Of a stretch of DNA of 41,184 bases, positions 1-41,184 are shown piece after piece. The stretch lies in the sequence record NC_093713.1; one strand, given 5' to 3'. Positions within the stretch are counted from its first letter, which is position 1; the number at the start of each line of letters is the position of its first letter. This DNA is from a phage. Under the pieces are notes generated by a model. The model was not told the origin of the DNA. It did not search any database and was given only the letters and a program-made list of their open reading frames with translations. Both the position numbers and the translations under genes were made by a program.

Positions 1-2
1 GA

Positions 3-746
3 CTTGCGGGAGTTCCGGAAGATGCGCCTCTCTGGACGGGAAGCCCGCCTTGCCAACCGTTTAGCGCGGCGGGAAAGCAACTCGGACAGTTCGACCCGAG
101 ACACCTCGCACCTGTGTTCCTCGACCTTATCAGCGAGTGCCGACCTCCAGTCCTCTTTGGGGAGCAGGTTGCGCCAGCAATTGCAAAATCGTGGATGTGC
201 GATTTACAAACTCACCTGGAAGGAGAAGACTACGCCGTCGGGTTTGCCGTACTCCCAGCTTGTAGCGTCGGCGCACCGCACAAACGCGACAGACTGTTCT
301 TCGGCGCGCACAGACTGGCCCACACCGGCGGTATCACTGATAACAAACGACGTGAACATGCGCAGCACAGACGGCAGGACGAAACCGAACAAACTGGGAT
401 GGGCCGCTGCGATGGCGGCTTGGCCTACACCGACAGCGAACGACTACAGGGGGAGCGGAGAGACAGTGATTCGCAAGGACGGGAAGGACAGGACATTCGA
501 CAGGCTGGACTACTCGACGGAGCAGGGTCTGAAAATAACACAACCTATTCGCATCACGGCTTCTGGTCAGATGCTGACTGGCTCGGATGCCGGGATGGGA
601 AATTCAGGCCAGTTGAACCCGGCGCATTCCCGCTGGCTAATGGGATACCCGCCAGAGTGGGACGATTGCGCGGTTATGGCAATGCCATCGTCCCGCAAGT
701 AGCCGCTGAATTTATAAAGGCATTCATGGGGGCGGTAAATGAGTAA
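3..746 (+). CDS. DNA (cytosine-5)-methyltransferase, 3' portion (N-terminus is at the window end, 41003..41184); conserved motifs are split between two reading frames
   Basis: Frame 3 carries PCQPFSAAG (motif IV), PHKRDRLFFGAH (motif VIII) and C-terminal GNAIVPQVAAEFIKA (motif X). Frame 1 carries WPTP repeats and LNPAHSRWLMGYPPEWD (motif IX-like). Both frames are open over ~700 bp. Confidence 0.6.
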   Translation, partial: LAGVPEDAPLWTGSPPCQPFSAAGKQLGQFDPRHLAPVFLDLISECRPPVLFGEQVAPAIAKSWMCDLQTHLEGEDYAVGFAVLPACSVGAPHKRDRLFFGAHRLAHTGGITDNKRREHAQHRRQDETEQTGMGRCDGGLAYTDSERLQGERRDSDSQGREGQDIRQAGLLDGAGSENNTTYSHHGFWSDADWLGCRDGKFRPVEPGAFPLANGIPARVGRLRGYGNAIVPQVAAEFIKAFMGAVNE

Positions 747-2163
747 GTTTCAAAGGCGCGAATACCAGAAGCTCATGACTTCGTTCATGCTGCGGCACCA
801 TCGCTGCAATATCTGGGCGAGCATGGGCAGCGGTAAGTCGGGGTCAACGTTGTGGGTTCTCAATCGACTGTTCCGTAATGGGCAACTTAATGACGACGAC
901 CGAGTGTTAATTCTGGCTCCTTTACGTGTTGCGTCAGGTACGTGGCCCGCGGAACAGGCATGTTGGAACTTCCCCTGTCTGAGTGTCGTAGACGCAACCG
1001 GTTCAGAGAAGCGCCGTATCGCGGCGCTGGAGTCAGATGCTAACGTGGTGTGCACAAACTACGAAGTTATCGAGTGGCTGATTGACTACTACGGCAAAGA
1101 CGACTGGCCTTTTACGGTTATCGTTGCTGATGAGAGCACGAAGCTGAAATCTTTCCGTAGCCGTTCTGGAGGAAGCAAACGGGCTAAGGCGCTAAGCAAA
1201 GTGGCGTTCGGAAAGGTTAAGCGTTTCATTAACCTGACAGGCACACCGTCGCCGAACGGCCTCAAGGACTTGTGGGGGCAGAACTGGTTTATCGACGCTG
1301 GCGAGCGCCTTGGTTCTTCGTACACGGCATTCACAGACCGCTGGTTTAACTCGGTACAGAAAGGGAAATCCGCGATGGCGCGGGAGTATCACGCACGACC
1401 GGGTGCGGATAATGAGATTCATCAGAAGATGAAAGACATTAGTCTCACGATTGACGCCGCCGAGTGGTTTGGATGTGAAGCGCCGATTATTGTACCAGTG
1501 GAAATTGACCTGCCGAAGAAAGCGCGTCAGGCATATACCGATATGGAGGAGAAGTTATTTGCGGAACTGGAGAGCGGAGAAGTGGAAGCGGCTAACGCGG
1601 CGGCGAAGACGTCGAAGTGTTTGCAGATTGCTTCTGGTGCTGTGTATGTATCAGGGCCAGACGGAGAAGCAACCAAAGACTGGGAGAAAGTGCACGACAC
1701 GAAACTGGATGCGCTGGAGTCAATTGTTGAGGAGTTACAGGGTGCTCCGCTACTGGTAGCCTATCAGTTCAAGCACGAACTGGAGCGTATCCTGAAACGT
1801 TTCCCGCAGGCGCAGGCATTCGCGAAAGGTGCTAAGGGTAATAAGCAGATGGAAGCATGGAACCGCGGCGAAATCGAAATCTTATGCGTGCATCCTGCGT
1901 CGGCCGGACATGGTTTGAATTTACAGGACGGCGGACATCATCTGGCATTCATCTCGCAAGGCTGGAACCTTGAGCACTATTTGCAGGTTGTCGAGCGCAT
2001 AGGCCCAGTTCGCCAGAAGCAGGCAGGCCACGAACGCCCGGTGTTCCTGTATCACATCGTTGCTAAAGACACACTGGACGAGGTTGTTGCCGCGCGTACC
2101 GACGAGAAGAAATCGGTACAGGAAGAGTTGCTTAACTACATGAAGAGACGAGGTAAGAAATGA
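739..2163 (+). CDS. SNF2/DEAD-like superfamily 2 helicase
   Basis: 474 aa; Walker A GSGKSGS, DExx-like VIVADEST, motif III LTGTPSPN; ATG with upstream G-rich SD; overlaps methyltransferase stop. Confidence 0.8.
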   Translation: MSKFQRREYQKLMTSFMLRHHRCNIWASMGSGKSGSTLWVLNRLFRNGQLNDDDRVLILAPLRVASGTWPAEQACWNFPCLSVVDATGSEKRRIAALESDANVVCTNYEVIEWLIDYYGKDDWPFTVIVADESTKLKSFRSRSGGSKRAKALSKVAFGKVKRFINLTGTPSPNGLKDLWGQNWFIDAGERLGSSYTAFTDRWFNSVQKGKSAMAREYHARPGADNEIHQKMKDISLTIDAAEWFGCEAPIIVPVEIDLPKKARQAYTDMEEKLFAELESGEVEAANAAAKTSKCLQIASGAVYVSGPDGEATKDWEKVHDTKLDALESIVEELQGAPLLVAYQFKHELERILKRFPQAQAFAKGAKGNKQMEAWNRGEIEILCVHPASAGHGLNLQDGGHHLAFISQGWNLEHYLQVVERIGPVRQKQAGHERPVFLYHIVAKDTLDEVVAARTDEKKSVQEELLNYMKRRGKK

Positions 2164-2297
2164 ACATAATAGCCCCGATTCCGGCATTACAAAAACGTAT
2201 CAAGGAACTTGAAGAAGAGGTTCTACGACTACGGCAGCAAAGAGACGCCGCTAATGCGCAACTGGCGTTTGTACTGGAGAAGTTATCGGAAGAGTAG
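2160..2297 (+). CDS. small coiled-coil protein (45 aa), hypothetical
   Basis: Hand-translated ORF MNIIAPIPALQKRIKELEEEVLRLRQQRDAANAQLAFVLEKLSEE; ATG overlaps helicase stop (ATGA); not in the ORF track because it is under 60 aa. Confidence 0.4.
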   Translation: MNIIAPIPALQKRIKELEEEVLRLRQQRDAANAQLAFVLEKLSEE

Positions 2298-2300
2298 AGA

Positions 2301-2333
2301 AAAGGCCCCGTTCGGGGCCTTAGTTTTATTTAT
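2301..2333. terminator. bidirectional rho-independent terminator between convergent helicase operon and tailspike
   Basis: AAGGCCCCG-TT-CGGGGCCTT stem with T-runs on both strands; near-identical sequence recurs at 14826..14856. Confidence 0.6.
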
Positions 2334-5280
2334 CTTCTAGTGCTGCCAACCTCTTATCGAACTCGCGCATCTTCTTACGCTGATAGGCAATCTCTATGAA
2401 GAACATCTGGTCCGCCCTAACCCCCCATCTGCCGCCGGGAGGGGATACTTGTACAGTCTGGCCATCTTCATCAATATCATACGCGGCTTCAATTGAGTCG
2501 TAGCACAAGAAAGCATATTTACAATCGGTAGAATCTTTCTCCATAAGCCCATGTTTGACCAAGATGTCTCGCACATCTTGGGCTATCACACCGAAGTGTA
2601 TCCTTGCCGTGTCGCCCTTGATTGCTAGGCTTTCAAGCCACTTAAAAGATATTACATGTATATCTTCCCATGCGGTAAGGAGTTGTCCCTCAATTTCCTC
2701 TTTGTTCGTCTTAAGCGTACCATCGGACGTGTTTATCGTACCGGTGGCCGCGTACACCGTAGTCCACCTGTTACCTGCCGAACCTAAAGACACTTGCGAG
2801 TCTAAGTAAGGAAGGAAATTGTTGAATGAGTAGAAGCCTCCTGACGCATACATAATAGCCCTGTTAGGCGTTGCATGGTTCGACCCGTACAGTTGCAGCA
2901 ACGCACCATCGGAACTGGACGCACCATCACCACCGCTAACTATCAGTCTTTGACTCGATGGGGTTTTAGTGGGGACTGTTTTTGAAATCAGCCCGTAATC
3001 ACCATCAAACCGTGCACGCACGGCAGACTGTTGTGTACCATCGTATTCCAGACCCGTTACATGCAGGGAGTACACGCTTACATCATTATCAAACGTTAAA
3101 GGTGCTTCTACATGACGTACACCATCTACCCCCATGACGACAGGTAGTGTACGGTTAGGCGTTGCTCCGTATTTGAAATCACGGGATACATACGGGTGGT
3201 CTTCAATCTTTATCCGGTAACTATATAAGTCAGCCGGATGCCCATCATGTTTGTACCATAACTTCGCACTGTTATCCCCTATGCTCCAGGGAGAGAAGAA
3301 GTCTTCCCCACCAAAGATATAGTACAACCAGCCATCTTTAACACAGACAGAGCCGACGCCGACAGCAGAGTTAACAATATGACCTTGATATATTTGGTCG
3401 GTAATATTAAACCACTGAACATCATCTAAAGATGAAGGCCAGGACGACACATTAACTTTGCACATAAAGGTCCGTGGATACGAACCTTCATAGCGGCGGT
3501 CCGGCTCGCCTCCTTCCCACTCGCCAAAGGCACGTTCTGTACCAAAGATGTAGAGATAGTCACCTACTTTAGCGAACGGAAGATTGGAGTGATGTACATT
3601 GTTCGGAAATCGCAAGTAGCTCCAGTTTTGCCCAGAATCGGTGCTCATCGCCAGTGTAGAGCCAGGGGAAGTAGGTAATGTGCCGCGTGTGGTAAGGTAG
3701 AGCACACCTCCATAACTTTTCACGCACGGTTCAGAAGCGTTATCAGCGTATGCCTGAGCGACAGTGCGACGAACGAATACGCCCGGGTTGTCATAAACGT
3801 TACTAAAATACAAGACGCCAAGACGACGAGGGGACACATCGCCGTTGTGGTAGCCGACAGCGATAGTGTAGTTAGTATCATCTATAACCGCAAAACTATG
3901 TGTCTCCGTGACACACAAATCAGCGTTAGTGGAGTATGCTACCCCCGGCAATTCGGTAATTTCCCACGGGCTGTCCCAGAATCGCGTTGCGAAGTTCCAG
4001 GCAACACCCGCATTGTTTATGGAGGAACTCGCAGGGCTTGAGAGCGTAACAGTGAACGTATTTCGGTTAATTATAGACGAAACCGTCATATTACCCGATA
4101 CGCCAGTTGCCGATGTATTAGAGAAGTTAACCGCATCTCCTGCTTTTAGGCCATGATTTTCTATGACAATGGTAGCAGTAGTGGAGCCAGAACTAATAGT
4201 TATTCCGCCGGTTGGGTGTCTGAAATACGGCATTGGGCGTGACCAAAGTTCTGCCTTCTTCATCCGCATATTAGATAAGTAGCGGGTTTCTATAACTGCA
4301 TATAATCGGTTGCCGCACGTACCCATGCTCATGCAGTGGTAGTTAACTCTGTCCGCAGAAACACTAGCATTATAGTCAGCATGGATTGGAGTCAACCACT
4401 CAGGCATTGACCAAGTCTGCCCGTCGTCACCAGAGCGAACCCAAGCTACATGTAAGTTTTGAACGCCATGTCGTTCGCCCGCCATAAACGGGGCGTAAAT
4501 AACATGGTCGTAGACGAAAGTTTTATCCTGCGTCCAAGCGTTGTAGAACGGGGTATCCGTCACCTTAGTTAGTGAGCCGTTAAAGAAGCCATCAGCTACA
4601 TAAGTAAGCGGTTGCCCGGCTACGCGCTCGTAAACGAATGCAGCATTCTTAAATTTACTAATGTCAGGTAATTGGGAAACTTTATAAGTCAAACCCCTGC
4701 CGTCTATAATCCAATTGTTGGGAGAAGCTGCTAATACATTAAAAATAGATTGAGTATCATCAGTTACACCGTCGCCCACGGCACCCCATGCGCGCGGGTC
4801 GTATTCGTCCTTCCATCGCGCCATATGTAAATCTGGGTACAGAATTGCACCGTTTACATCAGATATTTGCTGCCGCAGTATGACCGACCCGACGGGCTGC
4901 CACGCCCCATCTGCCACGCCACCGGTGGACTGCGGAGAAGATAACGCGGGGATAATTTTTGGTAGAGCACCCAACCAATAGTACCAATCCCCGTCACCGC
5001 CAGAGGACGACGGCCACAAAACTGCGGTGTTTCGGTCGTTAGCGGATAGTGTACCGCCTGACGTGAAATCAAAATCTGCCAGTTTAAAACCTGCGTCACG
5101 CAACACGGCGGGGAGTGTCTTCTGCGTCTGCCCTGTAACCTGATTTGTTGCGTAATCAATATCAGCACCAGTAGCAACACCACCGGATTTACCGGTGATA
5201 ACTTCGGCTTCGAAAATCTGGTGTTTCTTAGCGGTTTGTAAATCCGCCAGGCTTAAAACGTCACCGCATCCGCTTGACAT
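2326..5280 (-). CDS. tailspike, endosialidase-like, with C-terminal intramolecular chaperone (peptidase S74-like) domain
   Basis: 984 aa; two Asp-box motifs (SGDDGQTW, STDSGQNW); pectate-lyase-like WGAVGDGVTDDT; C-terminal GNRW...TINTSDGTLKTNKEEIEG resembling the autocleaving chaperone domain of endosialidase-type tailspikes; SD AGAGGA before the ATG. Confidence 0.7.
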   Translation of the reverse strand: MSSGCGDVLSLADLQTAKKHQIFEAEVITGKSGGVATGADIDYATNQVTGQTQKTLPAVLRDAGFKLADFDFTSGGTLSANDRNTAVLWPSSSGGDGDWYYWLGALPKIIPALSSPQSTGGVADGAWQPVGSVILRQQISDVNGAILYPDLHMARWKDEYDPRAWGAVGDGVTDDTQSIFNVLAASPNNWIIDGRGLTYKVSQLPDISKFKNAAFVYERVAGQPLTYVADGFFNGSLTKVTDTPFYNAWTQDKTFVYDHVIYAPFMAGERHGVQNLHVAWVRSGDDGQTWSMPEWLTPIHADYNASVSADRVNYHCMSMGTCGNRLYAVIETRYLSNMRMKKAELWSRPMPYFRHPTGGITISSGSTTATIVIENHGLKAGDAVNFSNTSATGVSGNMTVSSIINRNTFTVTLSSPASSSINNAGVAWNFATRFWDSPWEITELPGVAYSTNADLCVTETHSFAVIDDTNYTIAVGYHNGDVSPRRLGVLYFSNVYDNPGVFVRRTVAQAYADNASEPCVKSYGGVLYLTTRGTLPTSPGSTLAMSTDSGQNWSYLRFPNNVHHSNLPFAKVGDYLYIFGTERAFGEWEGGEPDRRYEGSYPRTFMCKVNVSSWPSSLDDVQWFNITDQIYQGHIVNSAVGVGSVCVKDGWLYYIFGGEDFFSPWSIGDNSAKLWYKHDGHPADLYSYRIKIEDHPYVSRDFKYGATPNRTLPVVMGVDGVRHVEAPLTFDNDVSVYSLHVTGLEYDGTQQSAVRARFDGDYGLISKTVPTKTPSSQRLIVSGGDGASSSDGALLQLYGSNHATPNRAIMYASGGFYSFNNFLPYLDSQVSLGSAGNRWTTVYAATGTINTSDGTLKTNKEEIEGQLLTAWEDIHVISFKWLESLAIKGDTARIHFGVIAQDVRDILVKHGLMEKDSTDCKYAFLCYDSIEAAYDIDEDGQTVQVSPPGGRWGVRADQMFFIEIAYQRKKMREFDKRLAALEDK

Positions 5281-5292
5281 ATAGAGTCCTCT

Positions 5293-7848
5293 TTAATTAA
5301 AACCATTGCTGAATCCGTCGGAGAAACCGCGGCCGTATGGCGCGACGCCGTCGTATTTATAGAATCCGTCGTCATAGTTGTAGCCCGTAATCTTGACCGT
5401 GCGGTCGTCGCCAGGGTCGATTGAAGAAACAACTATCTTCTGTGCATTATGCCTTGCTTCGTTGCCGAATGAAAACTCAGTTTTTAGTGCGCTATTCCCC
5501 GTGTAGATTGCCTCCTCCGGCGCGGAGAGCATAATCACCTCGCGGTCGTGACTTCCTTTGATAACGGAGATACTCTGTACGGAGCCGTCGCGCTTCTTAA
5601 GAATGATGGAGTGGTCGTCTCCGGGGGTAAACGTAACTGGCTGAGACAGTGTCAGCGTAAGCCCATTAACGGCGACAACATAACCATCCTGCGGCGCGAT
5701 ACGCGAGCCTTTAACCACGCTGATTACCCCTCCTGGGGTAGCGAGAGCACCTTCTTCCGTAGCTTCGAACTCTACGACAACTTTACTTAACGTGTTGCGC
5801 TGGTAGCGACGCCACGCCAGCCAATATGCCTGCTGATAGTTACGTACACCCTTCGATTCGTATTCCTCAGTGTTTGCACCGAGTTCTTCTGGGATATAAA
5901 TCGTCTCCTGTACGTTAGTATCCGGGTCGATGTATGAGAACGACAGGCTATCGTAAGTTGTCGAATCGTTGAACGTGCGTGTCCATTTCTCCGTGCCGGT
6001 AGTTTTGCTGCGGTGGGTGAACACCATCTCTGGCCCAGCAACCGGACGGTCGAAGCGCAACATAATATCCGCGCCTTTACGGTACGCAGTACAGAACACG
6101 GCTTCCGCTATAGTCTGAACGATGTCCTGCATCGTGGTGTCGTAGTCGTCGAACGTGTAGCAGAACTGCCCTGCCAATTCACTTCCGAAATAGGACTCAA
6201 TTTCTTCCTGCACAGCGAGTAACTTGTCCATGTTTGCGGTTGTCAGTTCTAAGTTACCTACCGCCGTGTCACGGGCCAGTCTGATTAGCGACTGCACGGC
6301 CTGAGTGTTTGGCGACATTACTGTATCGAATACCCCATTGCCGAGGTATTTGTAGCACATCTCGGTCGCAATCATGCGCAGTTCCGGGTTGTCGATACTT
6401 GCGGCCCGCGGCGTCTGTTTACGGGCGCAATGTACGGTAGTTCGGTTGCCGTAGTGCGGTGTGGTGTCCAGAGACTGACCGTACAGGTTGATGAAGGTTA
6501 TCTCGTCACTTACCGTGCCGTTGTAGTCTTTATCGAAATTCGTTATACGGCGCATGCGGGCGCGGAAACGCGATGCGGTTGGCAACTGCCCATAAATGGA
6601 CGTGCCGACGTAATCCGTGCTATTACCAGTAATCGTAGCCTGTACCGTGTAGATATCGCTCAACGGGTTGCGTTGAGAATCAATCATCTGGTACTGGAGT
6701 TCTACGGTTACGCTGGTGCGGTTATAGCCGCCGTCGTATTTGTAGAGGCCGTTCTGCCCGGCAACGTTAGCAAGCACCCGGTCAACTTCTCCGCGCACCA
6801 TGTAATACCAGTCTGTCAGGGATACGTCATAGGTGTTGCTAGGGCCGATAAACGTATCTGAACGCTCTGTTAGCGTGTACGTCCGCCCGCTGGTCAACGC
6901 GGCCCAGTTAGATGCACCGTTTACGGCTAATCTTACTTCGAAGTCGTCAACGTATAAAACCTCAAACGAGCCGTTCAGGTTAGTGACATCAGCAACGTCA
7001 AAGTTGCTCAGCACTGCCACATCACCGACGCTAAGAAACTCAGAAAAAGCAGAGTCACCCGACGGGTCATATAGGTAGCCGGTGGTCGAAATACGTTTGG
7101 CGGTTCCACCGGAGCTTGGGTTAGCCCCGATGTCGTTTGGCGCTTTCAGTACAATACCGTCAACGTCGTCGTTGGAGTATGTCACATAGAGTTTCTGGTC
7201 GATGACGTCGCCGATTTGTAGTTGCGGCGATGTGGTATTGTTCGGCGATGTATACGGCGCATACACGGCAACAGAGGAACCTGTGATGTCGCTTATCAGG
7301 GTGTCGCCCTCCGTGACGCCATCAGCCTCAATATGCAGATGTCCGCGCCCTGCGTCATAGTACGAATACTCCAGCAAAGCACCAGTGGAGTTGAACGCTT
7401 TATACGTCTGCATAAGGTCGTTAGGGATTGTCTGCACAGTCCCGCAGATGTCATAAGAGCGCTCGTAAGGGCGTGGTTTGTTTGAGCGGTCTGTGAGGCT
7501 GTTATTTGGCGATGTTGTCTGGTTGTTAGTCGCCGTATAGTTGGCGTTTGCGGACATGTTCAGGCCAAACAACTTAGCGATTGGCTTAAGGATAAAACCG
7601 AACACCTTACTAACTGCACCAAGCGCCCCGCTACCCGCACCCTCAATAATATGGTACACGGCGTCTTCGTCTTTAAGCGCTTCGAAGTCGTCTGTAACAT
7701 CAGTATCATCGCCAATCTCGCCGAGGTAGACGCGCACGGGCACACCGTCCGGAATACGGCTAACAACAAACTCCATCGGCATCCCGACGTGTTTTGTACG
7801 GTCGAAAGCGCCATCAGCGTTTCGCGTGTAGTGCAGGATTATCGCCAA
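5293..7848 (-). CDS. tail tip / central tail fibre protein (J-like host specificity protein)
   Basis: 851 aa; lies between distal tail genes and the tailspike; track start is TTG, in-frame ATGs at 7782/7776 are alternatives. Confidence 0.5.
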   Translation of the reverse strand: MAIILHYTRNADGAFDRTKHVGMPMEFVVSRIPDGVPVRVYLGEIGDDTDVTDDFEALKDEDAVYHIIEGAGSGALGAVSKVFGFILKPIAKLFGLNMSANANYTATNNQTTSPNNSLTDRSNKPRPYERSYDICGTVQTIPNDLMQTYKAFNSTGALLEYSYYDAGRGHLHIEADGVTEGDTLISDITGSSVAVYAPYTSPNNTTSPQLQIGDVIDQKLYVTYSNDDVDGIVLKAPNDIGANPSSGGTAKRISTTGYLYDPSGDSAFSEFLSVGDVAVLSNFDVADVTNLNGSFEVLYVDDFEVRLAVNGASNWAALTSGRTYTLTERSDTFIGPSNTYDVSLTDWYYMVRGEVDRVLANVAGQNGLYKYDGGYNRTSVTVELQYQMIDSQRNPLSDIYTVQATITGNSTDYVGTSIYGQLPTASRFRARMRRITNFDKDYNGTVSDEITFINLYGQSLDTTPHYGNRTTVHCARKQTPRAASIDNPELRMIATEMCYKYLGNGVFDTVMSPNTQAVQSLIRLARDTAVGNLELTTANMDKLLAVQEEIESYFGSELAGQFCYTFDDYDTTMQDIVQTIAEAVFCTAYRKGADIMLRFDRPVAGPEMVFTHRSKTTGTEKWTRTFNDSTTYDSLSFSYIDPDTNVQETIYIPEELGANTEEYESKGVRNYQQAYWLAWRRYQRNTLSKVVVEFEATEEGALATPGGVISVVKGSRIAPQDGYVVAVNGLTLTLSQPVTFTPGDDHSIILKKRDGSVQSISVIKGSHDREVIMLSAPEEAIYTGNSALKTEFSFGNEARHNAQKIVVSSIDPGDDRTVKITGYNYDDGFYKYDGVAPYGRGFSDGFSNGFN

Positions 7849-8204
7849 AATTCAATCTCCGTGTACGTGTCTCTGAGGTCCGCCAGCCTGTCAAGCCGTA
7901 CCTGACGAGAAGCAAGCTCGCAATGGCTAACCATCCCGTCGAAGTATACTCCTGCGTGCCACACGATACGTCCCCCGCGGCGATACCCCATAAGCACCGC
8001 GCAGAAGTTTTCAGGCTTATCAATTTTTGTAAGCCCCTTCGTGTCACGGTGGCCTTCGTCAAACGCTTCGTTAATCGCCGTTGGGCTTGTAACGTCGAAC
8101 GCCGGTGTCTCTAACCCGGCATCCGCGCGGACAATGCGCACGTGATGCCAGCAATTTCGTTTGCGAAAGTCGTATGGTATGCCCGTGTAGTCGTTAATAT
8201 TCAT
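7839..8204 (-). CDS. tail assembly protein, NlpC/P60-like papain-fold peptidase (lambda K-like)
   Basis: 121 aa; candidate catalytic Cys in NCWHHV and His in WHAGVY; position between minor tail genes and J-like gene. Confidence 0.45.
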   Translation of the reverse strand: MNINDYTGIPYDFRKRNCWHHVRIVRADAGLETPAFDVTSPTAINEAFDEGHRDTKGLTKIDKPENFCAVLMGYRRGGRIVWHAGVYFDGMVSHCELASRQVRLDRLADLRDTYTEIEFWR

Positions 8205-8716
8205 GTGGTCAACAGGCCGCGTAGTAACGGTATCTCTTTAGGTGTCATCAGTATACCAGTGCTTCGTTGGTTCAGCATAGGTGTACCGACATCTGCGGAG
8301 AACTCGCCCTTCTCTTGGTTGATGGCCTGCAACTCATACACTACAGGGCCGTCAGCCGGATAAGACAGGTCTGTGCTAACGTAGCGGCGGAATACGAACT
8401 TCGGCAACTCGGTGTTACTCATCGGGATTTTATCCATCTCATCGTCAAGTTGATTGAAAATATCCGGTAAAGTAAACGTCGTCGTCTGGTCCATATCACT
8501 GTTGTTAGCGGCCCCCGACGCCTCCATCGGGGTTGGCTCAAACGTGATAGTTTCGCCTGTCTCCAGTGTTGCCGTAAGTTCCTGTAGCCCGCGCACAAGA
8601 TAGTATGTCTTTGACAGCAACGGGTGGCTGATTTGCAACGTGATGTAATCCATCTCGCCGTCGGGATTTGAAGCCAGCTTACGGCGATAGGCTGCTTCTA
8701 CTGATTCCTGGCTCAT
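8201..8716 (-). CDS. minor tail protein (lambda L-like position)
   Basis: ATG at 8716 overlaps upstream stop (ATGA); the track ORF extends to a TTG at 8731. Confidence 0.45.
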   Translation of the reverse strand: MSQESVEAAYRRKLASNPDGEMDYITLQISHPLLSKTYYLVRGLQELTATLETGETITFEPTPMEASGAANNSDMDQTTTFTLPDIFNQLDDEMDKIPMSNTELPKFVFRRYVSTDLSYPADGPVVYELQAINQEKGEFSADVGTPMLNQRSTGILMTPKEIPLLRGLLTT

Positions 8717-9213
8717 TGCATCGGGTCCCAAATTCGTGGAAACGTTGATTGTGCAGTTCCGTAGGCTTTAAGGAAACACCCCAGCCCGTCACCATAGCAA
8801 CCGTACAAATCCGGCAGATTGTTAATCAGGCACTGGTTCTCCAGGTCCTGAAACGGCGATTTCTCGGCGGTTGCCGTGAAGGTAATTGTCCAGTTAATGC
8901 CGTCTTCGGTGGACTCCGCGATGGTGGACGTGATGGTTACCTGATAATCCTCGATACCCATGCCGAAGTCGTGCGCCATCCAGAAACTTGACGCACCACC
9001 ATCGACTTTCTCAAGGAACGACAGAAACGCTTGCCGCCCCAGCGCCGATGTGAGCAGGGTTACGCTTATCGGGAACACGTCGTAATACGTGTCACGACCC
9101 TGACGTACCCCGCCGCCAGCTAAATCTACACTCCAGACGTTGTTACGTCTGGTCATCGAGTAGCCTTTCGATACAATTGGCTTAAGGCTACGTGGGAAAT
9201 ATAAGTCGCTCAT
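8713..9213 (-). CDS. minor / distal tail protein (lambda M-like position)
   Basis: 166 aa immediately downstream of tape measure; start overlaps tape measure stop (TAATG). Confidence 0.45.
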   Translation of the reverse strand: MSDLYFPRSLKPIVSKGYSMTRRNNVWSVDLAGGGVRQGRDTYYDVFPISVTLLTSALGRQAFLSFLEKVDGGASSFWMAHDFGMGIEDYQVTITSTIAESTEDGINWTITFTATAEKSPFQDLENQCLINNLPDLYGCYGDGLGCFLKAYGTAQSTFPRIWDPMQ

Positions 9214-11501
9214 TATTTAAACCCCGGCGAGTTTCTTGTGGCTTTGCGGGCCTTGCTAATCTTGCTGTTGCTGTTCTGCAAAGAGGCAGCCACCTGCTCC
9301 TCGATGATGATTCGCAAACGGCCTTCATCATCCTGCTCAGTGGATACGTTGCCGATTTGAGAACTCGTGTTGTTTACGATAGTAACATTAGGCGGGCCGG
9401 AAGAAGACCCGTTTTGCCCCATAATTTCTTTCATCTGCTGTGCTGTGCGAACACGAGATGCGCCAGCAGGCATGATGACTTCTGGTTTACCGCGTTCTGC
9501 GATGGTGGAAGCCTGCCCTGCGGATAACTGTCCCCCCTGTTCACGCGCGGACCTGATAGCGGAAATCTGCGCCATACCCGCCCCAACGGCAGCGGCAGCG
9601 GCTACGGGGGCCAGGAACGGGCCAACTACAGGGATAGCCGCCGTTGACTTGTACGCCTCAATAGCTGCGGTGTACGTGGCTATAGTGGCCTGTACGATAG
9701 CGAATGCCTTGTACGCGCCAGAAGCCTCACCCAACGCAGACCCGATGTTTGAGGCCATGTTACCAAAGGCCGTTGCCGTTGCATCGGCACGTTTGGTTGC
9801 GTATTGCTCGTTGATGGCGTTAAGAGCGGCCTGATACTGCTTCTCGCTAATCAGCCCCTGTTCACGGTATTTATCAGCTACCGCCAGTTTCTGCTGTTCC
9901 TGGATGTCGAGAAGCTCAAGCTCAGTAGCGTTCTGACCCATAATCTGAGCCATGAAGTCGTCACCTTTCTGCTGCTTTTCCTGGGCTTCTTTCTGGCGTT
10001 TATCCAGTTCATCTTGCCGTTTTTGCCCGGCTTCGAGGACGATAGCTGTTTTAGCCTGTTCGTATTCTTTCAGCGACAGCGCGCCCTGGCTGTAGAACTC
10101 TTTTGCCTTAGCCAGTTTCTGCTGTTCCTGCGCGTCGATAGCCTTTAACTCATCGTTGTTCTGGCGAGCCAAAGTGTCGAGGTAATCCTGCGCCTGATTC
10201 CGCAATTGTTCTGCTTTCTTGGCGGCGGCTTTTGCCGCTTTATCGTCGGTGTTTCCTGCCCCGCCAGTTCCGCCCTTTTTATTAACAAGACTGGCTAAGT
10301 CAATTTCTTGCTTCTTGCGCTCGTCGTACTGCTTGCGCTGTTCCTCAATTTCTTTCTTACGCTGCTTAGACCTGTTGGTAATGGCCTGTGATTCTGCCTC
10401 TGCGCGTTTTATGCTAGCGGCGTACGCGGCGTCGGCCTCTGCGGTCAGGTTTTTAAATGTTAGCGCCGCCGTTTTGCTCGGGTCAAACACGTCGGCAAGG
10501 GTCTGCCCTAACGCTACAGCGTAATCGTCGATGCGCTGGAACCACGCAATAACCTCGTGAAATGTCTGCTGGATGTCCGGCAACCACTCACGGATGGCAT
10601 CCGGTATAGTCCCCAGCGAGTCAGACATATCAACGGATTTGTCCTCGGTATCGAATGCCAGGTCATTCAAGGCGTCGGAAATAAACTTGAATGACTCATT
10701 GAACAGCGCCACCCAATCCTGGAGCGTGGCGGCTATCTCATTAGACGCGATGGCGTCGGTAAGCGCCGTGATAGCGTCTTCCGCTGTGGCCGCTTGCTCA
10801 CCTACGGCGTCGCCAAAACCAGACTGCGCCACCGCAAGAACAAGACCGTCGAAGGAGTCGGCGAGGCTCGATAACTGGCCGTCTAGCGTCTTAGAGCGCG
10901 TCTCCATCGCCCCGGCAAAATCGGTGTTGCCGATATTCAGGAGGTATTTCTGAATCTCTTCGGAGTTCTTCTTAACCGTGGTAGTTACGCCGCGGAACGT
11001 GAACGAAACTGTATCTGCCTGTTGCGACGACTTGATGCCGAACTCTTTTAAGCGCTCAAATTCAAATGTACTGGCGTCGGCAACTGCCTCAATCATCTGA
11101 TTAAGGTCTTTACCCATAGCCGCCGCGGTGTTGCCGTAGGAGATTAACGCCTCTTTGCTGGGGTTCAGACCGAGCGCAACGAGCTTGGTAAACCCCTCTA
11201 CCGCCTGATTGAGACCGTACGGGGTCTCTTTTGCGAACTGTTGCAGGACGCTGAAAGCCTTAGCCGCGTTCTCGGCGCTCCCGGTCATCGTGATGAGGCC
11301 GGAGTTCAGCTTATCGAAGTTTCGCTGGGAATCCACCAGCGCGCTGAACACCTGCTTAGCGGTTTCCAGACTGACAACGGCGGCGGCGGCGGCCCCCGCC
11401 GCCTTGGTAAGCCCGTTCAGTTGTGATGTGGTTTTATCGACGCCGGTCGATGATACTCGTACTATCAAGCTAGCGGTATCAGCCATGATTTCTACCTTCA
11501 A
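9213..11501 (-). CDS. tail tape measure protein
   Basis: 762 aa, Ala/Gln/Glu/Lys-rich and helical in character, directly downstream of the tail chaperone pair; probable ATG start at 11486 with SD AAGGT (track start is TTG at 11501). Confidence 0.85.
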   Translation of the reverse strand: MKVEIMADTASLIVRVSSTGVDKTTSQLNGLTKAAGAAAAAVVSLETAKQVFSALVDSQRNFDKLNSGLITMTGSAENAAKAFSVLQQFAKETPYGLNQAVEGFTKLVALGLNPSKEALISYGNTAAAMGKDLNQMIEAVADASTFEFERLKEFGIKSSQQADTVSFTFRGVTTTVKKNSEEIQKYLLNIGNTDFAGAMETRSKTLDGQLSSLADSFDGLVLAVAQSGFGDAVGEQAATAEDAITALTDAIASNEIAATLQDWVALFNESFKFISDALNDLAFDTEDKSVDMSDSLGTIPDAIREWLPDIQQTFHEVIAWFQRIDDYAVALGQTLADVFDPSKTAALTFKNLTAEADAAYAASIKRAEAESQAITNRSKQRKKEIEEQRKQYDERKKQEIDLASLVNKKGGTGGAGNTDDKAAKAAAKKAEQLRNQAQDYLDTLARQNNDELKAIDAQEQQKLAKAKEFYSQGALSLKEYEQAKTAIVLEAGQKRQDELDKRQKEAQEKQQKGDDFMAQIMGQNATELELLDIQEQQKLAVADKYREQGLISEKQYQAALNAINEQYATKRADATATAFGNMASNIGSALGEASGAYKAFAIVQATIATYTAAIEAYKSTAAIPVVGPFLAPVAAAAAVGAGMAQISAIRSAREQGGQLSAGQASTIAERGKPEVIMPAGASRVRTAQQMKEIMGQNGSSSGPPNVTIVNNTSSQIGNVSTEQDDEGRLRIIIEEQVAASLQNSNSKISKARKATRNSPGFK

Positions 11502-11811
11502 AGATTGCTTCTAAGCCCATGATAATGTCTATCTCGAACAGGCTAAGCTGTTTTTGCGTAACATCGAGATAGGCTTTCAGGTCTTGCCACGTAACAGATT
11601 CTCTTGCAAACAATACTACAGCGTCCTCGCGCACGTGTCGCGTAAACTTAATGTCGCAATACGTCTCAAAGGTGGATATAAAAAGGGGCGGGCATTCTGG
11701 CCCACCCCGTCGCGCTGCACGTTTTTTCTTATCGATTACACCCATCGCGATAAGCGCCTGTTCGTGTCCGTCGGCGATAGAATCAAACTCTCTGATTTTA
11801 TGCTTATCCAC
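11479..11811 (-). CDS. tail assembly chaperone, T segment (probably expressed as a G-T fusion by -1 frameshift)
   Basis: ORF is in the -1 frame relative to 11844..12260 and is open from 11862, overlapping the last 6 codons of the upstream gene. Confidence 0.5.
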   Translation of the reverse strand: MDKHKIREFDSIADGHEQALIAMGVIDKKKRAARRGGPECPPLFISTFETYCDIKFTRHVREDAVVLFARESVTWQDLKAYLDVTQKQLSLFEIDIIMGLEAIFEGRNHG

Positions 11812-11843
11812 AAACTCGTAGGTGGCGAACCTGTACAGCGCGT

Positions 11844-12260
11844 CTACTTTTCCTGTAATGCTTTACGCTCGGCGTTATGGAACGCCGCCACCTGTGTACC
11901 TAATGCCTTGAATTGGTCGAGCAATTTGCTAAACGCTTCCTTAGAGAAAGGCTCGTCAAAGCTCCAGCCGTTTACTACTTCTGCCGCAAGTTGCCGGTTG
12001 AGGTCTTCTGCCAGTTCGTTAACCGCCAGGTTATATTCAGTATAATCACCAGAGTCTTTGGCAGCTTTTTCCAGTTCTTCAAAACGTGCCAGCCCGCGGC
12101 GGTACGCAATAATGAAAGCACGCCCCGCTTTAACGGCGGCATCCGCATCTGGATTTACAACGTTAAGCCACTCACCGGAGTCTTCGCCATTCGGCAGGAG
12201 AATCGGCATCTTCTTGCCCGCCAGTGCTTTCTCTTCGAAATAAAAATCAGAAAGTTTCAT
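11844..12260 (-). CDS. tail assembly chaperone (lambda G-like)
   Basis: 138 aa, immediately upstream of tape measure; SD AAGGA before the ATG. Confidence 0.55.
   Translation of the reverse strand: MKLSDFYFEEKALAGKKMPILLPNGEDSGEWLNVVNPDADAAVKAGRAFIIAYRRGLARFEELEKAAKDSGDYTEYNLAVNELAEDLNRQLAAEVVNGWSFDEPFSKEAFSKLLDQFKALGTQVAAFHNAERKALQEK
11847..11853 (-). promoter_or_regulatory. candidate -1 programmed ribosomal frameshift site (mRNA G GAA AAG followed by TAG)
   Basis: A-site AAG to AAA slip is possible at the last sense codons of the G-like ORF; downstream frame open for ~120 codons. Confidence 0.4.
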
Positions 12261-12368
12261 TCTTTAATCCTTTGGTTAAGAGGTTACAGGTTAACGATAA
12301 ATGCGCCAGACGGGAACCACCCGCTTTTCGTGTGCGACACTAGGCGCAAAATTATTCTATCACATTAC

Positions 12369-12397
12369 TTGCACACCCCAATATAATAGGGTACTAT
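12369..12397 (+). promoter_or_regulatory. sigma70-like promoter (TTGCAC-N17-TACTAT) carrying the conserved palindromic element
   Basis: Element AATAGGGTACTATTCA at 12380..12400; same architecture on the - strand at 30306..30334 and 31115..31143. Confidence 0.55.
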
Positions 12398-12427
12398 TCA
12401 CTTACACCAACAATGGAGGGATTTAAA

Positions 12428-12619
12428 ATGTCAAGTTTACCAGTTTCCTTAATTCTGTTTGCACTTCTCGTTTATTTTGCGCCTTTCCTGGTTGCGTACT
12501 TCCGTAACCATAAAGCGAAGTTAGCGATATTCATGGCTAATCTGTTTCTTGGCTGGGCGCTGCTGCCGTGGGTCTTTATTTTAATCTGGGCGTGCAACTC
12601 GAATGTTAACGAGAAGTGA
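12428..12619 (+). CDS. superinfection immunity-like small membrane protein (Imm_superinfect-like)
   Basis: 63 aa from the ATG preceded by GGAGGG; sequence FRNHKAKLAIFMANLFLGWALLPWVFILIWA matches the family signature as recalled; two hydrophobic segments. Confidence 0.6.
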   Translation: MSSLPVSLILFALLVYFAPFLVAYFRNHKAKLAIFMANLFLGWALLPWVFILIWACNSNVNEK

Positions 12620-12657
12620 GCTAGTATAGGACAAATCCTAAACACGAGGAAGTAAGT

Positions 12658-13788
12658 ATGGCCCAGAAGAAAATAACCGACGAACAGTTGCAGGAAGAAT
12701 TGAACGCCGGGATGAAGAATATCGATATAGCTCGTAAATACGGCATCTCTGACCGCGTTATCCGTATCCGTAAAGCGAAGCTGGCTAAGAAAGGCGTAGG
12801 CCACGGGCGCGACGTTAGTCACCTTGTGCCGGACGGCTACAAGATTAAAGGAACGTCGTCGCTGGTGGACGAGTTCGGCAACACTAAGTTGCAATGGGTT
12901 AAGACAGACACCGATGCTGAACGTCAGGTCGAGTTGATGAAAGCCGTAATCGAAGGAATGAAATCAGAGATTACGCCAGTCGCCCCTGTTAAAGCAGCAC
13001 GCGCCAAACGCGACGGCAAGCTACTCAATCTTTACACGGTATCTGATTTTCACCTCGGTATGCTGGCATGGGCTGACGAGAGCGGCGACGACTGGGATAT
13101 GAAAATCGCGGAAGACCTGTTCTCTCGTTGGTTCGATGCCGCGTTTCAGAAAGCGCCGGATGCAGGAACAGGAGTTATTAATCTGCTCGGCGACCTTGCG
13201 CACTTCGATAGCCTGGACGCCGTTACACCGGCAAGTGGTCATGTTCTCGATGCGGACACGCGCTATCAGAAACTGGTCCGCTACATGATTCGTATGGTCC
13301 GCCGTGTCGTTGATATGGCCCTTGTTAAGCATAAAAATGTTCGCTTGCTTATTGTGCAAGGTAACCACGACGAAAGCGGAATGATTTGGTTAGCTGAGAT
13401 GTTCAGCACACTGTACGACAATGAGCCTCGTGTGTTCGTCGATACGTCGCCGGATGTTTACAAGATGGTGCAACACGGCAAAACGACGCTGTTCTTTACA
13501 CACGGGCATAAATGCCGGTTTGAGGTGGTCGAACCCATTATGATAGCTAAGTTCAGAAAAGCATTTGGCGAAAGCGAGTACAGTTACGCACATGTCGGGC
13601 ATCTCCACCACCAAAAGATTGTAGAAAGCCGTAACATGGTTGTTGAGCAACATCGCACCTTAGCGGCGAAAGATGCATATGCTTCCCGCGGCGGGTGGAT
13701 GTCAGGCCGTAGCGCAAACGTAATTACTTATAGCGCCGAATATGGCGAGGTCGCACGTTTAACTATTTCACCGGAGATGCTTGGATGA
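12658..13788 (+). CDS. calcineurin-like metallophosphoesterase with N-terminal HTH domain
   Basis: 376 aa; motifs SDFHLG, LGDLAHFD, QGNHDE, THGH, GHLHH; N-terminal MKNIDIARKYGISDRVIRIRKAK HTH; SD GAGGAA. Confidence 0.7.
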   Translation: MAQKKITDEQLQEELNAGMKNIDIARKYGISDRVIRIRKAKLAKKGVGHGRDVSHLVPDGYKIKGTSSLVDEFGNTKLQWVKTDTDAERQVELMKAVIEGMKSEITPVAPVKAARAKRDGKLLNLYTVSDFHLGMLAWADESGDDWDMKIAEDLFSRWFDAAFQKAPDAGTGVINLLGDLAHFDSLDAVTPASGHVLDADTRYQKLVRYMIRMVRRVVDMALVKHKNVRLLIVQGNHDESGMIWLAEMFSTLYDNEPRVFVDTSPDVYKMVQHGKTTLFFTHGHKCRFEVVEPIMIAKFRKAFGESEYSYAHVGHLHHQKIVESRNMVVEQHRTLAAKDAYASRGGWMSGRSANVITYSAEYGEVARLTISPEMLG

Positions 13789-14270
13789 AAGATATTGTGA
13801 TTTTCGATTTAGACGGGACATTGGCAGATGGTACTCATCGTTTACACCTGCTGCCGAAAGATAACTACGGCGAAACCTGGGCGTGGAAACCATTTAACAT
13901 GGCGTGCAAAGACGATGCACCCATTAAAGATAACATCGAACTGTGTAACGCCCTTAATCGTCGCTATGCCGTTATTATCTTAACAGGCCGTAGTGATGAC
14001 GCGGAAAAAGAAACCAGAATGTGGTTGCAGCGCCACCGCGTCGAATTTTATCAGTTAATCATGCGCAGCAAACACGACAACAGAAAAGACATCGTAATTA
14101 AAGAAGAGGTGTTGCGTGCTATTGGGCCGGAGAGAATCTTGTGTGCATTCGACGACTCTCCAGCGGTAATAAAGCATTTCCGCGAACTCGGCATAACCAC
14201 TCACGCAGTTACTGAATACGACTGTAACGGGAACTCTACACACTTAAAACCACATGGGAGTGATAAATAA
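13785..14270 (+). CDS. HAD-superfamily phosphatase, similar to the 3'-phosphatase domain of T4 polynucleotide kinase
   Basis: 161 aa; DxDGT motif IVIFDLDGTLA; recalled alignment to T4 Pnk phosphatase (VIILTGRSD..., KEEVL...AFDD); start overlaps upstream stop (ATGA). Confidence 0.7.
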   Translation: MKDIVIFDLDGTLADGTHRLHLLPKDNYGETWAWKPFNMACKDDAPIKDNIELCNALNRRYAVIILTGRSDDAEKETRMWLQRHRVEFYQLIMRSKHDNRKDIVIKEEVLRAIGPERILCAFDDSPAVIKHFRELGITTHAVTEYDCNGNSTHLKPHGSDK

Positions 14271-14824
14271 TGGCTAAGGTAATTATTCTTAATGGTCCTG
14301 CGGGCTGCGGGAAAGACACACTTGCTAGGGCGCTGGTAGAAATGGGCTTTGCGAAGGGTGTCGCCAGTTTCAAGAATCCGATGTTCAATATTGCTATGGC
14401 TGCGTTAGGCCAGGATGCTTACCGCGAGTTTCTCGACGGCTACGACGACCGGGCGCGGAAAGAAAAGCCAGAGGGTTTCCTTAACGGGTTGTCTCGGCGT
14501 CAGTTCATGATTGCCATTTCCGAGCAATTCATTAAACCGGTATTCGGTGATGATTATTTCGGTAAGTATCTTGCCGGAAACTTGCCCGACGGCGACGAAG
14601 TTTTTGTGGTGTCTGATGGCGGGTTCGCCAGCGAAGTAGCCCCTATCGTTGCCGCAGGGCATGATGTGAGAATCGTCCGCTTGCACAGAGACGGCCATAC
14701 GTTTGAAGGGGACAGCCGCGGTTACCTGTACGATATTGATGGTGTAAAAGATTATGACACCTACATCATACCGGGTTACGTTAAATCGAACGCTATAGGC
14801 ATTGCTTTAAGATTAGGTTTGTAA
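14270..14824 (+). CDS. deoxynucleoside monophosphate kinase-like P-loop kinase
   Basis: 184 aa; P-loop GPAGCGKDT and a C-terminal block resembling T4 gp1 dNMP kinase from memory; start overlaps upstream stop (TAATG). Confidence 0.65.
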   Translation: MAKVIILNGPAGCGKDTLARALVEMGFAKGVASFKNPMFNIAMAALGQDAYREFLDGYDDRARKEKPEGFLNGLSRRQFMIAISEQFIKPVFGDDYFGKYLAGNLPDGDEVFVVSDGGFASEVAPIVAAGHDVRIVRLHRDGHTFEGDSRGYLYDIDGVKDYDTYIIPGYVKSNAIGIALRLGL

Positions 14825-14825
14825 G

Positions 14826-14856
14826 AAAAAGGCCCCAAACGGGGCCTTAGTTTTAT
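14826..14856. terminator. bidirectional rho-independent terminator
   Basis: AAAAAGGCCCC-AAAC-GGGGCCTTAGTTTTAT between the convergent island and the major tail gene. Confidence 0.65.
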
Positions 14857-16025
14857 GCGTATGTGATACGCTGAATAACAATAGACGACTGGTACTGGTT
14901 GCCAGTAGCCTGGCCTTCAATAGACTGAGTGATTGACTCAGGTCCTCCAATCTCAGGTGTAACCGCCGTAAGTTCTGCACGTTTCAAACTGAAAGACATA
15001 GCCCCGTTTACCCCCGCCAGAATAGAGTTAATCTCCACCTGCTGCTCGTTGATAAACTTCTGAATCATCGCCATGTCGTACAGCTTACCGGAGATGGAGA
15101 AGGTGTTAGCTGCTCGGCTACGCTCCACAAAGGCCACGTTAGTGTTGCCGAGTTCGAACTGCGCGGACGCGCTGTTGTCGTTGGTGATGGTAAGGCTATC
15201 ACAACGCAACGGCGTAGAGCCATCGAACACGGAAACGTCAACCGAAGAGAACGGCTCATCACCAAAAGTAACAGATGAGAAGTTGGAACCGGTCGGCGGC
15301 GTAGTGAGAATCTCCTGACTGCGACCGATGAATGGGAAGCTGCCAGTTACCATCGCGTTAACAGCCTGTTCGATGGTAAAACCAGAAACTTCCACGCCTT
15401 TGGTTAGTGTGTACGCGTCAGTCCCGCCGCACTGGCCTTTGTACCAGGTGAGAATAGAGAACGTCTTGCACTGGCTTCCCGTTTCCAGTTTATCCCCTGT
15501 CTTAGCGGCGGTAGTTACTGTCTCTGTGGTCAGGGTATGCTGGATACCCGCCCCGGTCACTACCAGCGCCTCTACTGCAGTTACGATAAACGGTTTTGCG
15601 TTGTCACCGGTTAAGTCGGTAAACGCAATCAGGTCGCCCACTTCAACGCCGTCAGAAATAAAGCTACCTTCGGCACGGGTAAAGGTCTTGCCTGCAGGCG
15701 CGACGGTAATTGATAGCCCGGTCAGAGAACTACCGGATTGCCATGTAGAGCCTAAAGCACCCGCCAGCCAGTCGTCCTGGCTTTTCGAGCTAAGCTCAAT
15801 AGCGTATTCTCCGCTAACCTGCTTGTTACCGGTGCGGATTGACGTAGTTTCACGGCTGCCGTCCAGTTCGTTGGAGGTCAGCGTGTCGCGGGTAATGGCA
15901 GGAACGCCACCTGTGTTACGCAATGGCGACCAGACCGGGTTAGTCGGTGTTACGCCCGGGGTAGTTTCTGCCACATAGAATTGCGCAGTATTCGCGCCCT
16001 TAAAAGGAGTTGTAGCCATATTCAC
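14853..16025 (-). CDS. major tail protein (putative)
   Basis: Large ORF after head-tail joining genes and before tail chaperones; probable ATG at 16019 with SD AGAGG (track start is GTG). Confidence 0.5.
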   Translation of the reverse strand: MNMATTPFKGANTAQFYVAETTPGVTPTNPVWSPLRNTGGVPAITRDTLTSNELDGSRETTSIRTGNKQVSGEYAIELSSKSQDDWLAGALGSTWQSGSSLTGLSITVAPAGKTFTRAEGSFISDGVEVGDLIAFTDLTGDNAKPFIVTAVEALVVTGAGIQHTLTTETVTTAAKTGDKLETGSQCKTFSILTWYKGQCGGTDAYTLTKGVEVSGFTIEQAVNAMVTGSFPFIGRSQEILTTPPTGSNFSSVTFGDEPFSSVDVSVFDGSTPLRCDSLTITNDNSASAQFELGNTNVAFVERSRAANTFSISGKLYDMAMIQKFINEQQVEINSILAGVNGAMSFSLKRAELTAVTPEIGGPESITQSIEGQATGNQYQSSIVIQRITYA

Positions 16026-16438
16026 AGCCTCTTGGTGAATGCAATAAAGTTAATTGACAATGGTCGTTTGGCCCATCCGTTTTCTACAATCAGCGGCCCC
16101 AGGCTAACCTCATTCACAACGGCGCAGATGTCGTTACGTGAAAATGACTTACCTGCTTTAAACGCCGTGTTAAGTAAGTCTGCCATTTTATTGATCGGCG
16201 CGCTACCTTTCACCGATGCGTAGTTAATGTCGACCTGATAAACACCCGCGCGTTGTTCCGTGAAGAACAAATCTGCTTGCTCCGTATCCGCCAGCAACAT
16301 GTAACTTGCCAGATACGGCGTATCGGTTGACGTCGGCGCGTCGATGTTTTCAAGCGCGACCTTAATGCCGTTGGTGGTTCCGAAGGCTACCAGCGGCACA
16401 TCGAACGCTTTCGTTAAGTCCTCAAAGTAGCCCATCAT
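16022..16438 (-). CDS. head-tail joining / tail terminator-like protein (putative)
   Basis: 138 aa, position; overlaps neighbours by ATGA. Confidence 0.4.
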   Translation of the reverse strand: MMGYFEDLTKAFDVPLVAFGTTNGIKVALENIDAPTSTDTPYLASYMLLADTEQADLFFTEQRAGVYQVDINYASVKGSAPINKMADLLNTAFKAGKSFSRNDICAVVNEVSLGPLIVENGWAKRPLSINFIAFTKRL

Positions 16439-16830
16439 TTCACCTTGTTGGCTTCTTCGTTAATGAGTTGCTGGAAACGCGATATATTAGTTCTTACCAT
16501 ACCTTGTGGTGCCTGTCGCGACCAGCCATACTCCAGCCGTTGTGCATACGGCAGATTATTTGTCAGCGTGAACTCGCGCCAGTCTGTAGCTTTAAGCACG
16601 AAACTTGTAGCGTTTCCGGTTGCCGTGTTTCCTGATTTATCCGTAGCGTCTGTAATTCCGGAAGCGGGAGTGCCGCCAGACGCCATCCAGTTCATACGAA
16701 AGCGACCTGTATCTACCGGACTTGCCTTTATGATAGCGGAAAACAGTTTGATAGACACCTGACGCATCACCTTCTCGGGGTTCTTCTTCGCCTTTTCCAC
16801 GAACTTAGAGACATCAAGCGCGAAACTCAT
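16435..16830 (-). CDS. head-tail joining protein (putative)
   Basis: 131 aa, position in the neck gene block. Confidence 0.4.
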   Translation of the reverse strand: MSFALDVSKFVEKAKKNPEKVMRQVSIKLFSAIIKASPVDTGRFRMNWMASGGTPASGITDATDKSGNTATGNATSFVLKATDWREFTLTNNLPYAQRLEYGWSRQAPQGMVRTNISRFQQLINEEANKVK

Positions 16831-17240
16831 TTTCTCACCTGAATAAAATACGCCACGACATCATCGTTAACCATCTTCTTCTCGATAGCTACGACAGACC
16901 ATTGCTCGCCGCCGAATTGTACCTTGTCTTCCATTTTTGGCACGACACTGCAATCCGCTTTAACAACCATGTCGCCAGCCTGAATCGTCGTACCATTAAC
17001 CAGTCCCACGTTAACCGGAACCGGAACGGCCTTCAACGGCAGCACTTCATCGTCAGGCCATACGTACTCACCGAGAACTTCATCCCACACTTTCGATCCA
17101 GCACGAACCAGAGATACCGTGCTCCCGAATTTGGTTAGCAGTCGTGTACCAACGCCTTGCATACGTTTACTGAAAGCAGTGCTCATCTGGCGGCCTCCAG
17201 TCTCGAAATAACCAGTAGCGCGGACGGTGCTGTGCCCCAT
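16827..17240 (-). CDS. head-tail connector / head completion protein (putative)
   Basis: Probable ATG at 17186 with SD TGGAGG and ATGA overlap with the upstream stop. Confidence 0.4.
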   Translation of the reverse strand: MGHSTVRATGYFETGGRQMSTAFSKRMQGVGTRLLTKFGSTVSLVRAGSKVWDEVLGEYVWPDDEVLPLKAVPVPVNVGLVNGTTIQAGDMVVKADCSVVPKMEDKVQFGGEQWSVVAIEKKMVNDDVVAYFIQVRK

Positions 17241-17800
17241 GCGGTTACGGTAGCGACTTGTGGGTACACGCCGCCGAAGTTAGTTCCGGCGCTATCCCGC
17301 ATAATCTGTATAGCCAGCGTCTGACCGGCAGCAGGGTTAACAACTACACGCGATTCGATCGGGATTGTTACGTCGGCGCTTACCAGTTTAGTTGCTGCGG
17401 GAGAACCGTACTGAGCACCATTAAGAAGAATGCGCGATAACAGGATTGACGTTCCGCTAGCGCCCGTGCGCCCGGCCTGTAACTTGATGCGAACGGCATA
17501 GTTTCCGGGGGTGTTGAACGTAACCAGCCTCGCAGCATTAATCATTACCGGGTAGGATGCGCTACCCTGAGCAGAGCCGAAAGTTAACTGCAACGCCGTG
17601 TCTACTGCGGTAGGCGCTTGGGCTACAGTAACCGCAGCACGGAGAACTTCAACTTCTTTAACGCCTGGAGTGGCGTAAATAGGAGAGTCCGCCATCTGTG
17701 TCATTACTTCGCGTAACTTCGCGGGGGTGATAAGCCCGGTGGTGTTGTCGGGAAGATTCGCACCGATAAGGGTGAACATCTCTGTTTTAGTTTTCACCAT
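17183..17800 (-). CDS. structural protein, hypothetical
   Basis: 205 aa ORF in the structural block. Confidence 0.4.
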   Translation of the reverse strand: MVKTKTEMFTLIGANLPDNTTGLITPAKLREVMTQMADSPIYATPGVKEVEVLRAAVTVAQAPTAVDTALQLTFGSAQGSASYPVMINAARLVTFNTPGNYAVRIKLQAGRTGASGTSILLSRILLNGAQYGSPAATKLVSADVTIPIESRVVVNPAAGQTLAIQIMRDSAGTNFGGVYPQVATVTAWGTAPSALLVISRLEAAR

Positions 17801-17802
17801 TT

Positions 17803-18315
17803 TTAACCCCGGTACACGTTAAACGAGAAGCCATTGTTAAGACCGCCGCACAGTAACGGGCGTAATGCGTCGTCAGCAGCGGTAATCGCGGTTGTAGCTC
17901 CACTGCTGCCGTTGTTGAAGTAGGTTACAGTCACCGCACCCTCGACACGCTCAGTCTGCACGGAACGACCGTCTGAGTTGGCCCGCACCTCAGTACCTGC
18001 ACCATATGTAGCGGCAGCGATTACCTGCGCAAGAATCACCTGCTTCGGAATGGTATTGTTAGCTACCGAGAAGCCATTCAACGTTACCCCAGTGCGGGGG
18101 TACGCCAGCGACTGTTCAGCGGATACACGGCTACCGCACATCTGAGGTTCTGCAAGCCCAACATAAGTAGCACCGTTGCGCAGGGCCACCTCTGCGGCGG
18201 TATCGTCTGCTGGTAACCCAAGACCGTAATTAGCCGCTAACGCGCGGGCGTCGGCCAGACTAACGTAACTGTCGGCATCAGGTACTATCGACCCATCTTC
18301 CACGATTAGCGGCAT
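17803..18315 (-). CDS. head-tail adaptor / structural protein (putative)
   Basis: 170 aa ORF in the structural block. Confidence 0.4.
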   Translation of the reverse strand: MPLIVEDGSIVPDADSYVSLADARALAANYGLGLPADDTAAEVALRNGATYVGLAEPQMCGSRVSAEQSLAYPRTGVTLNGFSVANNTIPKQVILAQVIAAATYGAGTEVRANSDGRSVQTERVEGAVTVTYFNNGSSGATTAITAADDALRPLLCGGLNNGFSFNVYRG

Positions 18316-18318
18316 AAA

Positions 18319-18486
18319 TTATTCCTCTGATTTAGCCCGACGCTGGCGGCGCGGTGTCTCTTCTTTAGCCGATTCTACCACGGTGCCTTCTGGTGCGAAA
18401 CGAGCATCTACCACACGGAACCCCTGGCGGTTATACTCGCGCTTCTGCTCGATGGTAATCGGCATTGGTACATATTTAATTTCCAT
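18319..18486 (-). CDS. small protein (55 aa), hypothetical
   Basis: Hand-translated MEIKYVPMPITIEQKREYNRQGFRVVDARFAPEGTVVESAKEETPRRQRRAKSEE; strong SD AGGAGA 7 nt upstream; not in ORF track. Confidence 0.5.
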   Translation of the reverse strand: MEIKYVPMPITIEQKREYNRQGFRVVDARFAPEGTVVESAKEETPRRQRRAKSEE

Positions 18487-18504
18487 TTTAATTTCTCCTA
18501 GTAA

Positions 18505-18530
18505 AAAGGGGCCGTAGCCCCTTTGTTTTT
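18505..18530. terminator. rho-independent terminator downstream of the major capsid gene
   Basis: AAAGGGGC-CGTA-GCCCCTTT stem with T-runs on both strands. Confidence 0.65.
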
Positions 18531-18543
18531 ACCACTAACTGTA

Positions 18544-19512
18544 TCACTTGTCCGCGTCGGCGATTGCCAGAGTACCGAGGGTGTGTTTGTTCTCGGCAAC
18601 AGCTTTGTCCCAGTTGGTCGCGGTGAACAGTTCTGCGTCCAGCGGAGATTTACCGCCGTTGGCGACATCCCAGCTATAGCCTTTCAGTTTCAGGCCGAAG
18701 CTGTAATCCGCCTGCCAGGTGGTCTGGATGCGGGTGTTACCGTTGCTGGTATCAATGTTGCTGATAATATCAGAAGCATTATCAACGATGATGCCGTTGG
18801 CAACTACGGACAGGACCTTAGTCTTGTTCGGAGTACCGGCCTCGTACAGCGCAGGAATGTCAGAGATTACGTAACGCTTGCCGAGAACATCAACAACCAT
18901 AACGTTACCAGCAACGAACAGCTGGTTTGCGTTAGTCAGCGCTTTATCTACCAGCGTGTGATAAGCAGCACCAGTCATGATGTCGGTAATCAGCAGCTGA
19001 GACTGGTCGCCGAATTTAGCGTGGCTGTTGTTCAGCACGTTCAGGGACAGACCCACTGTTTCAGATACGTCGTTAACCAGCGCGGCCTGACCAGATACCG
19101 CCGCAACAGCTGCGCCAACAGCGGTGTTGAGCTGGTCTGCTAACAGCGCATCAGAGAAGCCTTCGGAAATAGCACGAATCGCGCTTGCCGGGTCTTCGTT
19201 AAGCCAGGTCATTTGCGCAGGCTCGAACAGTACCGGTCCGAAGCCGCCAGCGACTTTAACGCCCACATGCTCGCCCTGAGTCAGCGCGGTAGCTGCCTGA
19301 GACTCGATAGCGGCGTAACGGTCAACGCGGCGTTTAGCGGAGGCAATCTGGTTAAAGAAAGACTCACGGGAGAAATCACCGCGCCATGAGGCAGTAGACA
19401 GTACAATTGCGCCACCGGAGGCCGCGTTAAACTGGTCAGTTTTCTGACCAAGCAGTTCGATAGTGGTACCGACGATATCGTCGTTATAAACCTTCATATC
19501 TGACAGAGCCAT
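18544..19512 (-). CDS. major capsid protein
   Basis: 322 aa, follows the scaffold gene and is followed by a strong terminator. Confidence 0.75.
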   Translation of the reverse strand: MALSDMKVYNDDIVGTTIELLGQKTDQFNAASGGAIVLSTASWRGDFSRESFFNQIASAKRRVDRYAAIESQAATALTQGEHVGVKVAGGFGPVLFEPAQMTWLNEDPASAIRAISEGFSDALLADQLNTAVGAAVAAVSGQAALVNDVSETVGLSLNVLNNSHAKFGDQSQLLITDIMTGAAYHTLVDKALTNANQLFVAGNVMVVDVLGKRYVISDIPALYEAGTPNKTKVLSVVANGIIVDNASDIISNIDTSNGNTRIQTTWQADYSFGLKLKGYSWDVANGGKSPLDAELFTATNWDKAVAENKHTLGTLAIADADK

Positions 19513-19518
19513 AATCTC

Positions 19519-20196
19519 TTATCCTCGTTTGCCGTATTTGGCGTTAAGTTTTTGTTGAATTACGTCCGTACCACCGGCCCCGCCAGTAGAATTTTTGTTA
19601 CCGGAAGCCCCGCCGCCGGTTGCTGCATCTGCTTTAATCAGATGTGAGAATGCTTTGTGCTCACGCAGATACTTTTTAAATTGCTCTGCGTCGGTGGTGA
19701 TGACATTACCGTCCGCACCTGTGAACTTGGTCACAACGTCATCGCCGTCGAATTCGGTCTTGACCATCATAGCGATGATATCCGCTGCGCTCTCATCAAT
19801 CAACATTCCAGACAACTGGCTGATAACTGATTTACGTTCTGCGCCGAGGATACGCTCAGCCATTTTGCTAATCTTACCGTCCTTCTCGGCGAGAACTGGC
19901 TCATACTGACTGCGTAACGTTTTCTCGAATGCCTCAAGTTCGCCGTTCTGTTTTGCGCGTTCCTGTTCGGCTTTCAGCTTCGCATCTGCGGCTTCTTTCG
20001 CGGCAGCGGCGGCAGCTTTCTTTTCAGACAAGAGTTTCTCGTTGTTAGCTTTAAGACCGGATACCAGCGCGTCAACTTCTTCTTTGGTAAACGTGGTCTT
20101 AGTCTCTTGTTGTTCGATAGTTTCGTCTTTCACTTCTTCGCTCATCAGTATGTCCCCTGGACGTTGGAATCCGGGCCACCCGGATTTACATGTCAA
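19519..20196 (-). CDS. scaffolding protein
   Basis: Helical, charged, Ala/Lys/Glu-rich; probable ATG at 20145 (MSEEV...) with SD GGGGA; track start is TTG. Confidence 0.6.
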   Translation of the reverse strand: MTCKSGWPGFQRPGDILMSEEVKDETIEQQETKTTFTKEEVDALVSGLKANNEKLLSEKKAAAAAAKEAADAKLKAEQERAKQNGELEAFEKTLRSQYEPVLAEKDGKISKMAERILGAERKSVISQLSGMLIDESAADIIAMMVKTEFDGDDVVTKFTGADGNVITTDAEQFKKYLREHKAFSHLIKADAATGGGASGNKNSTGGAGGTDVIQQKLNAKYGKRG

Positions 20197-20224
20197 GAAT
20201 AAATTATTCCAACATACAAGGCAA

Positions 20225-20488
20225 CTATTCCAGAATATTCCTCACGTAATCCTGCAACATGAACACTTTAAGTCTCAGTTGCCGTACACATTCTGCGTTC
20301 TGGACGTCAATAGCTAAATCCTCGTCCGCGTCGTTACTCGGCAGTGCCAGTTTGCACGGCGGCTGCATCATCGTCGTATCCGGGGATGGAGTTGGCGTTT
20401 GCGACGGCGCGGGACTTAAGCTGCACGCGCTCAGGGTCAAAAGTGCACACGCTGCGACCAGGCGTTTTAATGTACTTAACGACTTCAT
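20225..20488 (-). CDS. o-spanin-like outer-membrane lipoprotein (Rz1-like)
   Basis: 87 aa; signal peptide with lipobox LSAC, then Pro-rich SLSPAPSQTPTPSPD; lies out of frame within the i-spanin region; SD AGAGGT. Confidence 0.6.
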   Translation of the reverse strand: MKSLSTLKRLVAACALLTLSACSLSPAPSQTPTPSPDTTMMQPPCKLALPSNDADEDLAIDVQNAECVRQLRLKVFMLQDYVRNILE

Positions 20489-20799
20489 GTGTAATTACCT
20501 CTGATTTCGTCTTGCCTTCGTTATCAGCGGCTGCGGCCTTCGACTCATCCTGCTGCTGCCGTTGTGTTTTCTTAGCTAACTCAGCCTCTGTTCGTGTTGT
20601 TATCAGCGGCTGCGGCCTTCGACTCATCCTGCTGCTGCCGTTGTGTTTTCTTAGCTAACTCAGCCTGTGCTTTCTGCTGTTGCTGCGAAACGAGATTCGC
20701 CCGGCCTCCGTTCCAGCCGCTGCTATACTGGTAGATGCCGTGTGCGTAAGCCAGGATGATGAAACATGCTCCCGCTACGACAGTTGCTTTAAGATTCAT
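20334..20799 (-). pseudogene. i-spanin (Rz-like) split into two frames by a 79 bp tandem duplication
   Basis: N-terminal fragment (20581..20799) has a transmembrane segment; C-terminal fragment (20334..20627) is in a frame offset by one; AELAKKTQRQQQDESKAAAADN is encoded by both repeat copies. Confidence 0.6.
20520..20677. repeat. tandem direct repeat, period 79 bp, two copies (68 bp identical core)
   Basis: GTTATCAGCGGCTGCGGCCTTCGACTCATCCTGCTGCTGCCGTTGTGTTTTCTTAGCTAACTCAGCCT at 20520 and 20599. Confidence 0.85.
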
Positions 20800-21049
20800 G
20801 TTTCCCCTTTCTCGATAAGTAAAGCCCCGCCTTAAAGCGGGGCGCTAGTCCTTATCATTTAAACATAGAAACGGCGTAATCTCAGTAAACCAGTTACTTT
20901 TTACACAAGCAATATAGTATGGCCCTTCCGAACGCGTCAGCGCAACTACACTCGGACTTAACGTCCGGCTCCGTTACCTGCCGCGCCGCGGTCGCTTGTT
21001 CATACTTCACAAGCTCAGGTGGAGCTTAGCACATTTTTGGTGAAAAGTC

Positions 21050-21065
21050 AACTATTCGAATAGTT
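21050..21065. promoter_or_regulatory. perfect 16 bp palindrome AACTATTCGAATAGTT in the intergenic region upstream of the spanin-scaffold-capsid block
   Basis: Contains the same GAATAG/CTATTC half-sites as the promoter element but everted; adjacent to a TTGACT hexamer on the - strand. Confidence 0.4.
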
Positions 21066-21113
21066 TACTCCAACATTTACAATTGAGTGGAATAACTGGA
21101 ATAATCACAGGCA

Positions 21114-21137
21114 CTAAAAAGCCCCTTTCGGGGCTTC
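21114..21137 (-). terminator. rho-independent terminator
   Basis: GCCCCGAAAGGGGC stem followed by TTTTTAG on the - strand, after 21141..21602. Confidence 0.6.
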
Positions 21138-21140
21138 AGT

Positions 21141-21602
21141 TTATTCTGGCTTAGTAACCTTCGCCGCTTTACTGACGGCCTCTACCCCATCGGCATCGGT
21201 GACTTTAACGAAGTATTCACCGACAGCATTAACCGTCAGAGACAAAGCCTCTTCTGGGGCGTTTACCACTTCCTTGCTGTCTTTGTACCAGGTCAGTACA
21301 CACGGCGCTTTACCCGCCTTAACTTCGACGGTGATGGTGGCGCTACCGTCGACCAGCTCGGTGTCTTTCGGTTGCACCGAGAAATACACGTCACCTGCAT
21401 CCGCCAGATACGGAATTTCATAAAGCATGCCCGCCGCGGGTAACGCAATACCGGTTTTATCTGCAAACGGCATATCGTCTTCGGGTGTACCGAGTACACT
21501 TTCATCATCAATAAACACCACGTTCTCACCAGAGCCAGACACGCGGGCGTACTGGACTACGCGACGTGACGGTACATCAGTTACTTTGAAAAAGCCCATC
21601 AT
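21141..21602 (-). CDS. Ig-like domain protein (possible head decoration or minor capsid protein)
   Basis: 153 aa; C-terminal segment PCVLTWYKDSKEV...GEYFVKVTDADG typical of Ig-like domains; start overlaps upstream stop. Confidence 0.45.
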   Translation of the reverse strand: MMGFFKVTDVPSRRVVQYARVSGSGENVVFIDDESVLGTPEDDMPFADKTGIALPAAGMLYEIPYLADAGDVYFSVQPKDTELVDGSATITVEVKAGKAPCVLTWYKDSKEVVNAPEEALSLTVNAVGEYFVKVTDADGVEAVSKAAKVTKPE

Positions 21603-22678
21603 TAATCCCCTTTCAGATAATCAGCAACACGTTTATCGAGTTCCGCCATCTGCTTAAGCGTGAGCGGATTCCCGAAACCATCTACAGATATTACGCGAAA
21701 CTCTTCCGGCGATATACCGCTGTTACGGAAAATCTTACCTCGCACCGGGCCGAGCGCCTGGTCCTGAAACCACGCCGGTTGTTGTTTAAGGAACTCGTAG
21801 TAAGTGGTGTCTGCGCTTACCTGAGTGCCACCTTCCGCGCCTTTAGCCGCGCGTTTTGCGCCTTTATCGAGGAAGTCGAACTCGGAACTGATTACCGGAG
21901 CCGTGCACGACCGGCAGTTCGGATGGGCTGGGGGCATCGGCCCCTTACCAATTTCCCACGTCATCCCGTCTCTGACCCTGCAAATCGTACTGGTGCGGCT
22001 GTCAAGCGTTGACACCCACTCGTACTTCTCGATGATGTCGTCGTTCTGGCGGTACGTCTCGTTACGGGCTTCGTTGGACACGTGAGACAGCGCGGTGCGG
22101 ATGACGGTAGCGGCGTTACGCTCAGAGATGTCAGCCAGCCCACCGGCGCCTACTACATTCTTAACAATCTGCCGTGTTGTTTGACCTTGTACAAAGCCCA
22201 TCTTAACGCCGGTTACAAGACGTGCTACTTCCGTTTCACCCCAACCTGACATCAGTTTAGTGAAATCAACTGGCTTGCCACTCAATGATAATGGCTGAAA
22301 CTCAGCAGCGGCCCACACCTGTTCGGCGGTGGGCGTAACAAATTCCGCATCTACGTTGGCGGTCAGGGTCTTTACGTTCCACTCAGCTTCATACACCGCC
22401 AGTTCCTTGAGGTCTTCTGCCAGCTTTGTTTGCCAGTCACCAGTAAGTCCTGTCAGTGCTTCTTCAAGGTCACGTAACAGTTTATTCAGTCGCGCAGTGC
22501 TGCGACCGTCGTCGCCGAATAGCAGCACCTGCCGTTTGATTTCGTCCCGCATCTCCTTAATGAACGGCGCGAGGTCTTTCACCTCACCGGATGCGGTGCG
22601 TTGCAGCCATATCTGGTGGCTGATTAGTGATGTAAGTAAGCTCATAGATAAACCCTGTGGCGCTAAAGTTAATAGCAT
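21602..22678 (-). CDS. head morphogenesis / minor capsid protein (SPP1 gp7 / Mu F-like)
   Basis: 358 aa directly downstream of portal; alternative ATG at 22645. Confidence 0.55.
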   Translation of the reverse strand: MLLTLAPQGLSMSLLTSLISHQIWLQRTASGEVKDLAPFIKEMRDEIKRQVLLFGDDGRSTARLNKLLRDLEEALTGLTGDWQTKLAEDLKELAVYEAEWNVKTLTANVDAEFVTPTAEQVWAAAEFQPLSLSGKPVDFTKLMSGWGETEVARLVTGVKMGFVQGQTTRQIVKNVVGAGGLADISERNAATVIRTALSHVSNEARNETYRQNDDIIEKYEWVSTLDSRTSTICRVRDGMTWEIGKGPMPPAHPNCRSCTAPVISSEFDFLDKGAKRAAKGAEGGTQVSADTTYYEFLKQQPAWFQDQALGPVRGKIFRNSGISPEEFRVISVDGFGNPLTLKQMAELDKRVADYLKGD

Positions 22679-22684
22679 ACTATA

Positions 22685-22706
22685 AGAAAGCCCCTTTCGG
22701 GGCTAT
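22685..22706 (-). terminator. terminator-like hairpin between portal and head morphogenesis genes
   Basis: GCCCCGAAAGGGGC stem followed by TTTCTTAT. Confidence 0.45.
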
Positions 22707-22714
22707 ATGTGAAC

Positions 22715-24208
22715 TTACTGCTGGGTGGGGTCTTTTTGCTGCGCCGACTGCGGAATCTCCCCCGCTACCTGAGTAACCGCACCAATCGGCAGAGGTGCGT
22801 CCTCGATAGCATTCTGAATGTCCTCGTCCGTCCAGTCAGTTACACCCGCCTTGCGCAATGCAGCATAGTAAGCGGTCGCTGGTAACAGGCCTGCGTTTAT
22901 ATCAGCCATCCACTGCGCACGGTCCTGAGCGGTCATCGGTTGCAGGAAGAACTCCATATTCAGCTTAAACTCAATCTCAGTACCGTCACTAAGCCCAAGC
23001 ATGCCTGCAACCCATTTCAGCGCATCGGTATACGCCATGCTTACGTTACGTGCGATTGTCGCCATAACGGACGTGTCGGCGCCGCGTTGCAGTCGGGCGG
23101 ATTCAGCGGTAATTTGCTGTGTCGGGGTAATAAGCTGCGCACCAATCTGGATGGCCTGATTCTCTTTATCCAGCATGTTTTGTTTGGCGAGGTTGTTCTC
23201 TCCCGCCTGAACCAGAAACGCATTGCCGCCGTAACCGATGTTATGGCCTGAACGCGACCCCATGCGCACTCCGTGAGGGTTAGCTTCTTTCCACTGAGCC
23301 ATGCTCATGTTCTCACCCGGCGCAATGAACAAGGTTGGCTGGCCCACAACGAAGCTGGACTCCTCGTTGTCTGCGCTGTTGCGGAAGTGCCCGATATTAA
23401 GTTCAGCCAACGGCAGCAAAGGCGCATCGTCAGGAGTTGAGTCATTATTACCTGCACCAATGAAAGTGAACGGAATCACCCCGACCGGAATATTACCGAG
23501 TTTCGGGAAGATTTCGACATAGCCACCTTCCATCAGTGCGCCTTTCTGGTTAAAGCGGTACAGACGCTGGCGATACTGGCCTTCGAAAATATCAAGGACG
23601 CGGTATTGCTCACCGTAGTTTGGGCTGAACTCATCCGTGCCGTCGGTGTACTCGTATTCTTCACGCAATACAACCATAACCACACGGTTGACAGACCCTA
23701 CACGCTGGAGCCGCCAGTTGATGATGTTCTCCGCGGTGTAGAACGCGATTGTCGGGTTAAGTAATCCCTCGTTTTGCTCCGCCATAGTAGCGACTTCTAC
23801 CGCGGGCGCGTCCACAAGCAAACCACCGCGACCAACGGCGTCAATCTCATACAACGTATCCTGCGCGTGCTGCCACAGGCCTACGCCAGACCCATCGCAG
23901 TTAGTGGTCAGGTATTCCATCTGAGACGGAATAATCATCTCAGGGTCTTTGCGCATTACGCTGCCGACCATGCCTGAAAGCGTTCGCTTGGTGAAGTTGT
24001 AGCAAATTGCCCCCGCTTCGTATTCAGCCTGACGCTGGCGACCGTAAACCGGGTCCGGCTCATTCTTACCGACGTCACGTAGATACGATGTCAGGTCGCC
24101 AGAAAGCGCATGTCGCACCTTCTGCCACTTAGGGAAATACTCTTCGTACTGGCGGTGGCTGGTTTTAACGTTCTGCCATTGCCCTGCGTTAATGTTTGCG
24201 GAAACCAT
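22715..24208 (-). CDS. portal protein
   Basis: 497 aa immediately downstream of terminase large subunit. Confidence 0.7.
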   Translation of the reverse strand: MVSANINAGQWQNVKTSHRQYEEYFPKWQKVRHALSGDLTSYLRDVGKNEPDPVYGRQRQAEYEAGAICYNFTKRTLSGMVGSVMRKDPEMIIPSQMEYLTTNCDGSGVGLWQHAQDTLYEIDAVGRGGLLVDAPAVEVATMAEQNEGLLNPTIAFYTAENIINWRLQRVGSVNRVVMVVLREEYEYTDGTDEFSPNYGEQYRVLDIFEGQYRQRLYRFNQKGALMEGGYVEIFPKLGNIPVGVIPFTFIGAGNNDSTPDDAPLLPLAELNIGHFRNSADNEESSFVVGQPTLFIAPGENMSMAQWKEANPHGVRMGSRSGHNIGYGGNAFLVQAGENNLAKQNMLDKENQAIQIGAQLITPTQQITAESARLQRGADTSVMATIARNVSMAYTDALKWVAGMLGLSDGTEIEFKLNMEFFLQPMTAQDRAQWMADINAGLLPATAYYAALRKAGVTDWTDEDIQNAIEDAPLPIGAVTQVAGEIPQSAQQKDPTQQ

Positions 24209-24219
24209 TTGTTGTCCTC

Positions 24220-25470
24220 TTAAAGTGCGAAAGTCACGGGGATGTTGATTACTGGTTTAACAACCGGCATCTCGTAAACTACAGGATAGCCGAGGGCATC
24301 CGCCATATGGTCAATGATGCCGTCTTTAGCTGGCTCTCCGTTATCGTCGTATGCCTGCTGTTCCAGCGTCTTTGCTATCTCAGGGCATAAGTGGTCGTTA
24401 ACCCACAGCTTACCTTTTTCCAGTGCGGTATTCACGGCTAAAACACGGTCTTTAACCGGAGGGTTGGCGGATTTAGCGCGAACATCGAAACCTGCCTGCT
24501 GGAGTAACGCAATATCTGAGATTGACGCCGAGTTGGTCTTGCGGTTCTTGCCGCTGGCGTCCGGGTAAACGACTATGCGGTGGCCCTGCGACTTCCACTT
24601 CTCAGTAATTACGCGCACGGTATCCGGTGTATCGAACAGGCCTTTCAGTTCTGCTACCGCGTGCCAGCCGTCTTTACGTTGCACATACACGGCGCTTGCG
24701 TTCTTCGTAACGTTGAAGTCCTGCCCGATGTACAACGTGTCGCCCGGTTGAATTACCTCTTTGCTGCGGTGCTTACGGCGGTCATATGCGTAATACACGC
24801 TGCCGGAGGTAAGGTTGACGAACTCACCATTCAGATACGCGTTAATCAACTGCGCCGGATAAGTCTCGGTCAGCGAACTAATGTAGTCAGGTGGCAGGAA
24901 TCGCGCGTTCTCGTGTGTAGAAGCCTGCACCATCGAGTAACTCGGCGTCGGGTTCTCTTTGAACTTGGCGTAGACGAACTTGAACCCTTCCGGTGTCGTG
25001 GTGACAGAGATGTGGTTAATTACGCCAGGAATAACAAGACGCATACGGGCCACAATTTTGTTCCACGCCAGTTCAGCTTTCTCGCGGCTCAATACATCCA
25101 GCTCATCCACGACTGCCGCAGCGATTTTGAAGCCGACGATAGAGCCTGGGTTATCCATCGAACGGCAGATAACAGTTCCGAGAACCGTCTTACCGCGAGT
25201 AACCACGACTTCTTTGTCGCCAGATTTAACCAGCACATCGAGGCCGAGCAGGTTAGCGGCTTCCTCAAATGTCGGGTAGAAGATGTCACGGATAGCCGGG
25301 TATGTCGGGCCGAAGTAACCCAGGCGCGTACCTGGATGCTTGAGCATAAACGTAAGCAGGTCAAGGCAGCCAACAAATGTCTTTCCGCTGCCGAAGCCGC
25401 CGACATATGCCTTATATTTGTTATCACAATTCAGGAACAGCGCCTGCGGTGCGGATAGCTGAATACTCAT
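24220..25470 (-). CDS. terL: terminase large subunit
   Basis: 416 aa; Walker A GGFGSGKT and Walker B AAVVDELD; overlaps TerS stop. Confidence 0.85.
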   Translation of the reverse strand: MSIQLSAPQALFLNCDNKYKAYVGGFGSGKTFVGCLDLLTFMLKHPGTRLGYFGPTYPAIRDIFYPTFEEAANLLGLDVLVKSGDKEVVVTRGKTVLGTVICRSMDNPGSIVGFKIAAAVVDELDVLSREKAELAWNKIVARMRLVIPGVINHISVTTTPEGFKFVYAKFKENPTPSYSMVQASTHENARFLPPDYISSLTETYPAQLINAYLNGEFVNLTSGSVYYAYDRRKHRSKEVIQPGDTLYIGQDFNVTKNASAVYVQRKDGWHAVAELKGLFDTPDTVRVITEKWKSQGHRIVVYPDASGKNRKTNSASISDIALLQQAGFDVRAKSANPPVKDRVLAVNTALEKGKLWVNDHLCPEIAKTLEQQAYDDNGEPAKDGIIDHMADALGYPVVYEMPVVKPVINIPVTFAL

Positions 25471-26051
25471 TCCTCTACCTCACCCATATTCGTTGTTACA
25501 ATTTTACCTACAGGCTCTGCAACACTAAAAATAATCTCAGTCGGTGCCGTTTCTTCGGTGGATTCGACTGGTTTCTCTTTACCGAGGCCCAGTTTAGCTG
25601 CGGCGAACGTAGCAGAGATGCCCGCGGCCCCTGTCTCAGTGAAGTACGCCTCTTCCAGTGCCTGTGCTGTCTCGTATGCTTCTGCAAATGCGGGAATCTC
25701 GCGCAGCCACAGCTTAATAATCGGGATAGTGACGCCTATGTGCAGGGCGAAGCGGGCCAGTGACGGAGGTTTATCCTGAATCAGCGGGCGTTCGTCACCC
25801 TTAGACGTAGGCACAAGCTCCCATGACGTGCGGTCGAAGAACTCGATTAACGCGTCGCAATAGTCCGGGTCCCACAACGCTGCGGAATTACGGGATGATT
25901 GATAAAGGCTCTGTTTACCGCGCGGTCGCTTACGGCGGCGGTTTGCGCTAACAGCTTCTTCATGTGCAGCTTGCACCACCTCTGGCGATGGCTGCTTGAG
26001 TTTCAGCTTCATAGAATCCCCTTGCATATGCGTCTGACCATCAGAGCGCAT
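25467..26051 (-). CDS. terS: terminase small subunit (putative)
   Basis: Position upstream of TerL; basic N-terminal region; probable ATG at 26012 (MKLKL...) with SD AGGGGA. Confidence 0.55.
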   Translation of the reverse strand: MRSDGQTHMQGDSMKLKLKQPSPEVVQAAHEEAVSANRRRKRPRGKQSLYQSSRNSAALWDPDYCDALIEFFDRTSWELVPTSKGDERPLIQDKPPSLARFALHIGVTIPIIKLWLREIPAFAEAYETAQALEEAYFTETGAAGISATFAAAKLGLGKEKPVESTEETAPTEIIFSVAEPVGKIVTTNMGEVEE

Positions 26052-26109
26052 CAGACGCGCCCTACGCGTCTAAAGGGATTATATAAGGGGATTGGGCGGG
26101 ATGTACAGA

Positions 26110-26130
26110 AAAGCCCTCCGTAGAGGGCTT
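26110..26130 (-). terminator. rho-independent terminator between the small-gene operon and terS
   Basis: GCCCTC-TACG-GAGGGC followed by TTTTCTGT on the - strand. Confidence 0.6.
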
Positions 26131-26144
26131 GTGTGTTGGTTATT

Positions 26145-26315
26145 TTACAGTTCTGCGGATGTCAGATGGCTGGCCGCGGCTTTAACCGCATCTTTAAGGT
26201 TAGCATACGCGGAAGTAAAAGACGTATGCGCCCCTTTTGAGATAACTGTAACGCCGCCGTAATGGTCGTTAGCTACGGGAATGGCCCAGGTGTTAGGGAT
26301 GATTAGTAGTCTCAT
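26145..26315 (-). CDS. small protein (56 aa), hypothetical
   Basis: Hand-translated MRLLIIPNTW...; ATG overlaps upstream stop (ATGA). Confidence 0.4.
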   Translation of the reverse strand: MRLLIIPNTWAIPVANDHYGGVTVISKGAHTSFTSAYANLKDAVKAAASHLTSAEL

Positions 26316-26470
26316 TTGAAGAAACCATCCTTGACAAGCTGACGGTATAGTTTAGCTGCGTAACGCTCTGCCTGGCCTTTGCGCCGAAATATTTTCCCAT
26401 TAACTGAATACTTATTTAACTCTGGCTCGTACCAAACTTGGTTGTCGATGAACTCCAGAATACTAATCAT
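26312..26470 (-). CDS. small protein (52 aa), hypothetical
   Basis: Hand-translated MISILEFIDNQVWYEPELNK...; ATGA coupling at both ends. Confidence 0.4.
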   Translation of the reverse strand: MISILEFIDNQVWYEPELNKYSVNGKIFRRKGQAERYAAKLYRQLVKDGFFK

Positions 26471-26703
26471 TCCCCACTCCCCTCTTTAGCAATACGTTGC
26501 TCTGTTTTAGTAATACCCCGGCGCGTGAATAACACCGGGCTTGTCTTAACGTGCGTCATCAGACGATTGTTATAAATTACGTGGCGCTCGCAATCGACGT
26601 CTTTGCTGTACTTCGCAATCGTCATTTCGTTGATGCCGGTTTGTCTGCATGTCTCAGCCATCGTGCCAAATTCTTTAATCAGGTTCGGAATGCTGGTAAT
26701 CAT
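26467..26703 (-). CDS. small HTH-like protein (78 aa)
   Basis: ATG at 26703 overlaps upstream stop; MAETCRQTGINEMTIAKY resembles an HTH; the track ORF (to 26727) uses a GTG in the same frame. Confidence 0.45.
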   Translation of the reverse strand: MITSIPNLIKEFGTMAETCRQTGINEMTIAKYSKDVDCERHVIYNNRLMTHVKTSPVLFTRRGITKTEQRIAKEGSGE

Positions 26704-26876
26704 CCTAAAAAATTCCTCGTTGTCCACATCGCATTCGGATATTTATTATCACGGTCCTGTACCACAGCAATCATGTTTCCGCGTTGCACCAGGCAGAAGT
26801 GCCGTTGTTGTTCACCGTTGTAGCGACGCCAGATTGCTTCTTCGATTGCCGCATTAATGTCACTGAACATAATCAT
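26700..26876 (-). CDS. small protein (56-58 aa), hypothetical
   Basis: Hand-translated MIMFSDINAAIEEAIWRRYNGEQQRHFCLVQ...; ATGA coupling to both neighbours; overlaps the GTG-extended track ORF in another frame. Confidence 0.4.
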   Translation of the reverse strand: MIMFSDINAAIEEAIWRRYNGEQQRHFCLVQRGNMIAVVQDRDNKYPNAMWTTRNFLG

Positions 26877-27055
26877 CCCACTATCTCATCACCAAGCCAC
26901 GCCGTTTCTCGTATATCGTCGACCACACAGGCGGCGTGCTCACGGCTAATTGCAAAAATGTAGAAACTAAACTTCTTCCCGTCGGCGTCGATATGGTTAA
27001 CCGAGTAGGGTTTCCCCAGGACACCATCAATTACTACTGGTTTAGTCGACTCCAT
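26873..27055 (-). CDS. small protein (60 aa), hypothetical
   Basis: ORF track; stop overlaps the next start. Confidence 0.4.
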   Translation of the reverse strand: MESTKPVVIDGVLGKPYSVNHIDADGKKFSFYIFAISREHAACVVDDIRETAWLGDEIVG

Positions 27056-27299
27056 ACGCTTTACCGCATTTTAAGCATGTGACTCGATGCACCCCATCAA
27101 CTAAATGCAGGCGGTAATCATGCTCGCAGGCGTTCATCTTTTCCTCTTCTCCTCTCAACAACATGAGAAGAACCTTAAATGCGGCTAACTGGTACTCACC
27201 GTTAATCGACAGTTGCCCGCCTAGCGTCTGTTTCTCCGACTCAAGCACCAGAATACGGCGCTCGAGCGATGCGATTGTGATTTTAGGCATTGGTATCAC
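27042..27299 (-). CDS. small protein (85 aa) with C/H cluster, possible zinc-binding
   Basis: CEHDYRLHLVDGVHRVTCLKCGKAYG. Confidence 0.4.
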   Translation of the reverse strand: MIPMPKITIASLERRILVLESEKQTLGGQLSINGEYQLAAFKVLLMLLRGEEEKMNACEHDYRLHLVDGVHRVTCLKCGKAYGVD

Positions 27300-27471
27300 C
27301 TTTGTTCAGGTTGAAGCGGTTAATAAGTTCGCGGCGTTGTTCCATGAGGATGTCTACTTTATTAGCGTAGTAAGTAATCATCTGATCGAGACAGGCAATC
27401 TGGCTCTCCCCACCTGCGGCGGGTTTCAGGGCTGCTGCGACACATGCTTTTTCGTATTCGTTGTTAGTCAT
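27283..27471 (-). CDS. small protein (62 aa), hypothetical
   Basis: ORF track; overlaps neighbours. Confidence 0.4.
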   Translation of the reverse strand: MTNNEYEKACVAAALKPAAGGESQIACLDQMITYYANKVDILMEQRRELINRFNLNKGDTNA

Positions 27472-27625
27472 TTTTACGCGCTCCCCACATGCGATTGAGA
27501 TACTTGTTCTTGTCCGGCCCAGGGAAACTGTTACGTTTCATCAGTTCCTCGCGTGTCGGGAACGGGGCGTGACTGACTTTACGGCCTACTCGTAACGGTT
27601 GGCTTACTGGGCCTTGTTCGCTCAT
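27464..27625 (-). CDS. small protein (53 aa), hypothetical
   Basis: Hand-translated MSEQGPVSQPLRVGRKV...; SD AGGAGA; ATGA coupling. Confidence 0.4.
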   Translation of the reverse strand: MSEQGPVSQPLRVGRKVSHAPFPTREELMKRNSFPGPDKNKYLNRMWGARKND

Positions 27626-27771
27626 TTCTTCTCTCCTGCATAAGCTGCTTTAAGTGTCTGCATCGCAGCGAACCAGAACGCGTCCGCTGGAATGCTGTTG
27701 CTCAGGTTACTAACGGCGATGCGTGCCATCAGTTGTGCGTCTTTGAATGCTTCGATGTCTGTGATTTTCAT
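27622..27771 (-). CDS. small protein (49 aa), first gene of the operon
   Basis: Hand-translated MKITDIEAFKDAQLMARIAV...; SD GGAG. Confidence 0.4.
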   Translation of the reverse strand: MKITDIEAFKDAQLMARIAVSNLSNSIPADAFWFAAMQTLKAAYAGEKK

Positions 27772-27804
27772 TTTCTCTACTCCGTTCTCGTTGTCGATGG
27801 AGTA

Positions 27805-27833
27805 AATATAATAGGGTCTAAGGTAATAGTCAA
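27805..27833 (-). promoter_or_regulatory. sigma70-like promoter (TTGACT-N17-TATATT) for the small-gene operon
   Basis: Hexamers with 17 nt spacing just downstream of two terminators. Confidence 0.5.
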
Positions 27834-27855
27834 CTAGTCATTACAGAAAACAGAT

Positions 27856-27887
27856 AAAAAAAATCCCGGCTGGGGCAGGGCCGGGAT
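27856..27887 (-). terminator. rho-independent terminator
   Basis: ATCCCGGC...GCCGGGAT stem followed by T8 on the - strand. Confidence 0.7.
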
Positions 27888-27926
27888 AAAACTGGAGAGC
27901 AGAGGGATGGAACAGGAGGTGATTTA
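27860..27926 (-). ncRNA. candidate small RNA, ~60-70 nt, containing an anti-Shine-Dalgarno-like AUCACCUCCU
   Basis: TTGACA-N17-GATACT promoter (27955..27927) followed ~60 nt later by a T8 terminator; no ORF on either strand. Confidence 0.25.
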
Positions 27927-27960
27927 AGTATCGTCGGATTAGTCTCAGGTGTCAATTGGT

Positions 27961-27988
27961 AAAATAAAACCCGGATTCGCGGTCCGGG
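27961..27988 (-). terminator. rho-independent terminator after the lysis genes
   Basis: CCCGGA-CCGCGAA-TCCGGG followed by TTTTATTTT on the - strand. Confidence 0.65.
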
Positions 27989-28117
27989 TTTCGGTCATAA
28001 GCCCTGAACCCTACGCAGTCTCCACCGCTTGGGCTGCTGCTTCGGGTTTACCGGGGCTTAGTATGCAAGCACAAGCAGCGTAGGGATAAGTTTACTAAAC
28101 GCCTTCGTATTCGTCCA

Positions 28118-28603
28118 TCATTTAACAGCCCTCCCAATAGCCTCAGCCTCTTGCCACGGTTTACCGTCGAACAGCGCCAGACGCCCGGCTGTACGGCGAC
28201 GCAGGCCAAGTAGTGGTTTGCCGTTCTGGTTGATGAACAGCGCCAGCTTAGCCCGCAGTGTTGCAGTATCACCAGAACGCAGTGCCTTGCCTGCGCCCGT
28301 AGTAGACGCAATCACGCCAGCACCTGCGTTATAGACCAGGTCGCACACTGCATCAAACTGCGCCTGTGTCAGGGAGTGGTGTGCTGCTGCGTCAACCGCA
28401 GCTACAGCCTTAGCCATATCACGATTCAGTAACAGGAGGCCTTGCCCTGGCGTGATGGTCTTACCTGGTGTTACGTCTGGCCCGTAGTGACCATAACCAA
28501 TAGTCAGGTACTTCTCGTTCGGCGTAGCGCGATACGCAGTTCCGCGGAATCCCTCGAACGCGGCACAGAAATGCAATCCATTATCTGAAATATTTCGAGA
28601 CAT
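28118..28603 (-). CDS. endolysin, phage lysozyme (glycoside hydrolase family 24-like)
   Basis: 161 aa; N-terminal FEGFRGTAYRATPNEKYLTIGYGH consistent with the T4 lysozyme catalytic E/D/T region. Confidence 0.75.
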   Translation of the reverse strand: MSRNISDNGLHFCAAFEGFRGTAYRATPNEKYLTIGYGHYGPDVTPGKTITPGQGLLLLNRDMAKAVAAVDAAAHHSLTQAQFDAVCDLVYNAGAGVIASTTGAGKALRSGDTATLRAKLALFINQNGKPLLGLRRRTAGRLALFDGKPWQEAEAIGRAVK

Positions 28604-28853
28604 GCTTATGTCCTCCGTATGACAGCCACGCCTGGCGAATCTGGCGCAGCGCGACTAATGTGATTAATGTCTCAGGCAGCGTAGGCGACATGCTGCCCTG
28701 TAACAGGTGAATACATCCGGCGGCACAGACGATAGCAGTCAGGATATAGAGAACACGCCCGAACAGCCCGTCGTCCACGCGTTCATTATACACGTTGAAC
28801 AGGGACGAAGCGCCCATTGAAAGCATTGTGACAAACCAGAATAGCTCAGTCAT
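28581..28853 (-). CDS. membrane protein between holin and endolysin (holin/antiholin-like)
   Basis: ATG at 28853 preceded by AGGAGG; two hydrophobic segments; the track ORF extends upstream in frame. Confidence 0.45.
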   Translation of the reverse strand: MTELFWFVTMLSMGASSLFNVYNERVDDGLFGRVLYILTAIVCAAGCIHLLQGSMSPTLPETLITLVALRQIRQAWLSYGGHKHVSKYFR

Positions 28854-29154
28854 GCGGTCCTCCTGGGCGGGCAATATCGCCGCCCGATACGATGCCAGAA
28901 AGGCGGGAATAGATAGGCATCCAGAGAATGGCAATGATGAATCCGAGGCCAGCTATCTCGCGCTCACCGGTAATACCAAACCATTGAGCCGCAAGAGGTG
29001 CGCCAAATACGGCGCAAGTGAAGCCAGTTGCAATAAAGCAGAAGCCGTCAATAGGGCCAGAAATAACGGACTTATGTTGCCTTAGTCCGATTACCCCACC
29101 AGCTAGTGCGGCGGCGAGAAGCCACCCCGTCACTGTTTCAGTAAATTTATCCAA
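28846..29154 (-). CDS. holin (putative), TTG start
   Basis: 102 aa with hydrophobic segments, directly upstream of the endolysin; only in-frame start is TTG with SD GGAGGA 6 nt upstream. Confidence 0.55.
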   Translation of the reverse strand: MDKFTETVTGWLLAAALAGGVIGLRQHKSVISGPIDGFCFIATGFTCAVFGAPLAAQWFGITGEREIAGLGFIIAILWMPIYSRLSGIVSGGDIARPGGPHD

Positions 29155-29160
29155 GATGAA

Positions 29161-29198
29161 TCCTCCAGGTGCGTATTAAGTATGCAGTAACTGGAGGA
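29161..29198 (-). promoter_or_regulatory. hairpin sequestering the holin Shine-Dalgarno sequence
   Basis: 8 bp stem TCCTCCAG / CTGGAGGA with a 22 nt loop; the 3' arm is the SD of the TTG-initiated holin. Confidence 0.45.
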
Positions 29199-29229
29199 TA
29201 CCACGGGTAGGAATTATCCTAATAGTTGT

Positions 29230-29523
29230 TTATTTATGTCTCCAGATGTATTGGCGTCTCTGCGGTTTCGTCGGAATATCATCGTATCCCAACGATTTCC
29301 AGTAATTAAATAGCCGATTAGCGATTGCTGCGCGTTCCTGTGTTTTAAACTCACCGAGATTCACAGCCTTCCCGTTCTGGAATCCACAGGCGCGGACCGC
29401 TTTGCGTCTGGCCTGAATCTCGGGGTACAGTGCATTACGGCGGCGCTTGTGTATACGCGTATTCGCTCTCGGCGACAGCGGCGCAAGGCCGCTTCGTTTC
29501 AGGATGTCAGTTGCTAACGACAT
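29230..29523 (-). CDS. basic protein (97 aa), hypothetical
   Basis: ORF track; TAATG overlap with the upstream gene. Confidence 0.4.
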   Translation of the reverse strand: MSLATDILKRSGLAPLSPRANTRIHKRRRNALYPEIQARRKAVRACGFQNGKAVNLGEFKTQERAAIANRLFNYWKSLGYDDIPTKPQRRQYIWRHK

Positions 29524-29744
29524 TATTTCTCCTGTTTACCAAGTCGCTTAGGTGAGCAGATAGCGCGTACCTCCGAATCGTTGGGCTTGTCGCCCTGAAA
29601 CAGGAAGTGCGCGTTCTCTGCGGCGCGTGCCGCTGACTGGCACGCCTCCATCGAGTAAAACGTTTCTGATGCCGCCAGATGCATCTGACCCGTGGACAGC
29701 ACCCAGATAAATAAGATGCTGGTCATCAGAAGTATTCCCCACAC
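29523..29744 (-). CDS. small protein with N-terminal hydrophobic segment (secreted or membrane)
   Basis: ORF track; MTSILFIWVLSTG hydrophobic N-terminus, two Cys. Confidence 0.35.
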   Translation of the reverse strand: MWGILLMTSILFIWVLSTGQMHLAASETFYSMEACQSAARAAENAHFLFQGDKPNDSEVRAICSPKRLGKQEK

Positions 29745-30274
29745 GTTTTACATACTTTCGTACCGAACGGCGCGGAGCCATCTGTTATTACATAATAGAA
29801 ACTGTGTTTGCACTCCTGTGTACAGGCTGTTGCCCCATACTCAAGTCCGTCCCACTCACGCTTGCCGCATTCGCAGCAAAACAGGCTACCGGGCACGTTG
29901 TCCTTGTTGCCTTCGGCAATAAACAATCCTGGAGCGATAATCCAATTGTGGTCACATTCCTGCGTATCTTCTTTTCGGCAACCAGATTGCTCCGAACCGT
30001 ACGCACCTTTGCGGATAAGTTTGTATGCCTCCACGTCACCAGTAGCCTCGGCCAATGCCAGACGCAACTCCTTAACTTGCCCTGTCAGGTGCGATATGTG
30101 CTCAGATTTCTTAATGTTGTCTTCCCGCAACTCCTTAATCTGCACCTCATGCGCCAGGTCTTCGCTCACCCCGTTATAGACGCCGTTGTAGTCCCCGTCG
30201 CAGATGAACGGGTAGAGCATATCTTCGTACTCGTCCTGCAACTCACCTAAAGTTACTTCGCTATAATCTTTCAT
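29726..30274 (-). CDS. Cys-rich protein (182 aa), possible zinc-binding
   Basis: Several CxxC / C-x-C pairs in the C-terminal half; directly downstream of the conserved-element promoter. Confidence 0.45.
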   Translation of the reverse strand: MKDYSEVTLGELQDEYEDMLYPFICDGDYNGVYNGVSEDLAHEVQIKELREDNIKKSEHISHLTGQVKELRLALAEATGDVEAYKLIRKGAYGSEQSGCRKEDTQECDHNWIIAPGLFIAEGNKDNVPGSLFCCECGKREWDGLEYGATACTQECKHSFYYVITDGSAPFGTKVCKTCGEYF

Positions 30275-30305
30275 ATTCTGTCTCCCCTCTCGTTTGTGTA
30301 AATGA

Positions 30306-30334
30306 ATAGTAGCCTATTCTATCTTAGTGTGCAA
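30306..30334 (-). promoter_or_regulatory. sigma70-like promoter (TTGCAC-N17-TACTAT) with conserved palindromic element
   Basis: Element TGAATAGTAGCCTATTCTAT at 30303..30322. Confidence 0.5.
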
Positions 30335-30341
30335 GTAAATT

Positions 30342-30515
30342 TTATTGGTGTGTTATAGAGTCGATGAACGCCAGTAACTCCCTTTCCGCTTCTGCTTCTC
30401 TTTCTTCAAGCGACCAGGTAGCGGATTCATCTGTTGCCGTTGCTAAATCGGTTTTTACGTCAATCATCGTGTCGATTAACGTTATTAGTCGTTCAGCCTG
30501 TTCTTTAGTAATCAT
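30342..30515 (-). CDS. small acidic protein (57 aa), hypothetical
   Basis: Hand-translated MITKEQAERLITLIDTMIDVK...; SD AGGAGA; preferred over the + strand track ORF 30364..30576. Confidence 0.4.
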   Translation of the reverse strand: MITKEQAERLITLIDTMIDVKTDLATATDESATWSLEEREAEAERELLAFIDSITHQ

Positions 30516-30649
30516 TGTTGCATCTCCTGCAATAGTCGCTTCGATTGTTGCGTTTGATGAAAGTGTCGCCTTTTGACGACACTAAGTTAAAGTTGTACGC
30601 TGCTACACAGCAGCGTAAGTCACTCAATAAAATCCCAAACTATTGAACA

Positions 30650-30844
30650 TCACACTTCTGGCGGCTCGGGTAACGGCATCCAGTGTGTTGGTTCACATAC
30701 CCCCTCAACACCATTCATGTAAAAGAATTGAAATAGCCCTTTACCTTTGTGAAACCCCACCATCTGCTCTTTTGTATCTGAACAATAAACCAAAACATCT
30801 TCTTCGTTTGGCATCCGCTCACTACACTTAATCCACTCACCCAT
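30650..30844 (-). CDS. small protein (64 aa), hypothetical
   Basis: ORF track; MGEWIKCSERMPNEEDVLVYC... Confidence 0.45.
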   Translation of the reverse strand: MGEWIKCSERMPNEEDVLVYCSDTKEQMVGFHKGKGLFQFFYMNGVEGVCEPTHWMPLPEPPEV

Positions 30845-30847
30845 AAA

Positions 30848-30991
30848 TCACCCCTTATTCATCACAGATTGCACGCCAGCTTTCCACGCCCGCCACGCAA
30901 GACGGGTCTTAACGTTCAGGTACTCTTTCTTTGAACCCTTGTTAACCGGCAGACCCTCGACCACAGCCCACCGTTCAAATGCTTCTCTCAT
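30848..30991 (-). CDS. small protein (47 aa), hypothetical
   Basis: Hand-translated MREAFERWAVVEGLPVNKGSKKEYLNVKTRLAWRAWKAGVQSVMNKG; SD GAGGT; ATGA overlap with upstream gene. Confidence 0.4.
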   Translation of the reverse strand: MREAFERWAVVEGLPVNKGSKKEYLNVKTRLAWRAWKAGVQSVMNKG

Positions 30992-31080
30992 ACCAGAACC
31001 TCACATTCATCCTCGTCTTTGGTAACTATTACGTGTTGCCGGCTGCGCTTTGTTTTCACCAACTGACCATTCTTAAACAT
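30988..31080 (-). CDS. small protein (30 aa), hypothetical
   Basis: Hand-translated MFKNGQLVKTKRSRQHVIVTKDEDECEVLV; SD GGAGTGAGGG; first ORF after the promoter. Confidence 0.3.
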   Translation of the reverse strand: MFKNGQLVKTKRSRQHVIVTKDEDECEVLV

Positions 31081-31114
31081 AACCCTCACTCCTCTGTCTC
31101 GTTTTGATAAGTGA

Positions 31115-31143
31115 ATAGTATCCTATTATGTTGGGGTGTGCAA
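31115..31143 (-). promoter_or_regulatory. sigma70-like leftward early promoter (TTGCAC-N17-TACTAT) with conserved palindromic element
   Basis: Near-identical to the 12369..12397 promoter; element TGAATAGTATCCTATTATG at 31112..31130. Confidence 0.55.
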
Positions 31144-31516
31144 GAGATTAGTTACGTTGCCGTTGTGATTCTTCAGGTAGGGTTGTGCCTTTATTCTTAT
31201 TACTTGGTAACTAAAGGGCAGGCCCTAAGCCTGCCCAATAATCGTTACATTTTTACGGTTGCGAATCTACGGCACTTTAAGAAAATCAGATACTTAAGAT
31301 ATATTCCGCCGATGGGAATAGAGCTTGCCCAGGGCAACCGGAGATACTTAGGAAGGAAAGTTACGATAATTCGAATGTTCAGTAAACTGCCGCCTAACAC
31401 TTCGCGTTGGGCGCTCGTTTTCGGCGGGTTTTACAAGGTGAACAAGAATCAAAGTAACTAAGATACAGAAGCACCTTAAACGAAGATTTCCATAATGTCA
31501 ATAGGTGCGATTATGT

Positions 31517-31545
31517 TTGATTTCCCATTATTCGCAATGTATACT
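31517..31545 (+). promoter_or_regulatory. sigma70-like rightward promoter (TTGATT-N17-TATACT)
   Basis: Hexamers ~30 nt upstream of the HTH regulator gene. Confidence 0.5.
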
Positions 31546-31577
31546 TGGTTTCGTTAACTGATAATGGGGGTTTGAGA

Positions 31578-31748
31578 ATGACACAGAATGAAGTAGCCGA
31601 GCGTATTGGGGTTACCCGTCGCACGCTGAATAACTGGTTAAAGAGTGGGAAGTTCCCGGATTGTTGTATCCGTATTATGGGCCGCCGGCAGCCGGGTACT
31701 TTCGACCCGGAGAAAGTGGAAGCGTGGATTAAGGAGAATGTAAAATGA
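31578..31748 (+). CDS. small HTH DNA-binding regulator (AlpA / excisionase-like)
   Basis: 56 aa from the ATG preceded by GGGGGT; VAERIGVTRRTLNNWLKSGKFP HTH; the track ORF begins at an upstream TTG. Confidence 0.55.
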   Translation: MTQNEVAERIGVTRRTLNNWLKSGKFPDCCIRIMGRRQPGTFDPEKVEAWIKENVK

Positions 31749-31978
31749 CCGAGTTCCAGTCCCGCGTATTTACGGCAGTCGTTTCATTAACCCGTAAAAA
31801 AGGGTCGTGCAGCGTTATGGACTTGCGCCGTAGTTATTTTAGGTACTATAGTTCCGCCATTATTGAAGGGTCGTTGAAGGTACTGGTTAAATCTGGTGTC
31901 GTGAAAAATGTTGGCGGGAAATATAGTGCTGTTGCCGAAGTTCGCGGAATGACCGCTACTTTAGAAGACCTGGAATAA
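31745..31978 (+). CDS. hypothetical protein (77 aa)
   Basis: ORF track; ATGA overlap with upstream gene. Confidence 0.45.
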   Translation: MTEFQSRVFTAVVSLTRKKGSCSVMDLRRSYFRYYSSAIIEGSLKVLVKSGVVKNVGGKYSAVAEVRGMTATLEDLE

Positions 31979-32036
31979 AAGAAAGCCCCGACGCGGTGAA
32001 CGCCGAGGCTAAATTACTTGCTGAAGGAAATATAAC

Positions 32037-34295
32037 ATGTCCGATGTAATTTTATCCTACTCGTGGTCTCGTCGCAACGCGCGGGCCGAGAAAAAGGATA
32101 TAAACGTCAGAACCACACACACGGCAACGCTGGACGACCTGAAAGATTTAATCCAGCCGCTTGATGCTGTCCGTGACGGAATTAACCCGAAGACCGCACC
32201 TGGTTACATCACCGCTGCGTGCGACTCTACGCACAGCACCGTAAAAGACCCGGAAACAGGTGACTTTAAGCAAGCGCGTAAAGGCTTTTTCTATCGCTGC
32301 GACGCGTCTGTAAGCAAATCGTCGCTGGCGTACCTGGACTTTGACAGTGCAACCCTGGAAGAGTATCAGGAAGCTGTGCGCCTGGTTAAGCGCAGCCGGC
32401 GGGCGATGTGCCTCTATACCACGGCATCACACACAGACGAAGCCCCGCGCTTTCGCGTCGTCATGCCGCTGGCCCGAACGGTTGAGGGCGGTGACATCAT
32501 TCGTGTTCGTCATGGATTGCTGGAGCACTTCTTCAAAGGCATGGGCGCCGACCGCAGCGGGTTCACTCTTTCGCAGCCGATGTACTTGCCTCCTGTCGGC
32601 GCTACCGTTATCTGGTCGCGCCGCAACGACCTGATTGACCCTGATGAGTTACTGGAAGGCGTCCCAGCCGTTGACATCAGCAGCGCATCTGATTACCAGA
32701 TACCGGAAGAACTGCGCACCGCGTTTACAGATGCGTTTGAAGCACTGGCATTCGAGTACGGCGGCATCATGACGCCGCGTGGCCTTAAGATGCCAGCTAC
32801 GCCAGAACACGCAGAAAACTACAGCGACCCGACACCACGCCCGGACGATTTCCTGTTATGTTTCCCGCGCGAGGGATACGAAGCGCCGAACGTAACCATG
32901 ATTCACGACACCGACATTGCCGCGACCGAAGGAATGCCCCCGAAAGAAGTGTGGAAATACGCGTGTGATGCGACCGGGCTGCCGTTCAGTGAAGTCGCCG
33001 AGGCTATCGGATGGGGTGCGCGTGAATCTGTTTCATGCAGCCTCGACGACCTGGAAGACGATGATGACTCAGAAGAGGACGAGCTACCGGAACCGGTAAA
33101 GGCTGATTTCGTCGTTGAGGGGTACATGCCGTCAGATTGTATCTGGGATATTGTTGGGGAATCCGGCACGTACAAATCGTTCTATACGCTGGGGATGATG
33201 TACCTGAGCGCCGCCGGATACCGGTTTGCCGGGGCGGATACCCAGCGTTGCCACCATTTCTATATCGACGGTGAGGGAGGCGCAGCTACACGCACACGTA
33301 TTGACGCGCTCGCGGCTAAATACGGCGAGGAAGGTAAAGATTACGTACATGTCATTGATATGGGTGAGGTGCTCGCCGCGCATGGTGATAAAAAAATCCC
33401 CGCGCTAATCCGCAGGATGCGTGAAGCTGCAGGGGACGAGCCTATTGGTATGGTCGCGTTCGATACCCTCAACCAGACGCTGGCCCTGACAATTGACAAG
33501 TTCGACGAGAACAGTTCATCAACTGCAATTGGCATGGGTAAAGTTATCGCCATCCTTAAAAAAGTACGCGACGCAACTAAAGCCGCTGTGGGTGTCGTCC
33601 ACCATACGCCTAAGGGTGGAAAGAAAGCCCGTGGTAGCGGGGCGCTGTATGCCGGTGTTGATGTGGAGCTGACAATTGAGCGCGCTACCGACCGCCAGAT
33701 AAACGTATACCACTCGAAATTTAAGCATGGGCCTCAACAGAAAACGGTTGGCATGGTTCTGGAGTCGGTACAGTTCCGTGAAGCCCCGCCTCCGAAAGAA
33801 TACCGTGCGGTTGAGTTCCTCGGTAGCACAGAGGAATACGGCACAATCGTAAACCTCGATCTGCCTGAGCCGCACAAGGCGCTTGTGCTGATGCCGTGGG
33901 GCTTCGAGCCGTTCAAAACTGACGAGGAGAAGGAGCGGGAAGAAGGGTTAACTAAAGAAGGTAAAGAAAACGTAAAGAATGCTGTAAAACGCGGGAAGGA
34001 TGAAGGGCGTAAGGAATCAATACTCGCCGCGCTGGAAGACCTGCAACAGTCCGACGACACCGGACGAGGTTTTACCCAACGGCAGATAGTGGCGAACTCG
34101 GGGGACCACGCCATCACCAACCACCATCTTGAGAAGATGCTGAAAGACGGTGAGTTGATGCTCGGGTGCGATGTTAACGGTGAAGTTATACCAGGCACAT
34201 ACCGGATACCTGAAAAGATGGGGGACAGATTAAGACCGAAGACGATATACGAACCGAATGAACTGTTAACAGTGACAGAGGAGGATTTAGAATAG
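32037..34295 (+). CDS. primase / replicative ATPase (PrimPol-like N-terminus with RecA-like AAA_25-type C-terminal domain)
   Basis: 752 aa; Walker A-like GESGTYKS; Walker B-like VAFDTLNQ; SD AAGGAAAT. Confidence 0.6.
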   Translation: MSDVILSYSWSRRNARAEKKDINVRTTHTATLDDLKDLIQPLDAVRDGINPKTAPGYITAACDSTHSTVKDPETGDFKQARKGFFYRCDASVSKSSLAYLDFDSATLEEYQEAVRLVKRSRRAMCLYTTASHTDEAPRFRVVMPLARTVEGGDIIRVRHGLLEHFFKGMGADRSGFTLSQPMYLPPVGATVIWSRRNDLIDPDELLEGVPAVDISSASDYQIPEELRTAFTDAFEALAFEYGGIMTPRGLKMPATPEHAENYSDPTPRPDDFLLCFPREGYEAPNVTMIHDTDIAATEGMPPKEVWKYACDATGLPFSEVAEAIGWGARESVSCSLDDLEDDDDSEEDELPEPVKADFVVEGYMPSDCIWDIVGESGTYKSFYTLGMMYLSAAGYRFAGADTQRCHHFYIDGEGGAATRTRIDALAAKYGEEGKDYVHVIDMGEVLAAHGDKKIPALIRRMREAAGDEPIGMVAFDTLNQTLALTIDKFDENSSSTAIGMGKVIAILKKVRDATKAAVGVVHHTPKGGKKARGSGALYAGVDVELTIERATDRQINVYHSKFKHGPQQKTVGMVLESVQFREAPPPKEYRAVEFLGSTEEYGTIVNLDLPEPHKALVLMPWGFEPFKTDEEKEREEGLTKEGKENVKNAVKRGKDEGRKESILAALEDLQQSDDTGRGFTQRQIVANSGDHAITNHHLEKMLKDGELMLGCDVNGEVIPGTYRIPEKMGDRLRPKTIYEPNELLTVTEEDLE

Positions 34296-34304
34296 GCAAA
34301 AAGA

Positions 34305-34323
34305 AAGGGGCGTTAAGCCCCTT
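34305..34323. terminator. bidirectional terminator hairpin between primase and repressor genes
   Basis: AAGGGGC-GTTAA-GCCCCTT. Confidence 0.5.
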
Positions 34324-34528
34324 CACCGAACGCCAGCCACTTGGCATCTACTTGCAGCACTTCCGCCAGTTTAAACAGCGTCGCTGGGCGGACGTCCTTA
34401 GTTACACCGAGTGCCAGCTGGTTAATCGCGCCCTGGGAAACACCGGCCAGGACAGCCAGACGGCGTTGGGAAATGCCGAGTTCTTTACGGCGCTGTTCTA
34501 CACGGATGCCTAGTTCAGATGGTTGCAT
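34313..34528 (-). CDS. XRE-family HTH transcriptional repressor (Cro/CI-type)
   Basis: 71 aa; QRRLAVLAGVSQGAINQLALG HTH; SD AAGGAG; transcribed divergently from the operator-containing rightward promoter. Confidence 0.75.
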   Translation of the reverse strand: MQPSELGIRVEQRRKELGISQRRLAVLAGVSQGAINQLALGVTKDVRPATLFKLAEVLQVDAKWLAFGEGA

Positions 34529-34555
34529 GTCAATTACTCCTTAGTCAGTTGATAT

Positions 34556-34622
34556 GTGAATAGTACCATATTAATTATTTTAGAAAAGCCCATTGACAAC
34601 GTGAATAGTTCGCTATTATAGT
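34556..34622. promoter_or_regulatory. divergent promoter region with two copies of the conserved palindromic element
   Basis: Rightward TTGACA-N18-TATAGT overlapping GTGAATAGTTCGCTATTATAGTT; second, degenerate copy TGTGAATAGTACCATATTAAT toward the repressor gene, whose own -35 is poor. Confidence 0.55.
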
Positions 34623-34653
34623 TAACACATACCAAACGAGAGGAGAGAAACAA

Positions 34654-35172
34654 ATGTTAGAGAAATTCTTGGTATTACTGGAACGTTTCGTAGTCGCCCA
34701 CGAACTGATTGCTGCAAACAGTGTGAAACAACCGACTAGCAAATCTGTAGGTGAATTGACTGTTGACGTCGCGGTAACTGGGGTAGAGACAGTTAAAAAA
34801 GAACTGGCTAAAGCACTTGAAGAAGTCGAGAAGGCGAAAGAAATCCCGGTTGAAGGTGAAGACATCGTCGACACTAAACCAGCAGAAGAAGAGAAGCCGA
34901 AACGCAAGCCGCGTAAATCTAAAGTAGAGGAACCGACGCCAGAACCGGAAGAGAAGGAAGAAGTAGATTACCAGTCTCTGCGTGACCAGATTCAGGCTAT
35001 CGACGATGCAATTAACGAAGGTCCGAGCGACGCCGCGTGCGATGATTCCGATGAACTGCTGGAAGAGTTCACCGGTAAGAAGATGAAGATTGCCGCGATT
35101 AAAGACGAAGACCTTGCCGAATACCTGGAACGCCTGACGGCAATCAAGAACAAGTATTTCGAAGAAGAATAA
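34654..35172 (+). CDS. acidic protein (172 aa), hypothetical
   Basis: SD AGGAGAG; Glu/Asp-rich with a strongly acidic C-terminus; first gene after the operator-controlled promoter. Confidence 0.55.
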   Translation: MLEKFLVLLERFVVAHELIAANSVKQPTSKSVGELTVDVAVTGVETVKKELAKALEEVEKAKEIPVEGEDIVDTKPAEEEKPKRKPRKSKVEEPTPEPEEKEEVDYQSLRDQIQAIDDAINEGPSDAACDDSDELLEEFTGKKMKIAAIKDEDLAEYLERLTAIKNKYFEEE

Positions 35173-35215
35173 TTATCCCGCGGCCTTCGGGCCGCTTTAA
35201 CTGAGGGTCGGGATT

Positions 35216-35488
35216 ATGATTTACCAACTATACCGCGCCGTTGACCGGCGGGATAACACAGAGGCGCTATGGTTATTGCGTGCGCCGTCCGGTGCACACC
35301 AGATGGGAGATATGGCGTACTTAGGCAAAGTGCCACGGCCTAAAGACATAGGCCGCCACGTGTCACATATTAAGCGCACGACTTTCGCCAAACCGGACTT
35401 TTACGTCTTCGAGTCGATGTATGGCTGGGCTATGCACTGCGACCATAAGACACGACATTTAATTGACCAGTGGGAGAGCAGGGTATGA
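35216..35488 (+). CDS. hypothetical protein (90 aa)
   Basis: ORF track; SD GAGGGT. Confidence 0.45.
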   Translation: MIYQLYRAVDRRDNTEALWLLRAPSGAHQMGDMAYLGKVPRPKDIGRHVSHIKRTTFAKPDFYVFESMYGWAMHCDHKTRHLIDQWESRV

Positions 35489-36735
35489 TTTTAAAGGAAC
35501 GCGGCGGCAATAACGATGTGCACGCCTTACTGTCGCCGTCTGGTGCTAAAAAGTGGCTGGCGTGCAGTGCATCACTGGCCTGTGAAAAAGATATTCCTAA
35601 CACGTCAGGTAAAGCCGCCGTATTAGGGACGGCTATGCACACCATAGCTGAGATGCACTTAAACCAGTACATCAAAGGCACTGCGTTGCCGTTAGAGCGC
35701 GAAGTAGGTGCTTACGTGCTGGATGAGGGTAAAGGCCAGATTAAGGCGCTAATCAGCCCGATGAAAGGCGCGGTACTGATTACGGCTGACATGATTGAGC
35801 AGGTGCGCAAGTACACCGACCACTGCAAAGCTGTTATCGATGTAGCGACTTACGCCAAACTCGAGATGCGTGTCAATCTTACTGAGGTATTGCATCCAGG
35901 CTACGAAGGCGTTGAGACATTCGGAACCGCCGACATTGTTGCCGTTCAGGAACTGGCGAACACCGACGAGCACATGCTCATTATTGGCGACCTTAAAACT
36001 GGACGGCATCGTGTTGAAGCGAAAGAAAACAAGCAGCTTATGCTTTACGCTCTCGGAGTTTATCGCCGACTCAAGAGACGTTATAACATCACAGTAGTGC
36101 GCCTGGTCATCTTCCAGCCGTACGCGGGGGGTGCGTCAGAGTGGGACATCTCGGTCGAAGGTCTGGAACTGTTCGCTAAGTTCGCACAGAAACGGGCACT
36201 GTTAGCGCTTGATGCTTATTTCCGTGGAAAGAAGAACCTGAAAGCGTCGGACTTTAAACCGTCGGTCGATGGTTGCCAGTGGTGCCGGTTCTCTGAACAG
36301 TGTGCCGCGCGTACAAAGACGGTTAATTCTGTACTGGCGGAAGAACTTGAAGACGACTTTGTGCTGGAACTGACGACGGAGCAACTCGTAGTTGAGTATG
36401 AGAAGTTGCCGCTGTTGCGCCAGCACATCGACAAGGTTGAGAAAGCGATGTCCGCCGCATTGCATTCCGGTAAGAAAGTGCCAGGGTACAAACTGGTAGA
36501 AGGCCGCCCGGGTAATCGTGCGTGGAAAGATGCCGATGCGATTGAAGTGTCACACGGCGACATTCTCAAAAAAGAGGTATTGATGTCCCCTACGGAGGCA
36601 GCAAAAGTTCTTTCTGCGGATGAGATGGCAGCGCTTGAGCCGTTTATTACCCGTAAGCCAGGCGCACCATGTGTCGCAACGGCAGACGACAAACGTCCTG
36701 AGTGGAATCAGGTTAGTGAAGAAGATTTGGAATAA
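35485..36735 (+). CDS. PD-(D/E)XK nuclease with C-terminal Cys cluster (DUF2800 / Cas4-like)
   Basis: GDLKTG and QLMLYALG motifs; C-terminal CQWCRFSEQC; ATG at 35485 with SD GGAGAG (track starts at a GTG at 35470). Confidence 0.65.
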   Translation: MILKERGGNNDVHALLSPSGAKKWLACSASLACEKDIPNTSGKAAVLGTAMHTIAEMHLNQYIKGTALPLEREVGAYVLDEGKGQIKALISPMKGAVLITADMIEQVRKYTDHCKAVIDVATYAKLEMRVNLTEVLHPGYEGVETFGTADIVAVQELANTDEHMLIIGDLKTGRHRVEAKENKQLMLYALGVYRRLKRRYNITVVRLVIFQPYAGGASEWDISVEGLELFAKFAQKRALLALDAYFRGKKNLKASDFKPSVDGCQWCRFSEQCAARTKTVNSVLAEELEDDFVLELTTEQLVVEYEKLPLLRQHIDKVEKAMSAALHSGKKVPGYKLVEGRPGNRAWKDADAIEVSHGDILKKEVLMSPTEAAKVLSADEMAALEPFITRKPGAPCVATADDKRPEWNQVSEEDLE

Positions 36736-36739
36736 AGTG

Positions 36740-36768
36740 TTGACACCTGAATAGTTAGCTATTATAGT
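36740..36768 (+). promoter_or_regulatory. sigma70-like promoter (TTGACA-N17-TATAGT) with conserved palindromic element
   Basis: CTGAATAGTTAGCTATTATAGTT in the spacer and -10. Confidence 0.55.
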
Positions 36769-36821
36769 TCTAATCACTGGCCGGGCAGTTCCCGGAGTAA
36801 ACTGAAAAGCGAGAAATCACG

Positions 36822-37448
36822 ATGGGTATTAAACTGAATCTGCGTAAAGTAAACACTGCATGGGTTAACGTATTCGAACGCGAAAAAGACCGTGAAAACG
36901 ATGATGGCTCAATCACTAAAGGCCAGTACAGCGCGACTATCATCCTGCCGTCTGACCACGCACAAATCGACGCGCTCTACGACACCGTTTACGCTGTGGT
37001 TGAAGAAGCGTTGGGCGCAGCTGCCGCTGAGAAGTGGATGAAGTCCAACTACGGCGAAGGTAAGCACATGGATAAATGTGCGATTAAAGACATTGCCGAG
37101 CGCGACAATCCGTTTGAAGACTTCCCGGAAGGCTTCTACTTCAAGGCGAAGGCACAGAAACAGCCACTGATTGTAACCTCTAAAAAAGGCGAGACTCAGG
37201 TAGAACAGGACTTCAATGTAGACGGCGAACAGATTGAAGGTGAACAGGTTTACAGCGGCTGCGTCGCTAACGTAAGCGTTGAAATCTGGTTCAGTCAGAA
37301 ATATAAAGTCCTCGGCGTTAACCTGCTGGCGATTAAATACATTGGCGAAGGCAAAGCGTTTGGCGGTTCTAAAGTCGCTGCAAGCGTCAACGACCTGGAA
37401 GACGACGAAGAAGATGAAGCACCGCGCCGCGAGCGTCGTCGCCGCTAA
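36822..37448 (+). CDS. DUF2815-like protein (putative single-stranded DNA-binding protein)
   Basis: 208 aa with acidic C-terminal tail DLEDDEEDEAPRRERRRR; sits in the DUF2800 - DUF2815 - polymerase arrangement. Confidence 0.55.
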   Translation: MGIKLNLRKVNTAWVNVFEREKDRENDDGSITKGQYSATIILPSDHAQIDALYDTVYAVVEEALGAAAAEKWMKSNYGEGKHMDKCAIKDIAERDNPFEDFPEGFYFKAKAQKQPLIVTSKKGETQVEQDFNVDGEQIEGEQVYSGCVANVSVEIWFSQKYKVLGVNLLAIKYIGEGKAFGGSKVAASVNDLEDDEEDEAPRRERRRR

Positions 37449-37467
37449 TATCTGAATCAATTTAACT

Positions 37468-37493
37468 AAGGCCCTTCATTGGGCCCTTTTTAC
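37468..37493 (+). terminator. rho-independent terminator
   Basis: AAGGCCC-TTCATT-GGGCC followed by TTTTTA. Confidence 0.55.
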
Positions 37494-37503
37494 CGGAGTC
37501 AGA

Positions 37504-37977
37504 ATGGAACATATAAAAGATTTTCTAAGCTACGACCGAGAAACCGGGGTATTTACGTGGATACAGCCTACTTACCGTCGAGGGCGACCGGGAGACATTG
37601 CGGGGTGCATCAATAGTAGTGGATACTGGCGAATTCCGTACATGGGTCGATATTACATGGCGCACAGGCTAGCGTGGTTTTTCGAGTACGGTGAATGGCC
37701 CGAAGGCCCTCTTGACCATATAAACCGTGACAGGTTAGACAATAGGATTTCTAACCTAAGGAAAGCAACAACCGCCGATAATGTGCGAAACGCTAAAAAT
37801 AAGGGAGCTAGAACAGGAGTTAAGGGGGTAGTTAAAAACGGCAACCGATTTTACGGGCGTGTGCATTTTAACTACAAAAGTTATAACGCTGGTAGCTACG
37901 GAACTCTTGAAGAAGCAGAAAGCGCTGTAAAGAAATTAAGAGAAAAACTGCACAAGGAATTTTATTGCCATGACTAG
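37504..37977 (+). CDS. HNH homing endonuclease (with AP2-like DNA-binding region)
   Basis: 157 aa; MAHRLAWFFEYGEWPEGPLDHINRDRLDNRISNL HNH motif; free-standing between SSB-like and polymerase genes. Confidence 0.7.
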   Translation: MEHIKDFLSYDRETGVFTWIQPTYRRGRPGDIAGCINSSGYWRIPYMGRYYMAHRLAWFFEYGEWPEGPLDHINRDRLDNRISNLRKATTADNVRNAKNKGARTGVKGVVKNGNRFYGRVHFNYKSYNAGSYGTLEEAESAVKKLREKLHKEFYCHD

Positions 37978-40147
37978 TTTATTATACCTGGATACCGAGA
38001 CGTTCTCTGAAGCGGACTTAAAGAAAGTCGGGTCGTATGCGTACGCGGAGCACCCAACGACAGAGGTTATAATTTGTACATATGCCGTTGATGACGGTCC
38101 TGTAGAAGTATGGGATTGCACTTCCGAACCAGTAATGCCGATAAGCCTCCGTGTTGCGCTCCGTAATGTTATGCGCGGACGTATGAAAATCGTGGGCCAT
38201 AACTTTTTAATGTTCGATCGTCTTATCATGAAGCATTGCTGGGACTTTGATATTCCGGTAAGCAACACCATTGATACGATGATTTGGGCGTTTCGTCACG
38301 CGCTGCCGGGTTCTCTTGATGCGCTGTGTGAAGTGCTTGGCGTGTCCGCAGACAACGCGAAAGACAAACGAGGCAAAGCGCTTATTCAGCGTTTTTCTAA
38401 ACCGACACCGAAGAACTACAAAATCCGCCGCTACACTGCTGAAACGCACCCGGATGAGTGGGCGCTGTTCATCAAGTACGCCGTTAGCGACATCACCGCG
38501 ATGCGTGAAGTGTTCCATAAGCTGCCACGTTGGGGCAACTCCGAGTTCGAAGACCGTGTGCTGGAACTGGACCAGTTAATCAACGACCGCGGGTTTAAGG
38601 TTGACGTTGCACTGGCGGAAGCCGCGATTGAAGCCGTGGAGAAACACAAAGCGCAGTTACAGGAAGAAGCCCAACGTAAATACGGCGGCTCGCTTACCGG
38701 AAAGGACTTCCTTCCTATTCTGCGTGAACTCGCACCGGCGCACCGTATTCACAACGCACAGAAGTCAACGCTTAACGACCTGCTTGCTGACGACGATTTA
38801 CCGGACGACGCCAGCGCGATTATCGAGATGCGACTCGGGGCCGCGTCTACCGCGTCAACGAAATATAACCCGCTGTTGTTGGGCCGCTCTTCTGACGACC
38901 GCCGTCGCGGTTGCATACAATATGGTGGAGCTAAGCGTACTTTACGGTTTGCAGGTAAAGGCTTCCAGCCGCAGAACCTCGCACGCGGGTACTATCACGA
39001 TGATGAACTGGATAAAGGAATTTCTGCGTTACTTAAGGGCCGCGCTCATCGTCGATTTGACGTAGCCAAGCTAACGGCATCTACCGTTCGTAGCTGCATC
39101 ATACCGGAAACTGGACATAAGTTTGTCGTTGCCGATTACTCTAACGTCGAAGGCCGCGGGCTTGCGTGGCTGGCGGGGGAAGAAACCGCGCTAGATACGT
39201 TCCGTGCCGGACTGGATATTTACTGCGTAACCGCGGGTAAGATGTTCGGTATGGAGCCGGATTACATTAAGAAAGAACGTAAAGACTTACGCCAGATTGG
39301 TAAGGCATGCGAACTGGGACTTGGCTACGCGGGTGGTGTCGGCGCATTCGTACAGTTCGCCAAGAACCTCGGCCTTGACCTTGTTGATATGGCAAAAACA
39401 ATGGACGGGACTTTCCCCGACCACATCTGGGCCGCTACCGCGCGTGGGTATGAGTGGGCGCGTATTCAGGAAGCCAAGAGACCGCCACGTCCCGGTGAAA
39501 AAGATGACCGACCATCATATATTCTGGACAAGAAAGTGTGGCGTACATGCGACGCCATCAAGCGTATGTGGCGGGAGTCTCACCCTGAAACAGTAGCTTT
39601 CTGGCGGGATATTGAAGACGCAGCTATGGCAGCTATCCGCAATCCAGGTAAAGAGTTCACTGCAGGGCCTCGCGGCGTTAAGTTTTCGCGTAACGTAGAG
39701 ACAGATAACAACGGCAACAAAGTCGCCGGTTGGTGGTTGCGCATGACGTTGCCGTCGGGCCGCGTTATGTCTTATCCAGGTGTCGGGTTAAGCGTGTCGA
39801 AAGAGACAGACGAAGACGGGAAGGTGTCCACTAACGTCCGCATCAAGTACCAGGGCGAAAACCAGTTAACACGGCAGTGGGGCTTCCAGTACACATATTC
39901 CGGTAAACTCGTGGAAAACTGCACTCAGGCGCTGTGCCGTGATTTGTTGGCTAATGCGCTGCTTAACGTAGAAGCAAACGGCTATCCGATTGTGCTTCAC
40001 GTACACGATGAGATTATCTGCGAGACACCAGATTTACCAGAATACAATGTTGCAGAGCTTGAGCGGTTGATGTGCGAATTACCGGAATGGGCTGAGGGGT
40101 TCCCTCTTGTAGCAGAAGGTGCGGAGATGAAGCGTTATGCCAAGTAA
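37970..40147 (+). CDS. DNA polymerase, family A, with 3'-5' exonuclease domain
   Basis: 725 aa; exo motif LYLDTETF; polymerase motif C LHVHDEII. Confidence 0.85.
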   Translation: MTSLLYLDTETFSEADLKKVGSYAYAEHPTTEVIICTYAVDDGPVEVWDCTSEPVMPISLRVALRNVMRGRMKIVGHNFLMFDRLIMKHCWDFDIPVSNTIDTMIWAFRHALPGSLDALCEVLGVSADNAKDKRGKALIQRFSKPTPKNYKIRRYTAETHPDEWALFIKYAVSDITAMREVFHKLPRWGNSEFEDRVLELDQLINDRGFKVDVALAEAAIEAVEKHKAQLQEEAQRKYGGSLTGKDFLPILRELAPAHRIHNAQKSTLNDLLADDDLPDDASAIIEMRLGAASTASTKYNPLLLGRSSDDRRRGCIQYGGAKRTLRFAGKGFQPQNLARGYYHDDELDKGISALLKGRAHRRFDVAKLTASTVRSCIIPETGHKFVVADYSNVEGRGLAWLAGEETALDTFRAGLDIYCVTAGKMFGMEPDYIKKERKDLRQIGKACELGLGYAGGVGAFVQFAKNLGLDLVDMAKTMDGTFPDHIWAATARGYEWARIQEAKRPPRPGEKDDRPSYILDKKVWRTCDAIKRMWRESHPETVAFWRDIEDAAMAAIRNPGKEFTAGPRGVKFSRNVETDNNGNKVAGWWLRMTLPSGRVMSYPGVGLSVSKETDEDGKVSTNVRIKYQGENQLTRQWGFQYTYSGKLVENCTQALCRDLLANALLNVEANGYPIVLHVHDEIICETPDLPEYNVAELERLMCELPEWAEGFPLVAEGAEMKRYAK

Positions 40148-40268
40148 ACTGATTATCGCGGTACTGGCGGGATTTGCTGCCGGTGTCTACTGTCACGAGG
40201 GTCAATACAGCATGATGGTCGCCATATTGGGCATGTTCATCGCAATTTATCTGTGGGTGCTGGAATGA
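40137..40268 (+). CDS. small hydrophobic peptide (43 aa)
   Basis: Hand-translated MPSKLIIAVLAGFAAGVYCHEGQYSMMVAILGMFIAIYLWVLE; overlaps polymerase stop; not in ORF track. Confidence 0.35.
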   Translation: MPSKLIIAVLAGFAAGVYCHEGQYSMMVAILGMFIAIYLWVLE

Positions 40269-40354
40269 AAATCTACTGGTTTTATGAAGAAGACTGTCGA
40301 ATCTGTCCGCGCTGCGGTATTGAACATACGAAACGGGAGGGGTGCGTACTATGA
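40265..40354 (+). CDS. small Cys-rich peptide (29 aa), zinc-ribbon-like
   Basis: Hand-translated MKIYWFYEEDCRICPRCGIEHTKREGCVL; ATGA-coupled. Confidence 0.3.
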   Translation: MKIYWFYEEDCRICPRCGIEHTKREGCVL

Positions 40355-40503
40355 CAATGTTTGTATTTCGGACGATAGTAACCATGCTCGCACTGTTACT
40401 CGGGGCGGGAATAGCCGCGATGTTCTGTTACGGCCTGTTCTTTAAGTTTGCCGGTGTTGCCGTTCTAGGCGGGGCGTTTATAACTTGGGTTCTGCGCTCA
40501 TGA
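40351..40503 (+). CDS. small membrane peptide (50 aa)
   Basis: Hand-translated MTMFVFRTIVTMLALLLGAGIAAMFCYGLFFKFAGVAVLGGAFITWVLRS; ATGA-coupled to VRR-NUC. Confidence 0.35.
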   Translation: MTMFVFRTIVTMLALLLGAGIAAMFCYGLFFKFAGVAVLGGAFITWVLRS

Positions 40504-40784
40504 CCCCGGAAGGCAAAATACAGAAATACGCAAAAGAGCGATTCGAGGCCATCGGCGGCCTCGTTCGTAAGCTCTCCTACGAAGGACGTTCGGGTGCCCC
40601 TGACCTGCTGGTAATTCTCCCCGGCGGCATAGTCTGGTTCGTCGAGGTGAAGAAAGACGAAAACACGAAGCCAGACCCGCACCAGATACGTGAGCACGAG
40701 CGGATGCGTAAACGTGGTGCGAATGTTTTTGTCGTTGGTTCGTTTAAACAGGTTGACGACCTAATAGCGAGCTATTATAGTTAG
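40500..40784 (+). CDS. VRR-NUC domain nuclease
   Basis: 94 aa from ATG at 40500; PDLLVILPGGIVWFVEVKKDENTKPDPHQ fits the VRR-NUC pattern. Confidence 0.65.
   Translation: MTPEGKIQKYAKERFEAIGGLVRKLSYEGRSGAPDLLVILPGGIVWFVEVKKDENTKPDPHQIREHERMRKRGANVFVVGSFKQVDDLIASYYS
40753..40781 (+). promoter_or_regulatory. sigma70-like promoter (TTGACG-N17-TATAGT) with conserved palindromic element, inside the 3' end of the VRR-NUC gene
   Basis: CTAATAGCGAGCTATTATAGTT. Confidence 0.5.
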
Positions 40785-40814
40785 TCATACACCAACAATA
40801 TAAGGAATTGAGAA

Positions 40815-41006
40815 ATGAAACACGAATATGACCGCAAACCAGCACGTGACATCGTACCTGGCGATATGATTTTCAACGTTAAGACCCGCCACCCTGTTGC
40901 CGTTGATACGGTGTACGTCGAGTCAAACGGTAAACTGGTTATCGAAGATGTAACCGGTAACGTTACGGCGTTCGGTCGTAAAGAGTTAGTTCTGGTGGCG
41001 AAATGA
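40815..41006 (+). CDS. hypothetical protein (63 aa)
   Basis: ORF track; SD AAGGAA. Confidence 0.45.
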   Translation: MKHEYDRKPARDIVPGDMIFNVKTRHPVAVDTVYVESNGKLVIEDVTGNVTAFGRKELVLVAK

Positions 41007-41184
41007 ACTATTACAATGAATGGGATAAAGGCGCAGCCGCGTGGCTGCGTGAGTTGATAAAACAGGGTCACATACCTTTTGGAGTTGTAGATGAAAGAAG
41101 CATTACCGAAGTTAAGCCAGAAGACCTTGACGGGTTCACCCAGTGTCATTTTTTCGCGGGTATCGGCGGCTGGCCTCTCGCGCT
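41003..41184 (+). CDS. DNA (cytosine-5)-methyltransferase, N-terminal fragment (runs off the window end)
   Basis: Hand-translated MNYYNEWDKGAAAWLRELIKQGHIPFGVVDERSITEVKPEDLDGFTQCHFFAGIGGWPLA; motif I FAGIGG; ATGA overlap with upstream gene. Confidence 0.65.
   Translation, partial: MNYYNEWDKGAAAWLRELIKQGHIPFGVVDERSITEVKPEDLDGFTQCHFFAGIGGWPLA

Follow-up and report, generated by a model that had tools for sequence, protein, structure and literature searches.

A GGAATA hexamer array at a predicted extended -10 promoter of Guernseyvirinae phages and the lineage-specific palindrome within it

Background

Does a perfect palindrome upstream of phage late genes mark the binding site of a regulator, and if so, of which one? 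The question is raised by a 16-bp sequence, AACTATTCGAATAGTT, in a stretch of phage DNA of 41,184 nucleotides (sequence record NC_093713.1; hereafter, the window), which is a complete or near-complete genome of a Kagunavirus (Guernseyvirinae). An earlier note on this DNA, made from its letters alone, had proposed that the palindrome could be either a second binding mode of the protein acting at a repeated promoter element of the same genome or the site of a late-gene regulator. Guernseyvirinae are among the most often isolated phages of E. coli and Salmonella, and serve as therapy candidates and as chassis for synthetic phages. In the literature, we found no paper that maps promoters or regulators of Guernseyvirinae (Kagunavirus, Jerseyvirus). 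One RNA-seq study of a Kagunavirus, K1B4, is gene-level, which is too coarse to reveal a promoter in the locus, and places genes on either side of it in one 'middle' class (PMC12645636).

Results

Genomic context of the non-coding gap

The minus strand of the window carries the late and structural genes, including the large terminase (25470..24220), the portal, a gp7-like head morphogenesis protein and a 153-aa Hoc-like protein (21602..21141). Between the stop codon of the Hoc-like gene, with its terminator, and the start of an Rz-like spanin at 20799 lies a non-coding gap of 341 bp (20800-21140), in agreement with the roughly 340 bp after a terminator that had been described. Past the gap, the Rz-like spanins are followed by the scaffold and the major head gene, and the spanin-scaffold-capsid order given in the earlier note matches the annotation of phage K1ind1. 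Features of the gap and of related loci are collected in Table 1.

The closest relative of the window is phage UTI89UKE1 (98.6% identity over 1.2 kb around the gap and 98.0% over the gap itself), the other closest relative being K1ind1 (97.8% and 98.5%, respectively). The gap segment 20800-21103 is 94-99% identical in 180 GenBank records of Escherichia and Salmonella phages, and thus exceeds the surrounding 1.2 kb, which is mostly 90-95% identical. In Jerseyvirus the flanking genes are only ~70% identical, and the gap can nevertheless be aligned in conserved blocks. Most relatives carry a variable insert of ~165-800 bp that starts exactly after the GGAATA ending at 21103 and holds an antisense gene, which differs in identity between phages and has an early-type promoter of its own. 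The junction 21103/21104 is a natural insertion hotspot and, as such, a target for engineering.

A coding function of the gap was rejected, given that it holds only ORFs of 20-38 aa, within which relatives differ by 1-nt indels. No tRNA was predicted in the gap by ARAGORN, and no Rfam 15 family reached its gathering score there, all matches being at chance level (E > 1). In some Jerseyvirus records a 'tRNA-Ser' is annotated that runs into both the terminator and the end of a coding sequence; it is therefore probably a false call.

Table 1. Positions of the features discussed in the text, numbered from the first letter of the window
Feature	Position	Strand	Remarks
Perfect 16-bp palindrome AACTATTCGAATAGTT	21050..21065		no spacer; -34..-49 of the late-strand promoter, centre -41.5
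-35 hexamer TTGACT of the predicted late promoter	21046..21051	-	TAGACT, TGGACT, TGGATT in other lineages
Predicted extended -10, TGC-TAAGCT	21023..21031	-	17-nt spacer to the -35; predicted start ~21016
15-bp inverted repeat (G/T/C)GAATA-N3-TATTCC	21057..21071		window reads CGAATAGTTTACTCC; overlaps the right half of the palindrome
Direct repeat GGAATAACTGGAATA (GGAATAAYTGGAATA)	21089..21103	+	conserved in all four lineages
Antisense promoter-like site TTTACA-18-AATAAT with TG	21076..21105	+	points at the insertion hotspot and the terminator
Bidirectional hairpin terminator	21119..21136		after the Hoc-like gene; stem retained in relatives
Predicted structured 5' leader of the spanin transcript, 217 nt	20800..21016	-	covarying helices
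GC-rich hairpin GCCCCGC-TTTAAG-GCGGGGC	20824..20843	-	just before the spanin ribosome-binding site
Second GGAATA cluster, C2	20196..20241	-	GGAATATTCTGGAATAG, 14 nt, GGAATAATTTATTC, then TTGACA
Hairpin AATCCGGG-TGG-CCCGGATT	20168..20186	-	between C2 and the scaffold ribosome-binding site
NinH-like helix-turn-helix protein, 86 aa	26467..26727	-	candidate GGAATA binder, by inference

The palindrome is specific to the Kagunavirus type

The description of the palindrome as perfect and without a spacer was confirmed, as were the adjoining minus-strand TTGACT, which overlaps it by 2 bp, and the everted use of GAATAG/CTATTC half-sites that it has in common with the repeated promoter element. By composition, AACTATTCGAATAGTT is made up of the three central bases (N3) and one arm of a conserved inverted repeat, the 5-nt linker that follows and the two leading bases of the -35. 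Under a first-order Markov model, 0.74 perfect palindromes of at least 16 bp are expected per genome and 52% of simulated genomes hold at least one; the palindrome alone is therefore not significant. The same 16-mer also occurs in four unrelated IMG/VR contigs, in two of which it reads like coding sequence.

About 29 of 33 distinct Kagunavirus-type sequences have the palindrome in perfect form, as do 33 Guernseyvirinae stretches in IMG/VR. Its Kagunavirus-type variants (L004, L005, L007, L030 and L041) are changed in a single arm with no compensating change in the other, and within the Kagunavirus type the columns of the palindrome are at least as variable as the conserved blocks beside it. 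At the homologous place, Jerseyvirus reads TACTTTTTGAATAAAG, phiEap-2 CACTTTTGGAATAATT and Cornellvirus SP031 CACTTTTTGAATAATT. The left arm is absent from all three, so the palindrome is specific to the Kagunavirus type. The earlier note had looked to related phages for conservation, which thus extends to the close relatives and, for the left arm, ends there.

On the late strand, the Kagunavirus type reads TATTC-G-AATAG-TTGACT and the other lineages TATTC-(A/C)-AAAAG-T(A/G)GA(C/T)T. The repeat arm and the -35 are separated by 6 bp, namely the flanking base and the 5-nt linker, in which two substitutions convert (A/C)AAAAG to GAATAG and thereby add one copy of GAATA beside the conserved arm; the 16-bp symmetry is completed by a fitting N3 (AAC) and by the TT of the -35. 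By this account the palindrome would not be an independent operator: it would serve the same factor as one more hexamer site, or else be a neutral by-product.

A predicted extended -10 promoter and its antisense counterpart

Extended -10 sigma-70 promoters of enterobacteria and their phages have a TG upstream of TAnnnT, a 17-bp spacing and a tolerance for weak -35 hexamers. The late strand of the gap shows a footprint of this kind with fixed spacing in four lineages (Kagunavirus-type, Jerseyvirus, phiEap-2 and SP031): the inverted repeat, 5 nt, TnGAyT, 17 nt ending in TGn, and TAnnCT. A TG at -15/-14 precedes a hexamer with T at -12, A at -11 and T at -7, and these positions are invariant in the four lineages, the spacer and the third base of TGn being variable. 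A -35-like hexamer is found always at 17 bp, within the usual 16-18 bp. In the record of PVP-SE2, a promoter was independently annotated by its authors at the same place. The TG, TAnnnT, 17-bp spacing and variable -35 of known extended -10 promoters are all conserved here; unlike a typical member of the class, the candidate has a weak core (TAAGCT, TACGCT or TAACCT), a fixed inverted repeat at -48 and a long structured leader. We predict that the conserved late-strand pattern is the footprint of a sigma-70 extended -10 promoter, a call that leans on TGn and conservation given the weak -10 (TAAGCT) of the window.

The plus strand carries an element that mirrors the late promoter, in that both extended -10s lie 38.5 bp from the centre of the inverted repeat at 21064, which is therefore at -48 of both flanking promoter elements. 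This mirror symmetry holds in the Kagunavirus type, Jerseyvirus and phiEap-2. The antisense site is intact in all insert-free genomes; its -10 or TG is often broken in insert-bearing Kagunavirus-type genomes, and its -35 is missing from phiEap-2 and SP031. Its sequence makes an antisense promoter conceivable, and we regard this assignment as uncertain.

GGAATA repeats form arrays at two conserved places

All four lineages keep the inverted repeat, the direct repeat, the predicted late promoter and the 217-nt leader. The arms of the inverted repeat are fixed and its N3 is free (GTT, AAG, ATT or CTT) across these lineages, and the window has a private T-to-C change at 21068. The direct repeat follows the inverted repeat after a spacer of 16-17 bp, and its second unit forms, with the next two bases, the extended -10-like sequence TGGAATAAT on the plus strand (21097-21105).

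In the 41-kb genome, 60-bp segments with at least four GAATA/TATTC pentamers occur only at 21053-21103 and at 20197-20240, the latter being cluster C2. Among 500 simulated genomes, a cluster of at least four pentamers arose in five and one of at least five in none. The only clusters of K1ind1 and Ent1 are at the same two homologous places, and phiEap-2 has these two plus a third (11501-11537), which flanks an insert in inverted orientation. SP031 has a cluster upstream of the spanin and one within the o-spanin start, and it keeps a reduced element upstream of the scaffold despite an antisense gene inserted between o-spanin and scaffold. No GGAATA cluster was found in Serratia phage Tsm2.

C2 extends over the final codons of the o-spanin gene, ~50 nt ahead of the probable start of the scaffold gene, and contains no recognisable -10; the GGAATA arrays are therefore not simply parts of promoters. 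The hairpin downstream of C2 shows compensatory changes in Jerseyvirus (ACACCGGG/CCCGGTGT), phiEap-2 and Tsm2. An everted TATTCC-N9-GGAATA in the portal gene was set aside, as it is explained by the conserved codons for IIPSQMEY.

The early-type promoter element differs in geometry and distribution

The repeated promoter element of the window is TGAATAGT-N4-CTATTAT. Its core, AATAG-N4-CTATT, occurs at six plus-strand sites (12385, 30305, 31114, 34604, 36750 and 40763), all downstream of a TTGACA-like hexamer, against an expected count of ~0.04 (41184 x 4^-10). A degenerate seventh site, GAATAGTACCATATTA, is located at 34558. The element matches a 'phage promoter' consensus, tgAATAGTa-ccTATTat-T, obtained with PHIRE in the Kagunavirus fBC-Eco01 (PMC9825357). 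The published interpretation of the PHIRE motif as a site for a phage RNA polymerase is doubtful because no such polymerase appears in the annotations examined for this phage group.

The hexamers GAATAG and CTATTC are common to the fBC-Eco01 motif and the palindrome, and here the likeness ends. The former is convergent, with 4 bp separating its arms, and falls within the -35/-10 interval of sigma-70-like early-strand promoters, whereas the palindrome is everted (CTATTC.GAATAG), lacks a spacer and sits upstream of a -35, with which it overlaps. The conserved repeat likewise reads GAATA-N3-TATTC, as opposed to GAATA-N6-TATTC in the early element. With the looser pattern ATAG-N4-CTAT, seven sites were counted in the window, four each in Ent1 and Tsm2, and one each in phiEap-2 and SP031, and SP031 has none with full AATAG/CTATT arms. 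The two kinds of element are distributed differently among lineages: GGAATA arrays are found in the window, Ent1, phiEap-2 and SP031 and not in Tsm2, whereas the early element is present in Tsm2 and nearly absent from phiEap-2 and SP031.

Because both the geometry of the motifs and their distribution among lineages differ, we do not favour the proposal that the regulator of the early promoters binds here in a second mode, and the early-promoter element and the GGAATA region probably do not share one regulator. A regulatory protein site is nonetheless plausible, since the palindrome lies in the upstream region of a predicted spanin-scaffold-capsid promoter that is conserved across the subfamily. 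The conserved unit, however, is not the palindrome.

The late transcript would begin with a structured leader

When folded, the minus-strand RNA 21016..20800 is more stable than shuffled sequences (z = -2.4), as compared with z = -1.2 for the plus strand. Among distinct sequences of this RNA, 25 have a long-range helix GGCGCG/CGCGUU and 11 have it as GGUGCG/CGCAUU. The hairpin preceding the ribosome-binding site occurs as CCCCGC/GCGGGG, CCCGGC/GCCGGG, CCCUGC/GCAGGG and CCCGAC/GUCGGG, and the apical hairpin as GGAC/GUCC, GUGC/GCAC, GGGCGC/GCGCCC and GGGCGU/ACGCCC. A conserved unpaired sequence, CGGAAGGGCC, is located at 20921-20930. A formal covariation count covered two hand-defined leader helices, the apical hairpin not being scorable in one register; 96.4% of cells were paired, as compared with ~42% with the partners slid, five pairs were changed on both sides, and none of 500 shuffles reached the observed score. 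The consensus structure that RNAalifold derived from a plain MAFFT alignment of all lineages was poor, as the leader helices differ between lineages in sequence and register. Two G-U pairs are conserved, which speaks for the late-strand RNA as the functional one.

The GC-rich hairpin at the end of the leader is terminator-like in the Kagunavirus and Jerseyvirus types, and its stem is kept by compensatory changes. In the Kagunavirus type the stem has eight pairs and the tail TTTACTT. The layout resembles that of late control in phage lambda (PR'-qut-6S RNA-tR') and that of the put RNA of HK022, with a constitutive-looking promoter, a structured leader of ~200 nt and a terminator-like hairpin ahead of lysis and head genes. 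The likeness is one of layout only. In contrast to lambda, no Q-like protein was identified here, and the homologous hairpins of phiEap-2 and SP031 have no U-tract. We consider the 217-nt leader a candidate structured RNA.

A NinH-like protein is a candidate binder

In a tblastn comparison of 22 small ORFs across five genomes, four ORFs seemed to be shared by the four lineages with arrays and lacking in Tsm2. Pfam later located one of them, a DUF2737 ORF, in Tsm2. Among the remaining three, only the NinH-like ORF has a DNA-binding signature; the two other small proteins (27283..27471 and 29523..29744) show the same pattern of presence and absence. The NinH-like ORF is 59-69% identical across the four array-bearing lineages, and no homologue was detected in Tsm2 or in any Serratia phage record. 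Its score against PF06322 (NinH) is below threshold (23.4 bits, gathering score 29.8, E 5.8e-5), and that of its Ent1 homologue is 20.5 bits. The ORF belongs to phrog_268, and several GenBank records call the homologue NinH-like. A sequence search of the PDB gave no meaningful match. The correlation between the protein and the arrays rests on a single lineage without both features, Tsm2. Klebsiella phage HSE3, which encodes a 49%-identical NinH-like protein and has no GGAATA clusters, is uninformative at that distance. Of two further proteins of the window, the early helix-turn-helix protein (Pfam HTH_17, 31545..31748) has no counterpart in phiEap-2 or SP031; the other, the small terminase subunit, shows only ~30% identity between lineages, although the hexamer does not vary.

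NinH of phage lambda forms a Fis-like dimer; it bends DNA, with a preference for palindromic 15-bp sites of the form G-N13-C (PMC7166090). The inverted repeat resembles Fis and NinH sites in format, as a 15-bp dyad with an A+T-rich core and, to a degree that varies among lineages, outer G/C. The dyad with G at -7 and C at +7 is complete in phiEap-2 (GGAATAATTTATTCC) and PVP-SE2 (GGAATACTTTATTCC), and the G or C is present at one end only in the Kagunavirus type, most Jerseyvirus (Ent1-type), SP031 and C2. Pyrimidine-purine steps at -4/-3 and +3/+4, positions taken from the motif description in PMC7166090, were not found; T-A steps lie instead at -3/-2 and +2/+3, a shift of 1 bp. As in activation of the Fis type, several sites are located upstream of a promoter, and the phage itself encodes a NinH-like protein whose presence tracks the GGAATA arrays. 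Unlike Fis and NinH sites, the hexamers of the direct repeat form no dyad. On balance, the NinH-like protein, as a putative Fis mimic, is our leading candidate for binding to the GGAATA sites.

Mu Mor/C and P2 Ogr promoters have no usable -35 and depend on their activators. Their sites (TGT-N12-ACA for Ogr) resemble the present locus in placing a dyad in the -40 to -55 region of a late promoter; the sequences are unrelated, the -35 of the Kagunavirus type together with TGn appears adequate here, and no Mor/C-like or Ogr-like protein was found among the small ORFs scanned. In an informal comparison by eye with the consensus sequences of the host factors IHF, CRP, PhoP, CpxR, IclR, RcsAB and NanR (GGTATA repeats), none fits.

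Discussion

We view the palindrome as an elaboration, confined to one lineage, of a conserved array of GGAATA hexamers at a predicted extended -10 promoter. For the region as a whole, we favour a compact control region found throughout the subfamily, namely a GGAATA operator array at a divergent promoter, and give this reading a probability of about one half. Such an element would be ordinary in kind and new in some details. Transcription of the spanin-scaffold-capsid block, by way of the 217-nt leader, would start at a host sigma-70 extended -10 promoter. Upstream of it, the array would consist of the inverted repeat, centred at -48 and exactly midway between the late promoter and the mirror-image antisense element TGGAATAAT, and the direct hexamer repeat. 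The hexamers would bind a dimeric DNA-binding protein that balances late-strand transcription against antisense transcription of the insert gene. The sequences, their conservation, spacing and clustering, and the RNA covariation are observed; that the promoter is active, that a protein binds, which protein this is and in which direction it regulates are inferred.

Three other explanations were weighed against this one. The palindrome itself could be a functional operator that evolved in Kagunavirus, at which a dimeric regulator in a class II position activates or represses the late promoter; the binder might be whichever protein recognises GAATAGTT at the early-type promoters. Given the predicted start at 21016, the palindrome is centred at -41.5 and overlaps the -35, both halves are the 8-mer GAATAGTT, which is also present in the early-type elements at 34603 and 36749, and the palindrome is perfect in most Kagunavirus-type sequences and in the Guernseyvirinae stretches of IMG/VR. 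We nevertheless find such an operator unlikely. Jerseyvirus, phiEap-2 and SP031 do without the palindrome despite having the same promoter, repeat and spacing, and the Kagunavirus type would need a class II activator least because its -35 (TTGACT) is the best of all lineages. One dimer cannot bind an everted site without a spacer and a convergent site with N4 alike. The uncompensated single-arm variants, the differing lineage distributions of early element and arrays, and the ~0.7 palindromes per genome expected by chance point the same way. It also seems improbable that there is no dedicated regulator at all and that GGAATA belongs only to elements read by RNA polymerase, such as extended -10s (TGGAATAAT and TGGAATAGT) and UP-like A+T-rich sequence, the repeat and the palindrome being incidental to two back-to-back promoters. 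The mirror-symmetric pair of promoter-like elements would fit this, as would the extended -10 appearance of TGGAATAAT and of TGGAATAGT in C2, where an A+T-rich repeat also abuts TTGACA. However, conserved arms, including the outer G/C, around a variable 3-bp centre are the signature of a dimer site and not of an UP element. Insert-bearing Kagunavirus-type genomes often lose the plus-strand -10 or TG and yet keep GGAATA, phiEap-2 and SP031 lack the plus-strand -35, the second cluster of phiEap-2 consists of two repeats 33 bp apart with no -10, and no clusters occur elsewhere in five genomes despite their many other promoters.

The hexamer arrays could, finally, mark cassette boundaries, as recombination or architectural elements, insert ends, or a pac or replication site, with no part in transcription control. 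The start of the inserts exactly after a GGAATA in most relatives is suggestive in this regard, as are the phiEap-2 insert flanked by inverted copies of the repeat-plus-direct-repeat module, the antisense gene inserted beside the second cluster of SP031 and the GenBank record SG102, which starts inside the array. The arrays are, however, intact in insert-free genomes, no transposase or recombinase is associated with them, and their fixed spacing to the promoter argues for a role in transcription. Analysis of a Kagunavirus with PhageTerm revealed no fixed ends, and the genomes of related phages show circular permutation (PMC9825357, PMC9409062). Since, in addition, only one or two of ~450 records break at the array, a packaging site or genome end has a low probability, and we judge the boundary explanation as a whole to be very unlikely.

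A bolder form of the favoured control-region reading is that the NinH-like protein, bound to the central repeat and the flanking hexamers as its natural targets, switches the divergent pair from antisense transcription of the insert gene to the late strand, and that the leader is a cis-acting RNA, put-like or of a new type, enabling polymerase to read through the intrinsic terminators scattered in the head-tail operon. We think this full combination quite unlikely. To our knowledge, the biological role of lambda NinH is unknown; if true, the combination would provide the first biological function for the NinH family and a new class of leader RNA in Guernseyvirinae.

The control region offers targets for engineering, a testable candidate function for NinH-like proteins and a candidate structured leader RNA. 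The palindrome itself, as a lineage-specific feature of this region, adds little. As a side observation, shorter palindromes (at least 12 bp) are depleted in the genome of the window, with 4 found against 11.6 expected.

Insertion hotspot and array in related phages

The array, an inverted repeat (GGAATA-N3-TATTCC) followed by a GGAATA direct repeat, abuts an insertion hotspot at 21103/21104, where relatives carry variable antisense genes. Their annotated products include RusA-like/'sliding clamp' and methyltransferase-like proteins as well as small hypothetical ones. Every such gene comes with a ribosome-binding site and a putative early-type promoter (TTTGCA..AATAGGGTACTATTC). The insert is absent in the window and in approximately one-quarter of relatives. 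In phage phiEap-2, two copies of the repeat-plus-direct-repeat module, inverted to each other, flank an antisense insert gene together with a bidirectional terminator, an arrangement in which the modules resemble terminal inverted repeats.

The record of Salmonella phage SG102 (ON540301.1) has its boundary exactly within the array (...ACTTTT / TGAATAAAGTATTCC...), at the position equivalent to the centre of the palindrome; this boundary is probably an arbitrary assembly break. The IMG/VR contig IMGVR_UViG_3300045988_018086 has the same length as the window (41184 bp), yet its sequence is not identical: its repeat reads TATTCC versus TACTCC in the window, and the Hoc-like proteins of the two are 93% identical.

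Features examined in the window and in phiEap-2
Feature	Position	Strand	Details
Leader, predicted	20800-21016	minus	217 nt; ahead of spanin gene
Tandem duplication	20520-20666		79 bp, 1.9 copies, perfect; within i-spanin gene
i-spanin fragment ORF	20581..20799		72 aa
i-spanin fragment ORF	20334..20627		97 aa
Second GGAATA cluster with conserved hairpin	20168-20241		between o-spanin and scaffold
Early-type promoter motif	12385, 30305, 31114, 34558, 34604, 36750, 40763		TGAATAGT-N4-CTATTAT(AGT)
phiEap-2 module copies	11501-11537 and 11841-11886		inverted to each other

Leader RNA and spanin region

The spanin gene is preceded by a conserved 5' leader that is predicted to be structured. Compensatory base changes were found in at least three of its helices and an unpaired CGGAAGGGCC is invariant. 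A search of the leader against Rfam returned no match. Within the i-spanin gene, the duplication shifts the reading frame and thereby splits the gene into two ORFs. Relatives have a single 128-aa gene in a region 79 bp shorter than that of the window, and the duplication could represent either a true spanin-defective variant or an assembly artefact. Further downstream, the direct-repeat hexamers of the second GGAATA cluster constitute the final codons of o-spanin (RNILE-stop). The scaffold start is likely the ATG at 20145, rather than the TTG at 20196 called by the ORF tool.

Early-type promoter motif and palindrome content

The early-type motif lies between a TTGACA-like -35 element and the -10 element, and several copies are promoter-like on both strands because the motif core is palindromic. 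A published PHIRE prediction presents the motif as a 'phage RNA polymerase promoter' (PMC9825357), although no phage RNA polymerase was found among the annotations examined for this phage group. Across the whole window, palindromes of at least 12 bp are depleted approximately threefold (4 versus 11.6 expected), a shortage that is consistent with restriction-site avoidance.

Follow-up and report, generated by a model that had tools for sequence, protein, structure and literature searches.

Do nine tiny, overlapping reading frames squeezed between the lysis genes and terS of a phage represent genuine genes, and if so, what kind of unit do they form? The question was raised by a sequence-only reading of the window, the whole stretch of 41,184 nucleotides analysed here (sequence record NC_093713.1), whose source is Escherichia phage P AB-2017 (Guernseyvirinae, Kagunavirus, K1G-like). 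Here, we report that the nine genes are real and form an ordinary accessory-gene cassette located between the lysis and packaging genes of Jersey/K1G-type phages. The cassette is already known in the sense that its genes stand in public records as annotated hypothetical proteins: the record of the phage itself annotates eight of the nine, and relatives have annotated genes at all nine positions. The flanks first proposed, lysis cassette and terS, were confirmed from the annotation of relatives as endolysin and terS. All nine ORFs were recovered on the minus strand at the positions originally called, tiling 27771..26145 with sizes of 49–82 aa and consecutive overlaps, from g1 to g9, of 4, 8, 8, 14, 4, 4, 4 and 4 nt:

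27771..27622, minus strand: g1, 49 aa, phrog_2180, in both genera (Jerseyvirus and Kagunavirus), annotated P_38
27625..27464, minus strand: g2, 53 aa, DUF2737 family, relative of P22 Orf56, in both genera, annotated P_37
27471..27283, minus strand: g3, 62 aa, NinZ-like, phrog_1402, in both genera, annotated P_36
27290..27042, minus strand: g4, 82 aa from ATG (85 from GTG 27299), phrog_9023, annotated P_35
27055..26873, minus strand: g5, 60 aa, phrog_10509, predicted beta-hairpin plus helix
26876..26700, minus strand: g6, 58 aa, phrog_5407, annotated P_34
26703..26467, minus strand: g7, 78 aa from ATG (86 from GTG 26727), NinH-like helix-turn-helix (HTH) protein, in both genera
26470..26312, minus strand: g8, 52 aa, phrog_22059
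26315..26145, minus strand: g9, 56 aa, in-frame fusion of two neighbouring genes

Together, ORFs 45 aa or longer span 100% of the coding strand of the array, a coverage equalled by none of 2000 dinucleotide shuffles (maximum 0.95). Five ORFs in the array are shorter than 60 aa, which fits the earlier statement that five had been absent from the supplied ORF track. The products all match PHROG families (9/9), every one of them an 'unknown function' family. The impression that nothing in the array was recognisable was thus true by eye and false by search, which placed g2 in DUF2737 and found g3 to be NinZ-like and g7 NinH-like.

The array had also been proposed to be driven by one sigma70-like promoter and closed by one terminator, and both signals hold up well:

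27805..27833, minus strand: P2, operon promoter, -35 TTGACT at 27833..27828, 17-nt spacer, -10 TATATT at 27810..27805
27772..27804, minus strand: 5' leader with ribosome-binding site (ACUCCAUCGACAACGAGAACGGAGUAGAGAAA, then AUG), conserved in relatives
26105..26130, minus strand: T3, terminator, 8-bp G+C-rich stem AAGCCCUC/GAGGGCUU, loop UACG, then UUCUGU

P2, a promoter-like site predicted from sequence, is near-consensus (10/12 in a sigma-70 consensus scan); its hexamers are invariant across related loci of both genera while the spacer is variable, and the annotations of phages PVP-SE2 and Jersey place a promoter here. The leader, with a Shine-Dalgarno pairing of −6.1 kcal/mol, is nearly identical in most related loci whatever the family of the first gene (g1, f13, f24, f28 or others). 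The T3 hairpin (26130..26111) with its U-tract reaches −16.1 kcal/mol (z = −5.5), none of 200 shuffles being as stable. Like the promoter hexamers of this predicted sigma-70 operon, the hairpin is conserved in relatives; an identical T3 sequence follows the array of locus L031, the PVP-SE2 record has a terminator annotated at the T3 position, and terminators are annotated in Jersey too.

The called frames are supported by the pattern of substitution. In g1–g7, differences among relatives fall preferentially on third codon positions when read in the called frames (p from 1e-3 to 3e-19), and dN/dS against the window allele is 0.02–0.33. Conservation following a different frame, named beforehand as an observation that would count against the gene calls, was thus not what g1–g7 displayed; the third-position signal of g9 is weak (p = 0.013) and g8 has too few substitutions among relatives for a frame test. 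Start codons were assessed by Shine-Dalgarno pairing, which favours the ATG over the GTG alternative both in g7 (−5.9 versus +0.1 kcal/mol) and in g4 (−4.3 versus +0.3 kcal/mol). The NinH-like genes of relatives keep the 78-aa form and the ATGA overlap, even where the upstream gene belongs to a different family. Judged by these starts and overlaps, the 86-aa GTG-initiated ORF of the supplied track is correctly resolved as a 58-aa gene coupled to a 78-aa gene.

Every one of the 38 related loci compared had a unit of promoter, array and terminator with the same overlaps. Four genes, g1, g2, g3 and g7, are common to Jerseyvirus and Kagunavirus and are under purifying selection in both, and the remaining positions swap among more than 40 small families. 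Annotated counterparts are found in Salmonella phages (SETP3 gp56-63, Jersey gp65-69, PVP-SE2 ORF01-06) and in Escherichia phages (fTaEco03 TE3_065-074, EC3-1 gp53-61), with 8–10 small CDS in the cassettes of SETP3 and fTaEco03. The P AB-2017 cassette shares with those of other Guernseyvirinae the position between endolysin and terS, the promoter, leader and terminators, the overlap pattern and the four shared genes, whereas the variable gene set changes phage by phage: P AB-2017 is without the extra first gene of fTaEco03, its set includes the uncommon g8, and its last gene is a fusion.

The reading we favour, and regard as reasonably probable, is that of an autonomous Guernseyvirinae accessory cassette in which P2–T3 transcription and coupled translation provide a constant frame for exchangeable small intracellular modulators. 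Host RNA polymerase would most likely start at P2 and produce one mRNA of about 1.7 kb that stops at T3, as the conserved signals suggest, and terminators on both sides would insulate the cassette. Ribosomes would load at the conserved leader and probably move from gene to gene by means of the 4–14-nt overlaps; g5 and g6, with their weak Shine-Dalgarno sequences, would depend on such coupling more than the others. Promoter, leader and terminator would make up the constant frame, with g1, g2, g3 and g7 kept in both genera, and the other positions would be exchanged by recombination at gene borders and by deletions able to fuse neighbours, as in g9. Since three of the products are related to non-structural accessory genes of the P22/lambda early regions, we infer small DNA- or protein-binding modulators acting inside the infected cell rather than parts of the virion.

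These relationships differ in strength. The g2 product scores 38.8 bits against Pfam PF10930 (DUF2737), above the gathering cut-off of 25 (E = 8.7e-10), and is 63% identical to P22 orf56 over 27 aa by tblastn (E = 5e-9), with a dN/dS of 0.27. The DUF2737 match names the family of g2 without explaining the gene, because function is known for no member; P22 orf56 itself sits in the ea region and adjoins the anti-RecBCD gene abc2. The similarity of g3 to P22 ninZ is weak (37% identity over 43 aa, E = 3.7e-5, in a tblastn search of the P22 genome alone), and g3 is also the most divergent among the four shared genes, with 42–82% identity to relatives. The first gene, g1, has a dN/dS of 0.24 (third-position p = 4e-9). 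The P22 counterparts of array genes are located in regions annotated early left and early right.

The HTH-like segment that had been seen in one product belongs to g7, which is labelled 'NinH protein' in the phage's own record and has a dN/dS of 0.076. The BLASTP alignment of g7 with lambda NinH takes in the HTH and the stretch after it (33% identity over 51 aa, E = 1e-9); the score of g7 against Pfam PF06322 (Phage NinH), 23.4 bits (E = 5.5e-5), falls short of the gathering cut-off of 29.8. Lambda NinH is a Fis-like nucleoid-associated protein, a dimer that binds and bends DNA, in which the DNA-contact residues N18, R30, T32, R34 and K35 have been shown to matter, R30A alone lowers DNA affinity by more than three orders of magnitude, and H45 and H55 are required for dimer formation (PMC7166090). 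In an alignment of the lambda, P22, SETP3 and Jersey proteins with g7, residues T32, K35, H45 and H55 are retained (the histidines as H41 and H51 of g7), whereas g7 has T for N18, E for R30, A for R34 and V for R56, so that the full lambda DNA-contact set is not present; the tail of g7 is 20 residues longer. The Glu at the R30 position is also found in the SETP3 and Jersey proteins. Because R30 has become Glu and R34 Ala, and R30A alone is so costly to lambda NinH, Fis-like DNA binding by g7 is doubtful. The g7 product probably forms an HTH dimer that contacts DNA differently from lambda NinH.

The presence of NinH and NinZ homologues invites comparison with the lambdoid nin region (lambda ninB-ninI; P22 ninA-ninZ), which the array resembles in its small overlapping non-structural genes, its mosaic content and its mostly unknown functions. 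NinB, NinG or other nin homologues besides these two were not found in the array with Pfam profiles or by tblastn against P22. The location also differs, the nin region being flanked by replication genes and by the Q/gene 23 antiterminator, the array by lysis and packaging genes. The nin region is transcribed within the early-right operon, whereas the array has its own promoter and terminators.

The centre of the array, g4 to g6, was less informative. Remote homology and structure searches, suggested at the outset as a check, named families for g2, g3 and g7 and gave no informative match for these three; large-database homologue searches with g4, g5 and g6 returned only close relatives, with no named protein and none outside the phage group. 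The Cys/His cluster noted earlier is that of g4, a C-terminal CxH...CxxC arrangement (C55, H57, C72, C75) presumed to be a zinc ribbon. In an alignment of 21 relatives the N-terminal half of g4 (about 50 aa), which by eye is probably helical, is nearly invariant and the C-terminal part variable, and the halves also match separately (phrog_10200 and phrog_4188, respectively); g4 probably combines a helical N-terminal half with an end that binds zinc. The large-database search gave 280 homologues of g4, and its profile met only chance zinc-finger matches among PDB sequences (E of at least 0.35). Kinship of g4 with a 182-aa protein at 30274..29726, which carries two CxH...CxxCG motifs, was considered and is not significant (E = 0.11).

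Among the fetched loci g5 occurs in Kagunavirus only, with a dN/dS of 0.12 and a third-position p of 3e-13. It appears to be unannotated in the phage's own record, because its exact sequence is absent from the protein collection and the locus numbers of the record pass from P_34 to P_35 across it; it is annotated in fTaEco03 (TE3_070) and in EC3-1. The AlphaFold model of g5 (pLDDT 77) had no match in the PDB (best E = 0.9, TM below 0.5), and among viral models it matched unnamed or uncharacterised proteins only. The most constrained gene is g6 (dN/dS 0.024, third-position p = 1e-9), which has only 12 homologue clusters and would be 56 aa long with a start at 26870, the form in most relatives; its AlphaFold model (pLDDT 63) was too low in confidence for a fold search.

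The far end of the array raises the possibility that part of it is evolutionary debris, with g9 and perhaps g8 being recombination remnants that are translated or not without consequence. In g9, 21 codons from the start of a 33-aa gene are followed by the last 35 codons of a 76-aa gene, and the intact forms of both lie 89 nt apart in locus L031; alignment and DNA comparison place the junction in a shared ACGGCGG, as expected of deletion at a 7-nt repeat between two genes. Its PHROG matches are divided accordingly (phrog_32259 and phrog_10134), most tblastn matches from other phages extend over one part alone, aa 1-21 or aa 20-56, and the fusion is rare, its cluster holding 4 sequences. A non-functional fusion may be suspected from this rarity and from the weak codon-position signal already mentioned, and a comparable g5/g6 chimera is present in phage CTH7. 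Similarly, g8 occurs in only 7 of the 38 loci (window counted), almost without variation. However, the g9 fusion is in frame and keeps its ATGA overlap, its C-terminal part derives from a gene conserved in many Jerseyviruses, and the exact g8 sequence was found on 254 contigs, with 35 members in its 90%-identity cluster. We therefore regard debris at this end as a tentative explanation, improbable though deserving of some weight.

Upstream of the operon lies a second, minute transcription unit:

27852..27955, minus strand: mini transcription unit P1-T2, consisting of promoter-like P1, some 40 nt rich in C and U, and terminator T2
27955..27927, minus strand: P1, promoter-like, TTGACA-17-GATACT
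27887..27880 / 27870..27863, minus strand: T2, terminator stem, plus U8

The unit is present in all 38 loci and isolates the operon from the lysis genes. On both arms of the T2 stem Jerseyvirus differs from Kagunavirus with pairing retained, as read by eye. No Rfam family matched the unit at threshold. Pairing of the C/U-rich RNA with the operon leader is unremarkable (rank 123 of 1180; 24% of shuffles pair equally well). The best pairing of this RNA anywhere in the genome, 17 bp long, falls in the helicase gene (around 1561) both here and in fTaEco03; targeting of the helicase gene is nevertheless unsupported, because this pairing is not the best in Jerseyvirus SETP3.

The layout of P1, short RNA and T2 resembles the annotated late promoter and terminator of P22, and the array immediately precedes terS and is read in the same direction. 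The whole could accordingly be the front end of a late operon, in which late transcripts from P1 would run on past T2, through the array and past T3 as far as terS, and some of the encoded proteins, the NinH-like one for example, would aid packaging of DNA. RNA-seq of phage K1B4, the one such study of a relative, is reported to show transcription of a Kagunavirus NinH gene, in the 'middle' class, and in these coarse gene-level classes it peaks and is grouped with lysis and structural genes and not with early ones (PMC12645636). This placement of NinH outside the early genes also counts against the cassette reading proposed above. Lambda-style late control from P1-T2 was rejected, no Q-like antiterminator having turned up when neighbouring proteins were scanned or in the gene list of a well-annotated relative. 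The array is moreover bracketed by two strong terminators, terS has a promoter-like site of its own (TGTACA-18-TATAAT, 26107..26078), and array content varies freely while the packaging genes are conserved. A late-operon role is for these reasons quite improbable.

For the autonomous cassette that we favour, the nature of the cargo remains the point of interest. The sequence-only reading had pointed to host takeover or anti-defence. On that view at least one product would block a host enzyme or a bacterial immune system, with an arms race behind the rapid turnover. Small proteins, a hypervariable slot with its many alternative families and a near-consensus promoter of host type are all consistent with such a role, as are the modest to weak machine-learning anti-CRISPR scores given to the g1 (phrog_2180) and g3 (phrog_1402) families in Jerseyvirus SeF1 (PMC9409062). 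Against it, no characterised inhibitor was matched in Pfam, NCBIfam, PHROGs, PDB sequences or fold searches with the g5 model, and in the family, PDB and fold searches no link between any product and a defence system emerged. Curated family searches (Pfam, NCBIfam and PADLOC, the last of which contains defence proteins, not inhibitors) yielded only DUF2737 and the sub-threshold NinH match. Kagunaviruses with similar cassettes are, according to published BASEL phenotyping, highly sensitive to restriction-modification and variably sensitive to Old, and purifying selection on the four shared genes in both genera is unlike that of typical arms-race genes. An anti-defence island is on this evidence an unlikely, though not negligible, prospect. 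It would be similarly speculative to regard the cassette as a hot-swappable expression slot for small inhibitors of defence or physiology, in which at least one of g5, g6 and g4, all strongly constrained and restricted to Kagunavirus, would be a new kind of inhibitor and the C/U-rich RNA could regulate the slot. The SeF1 scores are the sole precedent for an anti-defence role.

In a phage group sampled as well as this one the cassette is a routine feature; its practical value is that of a tidy test bed: a self-contained unit of 1.7 kb whose frame is constant and of which hundreds of sequenced phages carry natural variants. Deletion or swapping of the cassette would reveal any part played by its small genes in host range or defence evasion of therapeutic K1 phages. 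Some of the phages bearing such variants are in the BASEL collection or have been used in synthetic phage work.

The array of nine small minus-strand genes (27771..26145; g1 to g9 in order of transcription) is a real, ordinary and already catalogued feature of the phage. Escherichia phage P AB-2017 is phage P of the K1 phages collected by Smith and Huggins; its genome was determined by Baig et al. 2017 (PMC5582158). The window is about 92–94% identical, across nearly its full length, to K1G-like siphoviruses (genus Kagunavirus in the Guernseyvirinae subfamily). The closest known system is the same cassette in other Guernseyvirinae, where it is already annotated as hypothetical genes. To this the present analysis makes small additions: an apparently missed gene (g5), a fused gene (g9), altered DNA-contact residues in the NinH-like g7 and a constant promoter-leader frame around shuffled genes. 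For comparison, 51 related loci were fetched via the terS protein, in addition to annotated records, and the endolysin-terS interval was comparable in 38 loci, the window included.

Signals and flanking genes of the array
28603..28118, minus strand: endolysin, flanks the array (annotation of relatives)
27960..28117, minus strand: about 160 nt that separate the endolysin stop from the P1-like site, in only some relatives
27992..27983 / 27975..27966, minus strand: stem of a further terminator within 27960..28117
27852..27955, minus strand: mini transcription unit between endolysin and P2, consisting of a promoter-like site (P1), a C/U-rich stretch and a terminator (T2)
27833..27805, minus strand: P2, promoter-like site of the operon, TTGACT-17-TATATT, score 10/12
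15 nt past the g9 stop codon, minus strand: T3, terminator hairpin with an 8-bp G+C-rich stem, then UUCUGU
within 26052..26107, minus strand: promoter-like TGTACA-18-TATAAT directly past T3
26051..25467, minus strand: terS, small terminase subunit, flanks the array (annotation of relatives)

The nine open reading frames lie where the sequence-only reading had placed them, with successive overlaps of 4, 8, 8, 14, 4, 4, 4 and 4 nt, and the coding strand is covered to 100% by ORFs of 45 aa or more, a figure that none of 2000 dinucleotide shuffles equalled. The five that it had called by hand are shorter than 60 aa and were therefore missed by an ORF track with that limit. Across relatives, substitutions in g1 to g7 fall preferentially on third codon positions when read in the called frames (p from 1e-3 to 3e-19), and where alternative ORFs overlap, the excess sits at the position coinciding with the third one of the called frame. 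The signal is weak in g9 (p = 0.013), and the 12 substitutions of g8 in nine relatives are too few for this test. Relative to the window allele, dN/dS was 0.24, 0.27, 0.24, 0.33, 0.12, 0.024 and 0.076 for g1 to g7, respectively. All nine products match PHROG families (E = 1e-22 to 1e-47), every one of unknown function. The earlier splitting of an 86-aa GTG-initiated ORF into coupled genes of 58 and 78 aa was right, because Shine-Dalgarno pairing is present at the ATG and absent at the GTG, and the NinH-like genes of relatives keep the 78-aa form and the ATGA overlap despite an upstream gene of another family. The ATG start of g4 (82 aa) is likewise preceded by such pairing, and its GTG alternative is not. 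The start of g6 may lie two codons further on (56 aa), where most relatives begin.

An exact look-up returned proteins P_31 to P_38 of the phage, that is, eight of the nine genes. The ninth, g5 (26873..27055, minus strand), appears to be missing from the phage's own annotation, since the protein collection has no copy of its sequence and the P_34/P_35 numbering runs across it. It is annotated in relatives and clearly under purifying selection; one relative names it 'host nuclease inhibitor', a label without cited support.

At the sequence level there is good support for the earlier reading of a single promoter and a single terminator around nine coupled genes. Both P2 hexamers are invariant in related loci of Jerseyvirus and Kagunavirus while the spacer varies, and the 33-nt leader, ribosome-binding site included, is near-constant as far as the start codon, regardless of the first gene's family, as would be expected if the promoter works. 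The T3 hairpin has a fold energy of -16.1 kcal/mol (z = -5.5); a simple terminator scan overlooked it, probably by extending the stem into the U-tract. Promoter and terminator are annotated at corresponding positions in phages PVP-SE2 and Jersey. The weak Shine-Dalgarno sequences of g5 (-3.0 kcal/mol) and g6 (-2.8 kcal/mol) are consistent with a dependence of both on translational coupling. Beyond the TGTACA-18-TATAAT site, GACGCG/CAGACGC repeats form hairpins and could be part of a packaging or control site. For terS itself, ATG 26012 (MKLKLKQ; Shine-Dalgarno -7.6 kcal/mol) is a more likely start than 26051 (-4.2 kcal/mol).

Within this frame the genes are exchanged. A promoter-array-terminator unit of 6–13 genes was found in every related locus compared. 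Four genes (g1, g2, g3 and g7) are common to both genera; g4, g5 and g6 are restricted to Kagunavirus among the fetched loci, and some Jerseyviruses encode a 49-aa product grouped by clustering with g4's N-terminal half. The gene g8 occurs in 7 of the 38 loci, and more than 40 further small families fill the remaining slots in related loci. Exchange points coincide with gene borders, also directly at the first start codon. The nearest studied analogue, the lambdoid nin region, shares NinH, NinZ and small overlapping mosaic genes with the array, but it has the replication genes on one side and antiterminator Q on the other, and is not self-contained.

Neighbouring genes have also been joined. 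The rare g9 combines parts of two genes in frame: 21 codons from the start of a 33-aa gene are followed by the final 35 codons of a 76-aa gene. Both parents are intact and 89 nt apart in a related locus (L031, 3485..3907 compared). The junction falls within a shared ACGGCGG, and the deletion that made the fusion ran between two copies of this motif. It also took out a promoter-like sequence that stands ahead of the 76-aa gene in L031. A comparable g5/g6 chimera is found in phage CTH7. In metagenome assemblies, a 90-aa product (P0225) runs from the end of g5 into g6, which a genuine fusion of the genes or a frameshift introduced by sequencing could explain.

Nothing in the array had been recognisable by eye, and here the searches changed the picture. 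The g2 product is a DUF2737 protein, exceeding the Pfam cut-off, and is 63% identical over 27 aa (E = 5e-9) to P22 orf56, which adjoins abc2 in the ea region. The g3 product matches P22 NinZ (37% over 43 aa, E = 4e-5) and g7 matches lambda NinH (33% over 51 aa, E = 1e-9; Pfam score under the cut-off). The g5 model (beta-hairpin plus helix, pLDDT 77) had no match among solved structures and matched only unnamed or uncharacterised viral proteins, and the g6 model was too uncertain for use. In homologue searches the g4, g5 and g6 families were confined to contigs from this group of phages. In g4, the N-terminal half is nearly invariant and looks helical by eye; the variable end of the protein carries C55, H57, C72 and C75, and some relatives do without this Cys/His-bearing end. 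Two CxH...CxxCG motifs resembling it occur in a 182-aa protein (29726..30274, minus strand; phrog_6094, unknown function), a match that was not significant (E = 0.11). Among the SeF1 proteins that PMC9409062 lists, the family of that protein ranked top by machine-learning anti-CRISPR score.

The alignment identifies g7 as related to NinH by descent. The lambda protein is a Fis-like dimer with DNA-binding and DNA-bending activity, toxic when overexpressed (PMC7166090). T32, K35, H45 and H55 are retained in g7, and N18, R30, R34 and R56 are replaced by T, E, A and V, respectively; Glu at the R30 position is also found in the SETP3 and Jersey proteins. Since R30A alone raises the dissociation constant of lambda NinH by more than three orders of magnitude (PMC7166090), Fis-like DNA binding cannot be assumed for g7.

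PHROG, Pfam and homology searches, and the fold search with the g5 model, connected none of the nine products with a defence system or with takeover of the host. We favour the view that they may be small intracellular modulators expressed by the host polymerase unaided, because three are related to non-structural accessory genes of lambdoid-phage early regions and the promoter is close to the host consensus. The only RNA-seq study of a Kagunavirus, K1B4, with coarse time points and 57 genes called, placed NinH in the 'middle' class with lysozyme and structural genes (PMC12645636), which counts against an early role. An anti-restriction role would be disfavoured by the BASEL study, which reported high sensitivity of Kagunaviruses to restriction-modification systems, with sensitivity to Old varying; two BASEL Kagunaviruses share about three quarters of the array region. 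The sole published anti-defence hint is the modest machine-learning anti-CRISPR scores of the g1 and g3 families in Jerseyvirus SeF1 (PMC9409062).

The P1-T2 mini unit upstream of P2 is present in 38 of 38 loci, the Jerseyvirus terminator stem being changed on both arms with pairing kept. Its promoter-like site (TTGACA-17-GATACT) is followed by about 40 nt of C/U-rich sequence, CACCUCCUGUUCCAUCCCUCUGCUCUCCAG, containing an anti-Shine-Dalgarno-like ACCUCCU, and by a strong terminator with U8. No Rfam family matched it; it could be a small RNA of about 65–70 nt or a read-through control element. The best genome-wide pairing partner of the C/U-rich RNA is a plus-strand site at about 1561..1594, within the helicase gene (739..2163), with 17 consecutive pairs and -40.8 kcal/mol, where the genome mean is -10 (sd 4.5). 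This site is also the top partner in fTaEco03 but not in Jerseyvirus SETP3, so the pairing may be chance. In two related loci (L002 1369..1527 and L018 1512..1670) an insertion of about 100 nt, flanked by the inverted repeats TTAGGCGAGTAG / CTACTCGCCTAA and including a copy of the operon-promoter motif AGTTGACTA, is placed directly past the P1 -10 element, within the presumed small RNA. The endolysin is 349 nt from the first array gene in the window, against 186–190 nt in many relatives, and folding energy upstream in 27960..28117 is not unusual (z = -1.05). Finally, the phage's true early region is probably a second small-gene array (28900..31000, minus strand), located upstream of the holins and beside the divergent-transcription region, with DUF551 and DUF7438 proteins among its products.

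Follow-up and report, generated by a model that had tools for sequence, protein, structure and literature searches.

The DNA downstream of the endolysin gene of this phage raises the question of whether it serves only as a boundary between two transcription units or also yields a small regulatory RNA. The window, by which we mean the whole stretch of 41,184 nucleotides that was analysed, was compared at this locus with about 45 relatives, using 79 IMG/VR loci collected via the endolysin protein plus GenBank loci. A 501-bp region around the gap matched 150 phage records, the best being the Escherichia phages K1ind3, K1ind2 and G AB-2017 (99%). On this similarity, which amounts to ~99% identity with K1ind2 and K1ind3, the window is assigned to Kagunavirus (Guernseyvirinae). 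All genes around the gap lie on the minus strand, and it is flanked by the following two.

28118..28603, minus strand: endolysin gene, a 161-aa ORF (Pfam Phage_lysozyme PF00959, E = 4e-27)
27622..27771, minus strand: first downstream gene, 49 aa, phrog_2180, with the Shine-Dalgarno (SD) sequence GGAG at 27783-27780

The endolysin annotation is present in K1ind3, Schulenburg and XY1. The phrog_2180 gene is the first in a row of nine small ORFs, none with an assignable function, leading up to the small terminase gene (26051-25467). This gene order matches that of the fully annotated relative Schulenburg, in which small genes, two holins, the endolysin, a gap with an annotated terminator, further small genes, terminase and structural genes follow one another, all co-directional. 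Measured from the endolysin stop TGA (28120-28118) to the ATG at 27771, the gap is 346 bp, rather than the ~280 bp given in a preliminary description of the sequence.

Inspection of the ORF list of the window revealed no credible ORF in the gap, in agreement with the earlier claim that the region is non-coding. A 41-aa ORF at 27955-27830 was rejected as a gene, as it begins at the -35 hexamer of a predicted promoter and runs through a predicted terminator. The length of the terminator T-run among relatives (7 to 14 T) shifts the frame, and the ORF is therefore not coding. On the plus strand, the SD sequence AGGAGGTGAT, described earlier as perfect but without an ORF, indeed lacks a suitably spaced start codon; nearby there are only GTG-ATT-TAA within the SD itself and a GTG 27 nt off. 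Every other motif that had been listed was found on the minus strand.

The half of the gap nearer to the downstream gene contains two predicted promoters with a predicted terminator between them.

27927..27955, minus strand: promoter P1, TTGACA (27955-27950), 17-nt spacer, GATACT (27932-27927), 10/12 match to the consensus
27856..27887, minus strand: intrinsic terminator T2, ATCCCGGC, 9-nt loop, GCCGGGAT, then T8, preceded by TTTTAT
27805..27833, minus strand: promoter P2, TTGACT, 17-nt spacer, TATATT, 10/12 match to the consensus

Both promoters are among the top-ranking matches of the window, and the -10 hexamer of P1 has A at position 2 and T at position 6. Among 41 distinct sequences, none of the 12 hexamer columns of P1 is variable, as against 12 of the 17 spacer columns. 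For P2 the corresponding counts are 0/6 (-35), 1/6 (-10) and 12/17 (spacer), and this promoter appears to serve the downstream block of small genes. The conserved block starts exactly at the -35 TTGACA (27955), whatever sequence precedes it, and from there to the next gene start it is 87-98% conserved in every Kagunavirus locus. The hexamers and spacing of P1 (TTGACA, 17 nt, GATACT) are also those of what we take to be the lambda PL promoter, from which P1 differs in having no operator-like palindromes. Three plus-strand promoters of the same phage hold the palindrome TGAATAGTTnGCTATTA in their spacers, whereas P1 does not. The TTGACA-N17-GATACT promoter proposed from the first reading of the sequence thus stands as a predicted promoter, with hexamers that are invariant while the spacer drifts.

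The stem of T2 comprises 8 bp (27887-27880 / 27870-27863), and the T8 tract extends to 27856 (-13.8 kcal/mol, z = -2.3). The T-tract is invariant among the 41 distinct sequences, and in the divergent locus L035 and the Jersey-like phages the hairpin is kept with different sequences (-11.6 to -18.2 kcal/mol). Its stem occurs there as CCCGGC/GCCGGG, CCCGGTAA/TTACCGGG, GCCCCGA/TCGGGGC and GACCCGAG/CTCGGGTC, each followed by U8 or more, which is the compensatory hairpin maintenance that marks an intrinsic terminator. Schulenburg and Shashou carry a terminator annotation at the T2 site. Neither T2 nor the second terminator of the gap (T1, below) was listed by the pattern scanner. For T2 the likely cause is that the scanner limits loops to 3-8 nt, whereas that of T2 has 9 nt. 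By their conservation pattern, P1 and T2 exceed chance.

Given that P1 seems to be under selection and lies 65 nt upstream of a strong terminator, a short RNA should be made, and we consider it rather probable that a discrete RNA from P1 to T2 is produced.

27856..27920, minus strand: predicted 65-nt non-coding RNA, start at A27920 taken from promoter spacing, end at the U-tract

The predicted RNA reads 5'-ACCUCCUGUUCCAUCCCUCUGCUCUCCAGUUUUAUCCCGGCCCUGCCCCAGCCGGGAUUUUUUUU, its first base being seven bases past the -10 hexamer, and 22 distinct variants occur among relatives. It begins with ACCUCCU and closes with UUUUAU, a hairpin and U8. Neither the minimum free energy nor the centroid structure pairs any of the first 33 nt, which are 82% pyrimidine (C14 U13 A3 G3). 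The earlier proposal of a short promoter-to-terminator transcript is in this respect supported, as a prediction of an RNA of ~65 nt with a free CU-rich 5' end. An Hfq-binding module consists of a terminator hairpin with a long 3' U-tail and a U-rich stretch before it. The predicted RNA fits this description in its UUUUAU, hairpin and U8, the U-run being 7-14 in relatives, and it has the layout of an Hfq-binding, base-pairing sRNA.

The module formed by P1, the CU tract and T2 was found in 120 GenBank phage records, in 119 of them near full length, and the hosts of these phages belong to Escherichia, Salmonella, Raoultella, Klebsiella and Shigella. Among the matches listed, its only annotation apart from neighbouring genes is "terminator", in three records. 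The module is absent from 5,426 complete E. coli genomes. No match to Rfam 15 was obtained at the gathering score, either in the window or in 20 related loci; when the region was scanned permissively, only terminator-driven sub-threshold matches appeared. The best of these was the Betaproteobacteria toxic sRNA RF02278 (24.9 bits, E = 0.007, gathering score 50). ARAGORN detected no tRNA or tmRNA in the window. The literature searched contained no report of an sRNA in Guernseyvirinae and no transcript map of the gap; one published Kagunavirus transcriptome study, an RNA-seq time course of vB_Eco_K1B4 (PRJNA939978 / PRJCA028359), treats genes only, not intergenic RNA. In the genome of that phage, OQ696342.1, the unit corresponds to 15,117-15,224 on the minus strand. 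The 65-nt RNA is plausibly a credible, undescribed candidate for a phage sRNA.

Between the endolysin stop and P1 lie 162 bp (28117-27956) that constitute one of several alternative inserts at this position. The insert is carried by 41 phage records, all of them Escherichia Kagunavirus phages, and it gave no match in the 5,426 complete E. coli genomes; a host origin of either the insert or the P1-T2 module was accordingly rejected. Most members of the genus are without the window's insert. In most relatives nothing lies between gene and promoter, the endolysin stop TGA being located inside the TTGACA of P1. In other phages the site is occupied by a 25-aa ORF, by a membrane-like ORF of 30 aa or by an RNA-like module of ~90 nt, singly or combined. 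Comparison of the loci shows that the site is a hot spot at which small ORFs and RNA modules are exchanged, and that the insert is a lineage-specific accessory piece in this recombination hot spot. The insert includes the following features.

28095..28118, minus strand: mini-ORF MDEYEGV*, which forms the insert's left end and overlaps the stop codon of the endolysin gene in TGATG
28009..28085, minus strand: 77-nt nested inverted repeat, CCCTACGC (28085-28078) and GCGTAGGG (28016-28009) enclosing GCTGCTT / AAGCAGC
27998..28060, minus strand: imperfect 63-nt hairpin, TAAGCCC/GGGCTTA enclosing AACCC/GGGTT and GCAGC/GCTGC
27961..27991, minus strand: intrinsic terminator T1, AAACCCGG-loop-CCGGGTTT then TATTTT, with the stem at 27991-27984 / 27974-27967 and the tail TTTTATTTT

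The left end carrying MDEYEGV* is shared with L009, L021, L022, L028 and L029; L025, L031 and L040 have the variant MEENWDV*. A weak promoter-like site, TGGACG-17-TAAACT, is located at the same end. Jersey-like endolysin genes end with ...ATTGGACGCGCGGTTAATTAG followed by a -10-like TATAGT, and the left-hand sequence of the insert (TGATGGACG...TTTAGTAAACT) is similar to such a gene end with the -10-like element behind it. The mini-ORF and the promoter-like site are probably a recombination vestige of the 3' end of another endolysin allele.

T1 (-14.4 kcal/mol) has a stem of 9-10 bp plus UUUUAUUUU, and in both T1 and T2 a GC-rich hairpin is followed at once by a U-run, as is characteristic of intrinsic terminators. 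The stem pairs of T1 are all invariant in 14 variants and thus uninformative on compensatory change. In L040, T1 is also found downstream of the 25-aa ORF. T1 is predicted to end transcription of the lysis cassette in the insert-carrying phages, and both of the terminators proposed in the preliminary description are borne out, by comparative criteria, as predicted terminators.

The nested structured element of ~77 nt proposed upstream of T1 fared differently. The repeats are present, but the fold (-29 kcal/mol) does not exceed that of shuffled sequences (z = -1.29; 21 of 200 shuffles fold as well). Folding across related phages, which had been suggested as a check, gave 14 distinct variants in which 72.6% of the cells of the outer helix are paired with 0 compensatory changes, and the outer-helix pair 12-82 is broken in 9 of the 14 sequences. 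The two arms also occur apart: the left arm alone is joined directly to T1 in L025, L030, L031 and L040, and the right arm alone follows an unrelated left flank in L021, EM1, Shashou and Schulenburg. A conserved 77-nt fold was therefore rejected, and the nested repeat is part of the variable insert and not of the conserved unit.

The non-coding status of the gap, its two promoters, its two terminators and their conservation are established in silico. The reading that we tentatively prefer is that the gap forms a composite boundary separating the lysis cassette from the operon after it, in which the P1-T2 RNA is a candidate sRNA of the Hfq type. T1 would halt transcripts from the lysis genes in the insert lineage, and T2 would do so in most relatives. 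Transcription by host RNA polymerase from P1, a putative sigma-70 promoter, into T2 would give an abundant 65-nt RNA (27920-27856) with a free, 82% pyrimidine 5' half that starts with ACCUCCU, followed by UUUUAU, the 8-bp GC-rich hairpin and U8. Where relatives lack the insert and the -35 overlaps the endolysin stop, the same sequence would form the 3' UTR of the lysis mRNA, which T2 would end. P2 would then restart transcription for the downstream genes. In the Jersey-like relatives the elements come in the same order: the endolysin stop is directly followed by a -10-like element, behind which lie a C-rich tract, a terminator and a P2-like promoter. We infer that a discrete RNA accumulates and, more weakly, that it acts in trans through a CU-rich seed (CUCCU, CCCUCU) on purine-rich, SD-like segments of mRNA.

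Much of what bears on this last step concerns a match to the 3' end of 16S rRNA.

27914..27923, minus strand: 10-mer ATCACCTCCT, 10/10 identity with the 3' end of 16S rRNA

The latter is taken here to be ...GAUCACCUCCUUA-3', with a CCUCC core, and the 10-mer is a unique exact match in the window. The resemblance noted earlier is therefore real over all 10 positions, but given the likely start at A27920 only ACCUCCU (27920-27914) would be present in the RNA, not the whole 10-mer. Variants of the 10-mer are CACTCCTTG (L027, L034) and CATGCTCCTG (L035), with CTCCT present in all, and the motif variants CACUCCUUG and CAUGCUCCUG also exist. The candidate seed is unpaired, and CUCCU and CCTCT are kept in all variants of the genus, yet 4 of the 7 columns of the anti-SD tract and 15 of 26 columns vary, which is no better than the promoter spacers.

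The main alternative, which we hold to be unlikely though with a substantial claim of its own, is that the locus is a plain operon boundary in which T2 is chiefly the terminator of lysis transcripts. The unstructured, C-rich and G-poor tract would then be a 3' UTR, possibly with a Rho-loading backstop, P1 and P2 would be tandem promoters of the small genes and terminase with T2 attenuating P1, and the 65-nt RNA would be a by-product without function in trans. On this account the anti-SD match would simply follow from the abundance of C and U, and several observations agree with that. By our estimate, a stretch this rich in C and U would contain CCUCC in roughly one case out of two. ACCTCCT is not enriched in the window (2 observed, 3.06 expected), and the sister genera share the C-richness of the tract and not CCUCC, the Jersey-like tract being AAAUUCCACCCAGCCAGCC.

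Searches of the phage genome, to which the search for targets was confined, found no RNA targets, a result that likewise favours a plain boundary. Pairing of the seed with 15 nearby phage translation-initiation regions (-21.9) was no better than that of shuffled seeds (mean -22.7). The best non-self duplex in the phage genome lies in the helicase CDS (1563-1577), in a Glu-rich stretch, at -35.4 kcal/mol versus -32.7 for the best of 32 shuffles. The helicase CDS was rejected as a target, as no covariation was seen in 30 scored phage pairs (32 contigs paired): G-to-A variants of the sRNA are without matching C-to-T changes, and synonymous changes at the site break the pairing uncompensated. Pairing of the leader anti-SD with the downstream SD (CUCCUGUUC with GAACGGAG) could take place in the window but was also rejected, because T-to-C variants in six relatives are uncompensated. 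The literature on phage sRNAs with an anti-SD sequence yielded one unrelated paper, and the anti-SD-like seed of CyaR was not confirmed in the literature searched. Judged on these comparisons, an anti-SD function of the RNA is unproven, and that it acts via CU-rich pairing with SD-like sequences is doubtful.

The plain-boundary account also draws on the arrangement of the locus, in that most Kagunavirus phages have no terminator between the endolysin gene and T2 and have the stop codon within the -35, and on the composition of the tract (C14 and G3 in 33 nt). In addition, the P1 region is altered in L021 and L030 while the CU tract and T2 are kept, and because of these two loci the 3'-UTR/terminator role may be more basic than the sRNA role. 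The account is opposed by the invariant hexamers and drifting spacer of P1, which imply selection for initiation 65 nt before a strong terminator, and by the window itself, where P1, the tract and T2 persist even though T1 already ends the lysis transcript. Moreover, a C-rich stretch of 33 nt would be short for a Rho-loading site.

The idea that the hairpin-plus-T1 part of the insert (28060-27961) functions as an RNA module in its own right has, in our estimate, a slim chance of being correct. It might act as a 3'-end stabiliser or RNase III site of the lysis mRNA, or as a small accessory RNA from the promoter-like site TGGACG-17-TAAACT, although the scanner did not call the latter, whose consensus match is only 8/12. 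The sharp junctions of the module (TTGC|ATACTAAG) in two different left contexts favour such a role, as does the stability of the 63-nt hairpin as a single sequence (-26.4 kcal/mol, z = -2.10). This hairpin is the consensus preferred by RNAalifold over 14 variants, with one covarying, compensatory pair (CG:12, UA:1) that also speaks for the module but is carried by a single alignment row, Shashou, to which the Schulenburg sequence is identical. The insert module occurs in only 41 closely related records with copies at least 87% identical, so that the covariation test has little power, and the majority of the genus does without it. The hairpin is missing from the L025-type insert, in which the left flank joins T1 directly. 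A discrete hairpin-plus-T1 module thus exists and is what the insert conserves; support for an RNA function of it is thin.

In relatives, the same hot spot holds another module, which shows clear covariation and whose presence there counts in favour of a functional insert. Its covariance model (R1) represents the hot-spot RNA motif of L015 and L047, common to T4-like and rV5-like phages and present in roughly 550 records. When a 15-mer of this L015-type motif was searched against IMG/VR, nearly all matches were due to chance, with one real additional copy. Kinship of the window hairpin with the L015-type motif was rejected, since model R1 gave no match to 27998-28090 at E <= 10 with filters off.

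An antitermination checkpoint of the lambda PR'-tR' type, with the RNA as its terminated leader, is unlikely, and we assign it a very low probability. In such a system constitutive transcription from P1 would stop at T2 until a phage factor modified RNA polymerase, which would then read into the small genes, terminase and structural genes. A strong promoter and close terminator upstream of a long co-directional block reaching into terminase and morphogenesis genes would suit this scheme, for which lambdoid phages offer a precedent (PMC7547250). The scheme is unlikely because P2 follows directly after T2, making antitermination redundant, and because the 17 neighbouring proteins, the set covered by this search, include no recognisable member of an antiterminator-like family such as Q or N. 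Furthermore, late transcripts of lambda have a -10-like pause element in their first transcribed bases, an element that those of the predicted RNA (ACCTCCTGTTCC) do not contain. Very improbable, too, is the candidate role of the 65-nt RNA as a takeover factor of a virulent phage, made once DNA enters the cell from a promoter with the lambda PL hexamers, with a 5' end that would mimic the 16S rRNA tail and mask SDs, or a C-rich tract that would titrate S1 or Rho, and, in a wider sense, with the Guernseyvirinae post-endolysin slot as a dedicated expression site for swapped non-coding RNAs.

The composite boundary with a candidate Hfq-type sRNA, our tentatively preferred reading, is of interest because little has been mapped of the regulatory RNAs in strictly lytic coliphages. 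Should the RNA be real, Kagunavirus would provide an sRNA that is compact, found across the genus and easy to mutate in its seed; should it not be, a true transcription boundary (T1/T2, P1/P2) is still defined. Kagunavirus phages, K1-capsule phages among them, are frequent in therapy collections, and the map of the boundary and of the post-endolysin hot spot would help annotation and the engineering of insertion sites.

Known RNAs resemble the predicted one to different degrees. Like it, RF02278 is short, rich in C and U towards the 5' end, and has a U-run after a GC hairpin; such CU-rich seeds, that of CyaR included, may mask ribosome-binding sites. The match of 24.9 bits is far below the gathering score of 50 and its aligned part is essentially the terminator, and the predicted RNA is thus not a member of this family.

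A second parallel is provided by 3'-UTR sRNAs, among which are MicL and, as a further example of the kind, DapZ. The promoter of MicL is inside cutC, and its terminator is shared with the mRNA (PMC4102768). Similarly, the -35 of P1 overlaps the endolysin stop in most Kagunavirus phages, and the RNA would share the terminator of the mRNA. Unlike the situation with MicL, the window has an insert with its own terminator that parts the gene from P1, and no relation is seen in sigma factor, sequence or targets.

By analogy, the closest architecture appears to be that of lambda 6S RNA and StxS. These are short transcripts from the late promoter PR' that are ended at tR', and StxS binds Hfq and regulates in trans (PMC7547250). 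The P1-T2 unit differs in that no Q-type antiterminator is found among its neighbours, a second promoter follows the terminator, the unit sits after the lysis genes, the phage group is described as lytic, and there is no sequence similarity. It shares with lambda 6S RNA and StxS a strong predicted promoter, an intrinsic terminator within tens of nucleotides of it, and a position near the lysis and late genes.

Sequence comparison indicates that the junction between the endolysin stop codon and the -35 element of P1, the promoter of the predicted CU-rich RNA, is a recombination hot spot, occupied by 28117-27956 in the window and located at the same site in L004-L053. The alternative inserts include two small open reading frames, each of which terminates in the TGA of TTGACA:

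25-aa ORF, MALQEFTNPVKSRDDIDEQVGYGEG
30-aa membrane-like ORF, MTEIDFILLSIGVGAVVGAFWGAIDAFRKG

In the sister-genus Jersey-like loci L036 and L048, long non-coding inserts located between the endolysin gene and the equivalent of T2, the terminator of the CU-rich RNA, have in common a hairpin (~2560-2590 in L036) with a conserved ACGAAAC loop and a compensatory C/G swap in its stem (GCGCT/AGCGC versus GCCCT/AGGGC). In L021 (2682-2785), a further insert of ~97 bp is placed exactly between the P1 -10 element and CACCTCCTG. Its two ends are inverted repeats of 13 bp without a mismatch (TTAGGCGAGTAGT...ACTACTCGCCTAA), and it resembles a miniature mobile element or a hairpin cassette.

Three strong promoter matches were located elsewhere in the window:

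34593-34622, + strand
36740-36768, + strand
40753-40781, + strand

The spacers of all three contain the palindrome TGAATAGTTnGCTATTA or TAATAGCGAGCTATTA, a likely operator at which a regulator of the phage would act. Their CTATTATAKT context is also present in P2, the promoter heading the small genes downstream of T2, whereas P1 has only TTGACACCTGA in common with them.

Inspection of the helicase coding sequence (739-2163) revealed a 15-nt complement to the CU-rich RNA, AACTGGAGAGCGGAG, at 1563-1577 (+), with pairing stronger than that of all 32 shuffled seeds. This site was rejected as a target, and is most likely a coincidence of GA-rich coding sequence, because covariation in relatives does not maintain the pairing. 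Near-identical hairpins (AAGGCCCC-NNNN-GGGGCCTT) were also observed at 2302-2321 and 14829-14848, the latter giving a terminator score on both strands.

Outside the window, an RNA-like module of ~90 nt at this hot spot has a 32-nt core in common with DNA of other phages; the loci are:

Kagunavirus, L015 2520-2610, with copies in L022, L030, L040 and L247
Jersey-like, L047 2520-2600
T4-like RB5, L280 655-790
rV5-like nomo, L281 625-800

The module had no match in Rfam. A 5-bp stem upstream of its 32-nt core (RACCTGTAAYAAGGTC-NRGCCMAAGTGCGGTAAYGSG) shows compensatory changes in four pairs (seven sequences), and a candidate pseudoknot, CTCCGG..CCGGAG (TTCCGG..CCGGAA in L030), is possible. The core is 90-94% identical to DNA, for the most part unannotated, in ~550 phage records. 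In T4-like phages it is situated between Ip4 and vs.8, close to lysozyme e, and in Vequintavirus a tRNA cluster lies downstream of it.

Follow-up and report, generated by a model that had tools for sequence, protein, structure and literature searches.

In the phage genome analysed here, the first lysis gene, encoding a holin (holin I), is preceded by a hairpin whose 3′ arm contains the Shine–Dalgarno sequence (SD), and we infer that this element is probably a cis-acting anti-SD hairpin, selected as a silencer of holin I translation. The window, by which we mean the whole stretch of DNA analysed (NC_093713.1, 41,184 nt), is the genome of a Kagunavirus and shows ∼97% identity to E. coli phage K1ind2 in the lysis-cassette region, the part that was searched. 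All features considered lie on the minus strand (Table 1); the first-pass annotation of this DNA had given no strand.

The identification of the gene as a holin, already proposed in that annotation, holds. Residues 1–97 match the holin family phrog_2359 in a PHROGs profile search (E = 5.2e-31), the hydropathy profile displays three hydrophobic segments, of which W11–L24 is the first, and the gene is followed by a phrog_2508 holin (holin II) and a PF00959 endolysin. Thus, the profile match, small size, hydrophobic segments and nearby endolysin all agree with PHROG 2359 (class I-like), and counterparts of holin I in annotated relatives are labelled ‘holin-like class I’. PHROGs were used for both holins after a Pfam search had returned no match for either. 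The ATG of holin II overlaps the stop codon of holin I (ATGACTGA), and the endolysin starts 23 nt inside holin II. The opening cost of the holin II TIR, calculated from −18 to +12, is 18.9 kcal/mol, the maximum in the window on that measure. The ORFs upstream of holin I are on the same strand, the nearest of them (phrog_9632) having its stop 75 nt before the holin UUG, and a terminator scan calls no terminator between these ORFs and the holin. Like a lysis gene of the T4 gene e type, holin I can therefore be reached by read-through from upstream.

Table 1. Features of the lysis cassette and holin I leader in the window, with the hairpins that precede related holins in other phages
Feature	Position	Strand	Sequence or description
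Endolysin	28118..28603	−	PF00959 Phage_lysozyme, E = 4e-27; two genes downstream of holin I
Holin II, class II-like	28581..28853	−	90 aa; phrog_2508, E = 2e-34; K1ind2 annotation
Holin I CDS, first lysis gene	28846..29154	−	102 aa, 309 nt; phrog_2359 holin
In-frame GTG, codon 8 of holin I	29131..29133	−	Read from sequence; candidate alternative start
UUG start of holin I	29152..29154	−	ORF list; 6 nt after SD
3′ arm, containing SD	29160..29168	−	CUGGAGGAU; perfect 9-nt inverted repeat
SD	29161..29166	−	GGAGGA; inside 3′ arm; followed by spacer UUCAUC, then UUG
Loop	29169..29190	−	UUACUGCAUACUUAAUACGCAC; 22 nt; optional inner 3-bp helix UGC/GCA
5′ arm (anti-SD)	29191..29199	−	AUCCUCCAG; perfect 9-nt inverted repeat
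Candidate extended −10 element	29195..29203	−	TGnTATCCT; sequence reading; overlaps 5′ arm; putative
Alternative sigma-70-like site	29213..29242	−	GAGACA-18-GATAAT; promoter scan, 9/12 matches
Upstream ORF	29230..29523	−	97 aa, function unknown; phrog_9632
Jersey A hairpin			UCUCCGAAGG/CUUUCGGAGA; plus U6-7, then GUG
Jersey B hairpin			CUCCGUAUGG/CCUAUACGGAG; then AUG
Tsm2 hairpin			GCCUCGG/CUGAGGC
VLCpiS11a hairpin			CCCCCGAAU/AUUCGGGGG
phiEap-2 hairpin			GCCCCUG/CAGGGGU
Dhillonvirus hairpin			GUCCCAGUGAGC/..; plus U6
KLB22 and Scapp hairpins			UUG start (Scapp)

The hairpin had been described as an 8-bp stem with the SD in its 3′ arm and a 22-nt loop; loop length and SD placement stand, whereas the stem gains one further A–U pair and comprises 9 bp. 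Indeed, a repeat search returned 9-nt arms that are 100% complementary and 22 nt apart, and all six SD bases fall within the helix. The 54-nt leader folds at −17.3 kcal/mol, compared with −8.5 ± 2.4 kcal/mol for 200 dinucleotide shuffles, none of which folds as well (z = −3.64; −3.47 in another run). In isolation, the simple stem has a predicted energy of −12.0 kcal/mol and the MFE structure −14.2 kcal/mol, so that the duplex between the SD and the 16S anti-SD (−9.3 kcal/mol) is weaker than the hairpin. The predicted pairing probability of the SD is ∼1.0 in six sequence contexts, and the opening cost of the SD region, 12.7 kcal/mol, is the highest among 34 genes scored in the window. By calculation, an exact 8-mer complement within ∼35 nt is expected ∼5e-4 times per gene. 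An RNA thermometer was rejected, since at −12 to −14 kcal/mol at 37°C the hairpin is too stable and its pairing too perfect, and an RNase III site was rejected on account of the short (9-bp) stem. A scan of positions 28700–29700 on both strands with Rfam covariance models (E ≤ 1) matched no family. Upstream, AGGAUA (29220–29215) is complementary to UAUCCU of the anti-SD arm, and alternative pairings therefore exist.

These properties suggest how the silencer might operate. In a transcript carrying the full leader, the C-rich arm AUCCUCCAG would pair with the SD-bearing arm CUGGAGGAU, and as the 5′ arm is transcribed first, the helix could form once the SD has appeared, with the start codon still to be transcribed. 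With a hairpin stronger than the SD:16S pairing and a weak UUG, holin I would be translated very poorly from such RNA, and holin II and the endolysin, which overlap the preceding genes, may be affected through translational coupling. The infected cell would in this way be protected from premature lysis by transcripts reading in from the upstream small-ORF operon.

An alignment of 41 distinct Kagunavirus sequences has a single variable column among the 18 of the arms, as opposed to variation at 84% of holin third-codon positions, and the mean minor-allele fraction is 0.011 in the loop versus 0.26 at third-codon positions, the loop variation within Kagunavirus consisting of singletons only. The 5′ arm is invariant in 27 distinct 90-mers save for one A29192→G substitution that preserves a G–U pair. 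Furthermore, 36 additional metagenome loci contain only two singleton arm changes, both at pair 29192–29167 (A→G giving G–U; U→C). Salmonella phage LSPA1 has six loop changes and keeps both arms; UUAC/GUAA lengthen its stem to 13 bp, and its 54-nt leader folds at about −23 kcal/mol. These comparisons show strong purifying selection on the element. Because it contains the SD, the 3′ arm would be conserved in any case, and conservation of the 5′ arm could reflect promoter DNA instead of RNA. As the arms do not vary within Kagunavirus, the only support from covariation is that of relatives, and their hairpins cannot be aligned by sequence.

The same data bear on the possibility that the inverted repeat has no function and is a chance feature or a hitch-hiker on a recently spread recombination module, which we consider very improbable. 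The leader does lie at a module boundary, with upstream genes that differ between genomes (the phrog_9632 ORF or an HslV-like peptidase gene), Salmonella phage VT223 carries it fused to a truncated holin, and a CCTCC..GGAGG 5-mer pair alone is not rare (0.63 expected per genome). However, a lack of function is at odds with a 9-bp helix of z ∼−3.6, with arms that stay invariant beside synonymous sites saturated with change across at least 41 distinct genomes, and with independent, sequence-unrelated hairpins of the same architecture in other genera, some of which show compensatory changes.

The loop is nearly as conserved as the arms, which base pairing alone does not require. Together with conservation extending from about −58 to +21 and the alternative pairing offered by AGGAUA, this would fit a protein from phage or host, or else a small RNA, whose binding to the loop or leader opens the hairpin, or shuts it more tightly, at a defined time. 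Such a trans-acting switch nevertheless seems improbable to us: there is no Rfam match, the loop of LSPA1 differs at six positions, other lineages have short loops of unrelated sequence, and we identified no candidate factor. Moreover, loop conservation would be accounted for equally well if an mRNA initiated at a promoter began in the loop, or if the loop were a ribosome standby site.

The use of a TTG start preceded by GGAGGA, reported earlier, was confirmed. The RefSeq annotation of K1ind2 and the GenBank annotation of Snoke, which are independent, give the same 309-nt holin I CDS starting at UUG, and the latter also annotates an RBS; at least one GenBank genome, that of LSPA1, leaves the UUG holin unannotated. 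UUG is present in every distinct Kagunavirus-type leader examined, and holin homologues with an ATG or GTG start begin at the equivalent Met-Asp, a conserved ‘MD’ N-terminus that supports UUG as the start of holin I. An in-frame TAA (29178–29176) lies upstream, within the hairpin loop, which makes UUG the first canonical start. The further claim that no ATG or GTG precedes the first hydrophobic segment is incorrect, as codon 8 is a GTG located two codons before W11–L24. This GTG has no purine-rich SD upstream (AAAUUUACUGAAACA), and its G29131 reads A in 2 of 27 distinct sequences. The N-terminus of holin I, M-D-K-F-T-E-T-V, has no two close starts of the Met-Lys-Met type, and a dual start as in lambda was rejected because a second start with an SD is absent. 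A leader uORF (24 codons, from GTG 29204 to TGA 29130), whose translation might open the stem, is unlikely, as it has no SD, is interrupted by a stop in LSPA1 and has no GTG in VT223. Translational coupling from the upstream ORF was rejected as well, its stop being too far upstream for ribosomes to reach the stem. UUG or GUG starts recur in the holin family, namely, in Kagunavirus, Scapp, Jersey A and Pantoea Nafs113.

Homology of the holins rests on phrog_2359 for the holin of the window and that of the Jerseyvirus VT223, and on tblastn relatedness for the others. Hairpins that differ in sequence precede homologous holins in Jerseyvirus, other Guernseyvirinae and Dhillonvirus, each time with the SD in the 3′ arm, and the same holds for phage KLB22 and Scappvirus, for which the fold support is weaker. 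The order is the same in all ten lineages, a C-rich arm coming first and a G-rich arm containing the SD second, and there is no alternative SD. The z-scores range from −2.6 to −6.4 for most lineages; the Scapp, phiEap-2 and KLB22 hairpins are not significant against shuffles. In Jersey-type stems, for which pairs were counted from the CUCCG core as anchor, pairs 6, 8 and 9 change on both sides and the CUCCG:CGGAG core is fixed. RNAalifold predicted no structure for the MAFFT cross-lineage alignments, because MAFFT sets the 3′ arms out of register. No hairpin was found in several family members, namely, Pantoea Nafs113, Pectobacterium Arno18, Erwinia RF1 and L100–L103.

Some of these hairpins resemble intrinsic terminators, those of Jersey A, Dhillonvirus, KLB22 and VLCpiS11a being followed by U5–U7, and the GenBank record of Ent1 labels the equivalent hairpin as a putative rho-independent terminator only. 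If the hairpin mainly limited transcription entering the lysis cassette, as a terminator or attenuator, the occlusion of the SD would be incidental. In the window, the stem counted as 8 bp is followed by UUCAUCUU, with 5 U in 8, and the number falls to 4 in 8 once the ninth pair is included. We find this explanation improbable, given that the loop of 22 nt compares with 3–8 nt for intrinsic terminators, that the U-tract is interrupted and that the terminator scan did not call the site. Furthermore, the hairpin persists, its 3′ arm still holding the SD, in Jersey B, Tsm2, phiEap-2 and Scapp, where a U-tract is missing, and termination alone does not require the orientation common to all ten lineages.

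As to how an anti-SD hairpin would act on the holin, a gate of the T4 gene e type is, tentatively, the likeliest mode. Transcripts from the candidate extended −10 element TGnTATCCT would start near A29188, inside the hairpin loop, and because the element overlaps the 5′ arm, they would lack the anti-SD and could be productive. Among 27 sequences, G29202 never varies and T29203 differs in only one; the ‘n’ position, 29201, is polymorphic (16 G, 11 C). The putative TATCCT −10 is weak, has no −35 and was not called by a consensus promoter scan. In a transcript from 29188, the SD is predicted to pair partly with CUUCUC of codons 12–13, and its opening cost is 6.5 kcal/mol versus 7.5–10.1 kcal/mol in the same context, so that the ‘open’ state would not be fully open.

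Similar hexamers are found at the 5′ arms of relatives. In Dhillonvirus, TGATATAGT adjoins the arm, including in a relative with only 71% holin identity, Jersey B L055 has GATAAT and KLB22 has TACTAT. In four phages, TTGCAG-N18-TATACT stands out as a conserved island, the tail of its spacer being variable. A −10-like hexamer lies within ±4 nt of the arm in four out of seven lineages, against a background of 0.015 per position (p ∼0.007, post hoc); Jersey B L057 has lost the hexamer, and its presence in Jersey A and Scapp is ambiguous. A sigma-70 promoter inside the loop was rejected, as no pair of hexamers fits. The ‘regulatory motif’ GGATAAWTCC was also set aside: it occurs only once in the window and for the most part consists of the final codons plus stop codon of the HslV-like peptidase gene that is common upstream in relatives, and is therefore partly a coding relic. 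Literature searches turned up no TSS map, transcriptome or prior account of the element for Kagunavirus, Jerseyvirus or Dhillonvirus, and neither experimental data nor a TSS map for any phage of the Guernseyvirinae.

The first-pass annotation had proposed that the weak start and the occluded SD throttle holin translation and could contribute to lysis timing. Some restricting role in translation is well supported by SD sequestration, selection and the recurrence of the architecture, whereas a constant throttle is not, since −12 to −14 kcal/mol combined with UUG would, going by established relationships between structure and expression, nearly silence the gene, not tune it. We therefore regard it as rather unlikely that all holin mRNA carries the hairpin and that rare breathing and the weak UUG, with no internal promoter, provide a low steady synthesis that times lysis. 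From hairpins of the MS2 coat gene it is known at what stability SD hairpins still permit useful translation, and the stem exceeds it, the LSPA1 leader at ∼−23 kcal/mol included; a constant throttle is also hard to square with a membrane-saturating holin pool within one latent period, and it leaves the conserved TGn plus TATCCT and the −10-like hexamers of relatives unexplained. On the other hand, hairpin and UUG coexist and are both conserved, the UUG/GUG starts recur in the family, and reduced translation of the lambda holin delays lysis (bioRxiv 10.1101/2025.05.14.654169). In addition, transcripts from the alternative site GAGACA-18-GATAAT (29242–29213) would have the whole hairpin in their 5′ UTR. 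The −35 of this site lies within the upstream ORF and is missing in relatives with the HslV-like gene upstream.

Returning to the gate, it is plausible that a promoter inside an anti-SD/terminator hairpin forms a switch on the first lysis gene throughout Kagunavirus, Jerseyvirus, other Guernseyvirinae, Dhillonvirus and KLB22. Early read-in transcripts would be terminated and/or translationally closed, and a host-type promoter with its −10 adjoining the 5′ arm would give open RNA. If true, logic like that of T4 gene e has evolved or been retained in phages without their own RNA polymerase or late sigma factor, where it acts on the holin that times lysis. Holin supply sets lysis time and hence burst size. 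Kagunaviruses, K1-specific coliphages, are phage-therapy candidates, for which a conserved holin element offers a handle for engineering lysis timing. The findings also matter for annotation, as the missed holin of LSPA1 and the Ent1 label illustrate.

Among known elements, the intrinsic terminators of Jerseyvirus and Dhillonvirus are homologous in position, lying directly 5′ of the start of a phrog_2359 holin and likewise having the SD in their 3′ arm; the window version, with its 22-nt loop and no clean U-tract, keeps the SD occlusion but not the terminator features. The SD is paired with an anti-SD strand as in the coat and lysis genes of RNA phages and in ROSE and fourU thermometers, and the more stable such an SD-sequestering hairpin, the lower the expression, e.g. 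for the Q-beta coat gene (PMC2978339). By contrast, the window hairpin is too stable and too perfectly paired for a thermometer, and activation through translation of an upstream cistron is unsupported, the upstream stop lying 75 nt away.

The ‘sdi’ stem-loop of lambda S likewise overlaps a G-rich SD and limits ribosome access to a holin gene, and the rate of holin translation sets lysis time in lambda (bioRxiv 10.1101/2025.05.14.654169). However, the lambda stem-loop apportions initiation to two AUGs, that of Met1 for the antiholin and that of Met3 for the holin, whereas there is no Met-Lys-Met here and the much longer stem (9 bp) is predicted to silence instead of dividing initiation. For T4 gene e, lysozyme synthesis is reported to be ∼100-fold lower from early read-through RNA, in which the SD is sequestered, so that premature lysis is prevented, and late promoters located in the DNA of the 5′ strand give open transcripts (PMC3014915). 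The likeness is that the SD and start region of a lysis gene are helix-sequestered on read-in transcripts, a principle common to T4 soc, gene 49 and I-TevI. The differences are that the gene regulated here encodes a holin, not an endolysin, and starts with UUG, that the candidate promoter would be of the extended −10 type used by host sigma-70 and not the gp55-dependent late promoter TATAAATA, and that the phage is a 41-kb siphovirus without a known late sigma factor. Collectively, the comparison suggests that the T4 lysozyme principle may be widely used for holins of unrelated siphoviruses: the shared principle is already known, and its family-wide instance is newly described here.

The window is the genome of a Kagunavirus (Guernseyvirinae), whose 1.6-kb lysis-cassette region (28000–29600) shows 96.9% identity to Escherichia phages K1ind2 and K1ind3, with 205 matching phage records. 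Holin I has three hydrophobic segments, and its stop codon is overlapped by the ATG of holin II (ATGACTGA). The endolysin ATG in turn lies 23 nt inside holin II (28581–28603, minus strand). This overlap chain could relay translational control of holin I to the entire cassette. The initiation region of holin II has an opening cost (−18 to +12) of 18.9 kcal/mol, the highest in the window. Just 3′ of the endolysin there are two strong sigma-70-like sites on the minus strand, TTGACA-17-GATACT (27927–27955) and TTGACT-17-TATATT (27805–27833), with 10/12 matches each, so the lysis cassette may close one transcription unit, the next having its own promoters.

Features of the holin I leader and lysis cassette
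Feature	Position	Strand	Remarks
Upstream ORF, 97 aa, phrog_9632	29523–29230	minus	function unknown
Intergenic leader		minus	75 nt, between phrog_9632 ORF and holin I
5′ arm AUCCUCCAG	29199–29191	minus	9/9 complementary to 3′ arm
In-frame stop TAA	29178–29176	minus	
3′ arm CUGGAGGAU	29168–29160	minus	22 nt from 5′ arm
SD GGAGGA	29166–29161	minus	entirely within 3′ arm, 6 nt 5′ of UUG
UUG start codon of holin I	29154–29152	minus	
Holin I, 102 aa, TTG start	29154–28846	minus	PHROG 2359 'holin', E = 5e-31
Holin II, small membrane protein	ATG at 28853	minus	overlap 28846–28853; PHROG 2508 'holin'
Endolysin	28603–28118	minus	Pfam PF00959, E = 4e-27

The first-pass annotation held that the holin frame has no ATG or GTG before its first hydrophobic segment, but an in-frame GTG, lacking an SD, is present at codon 8 (29133–29131), just ahead of that segment. 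A start further upstream is excluded by the in-frame TAA. The UUG start itself recurs in two independent annotations, K1ind2 RefSeq and Snoke, the latter with an annotated RBS as well. Moreover, homologues whose start is ATG or GTG share the equivalent Met-Asp N-terminus (MDDK, MDNK, MDR, MDKL, MDEL), and TTG is the start in every distinct Kagunavirus-type leader examined. On comparative grounds, UUG is the true start of holin I. The GenBank record of Salmonella phage LSPA1 (locus L044, ~1278–1586) lacks an annotation of the TTG-start class I holin because the start is non-ATG; ORF, SD and hairpin are intact there. The hairpin and holin start are also spanned by a +1-frame ORF of 24 codons (minus strand, GTG at 29204 to TGA at 29132–29130), which matches the most conserved stretch in position. 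This ORF is unlikely to be a gene, since it lacks an SD, is interrupted by a stop codon in LSPA1 and has no GTG in VT223.

The 3′ end of the leader reads ...GUGG UAUCCUCCAG UUACUGCAUACUUAAUACGCAC CUGGAGGAU UCAUC UUG. The hairpin had been described as an 8 bp stem burying the SD; its loop length, SD, TTG and the stem itself stand, and the stem is longer by one A-U pair. The stem alone is worth −12.0 kcal/mol, or −14.2 kcal/mol when a small inner helix is included. The fold of the 96-nt context has a z-score of −3.47 and that of the 54-nt leader −3.64, with 0/200 shuffles folding equally well; the SD bases are paired with a probability of ~1.0 in all contexts from −50/+30 through −300/+150. Among 34 K1ind2-annotated gene starts transferred to the window, three with TTG, the holin I SD region has the highest opening cost (12.7 kcal/mol). 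The hairpin is no chance feature. Two other segments have 6-nt complementarity to the anti-SD arm: AGGAUA (29215–29220, pairing with 29195–29200) and CUGGAG at the 3′ end of the upstream ORF (29240–29245, pairing with 29191–29196), the latter missing from genomes with an HslV-like gene upstream. Either could compete for this arm, transiently freeing the SD.

Forty IMG/VR loci, together with GenBank records, yielded 41 distinct Kagunavirus sequences. In these, 84% of the holin third-codon columns are variable (mean minor-allele fraction 0.26), whereas the 18 arm positions include one variable column (0.0014) and the 22 loop positions display singleton variation only (0.011). The new variation in 36 metagenome loci is limited to two singletons at base pair 29192–29167: A→G, which leaves a G-U pair, and U→C. 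An origin by chance or hitch-hiking is contradicted by the contrast between arms and synonymous sites, as well as by the hairpins that other genera have independently. Only the unusually conserved loop suggests a switch in which a factor acts on the hairpin in trans. However, LSPA1 has six substitutions in the loop and none in the arms, the loops of other lineages are unrelated, and no Rfam family matches the element. The LSPA1 changes add four pairs (UUAC/GUAA; leader z = −6.4).

In many relatives (VT223, Snoke, Ent1), the gene ahead of the holin encodes an HslV-like peptidase. The window has the phrog_9632 ORF in this place, and 18 nt, AAACAACTATTAGGATAA (29214–29231, minus strand), corresponding to the last codons and stop of the HslV-like gene (..TKQLLG*), remain as a non-coding remnant; this segment marks a module-exchange boundary. 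The phrog_9632 protein is basic and has no Pfam match at E ≤ 0.1; its NGKAVNLGEFKTQERAAIANRLF resembles, in our impression, AP2-type DNA-binding domains. The locus of Salmonella phage VT223 (L042, 1500–2050) is chimeric: a Kagunavirus-type leader with its hairpin and TTG, together with the first 20 codons of the holin (94% identity), is fused to unrelated sequence, giving a 48-aa ORF (1578–1724), followed by a Jersey-type terminator hairpin and a GTG-start holin (1769–2050). It looks like a recombination scar within the holin N-terminus.

Holin I shares its PHROG with the Jerseyvirus holin, and leaders ahead of Jerseyvirus and more distant family holins were taken from IMG/VR and GenBank. In ten lineages a hairpin lies directly 5′ of the holin and contains the only SD in its 3′ arm, with arm sequences differing among lineages.

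Hairpins preceding homologous holins
Lineage	Arms (5′/3′)	Start
Kagunavirus	AUCCUCCAG/CUGGAGGAU	UUG
Jersey A	UCUCCGAAGG/CUUUCGGAGA + U6-7	GUG
Jersey B	CUCCGUAUGG/CCUAUACGGAG	AUG
Serratia phages Tsm2, Otaku	GCCUCGG/CUGAGGC	
Klebsiella phage VLCpiS11a	CCCCCGAAU/AUUCGGGGG	
Enterobacter phage phiEap-2	GCCCCUG/CAGGGGU	
Dhillonvirus	GUCCCAGUGAGC/.. + U6	
Klebsiella phage KLB22	UCCCCGGA/UUCGGGGA + U7	
Serratia phage Scapp	GCCCC/GGGGC	UUG

Fold z-scores range from −2.6 to −6.4 for most; those of Scapp, phiEap-2 and KLB22 are not significant. Jersey-type hairpins have exchanges on both sides at pairs 6, 8 and 9 (A-U/U-A, G-U/U-A, G-C/U-A) around a fixed CUCCG:CGGAG core, Tsm2, phiEap-2 and VLCpiS11a display U-A→C-G and G-U→U-A exchanges, and a Dhillonvirus relative whose holin shows 71% identity carries an inserted C-G pair that is likewise compensatory. 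Such compensatory changes support the predicted helices. The more distant Pantoea Nafs113, Pectobacterium Arno18, Erwinia RF1 and loci L100–L103 have ordinary, unstructured ATG/GTG initiation regions. Judging from the conservation, the different hairpins and the compensatory changes, the SD-burying helix of this holin is kept by selection in several versions of independent sequence. A U-tract is present in roughly half of the related hairpins, and the Ent1 record annotates its own version as a terminator, as if the hairpin terminated transcription. Yet the window hairpin, with its 22-nt loop and broken U-tract, is not a canonical terminator, a terminator scan did not call the site, and what all lineages share is the buried SD rather than the U-tract. 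In Dhillonvirus (L158, L161–L175) and KLB22 (L159), the 40 nt before the holin ATG include a canonical terminator hairpin with U6-7, ending 0–1 nt before the ATG; its 3′ arm has the only SD-like bases, while its 5′ arm is overlapped by an extended −10 (TGATATAGT). This layout looks like a 'promoter inside terminator' and merits study of its own.

Restriction of holin translation by the hairpin, as first proposed, is well supported by the fold compared with chance, by arm conservation relative to synonymous sites and by the hairpins that relatives have independently, and we consider it probable that the hairpin acts as a translational silencer. It may also have a role in lysis timing, as was suggested at first. 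Silencing by the anti-SD strand would be the well-supported common core. The 5′ arm would be made first, so the helix could form at once upon transcription of the SD, and at −12 to −14 kcal/mol it would outcompete the SD:16S duplex (computed, −9.3 kcal/mol). UUG, a weak start codon, would reduce initiation further, and terminating ribosomes would be unable to melt the stem because the upstream stop is 75 nt away. Expression falls in a known relation to SD-hairpin stability, and a stem this stable should go beyond the proposed 'throttle', nearly shutting holin I off. A constant throttle, with the hairpin on all mRNAs, is thus a doubtful version of the silencer, and some means of bypassing the stem is likely.

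A candidate bypass is TGnTATCCT (29203–29195, minus strand), an extended −10-type element overlapping the 5′ arm. Its T and G are essentially invariant, and only two leader sites vary freely, 'n' (29201, G16/C11) being one of them. Transcripts from the predicted +1 near A29188, within the loop, would lack the anti-SD arm. Relatives show this layout again. In Tsm2, Otaku, VLCpiS11a and phiEap-2, a conserved island with a variable spacer tail, TTGCAG-N18-TATACT, adjoins the 5′ arm, TGATATAGT adjoins or overlaps it in Dhillonviruses, the divergent one included, and −10-like hexamers occur in a Jersey B locus (L055, GATAAT) and KLB22 (TACTAT). Hexamers with at least 4/6 matches, including A2 and T6, lie within ±4 nt of the arm in four of seven lineages (background 0.015 per position; post hoc p ~0.007). 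However, the candidate −10 is weak and lacks a −35, and the consensus scan called another site, GAGACA-18-GATAAT (29242–29213), transcripts from which would carry the whole hairpin. Another Jersey B locus (L057), Jersey A and Scapp fit imperfectly. Furthermore, for RNA starting at 29188, partial pairing of the SD with CUUCUC (codons 12–13) is still predicted, at an opening cost of 6.5 kcal/mol compared with 7.5–10.1 in the same context. Within the silencer reading, we give such a promoter gate slightly less than an even chance.

We found no published description of this element for Guernseyvirinae or Dhillonvirus. The hairpin is a solid, conserved example spanning a holin family; the principle itself is unsurprising. 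Functionally, it groups with SD-sequestering leaders of phage lysis genes. The closest in gene regulated is the 'sdi' stem-loop of lambda S, although holin I is not of the lambda dual-start type because it has no second start bearing an SD. The closest in logic is T4 gene e, for which section 29 of PMC3014915 describes early read-through RNA folding into an inhibitory structure, with ~100-fold less lysozyme, and late promoters, located where the 5′ strand is encoded, that yield translatable RNA. The candidate gate layout of the holin I leader corresponds to the one known from T4 gene e.

Follow-up and report, generated by a model that had tools for sequence, protein, structure and literature searches.

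The 71-residue helix-turn-helix (HTH) protein encoded leftward at 34313-34528 is probably an orphan, Cro-like, autoregulated repressor by which a virulent phage lowers its early and middle transcription. Judged from sequence comparison and structure prediction, it most likely acts on seven or more promoters spread over the genome, all by way of a single conserved 14-bp palindrome, AATAG-N4-CTATT. The DNA analysed here (the window) is the complete, 41,184-bp genome of a Kagunavirus, a strictly lytic phage of E. coli K1. A literature search found no paper on the regulator protein or its operators.

Genome completeness and neighbouring genes

The end of the window is contiguous with its start in two related genomes, which indicates that the genome is complete and circularly permuted. 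The first-pass annotation had suggested searching for an integrase in the "~2 kb outside the window"; since the genome closes on itself in these two relatives, no such DNA exists. The genome is colinear with complete annotated relatives in which no integrase is annotated, and the unmatched gaps are all too small to hold one. The same annotation had recognised neither an integrase nor an excisionase. The first half of this statement stands, but an "excisionase-like" small HTH_17 gene (MerR-like) lies at 31578-31748 (+ strand), with no accompanying integrase. It is found in both Kagunavirus and Jerseyvirus, the genera that share AATAG-N4-CTATT. Annotations of the complete relatives list neither another XRE protein nor an S24 protein, a scan of the whole window against Rfam gave zero matches, and the phage encodes neither an RNA polymerase nor a sigma factor. 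The genome also contains small genes of lambdoid type (NinH, NinZ and DUF551).

A small XRE protein resembling 434 Cro

The leftward Cro/CI-type HTH gene called from the letters alone was borne out: the open reading frame at 34313-34528 (- strand) encodes an XRE protein that matches Pfam HTH_3 (PF01381; E 1.1e-12, 48.2 bits against a cut-off of 23) over profile positions 2-55 of 55. A strong ribosome-binding site, AAGGAG, lies 7 nt 5' of the ATG. An intrinsic terminator at 34304-34324 (- strand; an 8-bp stem with five GC pairs, followed by CTTTTTGCCT) overlaps the stop codon and closes a monocistronic transcript. On that side the neighbour is the convergent helicase-primase gene, whose transcript the terminator is not predicted to halt because the + strand has no T-run. 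The divergent gene encodes a 172-aa phrog_3127 protein, replaced by unrelated genes in relatives.

Phage 434 Cro was the best PDB sequence match (phmmer, E 1.7e-7), with residues 6-68 of the regulator aligning with residues 4-64 of 434 Cro and 27 of 63 aligned residues identical (43%); HipB and HigA matched more weakly. The AF2 model is a five-helix bundle (pLDDT 79; helices 5-17, 21-28, 32-39, 48-57 and 62-66). A Foldseek search with this model recovered 2cro at 42% identity, and its neighbours included 434 Cro, 434 repressor, P22 C2, SinR and C.AhdI. Among the 23 matches at E <= 0.001, all were XRE-type HTH domains except one integrative model that could not be classified. The protein consists of the HTH domain alone and has neither a CI-type C-terminal oligomerisation domain nor an S24 autocleavage domain. 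Its nearest homologue outside the phage group is the cro gene of a lambdoid Klebsiella phage, located between cI and cII.

The likeness to 434 Cro (PDB 2CRO/3CRO/1ZUG) extends beyond the fold. Both are XRE proteins of 71 aa with the five-helix fold, and the 14-bp dyad predicted to be the regulator's operator resembles that of 434 in overlapping promoters and in a variable centre that looks uncontacted. Operators of 434 share this length and the outermost bases of AATAG-N4-CTATT (A at 1, T at 14), and the Gln that opens helix 3 is kept (VSQ in the regulator, VKQ in 434 Cro). In contrast, 434 has the half-site ACAA(G/T) where the palindrome here has AATAG, and the other helix-3 residues differ (QGAINQ against QQSIQL). 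The regulator has no cI partner and no tripartite OR/OL, and the phage is not temperate; instead, two local operators 45 bp apart are joined by at least five more scattered over 41 kb. Whereas 434 Cro is the first gene of PR, the regulator is a leftward monocistron on an extended -10 promoter.

Other families of small XRE proteins fit less well. The controller (C) proteins of restriction-modification systems, C.AhdI and C.BclI (Foldseek ranks 3 and 7), are also small XRE proteins; as dimers they control their own genes through pairs of palindromic operators and time events once DNA has entered the cell. Their C-boxes, however, are adjacent and work at a single promoter, activating it at first and repressing it later, whereas the phage sites are dispersed. 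We rejected a restriction-modification controller: no restriction gene is annotated, and the sole methyltransferase lies 6 kb away, in the P_R3 operon described below. DicA and HipB have the HTH_3 domain in common with the regulator. However, with a terminator on one side and a divergent promoter on the other, the regulator gene is monocistronic and so adjoins no partner toxin or dicB-type gene. An antitoxin of the HipB/HigA type was also rejected, given the monocistronic gene and a neighbour that is the convergent helicase-primase gene. The DicA and HipB annotations of relatives (fTaEco01 TE1_044, phage 590B) express similarity at the level of the domain only.

One palindrome recurs in seven promoters

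AATAG-N4-CTATT occurs twice in the 125-bp divergent region, 45 bp apart from start to start. The first-pass annotation had placed two copies of the element here, and both were recovered, at 34559-34572 with one mismatch and at 34604-34617 as a perfect copy. The genome holds six perfect and one near-perfect copy in total, where about 0.03 would be expected. Allowing at most one mismatch to AATAGNNNNCTATT, 12 sites were found in the window, against a mean of 0.90 in dinucleotide shuffles, and none of 100 shuffles reached 12. It is the top 5-Nx-5 palindrome of this genome and the top palindrome in three genomes.

All seven copies lie within sigma-70 promoter-like sites that head DNA-metabolism and small-gene operons. 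The three best + strand promoters of the genome each carry the palindrome in the spacer, and in the four class-B promoters (TTGCAC/TACTAT, the regulator's own included) it covers the -10. Two features temper how these figures should be read. The seven promoters are visibly paralogous cassettes with -35, -10 and 5'UTR motifs in common, so part of the operator copy number reflects duplication and not independent selection. The right half-site also overlaps the -10 (TACTAT or CTATT-ATAGT), and promoter constraint could account for part of its conservation.

The regulator's own promoter, P_M (34560-34568, - strand), has an extended -10, TGgTACTAT (34568 to 34560, with the -10 TACTAT at 34565 to 34560), and no usable -35. 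The hexamer 17 bp upstream of the -10 is CTTTTC, a 1/6 match to consensus; this agrees with the poor -35 noted earlier and adds the extended -10 to it. The imperfect operator O_M (34559-34572; AATAGTACCATATT, or AATATGGTACTATT on the - strand) covers the -10 of P_M with one mismatch. Its half-site AATAT is identical in all 33 unique related sequences, and the TG of P_M is invariant across relatives, the n position being G, C or A. It is this G-to-T "defect" of the half-site that supplies the TG of the extended -10.

Facing it is P_R1 (TTGACA-18-TATAGT, 34593-34622, + strand), which matches consensus at 11 of 12 positions, in line with the near-consensus rightward promoter first proposed. It drives the genes from the 172-aa phrog_3127 gene through to a DUF2800 nuclease, and its promoter and 5'UTR are kept among relatives even where the first gene downstream varies. 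The perfect operator O_R1 (AATAGTTCGCTATT, 34604-34617) lies between its -35 and -10; in 35 unique sequences the half-sites are invariant and the centre is variable. Activation of P_M from O_R1, as by lambda CI at OR2, was considered and rejected: O_R1 is centred ~57 bp upstream of the predicted P_M start, which is not a class II position.

The other five promoters lie elsewhere in the genome, each with an orthologous site in the Jerseyvirus SETP3. P_R2 (TTGACA-17-TATAGT, 36740-36768, + strand; 11/12; operator 36750-36763; SETP3 32244) heads genes for an Enc34-type SSB, an HNH protein and DNA polymerase. P_R3 (TTGACG-17-TATAGT, 40753-40781, + strand; 10/12; operator 40763-40776; SETP3 27430) lies inside the last eight codons of the VRR-NUC gene (40485-40784). 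Its operon comprises a 63-aa gene, a cytosine methyltransferase and an SNF2 helicase, and wraps around to window positions 1-2163. The remaining three share TTGCAC-17-TACTAT with an operator over the -10. P_imm (12369-12398, + strand; operator 12385-12398; SETP3 15245) heads genes for an Imm-like protein, a metallophosphoesterase, PNK and a dNMP kinase. P_L2 (30305-30334, - strand; operator 30305-30318; SETP3 38978) drives a 182-aa gene and onward toward the holin and endolysin genes. P_L1 (31114-31143, - strand; operator 31114-31127; SETP3 37864) drives small genes (DUF551, DUF7438 and others).

A candidate weak eighth site, ACTAGTTGACTATT, has one mismatch and overlaps the -35 of TTGACT-17-TATATT (27805-27838, - strand). 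It lies 3' of the lysis cassette and 5' of small-gene, terminase and structural genes, is kept in fTaEco01 (38988) and SETP3 (40840), and may belong to the regulon. The promoter of the helicase-primase operon, at 31517-31545, carries no operator.

Operator and protein are conserved and vary together

More than 450 phage records carry the regulator gene intact, the protein is 93-100% identical within Kagunavirus, and the HTH motif is invariant. Across ~40 related genomes, 91% of half-site columns are invariant (minor-allele fraction 0.003), against 36% of the central N4 (0.108) and ~50% of the adjacent 12-nt flanks (0.07). The SETP3 protein is ~50% identical, and the same palindrome stands at orthologous promoters, with five perfect sites and one single-mismatch site adjoining the regulator gene; judged by eye, a more degenerate operator-like element covers the -10 of the SETP3 regulator's own promoter.

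These data bear on the idea that the gene and its sites have no function today and are decaying remnants of an ancestral lambdoid immunity region. The closest outside homologue is indeed a lambdoid cro, and the genome has its NinH-, NinZ- and DUF551-type lambdoid genes. We nonetheless regard a relic as very improbable, given a gene intact in more than 450 records with an invariant HTH motif, operator half-sites far more conserved than adjacent bases, and a layout kept between genera whose proteins are just 50% identical.

In diverged relatives the 5-N4-5 geometry and promoter architecture persist, and half-site and helix 3 change together. Relative L070, whose helix 3 reads TQGGIGH, has four copies of AATAC-N4-GTATT and L107 five of TTAGC-N2-GCTAA, some copies in each lying just upstream of the HTH gene. 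No HTH_17 homologue was found in the 12.7-20 kb examined at each of these diverged loci. In relatives of the St162 / FSL SP-031 type, which have a homologous HTH, AATAG-N4-CTATT is absent and no clean replacement operator was defined; a candidate, ATATTA-N6-TAATAT, is present at three promoters but has no convincing copy near the HTH gene. An enriched palindrome was also sought in the GC-rich Serratia phage Scapp, which has the same HTH-primase module, and none emerged.

We conclude that a dimer of the regulator most likely binds AATAG-N4-CTATT over its 14 bp. The palindrome might instead be bound by HTH_17 or by a host factor, with the XRE protein regulating its own locus at most, but we think this improbable. 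HTH_17 does occur in both genera that carry the motif, and gene order makes it the probable identity of an "early" HTH gene in phage K1B4 (see below). Yet the XRE gene has two of the seven sites next to it, arranged as for autoregulation, whereas the HTH_17 promoter has none. Relatives with no HTH_17 detected over 12.7-20 kb keep dispersed 14-bp palindromes that vary with the XRE recognition helix, and a 14-bp dyad suits an XRE dimer. By contrast, direct repeats are what regulators of the RDF type, phage 186 Apl among them, are reported to bind (PMC7498355), a preference that may extend to HTH_17. The absence of the motif from St162-type Salmonella phages, which have their host in common with Jerseyvirus, argues against a host factor.

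A probable regulon outside lysogeny

The first-pass annotation had described a genetic switch with two operators. The two local sites hold, but its scope was too narrow: the predicted regulon has at least seven sites and no CI partner, so nothing suggests bistability. Its other proposal, that the protein may regulate early promoters rather than serve as a lysogeny repressor, gains computational support from the lack of an integrase, the bare HTH domain and the palindrome in seven promoters. What would mark a CI-type lysogeny repressor is missing: the protein has no C-terminal domain, the genome no integration or plasmid-maintenance functions, and the gene no prophage occurrence. No copy of the 4.7-kb region was found in 5,426 complete E. 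coli genomes and no close homologue of the regulator in 185,579 species-representative bacterial genomes; contigs bearing clusters of homologues are all at most 45 kb.

A single record stands apart. CP088689.1 (pC16EC0033-2) is a complete Kagunavirus genome from a clinical E. coli blood isolate, deposited as a 44-kb circular "plasmid"; the 72,556 plasmids contained no other record of this kind. It has no partition, telomerase or integrase genes and may be phage carried over in culture. With this record in mind, we considered whether the regulator maintains a non-integrated, quiescent or carrier state (pseudolysogeny). Nearly every strong promoter bears an operator, so a sufficient amount of repressor could shut down the entire genome with no integrase involved, and operators stand on all DNA-metabolism operons except that of helicase-primase. 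That exception, however, leaves one replication-type operon promoter free of an operator, published isolates are described as lytic, and the protein lacks any domain for CI-like oligomerisation or cleavage. The plasmid record is a sole case among 72,556 and lacks maintenance genes, against 0 of 5,426 E. coli genomes. We see little chance that a carrier state is the regulator's function.

Homo-immunity, in which the repressor silences later-arriving genomes with the same operator alongside the Imm-like protein, is compatible with a Cro-like shut-down. As the main role it seems doubtful to us. Operators on every strong early promoter, an Imm-like superinfection gene inside one regulated operon, and operator specificities that have diversified between related lineages as immunity types would all speak for it. 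But Kagunavirus and Jerseyvirus, with different hosts, have one specificity, and drift of a co-evolving protein and site pair predicts diversification equally.

Proposed mode of action

We infer the regulator's binding, the sign of regulation, the hierarchy of operators and the timing as follows. The operators lie within sigma-70 promoters, so a bound dimer should obstruct host RNA polymerase. Once a cell is infected, that polymerase would transcribe from every operator-bearing promoter, and accumulating regulator would then lower the DNA-metabolism and small-gene operons, which have perfect operators. P_M has an extended -10 and a presumably weaker operator, O_M, with one degenerate half-site, so it would be repressed only at higher regulator concentration; such repression would constitute negative autoregulation. 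In this obligately lytic siphovirus the regulator would, like Cro, shut down or dose early and middle transcription; it would not maintain a prophage.

A more far-reaching reading makes the regulator the phage's only temporal programmer, acting through graded operators on essentially every sigma-70 promoter and, at high dose, imposing a reversible, non-integrated silencing. Here perfect operators would serve early and middle operons, and degenerate ones the regulator's own and late-region promoters. If true, it would explain the "plasmid" Kagunavirus record, and a formally "virulent" therapy phage could persist; we hold it to be unlikely.

The only time-course RNA-seq for the genus, in Kagunavirus K1B4, classed most replication genes as "middle" or "late" (PMC12645636). 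From gene order, the "middle" gene 004 ("specific DNA binding") is probably the XRE regulator (PMC12645636). We rejected the "early" gene 008 ("Helix-turn-helix domain") for this role; it is probably HTH_17, since the run from 004 and 005 (AAA domain) to 008 corresponds in order to genes 044-048 of fTaEco01 (PMC12645636). For early shut-off, the K1B4 data neither support nor refute the Cro-like repressor (PMC12645636).

Relation to other phage regulators and significance

Dispersed operators are familiar from temperate-phage repressors, namely P1 C1, mycobacteriophage L5 gp71 with its "stoperators", and phiC31 c with its conserved inverted repeats. These maintain lysogeny and belong to other families or have larger architectures, and the P1 and L5 sites are asymmetric. 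As with them, one small repressor appears to serve many operators scattered at promoters and operon heads, but here it is a bare Cro-type domain in a phage without lysogeny apparatus.

In the phage collection searched, the subfamily accounts for over 450 records, and our results provide it with a testable transcription map of seven promoters that share one 14-bp operator, among them the putatively autoregulated P_M with its extended -10. The promoters, compact, strong and predicted to be repressible, together with natural specificity variants (AATAG, AATAC and TTAGC), could serve phage engineering.

Kagunavirus and Jerseyvirus are among the most often isolated candidates for therapy and biocontrol of E. 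coli and Salmonella. Relatives annotate the regulator gene as "repressor", "DicA", "CI-like" or not at all, and one published genome paper lists a "transcriptional repressor DicA", yet by the same text no repressor is present. The "repressor" flagged in these therapy candidates is most likely a regulator of the lytic cycle and not a lysogeny gene, and its identity as a Cro-type lytic regulator would remove a false lysogeny flag.

A Cro-like regulator and its divergent region

The 71-aa regulator is encoded at 34313-34528 on the minus strand, behind a strong AAGGAG site, and matches Pfam HTH_3 (E 1e-12), in agreement with the leftward XRE gene described in the first-pass annotation. An intrinsic terminator on the same strand (34304-34324) overlaps its stop codon, so the gene is monocistronic and transcribed leftward, toward the convergent helicase-primase gene (32037-34295). 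This terminator is predicted for the minus strand only; because no T-run follows the stem on the plus strand, helicase-primase transcripts may read antisense across the regulator gene (34295-34528), with possible interference in its transcription. The closest relative, phage K1ind1 (NC_041897.1 / GU196279.1), encodes a 100% identical 71-aa protein at record positions 31959-32171, unannotated in both GenBank and RefSeq.

Among solved structures, the best sequence match is phage 434 Cro, also of 71 aa (E 1.7e-7, residues 6-68, 27/63 identical), followed by the DNA-binding domains of 434 repressor and P22 C2. The AlphaFold2 model is the expected five-helix bundle (pLDDT 79), and Foldseek retrieved SinR-N, 434 Cro (42% identity), C.AhdI, 434 repressor, HipB and P22 C2. 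Beyond this phage group, the nearest homologue is the cro of a lambdoid Klebsiella phage, located between cI and cII. The 434 operators are 14 bp long, with A as first base and T as last, and a Gln of the 434 proteins contacts operator position 1. This Gln is retained in the regulator; the specificity residues next to it are different, as fits a half-site unlike that of 434.

Two copies of a palindrome lie 45 bp apart in the 125-bp divergent region, AATAGTACCATATT at 34559-34572 and AATAGTTCGCTATT at 34604-34617, as had been noticed from the sequence alone. The earlier reading of the promoters also held: the rightward one, P_R1 (34593-34622, plus strand; TTGACA-18-TATAGT), matches consensus at 11/12 positions, and the regulator's own -10 (TACTAT) has a hexamer 17 bp upstream that matches at 1/6. 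The first gene downstream of P_R1 has at least four unrelated alternatives across different phages in local alignments; despite this swapping, the promoter, operator and 5'UTR are retained up to the start codon. Measured start to start, the two operators are 45 bp apart in Kagunavirus and ~55 bp apart in the Jerseyvirus SETP3 (L003, 34479 and ~34534, counted by hand). The extra distance is about a full turn of the helix, so the sites keep their relative helical face.

One palindrome recurs in seven promoter-like sites across the genome

Allowing up to one mismatch, AATAG-N4-CTATT occurs 12 times in the window against 0.9 in dinucleotide shuffles (0/100 shuffles reach 12), and it ranks first in an unbiased census of all 5-Nx-5 palindromes. 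Six copies are perfect (12385, 30305, 31114, 34604, 36750 and 40763; ~0.03 expected). Together with the near-perfect copy at 34559, 7/7 lie within promoter-like sites of two designs. In class A (34593, 36740 and 40753, all rightward), the operator fills the spacer (TTGACA-N4/5-AATAGnnnnCTATT-ATAGT), and these are the three top-scoring plus-strand promoters of the entire genome. In class B (12369 rightward; 30334, 31143 and the regulator's own leftward), it sits atop the -10 (TTGCAC-N10-AATAGGnTACTATT).

Using annotated relatives and Pfam, we identified the operons headed by these promoters: phrog_3127 through a DUF2800 nuclease (34593); an Enc34-type SSB, HNH and DNA polymerase (36740); a 63-aa gene, cytosine methyltransferase and SNF2 helicase (40753); an Imm-like protein, metallophosphoesterase, PNK and dNMP kinase (12369); and two leftward small-gene blocks toward the lysis cassette (31143 and 30334). 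The regulator gene is a further operator-bearing transcription unit. The operon of HTH_17, a second small helix-turn-helix gene, and helicase/primase has a plausible promoter (31517-31545) with no operator there. Three further sites in the late region, each weaker and with one mismatch (27825, 22671 and 21043), are kept in a second Kagunavirus; the first is also kept in SETP3 and overlaps a leftward promoter at its -35. We regard these three as candidates only.

The operator promoters are paralogous cassettes that share 5'UTR motifs beyond the -35, operator and -10 (12398-12412, 40782-40814, 34623-34653, 30275-30304 and 31081-31113): ACACCAACAAT occurs at sites 12385 and 40763, whereas 34604, 30305 and 31114 have RBS regions of the AACGAGAGGAG type. 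Such resemblance suggests that a promoter-UTR module was duplicated and dispersed, a caveat to reading the number of sites as independent selection. The final 8 codons of VRR-NUC (..V D D L I A S Y Y S*) contain the 40753 promoter and its operator (40753-40784), and the palindrome is thus kept as part of a coding sequence. A hairpin, GCCCC-N4-GGGGC, is second in palindrome over-representation and is also kept in fTaEco01, a related phage, and SETP3; its four copies (2305, 14832, 21121 and 22690) are terminators at operon ends.

Half-sites are conserved and co-vary with the regulator

We aligned the seven sites, each with 40 bp of flank per side, across 38 IMG/VR Kagunavirus loci and three GenBank genomes. 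The 5-bp half-site columns were 91% invariant (mean minor-allele fraction 0.003), the central 4 bp 36% (0.108) and the adjacent 12-nt flanks ~50% (~0.07), with the caveat that the right half-site overlaps the -10 sequence. The "defective" half-site of the regulator's own operator, AATAT, was identical in 33/33 unique sequences. On the transcribed strand its T yields TGn-TACTAT, an extended -10 in which TG is invariant and n variable, which accounts both for the working of a promoter that lacks a -35 and for the preservation of the defect. In parallel with the invariant half-sites, the HTH motif SQRRLAxxxGVSQGAINQLALG shows no variation in homologues down to 76% identity.

Regulator identity is 93-100% within Kagunavirus and ~50% in Jerseyvirus. 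The top palindrome of SETP3 is the same one, extended to TAATAG-N4-CTATTA, with five perfect sites at orthologous promoters, one site with a single mismatch next to the regulator gene and, judged by eye, a more degenerate operator-like element at the regulator's own -10. Its Imm operon, itself under an operator-bearing promoter, carries a Rha/KilAC "anti-repressor Ant" gene (12728-13399); nucleotide-kinase genes occupy this position in the window.

A profile-based IMG/VR scan provided diverged Guernseyvirinae-like contigs (DUF2800, SSB and PolA at 50-70% aa identity). Enrichment of AATAG-N4-CTATT was limited to loci with helix 3 SQGAINQ or SQSLITH; other homologues kept the 14-bp 5-N4-5 geometry and promoter embedding with different half-sites. 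Locus L070 (44% identity, helix 3 TQGGIGH) has four copies of AATAC-N4-GTATT, two of them directly upstream of the HTH gene, and the copy at the gene's own promoter is imperfect there too. Locus L107 (48% identity, SQGYISH) has five copies of TTAGC-N2-GCTAA, one upstream of the HTH gene. Markov simulations give ~0.25 such sites per locus by chance. No HTH_17 homologue was found at either locus (12.7-20 kb of sequence each), which weakens the case for HTH_17 as the reader of the sites. A host factor as binder is disfavoured by the St162-type Salmonella phages, in which AATAG-N4-CTATT is absent despite a host in common with Jerseyvirus; an operator of their own was sought and none was definable.

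The genome is complete and carries no recognizable lysogeny functions

Over the 3 kb around the regulator, identity is 97% to Escherichia phage K1ind1 and ~90% to many further Kagunavirus genomes (subfamily Guernseyvirinae), with matches reaching hundreds of Salmonella Jerseyvirus records; the first 25 kb are 93-94% identical to K1-capsule-specific Kagunaviruses (40.8-42.0 kb). In two relatives, one unbroken alignment block spans the window's final 1,500 and initial 1,500 bases, and we conclude that the window is a complete, circularly permuted 41,184-bp genome. The 2 kb outside the window, where the first-pass annotation proposed to look for an integrase, thus does not exist.

Aligned with fTaEco01, the window is colinear, and its only unmatched stretch longer than ~500 bp is the divergent helicase-primase block. 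The 3' end of this block falls within the stretch of 97% identity to K1ind1, a phage in which the same 2,259-bp gene is annotated. No integrase is annotated in K1ind1, fTaEco01, SETP3 or CP088689.1, and the 4.7-kb regulator region had no match among 5,426 complete E. coli genomes, in keeping with the earlier suggestion that the protein may not be a lysogeny repressor. No close regulator homologue occurred in 185,579 species-representative genomes, and all homologue clusters from a 5.8-billion-protein set were on contigs of at most 45 kb. The earlier statement that no integrase or excisionase is recognizable stands for the integrase and needs amending for the excisionase, as relatives annotate the 56-aa HTH_17 protein as "excisionase and transcriptional regulator", without a partner integrase. 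CP088689.1 (PLSDB; L114) is a complete 44,086-bp Kagunavirus genome recorded as circular "plasmid pC16EC0033-2" of E. coli isolated from human blood. It adds no partition, replication-initiator or integrase genes to the usual phage gene set, and may represent phage carry-over in culture or a carrier state.

The helicase-primase gene with its preceding small genes (31748-34239) has no fTaEco01 alignment at megablast stringency, and its 3' end (within the 33500-36500 query) is ~97% identical to K1ind1, a pattern suggestive of mosaic exchange involving the primase module. The primase gene has the inverse orientation in Serratia phage Scapp and in relatives of the St162, L070, L072 and L107 types, and in all of these it immediately follows the XRE gene within a shared operon. 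An HNH_3 homing-type endonuclease gene (37504-37977), between the SSB and DNA polymerase genes, falls in an fTaEco01 alignment gap (37493-38003) and is probably a mobile insertion. A strong hairpin (31216-31236, GGGCAGGC...GCCTGCCC) lies in a noncoding stretch of ~450 bp (31128-31577) between the divergent operons of the 31143 promoter and HTH_17/helicase-primase. The two flanks of this stretch align to fTaEco01 but the stretch itself does not, a gap of comparable length is present at this position in SETP3, and Rfam had no match within the stretch, which could be a replication origin or an sRNA locus.

A proposed Cro-like turn-down of early and middle transcription

We propose that on phage entry host RNA polymerase would fire all promoters. 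The Cro-like dimer would then build up and bind, occluding the spacer or the -10 in each of the six target promoters with perfect operators and so probably repressing rather than activating them. The regulator's own extended -10 promoter, with its half-degenerate operator, would be closed only at higher concentration. The predicted result is negative autoregulation together with a lowering or dosing of early and middle transcription in the manner of Cro. As regards timing, the matching of the sole time-course data set to the regulator gene is not certain.

The regulator resembles 434 Cro in fold, size and operator geometry, and in the promoter occlusion proposed here. Its context differs from the lambdoid immunity region, whose defining features it lacks: cI, the tripartite OR/OL and lysogeny are all absent. 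The dispersed operators recall those of P1 C1, L5 gp71 and phiC31 c, which are prophage maintenance proteins of other families. We found no description of the regulon in the literature, and published annotations of the regulator gene conflict with one another. A Cro/XRE repressor with palindromic operators is familiar, whereas an orphan with at least seven such sites scattered over the genome of a virulent phage is uncommon. The mechanism would not surprise a specialist, yet the regulon is clean and readily testable, and it bears on how "repressor" genes are judged in the genomes of therapy phages.

Follow-up and report, generated by a model that had tools for sequence, protein, structure and literature searches.

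T4 Imm and HK97 gp15 are small early inner-membrane proteins, which act on those steps of a second infection that take place at the membrane; a larger superinfection-exclusion protein is P22 SieA. Small membrane proteins are also found among the early genes of phi29, where p1 and p16.7 have been proposed as anchors of the replication machinery (PMC4974454).

Here we analyse three micro-ORFs – orfA, orfB and orfC, with products A, B and C – that lie between the DNA polymerase and VRR-NUC genes of a Kagunavirus-like (Guernseyvirinae) siphophage of E. coli. The window, that is, the whole stretch of DNA analysed, comprises 41,184 nucleotides (sequence record NC_093713.1). As with Imm and gp15, A and C are short hydrophobic phage products, likely of the inner membrane, with a patchy, accessory distribution. 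They are, however, half the size of Imm, and neither Imm_superinfect nor any other Pfam family matches them at E ≤ 1; moreover, a close relative carries a separate Imm-like gene. With p1 and p16.7 they have in common that they are small, probable membrane proteins whose genes lie among those for early replication, for expression with the polymerase. But the phi29 proteins are larger (~85–130 aa), contain soluble interaction domains and act together with a terminal protein, which the window phage does not have; no sequence relationship between the two pairs is known, and most relatives can dispense with A and C. We consider it probable that the best explanation of the locus as a whole is a set of coding genes for accessory membrane micro-proteins (A and C) and a putative zinc-binding mini-protein (B).

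Results

Organization of the locus

The genes pol, orfA, orfB, orfC and VRR-NUC form a single string, all in one direction and without gaps (Table 1): the interval between pol and VRR-NUC is filled by the three micro-ORFs, and their base composition is that of the neighbouring genes. The homologue of the polymerase in phage fKuEco01 is annotated as a DNA polymerase with DnaQ-like exonuclease and Pol A domains. The first-pass annotation had reported micro-ORFs of 43, 29 and 50 aa at this place, and they are present exactly where it put them. It had also described an ATGA overlap at each start, which is true of three of the four junctions (A/B, B/C and C/VRR-NUC); the pol/orfA junction instead consists of an 11-nt overlap (ATGCCAAGTAA) with the polymerase TAA.

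The GGAG that precedes orfA is retained in both variants of the pol 3′-end (...gcGGAGatgaagcgttATG and ...caGGAGttaaaacgttATG), and the GGGAGGGG motif that precedes orfC is unchanged in 15 of 15 A-B-C-type loci. Between pol and VRR-NUC we found no terminator, and no promoter better than chance. Given overlapping stop and start codons within one string, the arrangement permits translation coupled to that of the replication genes, and it is by such coupling that A, B and C would be co-translated with them.

Table 1. Features of the pol to VRR-NUC region, in coordinates of the window
Feature	Position	Strand	Remarks
Family A DNA polymerase (PolA) gene, 725 aa	37970..40147	+	Stop TAA 40145-40147; last 11 nt shared with orfA start
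GGAG Shine-Dalgarno-like motif	40123..40126	+	Within pol CDS, 10 nt 5′ of orfA ATG; read from sequence
orfA, hydrophobic micro-protein, 43 aa	40137..40268	+	ATG 40137, TGA 40268
orfB, Cys-rich micro-protein, 29 aa, MKIYWFYEEDCRICPRCGIEHTKREGCVL	40265..40354	+	ATG 40265, TGA 40354
Shine-Dalgarno motif GGGAGGGG	40335..40342	+	Within orfB (codons K-R-E-G), 8-10 nt 5′ of orfC ATG
orfC, very hydrophobic micro-protein, 50 aa	40351..40503	+	ATG 40351, TGA 40503
VRR-NUC / Holliday-junction-resolvase-like nuclease gene, 94 aa	40500..40784	+	ATG 40500; phrog_93, phrog_5702; weak PF08774 match

Coding status of the three ORFs

A synonymous-site analysis across related phages, which the first-pass annotation had proposed, points clearly to the three annotated frames. 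In 52 related loci the in-frame dN/dS, a pooled pairwise estimate without phylogenetic correction, is 0.21 for orfA, 0.09 for orfB and 0.17 for orfC, as against 0.87–2.5 in the two alternative frames; the flanking genes gave matching values of 0.15 (VRR-NUC) and 0.07 (a 63-aa gene). Not one premature stop is present among the unique nucleotide versions found in related phages (39 of A, 45 of B, 24 of C), lengths within these versions are constant save at defined module junctions, and the ATG starts are retained. A frame not conserved among related phages had been set beforehand as grounds for refutation: the frame is strictly kept. The combination of purifying selection, constant length and freedom from internal stops indicates that orfA, orfB and orfC are genuine protein-coding genes, a conclusion that we regard, from these sequence comparisons, as near certain.

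Two other open frames overlap the region. Of 15 relatives, 11 have a disrupted version of an antisense ORF of 123 aa (40014-40385, minus strand), and a 53-aa ORF in another plus-strand frame (40284-40445) is shortened to 21–43 aa in many relatives; both were rejected as real genes. A scan of 39900-40800 against Rfam gave no match. Our literature search found neither a Ribo-seq nor a proteome data set covering the three genes, nor functional or expression data on them; the sole Guernseyvirinae transcriptome that we located, that of K1B4, has 57 annotated genes, from which orfA, orfB and orfC are omitted.

Distribution and the cassette slot

The three genes differ greatly in how widely they occur. 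orfB is carried by 444 of the 446 matching phage records, orfA by 223 and orfC by 120; among otherwise near-identical phages, roughly one half have no A and some three quarters no C. The 52 loci fall into several architectures, the commonest being A-B-C (17 loci) and A-B (13), followed by A-B-X-C (7) and A'B (5), with A-B-X and A-B-c' at three loci each and A-B-HNH and A'B-C at two each. Seven loci lack A by virtue of an in-frame deletion that fuses the MLSK of A to residue 2 of B: here B is thus still translated from the pol-coupled start. This, together with its near-universal presence, points to a need for B.

The position immediately after orfB is a modular cassette slot. Its occupant may be C, a single-TM peptide of 23–25 aa, a soluble protein of 63–64 aa or an HNH homing endonuclease; where it is empty, VRR-NUC follows directly. 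The junction (...GGGTGCGTAyTATGA) is common to the cassettes, and the 3′-end of orfB supplies both the ribosome-binding site and the ATG of whichever gene comes next. In more distant relatives VRR-NUC directly abuts pol and all three ORFs are absent, while three phages that are more distant still (pol ~40% identical) have an unrelated tail-anchored membrane ORF of 56–59 aa between pol and VRR-NUC. Judged by gene content, B is core to the Kagunavirus/Jerseyvirus lineage and A and C are accessory. Indeed, because most relatives have a working replication module that lacks A or C, these two are best seen as accessory genes in a variable slot and not as part of the replisome.

The hydrophobic proteins A and C

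That two of the micro-ORFs encode strongly hydrophobic products, as the first-pass annotation had it, is borne out for orfA and orfC by GRAVY values (1.34 and 1.65, respectively), by Hessa energies and by helical AF2 models. Summed insertion energies are negative for residues 24–42 of A and 8–26 of C, and each protein, by calculation, contains at least one hydrophobic segment long enough to span a bilayer. A is modelled as a helical hairpin (helices 2–18 and 23–42, pLDDT 88), and its loop is invariant in the alignment: Y18-C19-H20, then E-G-Q-Y24. For C the single-sequence model gives one helix spanning residues 2–49 (pLDDT 92). The protein has repeated small-xxx-small motifs (LLLGAGIAA, GVAVLGGAF) of glycine-zipper-like character, together with conserved K32 and R49; its topology may be either a TM hairpin or a single long helix, between which single-sequence AF2 does not decide. 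On these models and calculations a membrane location is likely for both A and C.

The cysteine-rich protein B

The middle ORF does encode a Cys-rich product, a soluble mini-protein by its sequence, and the CxxCxxC cluster ascribed to it is present at residues 11–17, with a CPRCG knuckle; the first cysteine of the cluster is nonetheless not constant, C11 being replaced by R or F in ~7 of ~40 protein variants. C14, C17, H21 and C27 are nearly invariant and constitute candidate ligands. From C14-X2-C17 through H21 to C27, B covers the same 14 residues as a CCHC zinc knuckle, but its spacing is C-X2-C-X3-H-X5-C and not the C-X2-C-X4-H-X4-C of that class, to which it does not belong by spacing; nor was there a zf-CCHC match in Pfam at E ≤ 1. 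CPRCG is typical of the knuckles of zinc ribbons and rubredoxins. A zinc ribbon, however, has two CxxC knuckles parted by a beta-hairpin, whereas B has the one CPRCG knuckle plus C11, H21 and C27. Since B has a single canonical knuckle, a second ligand pair would have to be drawn from C11, H21 or C27, or be supplied by a partner. A phmmer search of B against the PDB returned only non-significant zinc-knuckle fragments (E of at least 0.4), for example from COX5B (FWLHKGEAQRCPRCGAHY). We predict a single Zn2+ site in B, most likely formed by C14/C17 and H21/C27, with C11 as an alternative ligand.

Prior annotation and distant relatives

All three proteins belong to catalogued families: A to phrog_10404 (E 1e-31, residues 1–43 of 43), B to phrog_38225 (E 2.5e-22, residues 1–28, profile positions 5–32 of 36) and C to phrog_14925 (E 5.8e-33, residues 1–50 of 50). 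Each of these is listed as a family of unknown function, and the window copies are ordinary members of them. Many phage records in GenBank list the ORFs as genes for hypothetical proteins (for example KE1_038/037/036 of fKuEco01), and in annotated relatives gene order and overlaps are the same as in the window, with 90–100% identity. The notion that they are unusual or overlooked does not survive this comparison, the genes being annotated in GenBank, matched by PHROGs and recurrent in 120–444 sequenced phages: because public phage records and family catalogues list all three, the observation, correct as it is, is a fairly ordinary one.

No family of known function in Pfam or PADLOC (both at E ≤ 1), in NCBIfam or in the PDB matches A, B or C. 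A word-indexed protein search with A, C and an extended B query recovered only close relatives, of at least 74% identity, on phage contigs of 40–46 kb. A combined B+C profile, run against 1.84 billion representatives, revealed two distant homologues of C (P0178 and P0180, 43–51% identity), both of which lie directly after PolA in two other lineages, their starts overlapping the PolA stop as ATGA. Two further new matches to this profile, P0177 and P0179, were repetitive junk proteins and were rejected.

Discussion

What A, B and C do for the phage is a guess, and one that we would put at somewhat under an even chance of being right. By analogy, the model for A and C is that of small membrane proteins, made early by phages, that keep out superinfecting phages or oppose defences bound to the membrane. 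They would enter the inner membrane of the host while infection is in its replication phase and there, most plausibly, pack against a host or phage membrane protein, as dispensable, host-directed accessory factors and not as parts of the replisome. Among the known anti-phage defence components in PADLOC, none matched the micro-proteins at E ≤ 1. B, a core gene, would most likely work alongside the replication and recombination proteins that are its constant gene neighbours. An observation that runs against a host-directed role is the presence of C-type peptides at the polymerase stop in two more distant lineages, which could mean a link to replication.

Several other explanations deserve consideration. 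The suggestion that orfA, orfB and orfC are open by chance alone, within an intergenic spacer or a recombination scar, or that another ORF is the real gene, may draw on the shortness of the ORFs and on records such as K1H (NC_027994) that leave them without annotation; but with purifying selection strong and frame-specific, with lengths and start codons kept across dozens of distinct sequences, and with no RNA family matched, it is effectively refuted, and we give it a negligible probability. A functional alternative is that the PolA/VRR-NUC machinery, or the replicating DNA, is tethered to the inner membrane by A and/or C, B serving as a small zinc adaptor. The position of the genes inside the replication operon, translationally coupled to pol, is consistent with such tethering, as are the precedent of phi29 (PMC4974454), the distant C homologues whose starts again overlap the PolA stop, and the unrelated tail-anchored ORF found at the same place in three phages with diverged polymerases. 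It is nonetheless unlikely: phages that are otherwise near-identical frequently lack A, C or both, unrelated cassettes – or nothing – can replace C, VRR-NUC directly follows pol in many relatives, neither protein is known to resemble an established anchor in sequence, and the conserved synteny may merely reflect common ancestry of the module. That the C-family peptide, along with A and a B zinc adaptor, is a dedicated polymerase-coupled inner-membrane anchor that compartmentalises PolA/VRR-NUC-type replication in Gram-negative hosts appears improbable. If true, such an anchor would represent a principle like that of phi29 p1/p16.7 in an unrelated siphophage group, and would explain the recurrence of C-type and tail-anchored micro-proteins exactly at the stop codon of pol in a number of diverged lineages.

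A and/or C could also be toxin-, holin- or antiholin-like peptides that depolarise the inner membrane or make it permeable, thereby effecting host shut-off or setting the time of lysis. At 43–50 aa, extremely hydrophobic and with glycine-zipper-like motifs, they are reminiscent, in overall character, of type I toxins and pinholin-like peptides. Yet searches of Pfam, NCBIfam and PHROGs linked them to no holin or toxin family, and for peptides that would be co-expressed with replication genes early membrane damage would be costly. The lysis genes, moreover, have a separate late cassette of their own, with an endolysin, a spanin and two holin-like genes; with holins and spanin elsewhere, the lysis cassette is not what A and C form. 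We regard membrane damage as a very improbable role.

The reading of A and C as accessory membrane micro-proteins, and of all three ORFs as coding genes, has consequences of several kinds. ORFs of sub-50-codon size that were missed by several gene callers and are absent from some reference records (K1G, K1H, K1ind1, SETP3) are settled as real genes, which improves annotation for Kagunavirus and Jerseyvirus, a group widely isolated for therapy and biocontrol. The pol/VRR-NUC junction emerges as a defined cassette slot, and could serve as a natural insertion place for payload genes. Furthermore, genomes that are near-identical except in whether they have A, C, c' and X amount to a clean natural experiment on what small phage membrane proteins do; the biological pay-off of orfA, orfB and orfC hinges on their function.

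Rare A-B and B-C fusion proteins also occur, in raw-read assemblies. As Rosetta-stone evidence of joint action they were set aside, because each frameshift is unique, lying at a different position in every case, and is most likely a sequencing error.

Coding capacity and coupling

Between the genes for the family A DNA polymerase (pol, product PolA) and a Holliday-junction-resolvase-like nuclease (VRR-NUC) lie three micro-ORFs, orfA, orfB and orfC (products A, B and C), which comparison with relatives shows to be genuine, conserved genes for micro-proteins, in an arrangement that suits translational coupling. The first-pass annotation described them as coupled small peptides, two of membrane type, a description borne out by sequence, overlaps and hydrophobicity. 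Its statement that each start overlaps the previous stop as ATGA holds at three of four junctions (A/B, B/C and C/VRR-NUC, the last ATG being at 40500), the pol/A junction being instead an 11-nt overlap. SD-like motifs precede orfA and orfC; on reading the sequence such motifs are weak at orfB and VRR-NUC, which, with the ATGA overlaps, is consistent with termination-reinitiation. No terminator, and no promoter above chance level, was found in the pol to VRR-NUC interval.

Coordinates of the micro-ORFs and associated features
Feature	Position	Strand	Description	Basis
HNH/AP2-type free-standing endonuclease gene	37504-37977	+	157 aa; between DUF2815 gene (36822-37448) and pol	
SD-like motif	40123-40126		GGAG, 5′ of orfA	sequence reading, conservation in relatives
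orfA	40137-40268	+	43 aa, MPSKLIIAVLAGFAAGVYCHEGQYSMMVAILGMFIAIYLWVLE	
orfB	40265-40354	+	29 aa, MKIYWFYEEDCRICPRCGIEHTKREGCVL	
SD-like motif	40335-40342		GGGAGGGG, 5′ of orfC	sequence reading, conservation in relatives
orfC	40351-40503	+	50 aa, MTMFVFRTIVTMLALLLGAGIAAMFCYGLFFKFAGVAVLGGAFITWVLRS	
Distant orfC homolog	L086 318-470		51% identical	
Distant orfC homolog	L087 532-678		43% identical	
56-59-aa ORF	L071 +244..+420		from pol stop	
56-59-aa ORF	L072 +382..+561		from pol stop	
56-59-aa ORF	L073 +51..+221		from pol stop	

For the comparison, the surroundings of relatives of the pol C-terminus were taken at 80 loci, and four annotated records were added; orfB is carried by 52 loci, the window counted among them. 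Frame conservation in related phages, a check that the first-pass annotation had suggested, is evident: frames are intact and in-frame dN/dS is low.

Pooled pairwise dN/dS (Nei-Gojobori) by reading frame
Gene	In frame	Other two frames
orfA	0.21	1.03, 2.16
orfB	0.09	2.49, 1.58
orfC	0.17	0.87, 1.61
VRR-NUC (flanking control)	0.15	1.48, 2.62
63-aa gene (flanking control)	0.07	2.85, 1.96

Length and stop codon are constant in all 39 unique A and all 24 unique C sequences, none of which contains an internal stop; orfB has two defined C-terminal forms among relatives. The ORFs do not differ from their neighbours in base composition, and an Rfam search of the region returned no match. Two other candidates for the gene were rejected: a 123-aa antisense ORF is broken in 11 of 15 A-B-C-type relatives, and a 53-aa ORF in an alternative plus-strand frame is shortened in many. 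From this combined sequence evidence we conclude that the three ORFs are coding; that they are non-genes is scarcely credible, given in-frame values of 0.09-0.21 against 0.87-2.49 in the other frames. In a related phage studied by temporal transcriptomics, only 57 genes are annotated, A, B and C not among them. At one SETP3-like locus (L036) ACG replaces the ATG of orfA and the otherwise invariant Cys19 is Arg; orfA may be decaying in this phage.

The ORFs had also been considered unusual, a view that existing records do not support: hundreds of sequenced phages share them, and they are already listed as hypothetical proteins. In Escherichia phage vB_EcoS_fKuEco01 they are named KE1_038, KE1_037 and KE1_036 (GenBank), and many other phage records carry three hypothetical proteins at the same place; the older records of K1H, K1G, K1ind1 and SETP3 leave them unannotated. 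They match phrog_10404, phrog_38225 and phrog_14925 end to end, all families of unknown function, and gave nothing significant in Pfam, NCBIfam, PADLOC and PDB searches.

Distribution and the cassette slot

A tblastn search of 50,697 phage records gave 444 with B, 223 with A and 120 with C; each is an Escherichia or Salmonella phage or a close relative of Guernseyvirinae type. In a collection of 5.8 billion proteins no homolog falls below 74% identity, and all lie on contigs of at most ~46 kb; they are therefore phage rather than bacterial genes. Relatives whose pol is 36-61% identical are without A, B and C, and in many VRR-NUC directly follows pol; none of the three is therefore a core part of the replisome.

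The architectures of the 52 orfB loci show that the part of the replication operon which holds A, B and C is a modular cassette slot. A-B-C occurs at 17 loci and A-B, then VRR-NUC, at 13 (in each case one with an extra HNH gene before A), followed by A-B-X-C (7), A'B (5), A-B-X (3), A-B-c' (3), A-B-HNH or HNH remnant (2) and A'B-C (2), where X is a 63-64-aa soluble protein and c' a 23-25-aa single-TM peptide. A'B is an in-frame deletion fusing the first four A codons (MLSK) to B residue 2, so that B is still translated from the pol-coupled start despite the loss of A. This fusion, near-universal presence and the lowest dN/dS mark B as the functionally important member of the trio. Every cassette after B begins at one shared ATG, which lies in the conserved junction sequence ...GGGTGCGTAyTATGA; orfB thus provides, in its 3′ end, a ribosome-binding site and start that serve whichever cassette follows.

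X (MSNKPFSKKLAALVDMPEWEFIMVMGDGFFSDVCAGCTHKGVYYSEHDIYQAYFLRNPDAEPLL) fills the slot after orfB alone or ahead of orfC (L003, L004, L006, L020, L026, L028, L030, L034, L047, L050). The 23-25-aa peptides MTMLTTIMIIVAVFLGVAVLSKVTD and MITIIAVLVALLLGAAIFSRIIG, which stand in for orfC in L015, L029 and L033, are mutually related, with a marginal relation only to the N-terminal helix of C. Rare 68-79-aa fusions of A with B (P0101-P0105, P0174, P0176) or B with C (P0080, P0091, P0093) arise from single frameshifts at differing positions; most come from raw-read (Logan) assemblies, and sequencing error rather than natural fusion is the probable cause.

Predicted products

Modelling shows A and C as predicted membrane helices, B being Cys/His-rich. 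For A, AF2 run on 20 aligned sequences predicts a hairpin of two helices, 2-18 and 23-42 (pLDDT 88); in the alignment Y18, C19, H20 and Y24 never vary, and E21, G22 and Q23 hardly do. For C, a single-sequence AF2 model is one helix (residues 2-49, pLDDT 92), hairpin and single span both being compatible; small-xxx-small motifs are repeated, and K32 and R49 conserved. In both proteins some segments have a negative summed Hessa insertion energy.

The CxxCxxC cluster pointed out earlier in B is present in the window, but several variants have R or F in place of C11, whereas C14, C17, H21 and C27 are nearly invariant; the candidate metal site is thus probably C14-X2-C17-X3-H21-X5-C27 rather than that cluster. 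This site equals a CCHC zinc knuckle in span, with the His displaced by one residue; no Pfam profile match to that knuckle was found, and a PDB search likened the CPRCG motif to zinc-ribbon knuckles at a non-significant level.

Possible roles

We propose that A and C would insert into the inner membrane as dispensable accessory factors aimed at host or competitor, for example by excluding superinfecting phages or by interfering with membrane-bound defences, and that B might bind zinc and work with replication/recombination proteins. Patchy distribution and cassette turnover favour such a host- or competitor-directed role of A and C over one in the replisome, and so weigh against replication anchoring, for which phi29 p1 and p16.7 provide a precedent (PMC4974454). 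Anchoring, which we consider unlikely, derives from the recurrence of small membrane ORFs after PolA in diverged phages, the only observation that points beyond a random accessory gene. P0178 (50 aa, with 51% identity to C) and P0180 (48 aa from an internal ATG, 43% identity) are genuine remote homologs of C on short metagenomic contigs, their starts overlapping the PolA stop as ATGA (...GCGAAATGA...) and VRR-NUC following a few genes downstream; compared with the window, the pol C-termini are 61-73% and the VRR-NUC proteins 49-56% identical. In three phages more distant still, the interval between pol and VRR-NUC holds an unrelated tail-anchored membrane ORF of 56-59 aa. That A and C are membrane-damaging or lysis-timing peptides seems to us still less probable than anchoring; the annotated relative has its holins, endolysin, spanin and Imm-like gene in other parts of the genome.

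An exhaustive search of 1.84 billion representative proteins with a combined B+C profile gave only eight hits; the new ones are P0178, P0180 and two that were rejected as repeat artefacts. The homologs in L086 and L087 are 39% identical to each other, their pol C-termini 93%. The 56-59-aa ORF is conserved, with a C-terminal transmembrane segment (e.g. MFSKDNRHYRSTPRSIQQAFGPYHRFDIAVCKRHERLCAIVGVIVVGVIYGILFAS) and no sequence relation to A or C; pol in these phages is only ~40% identical to that of the window.

Genomic setting

A DNA search matched 446 phage records and placed the region among Guernseyvirinae phages of E. coli and Salmonella, fKuEco01 (Kagunavirus) being closest (95% identity) and K1H next (92%). 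By the gene annotation of a relative, the ORFs lie in a replication/recombination block: helicase-primase, Cas4-like nuclease, DUF2815 protein, PolA, three hypothetical proteins, VRR-NUC, 63-aa protein, methyltransferase and SNF2-type helicase.

The stop of the HNH/AP2-type endonuclease gene overlaps the pol ATG (37970); the close relatives fKuEco01 and L011 are without this gene, the interval there being ~40-60 nt, and in relatives similar HNH genes occupy other operon slots, before orfA (L023, L042) or after orfB (L036). A cytosine methyltransferase gene (41003-41184) leaves the window end and seems to resume at its start (~1-736); the contig is therefore circularly permuted. L011, another 41,184-bp contig from the same metagenome, is 92-97% identical to the window across aligned stretches, and its alignment jumps from 41006 straight to 737, without the methyltransferase segment. 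Several Jerseyvirus relatives (L036, L045) have an SNF2-type helicase, encoded downstream, that is enlarged by an intein-like insertion (600+ to 752 aa vs 474 aa). Some matching phage records annotate an 'intein-containing DNA polymerase precursor'; the window pol (725 aa) is without an intein-like insertion.
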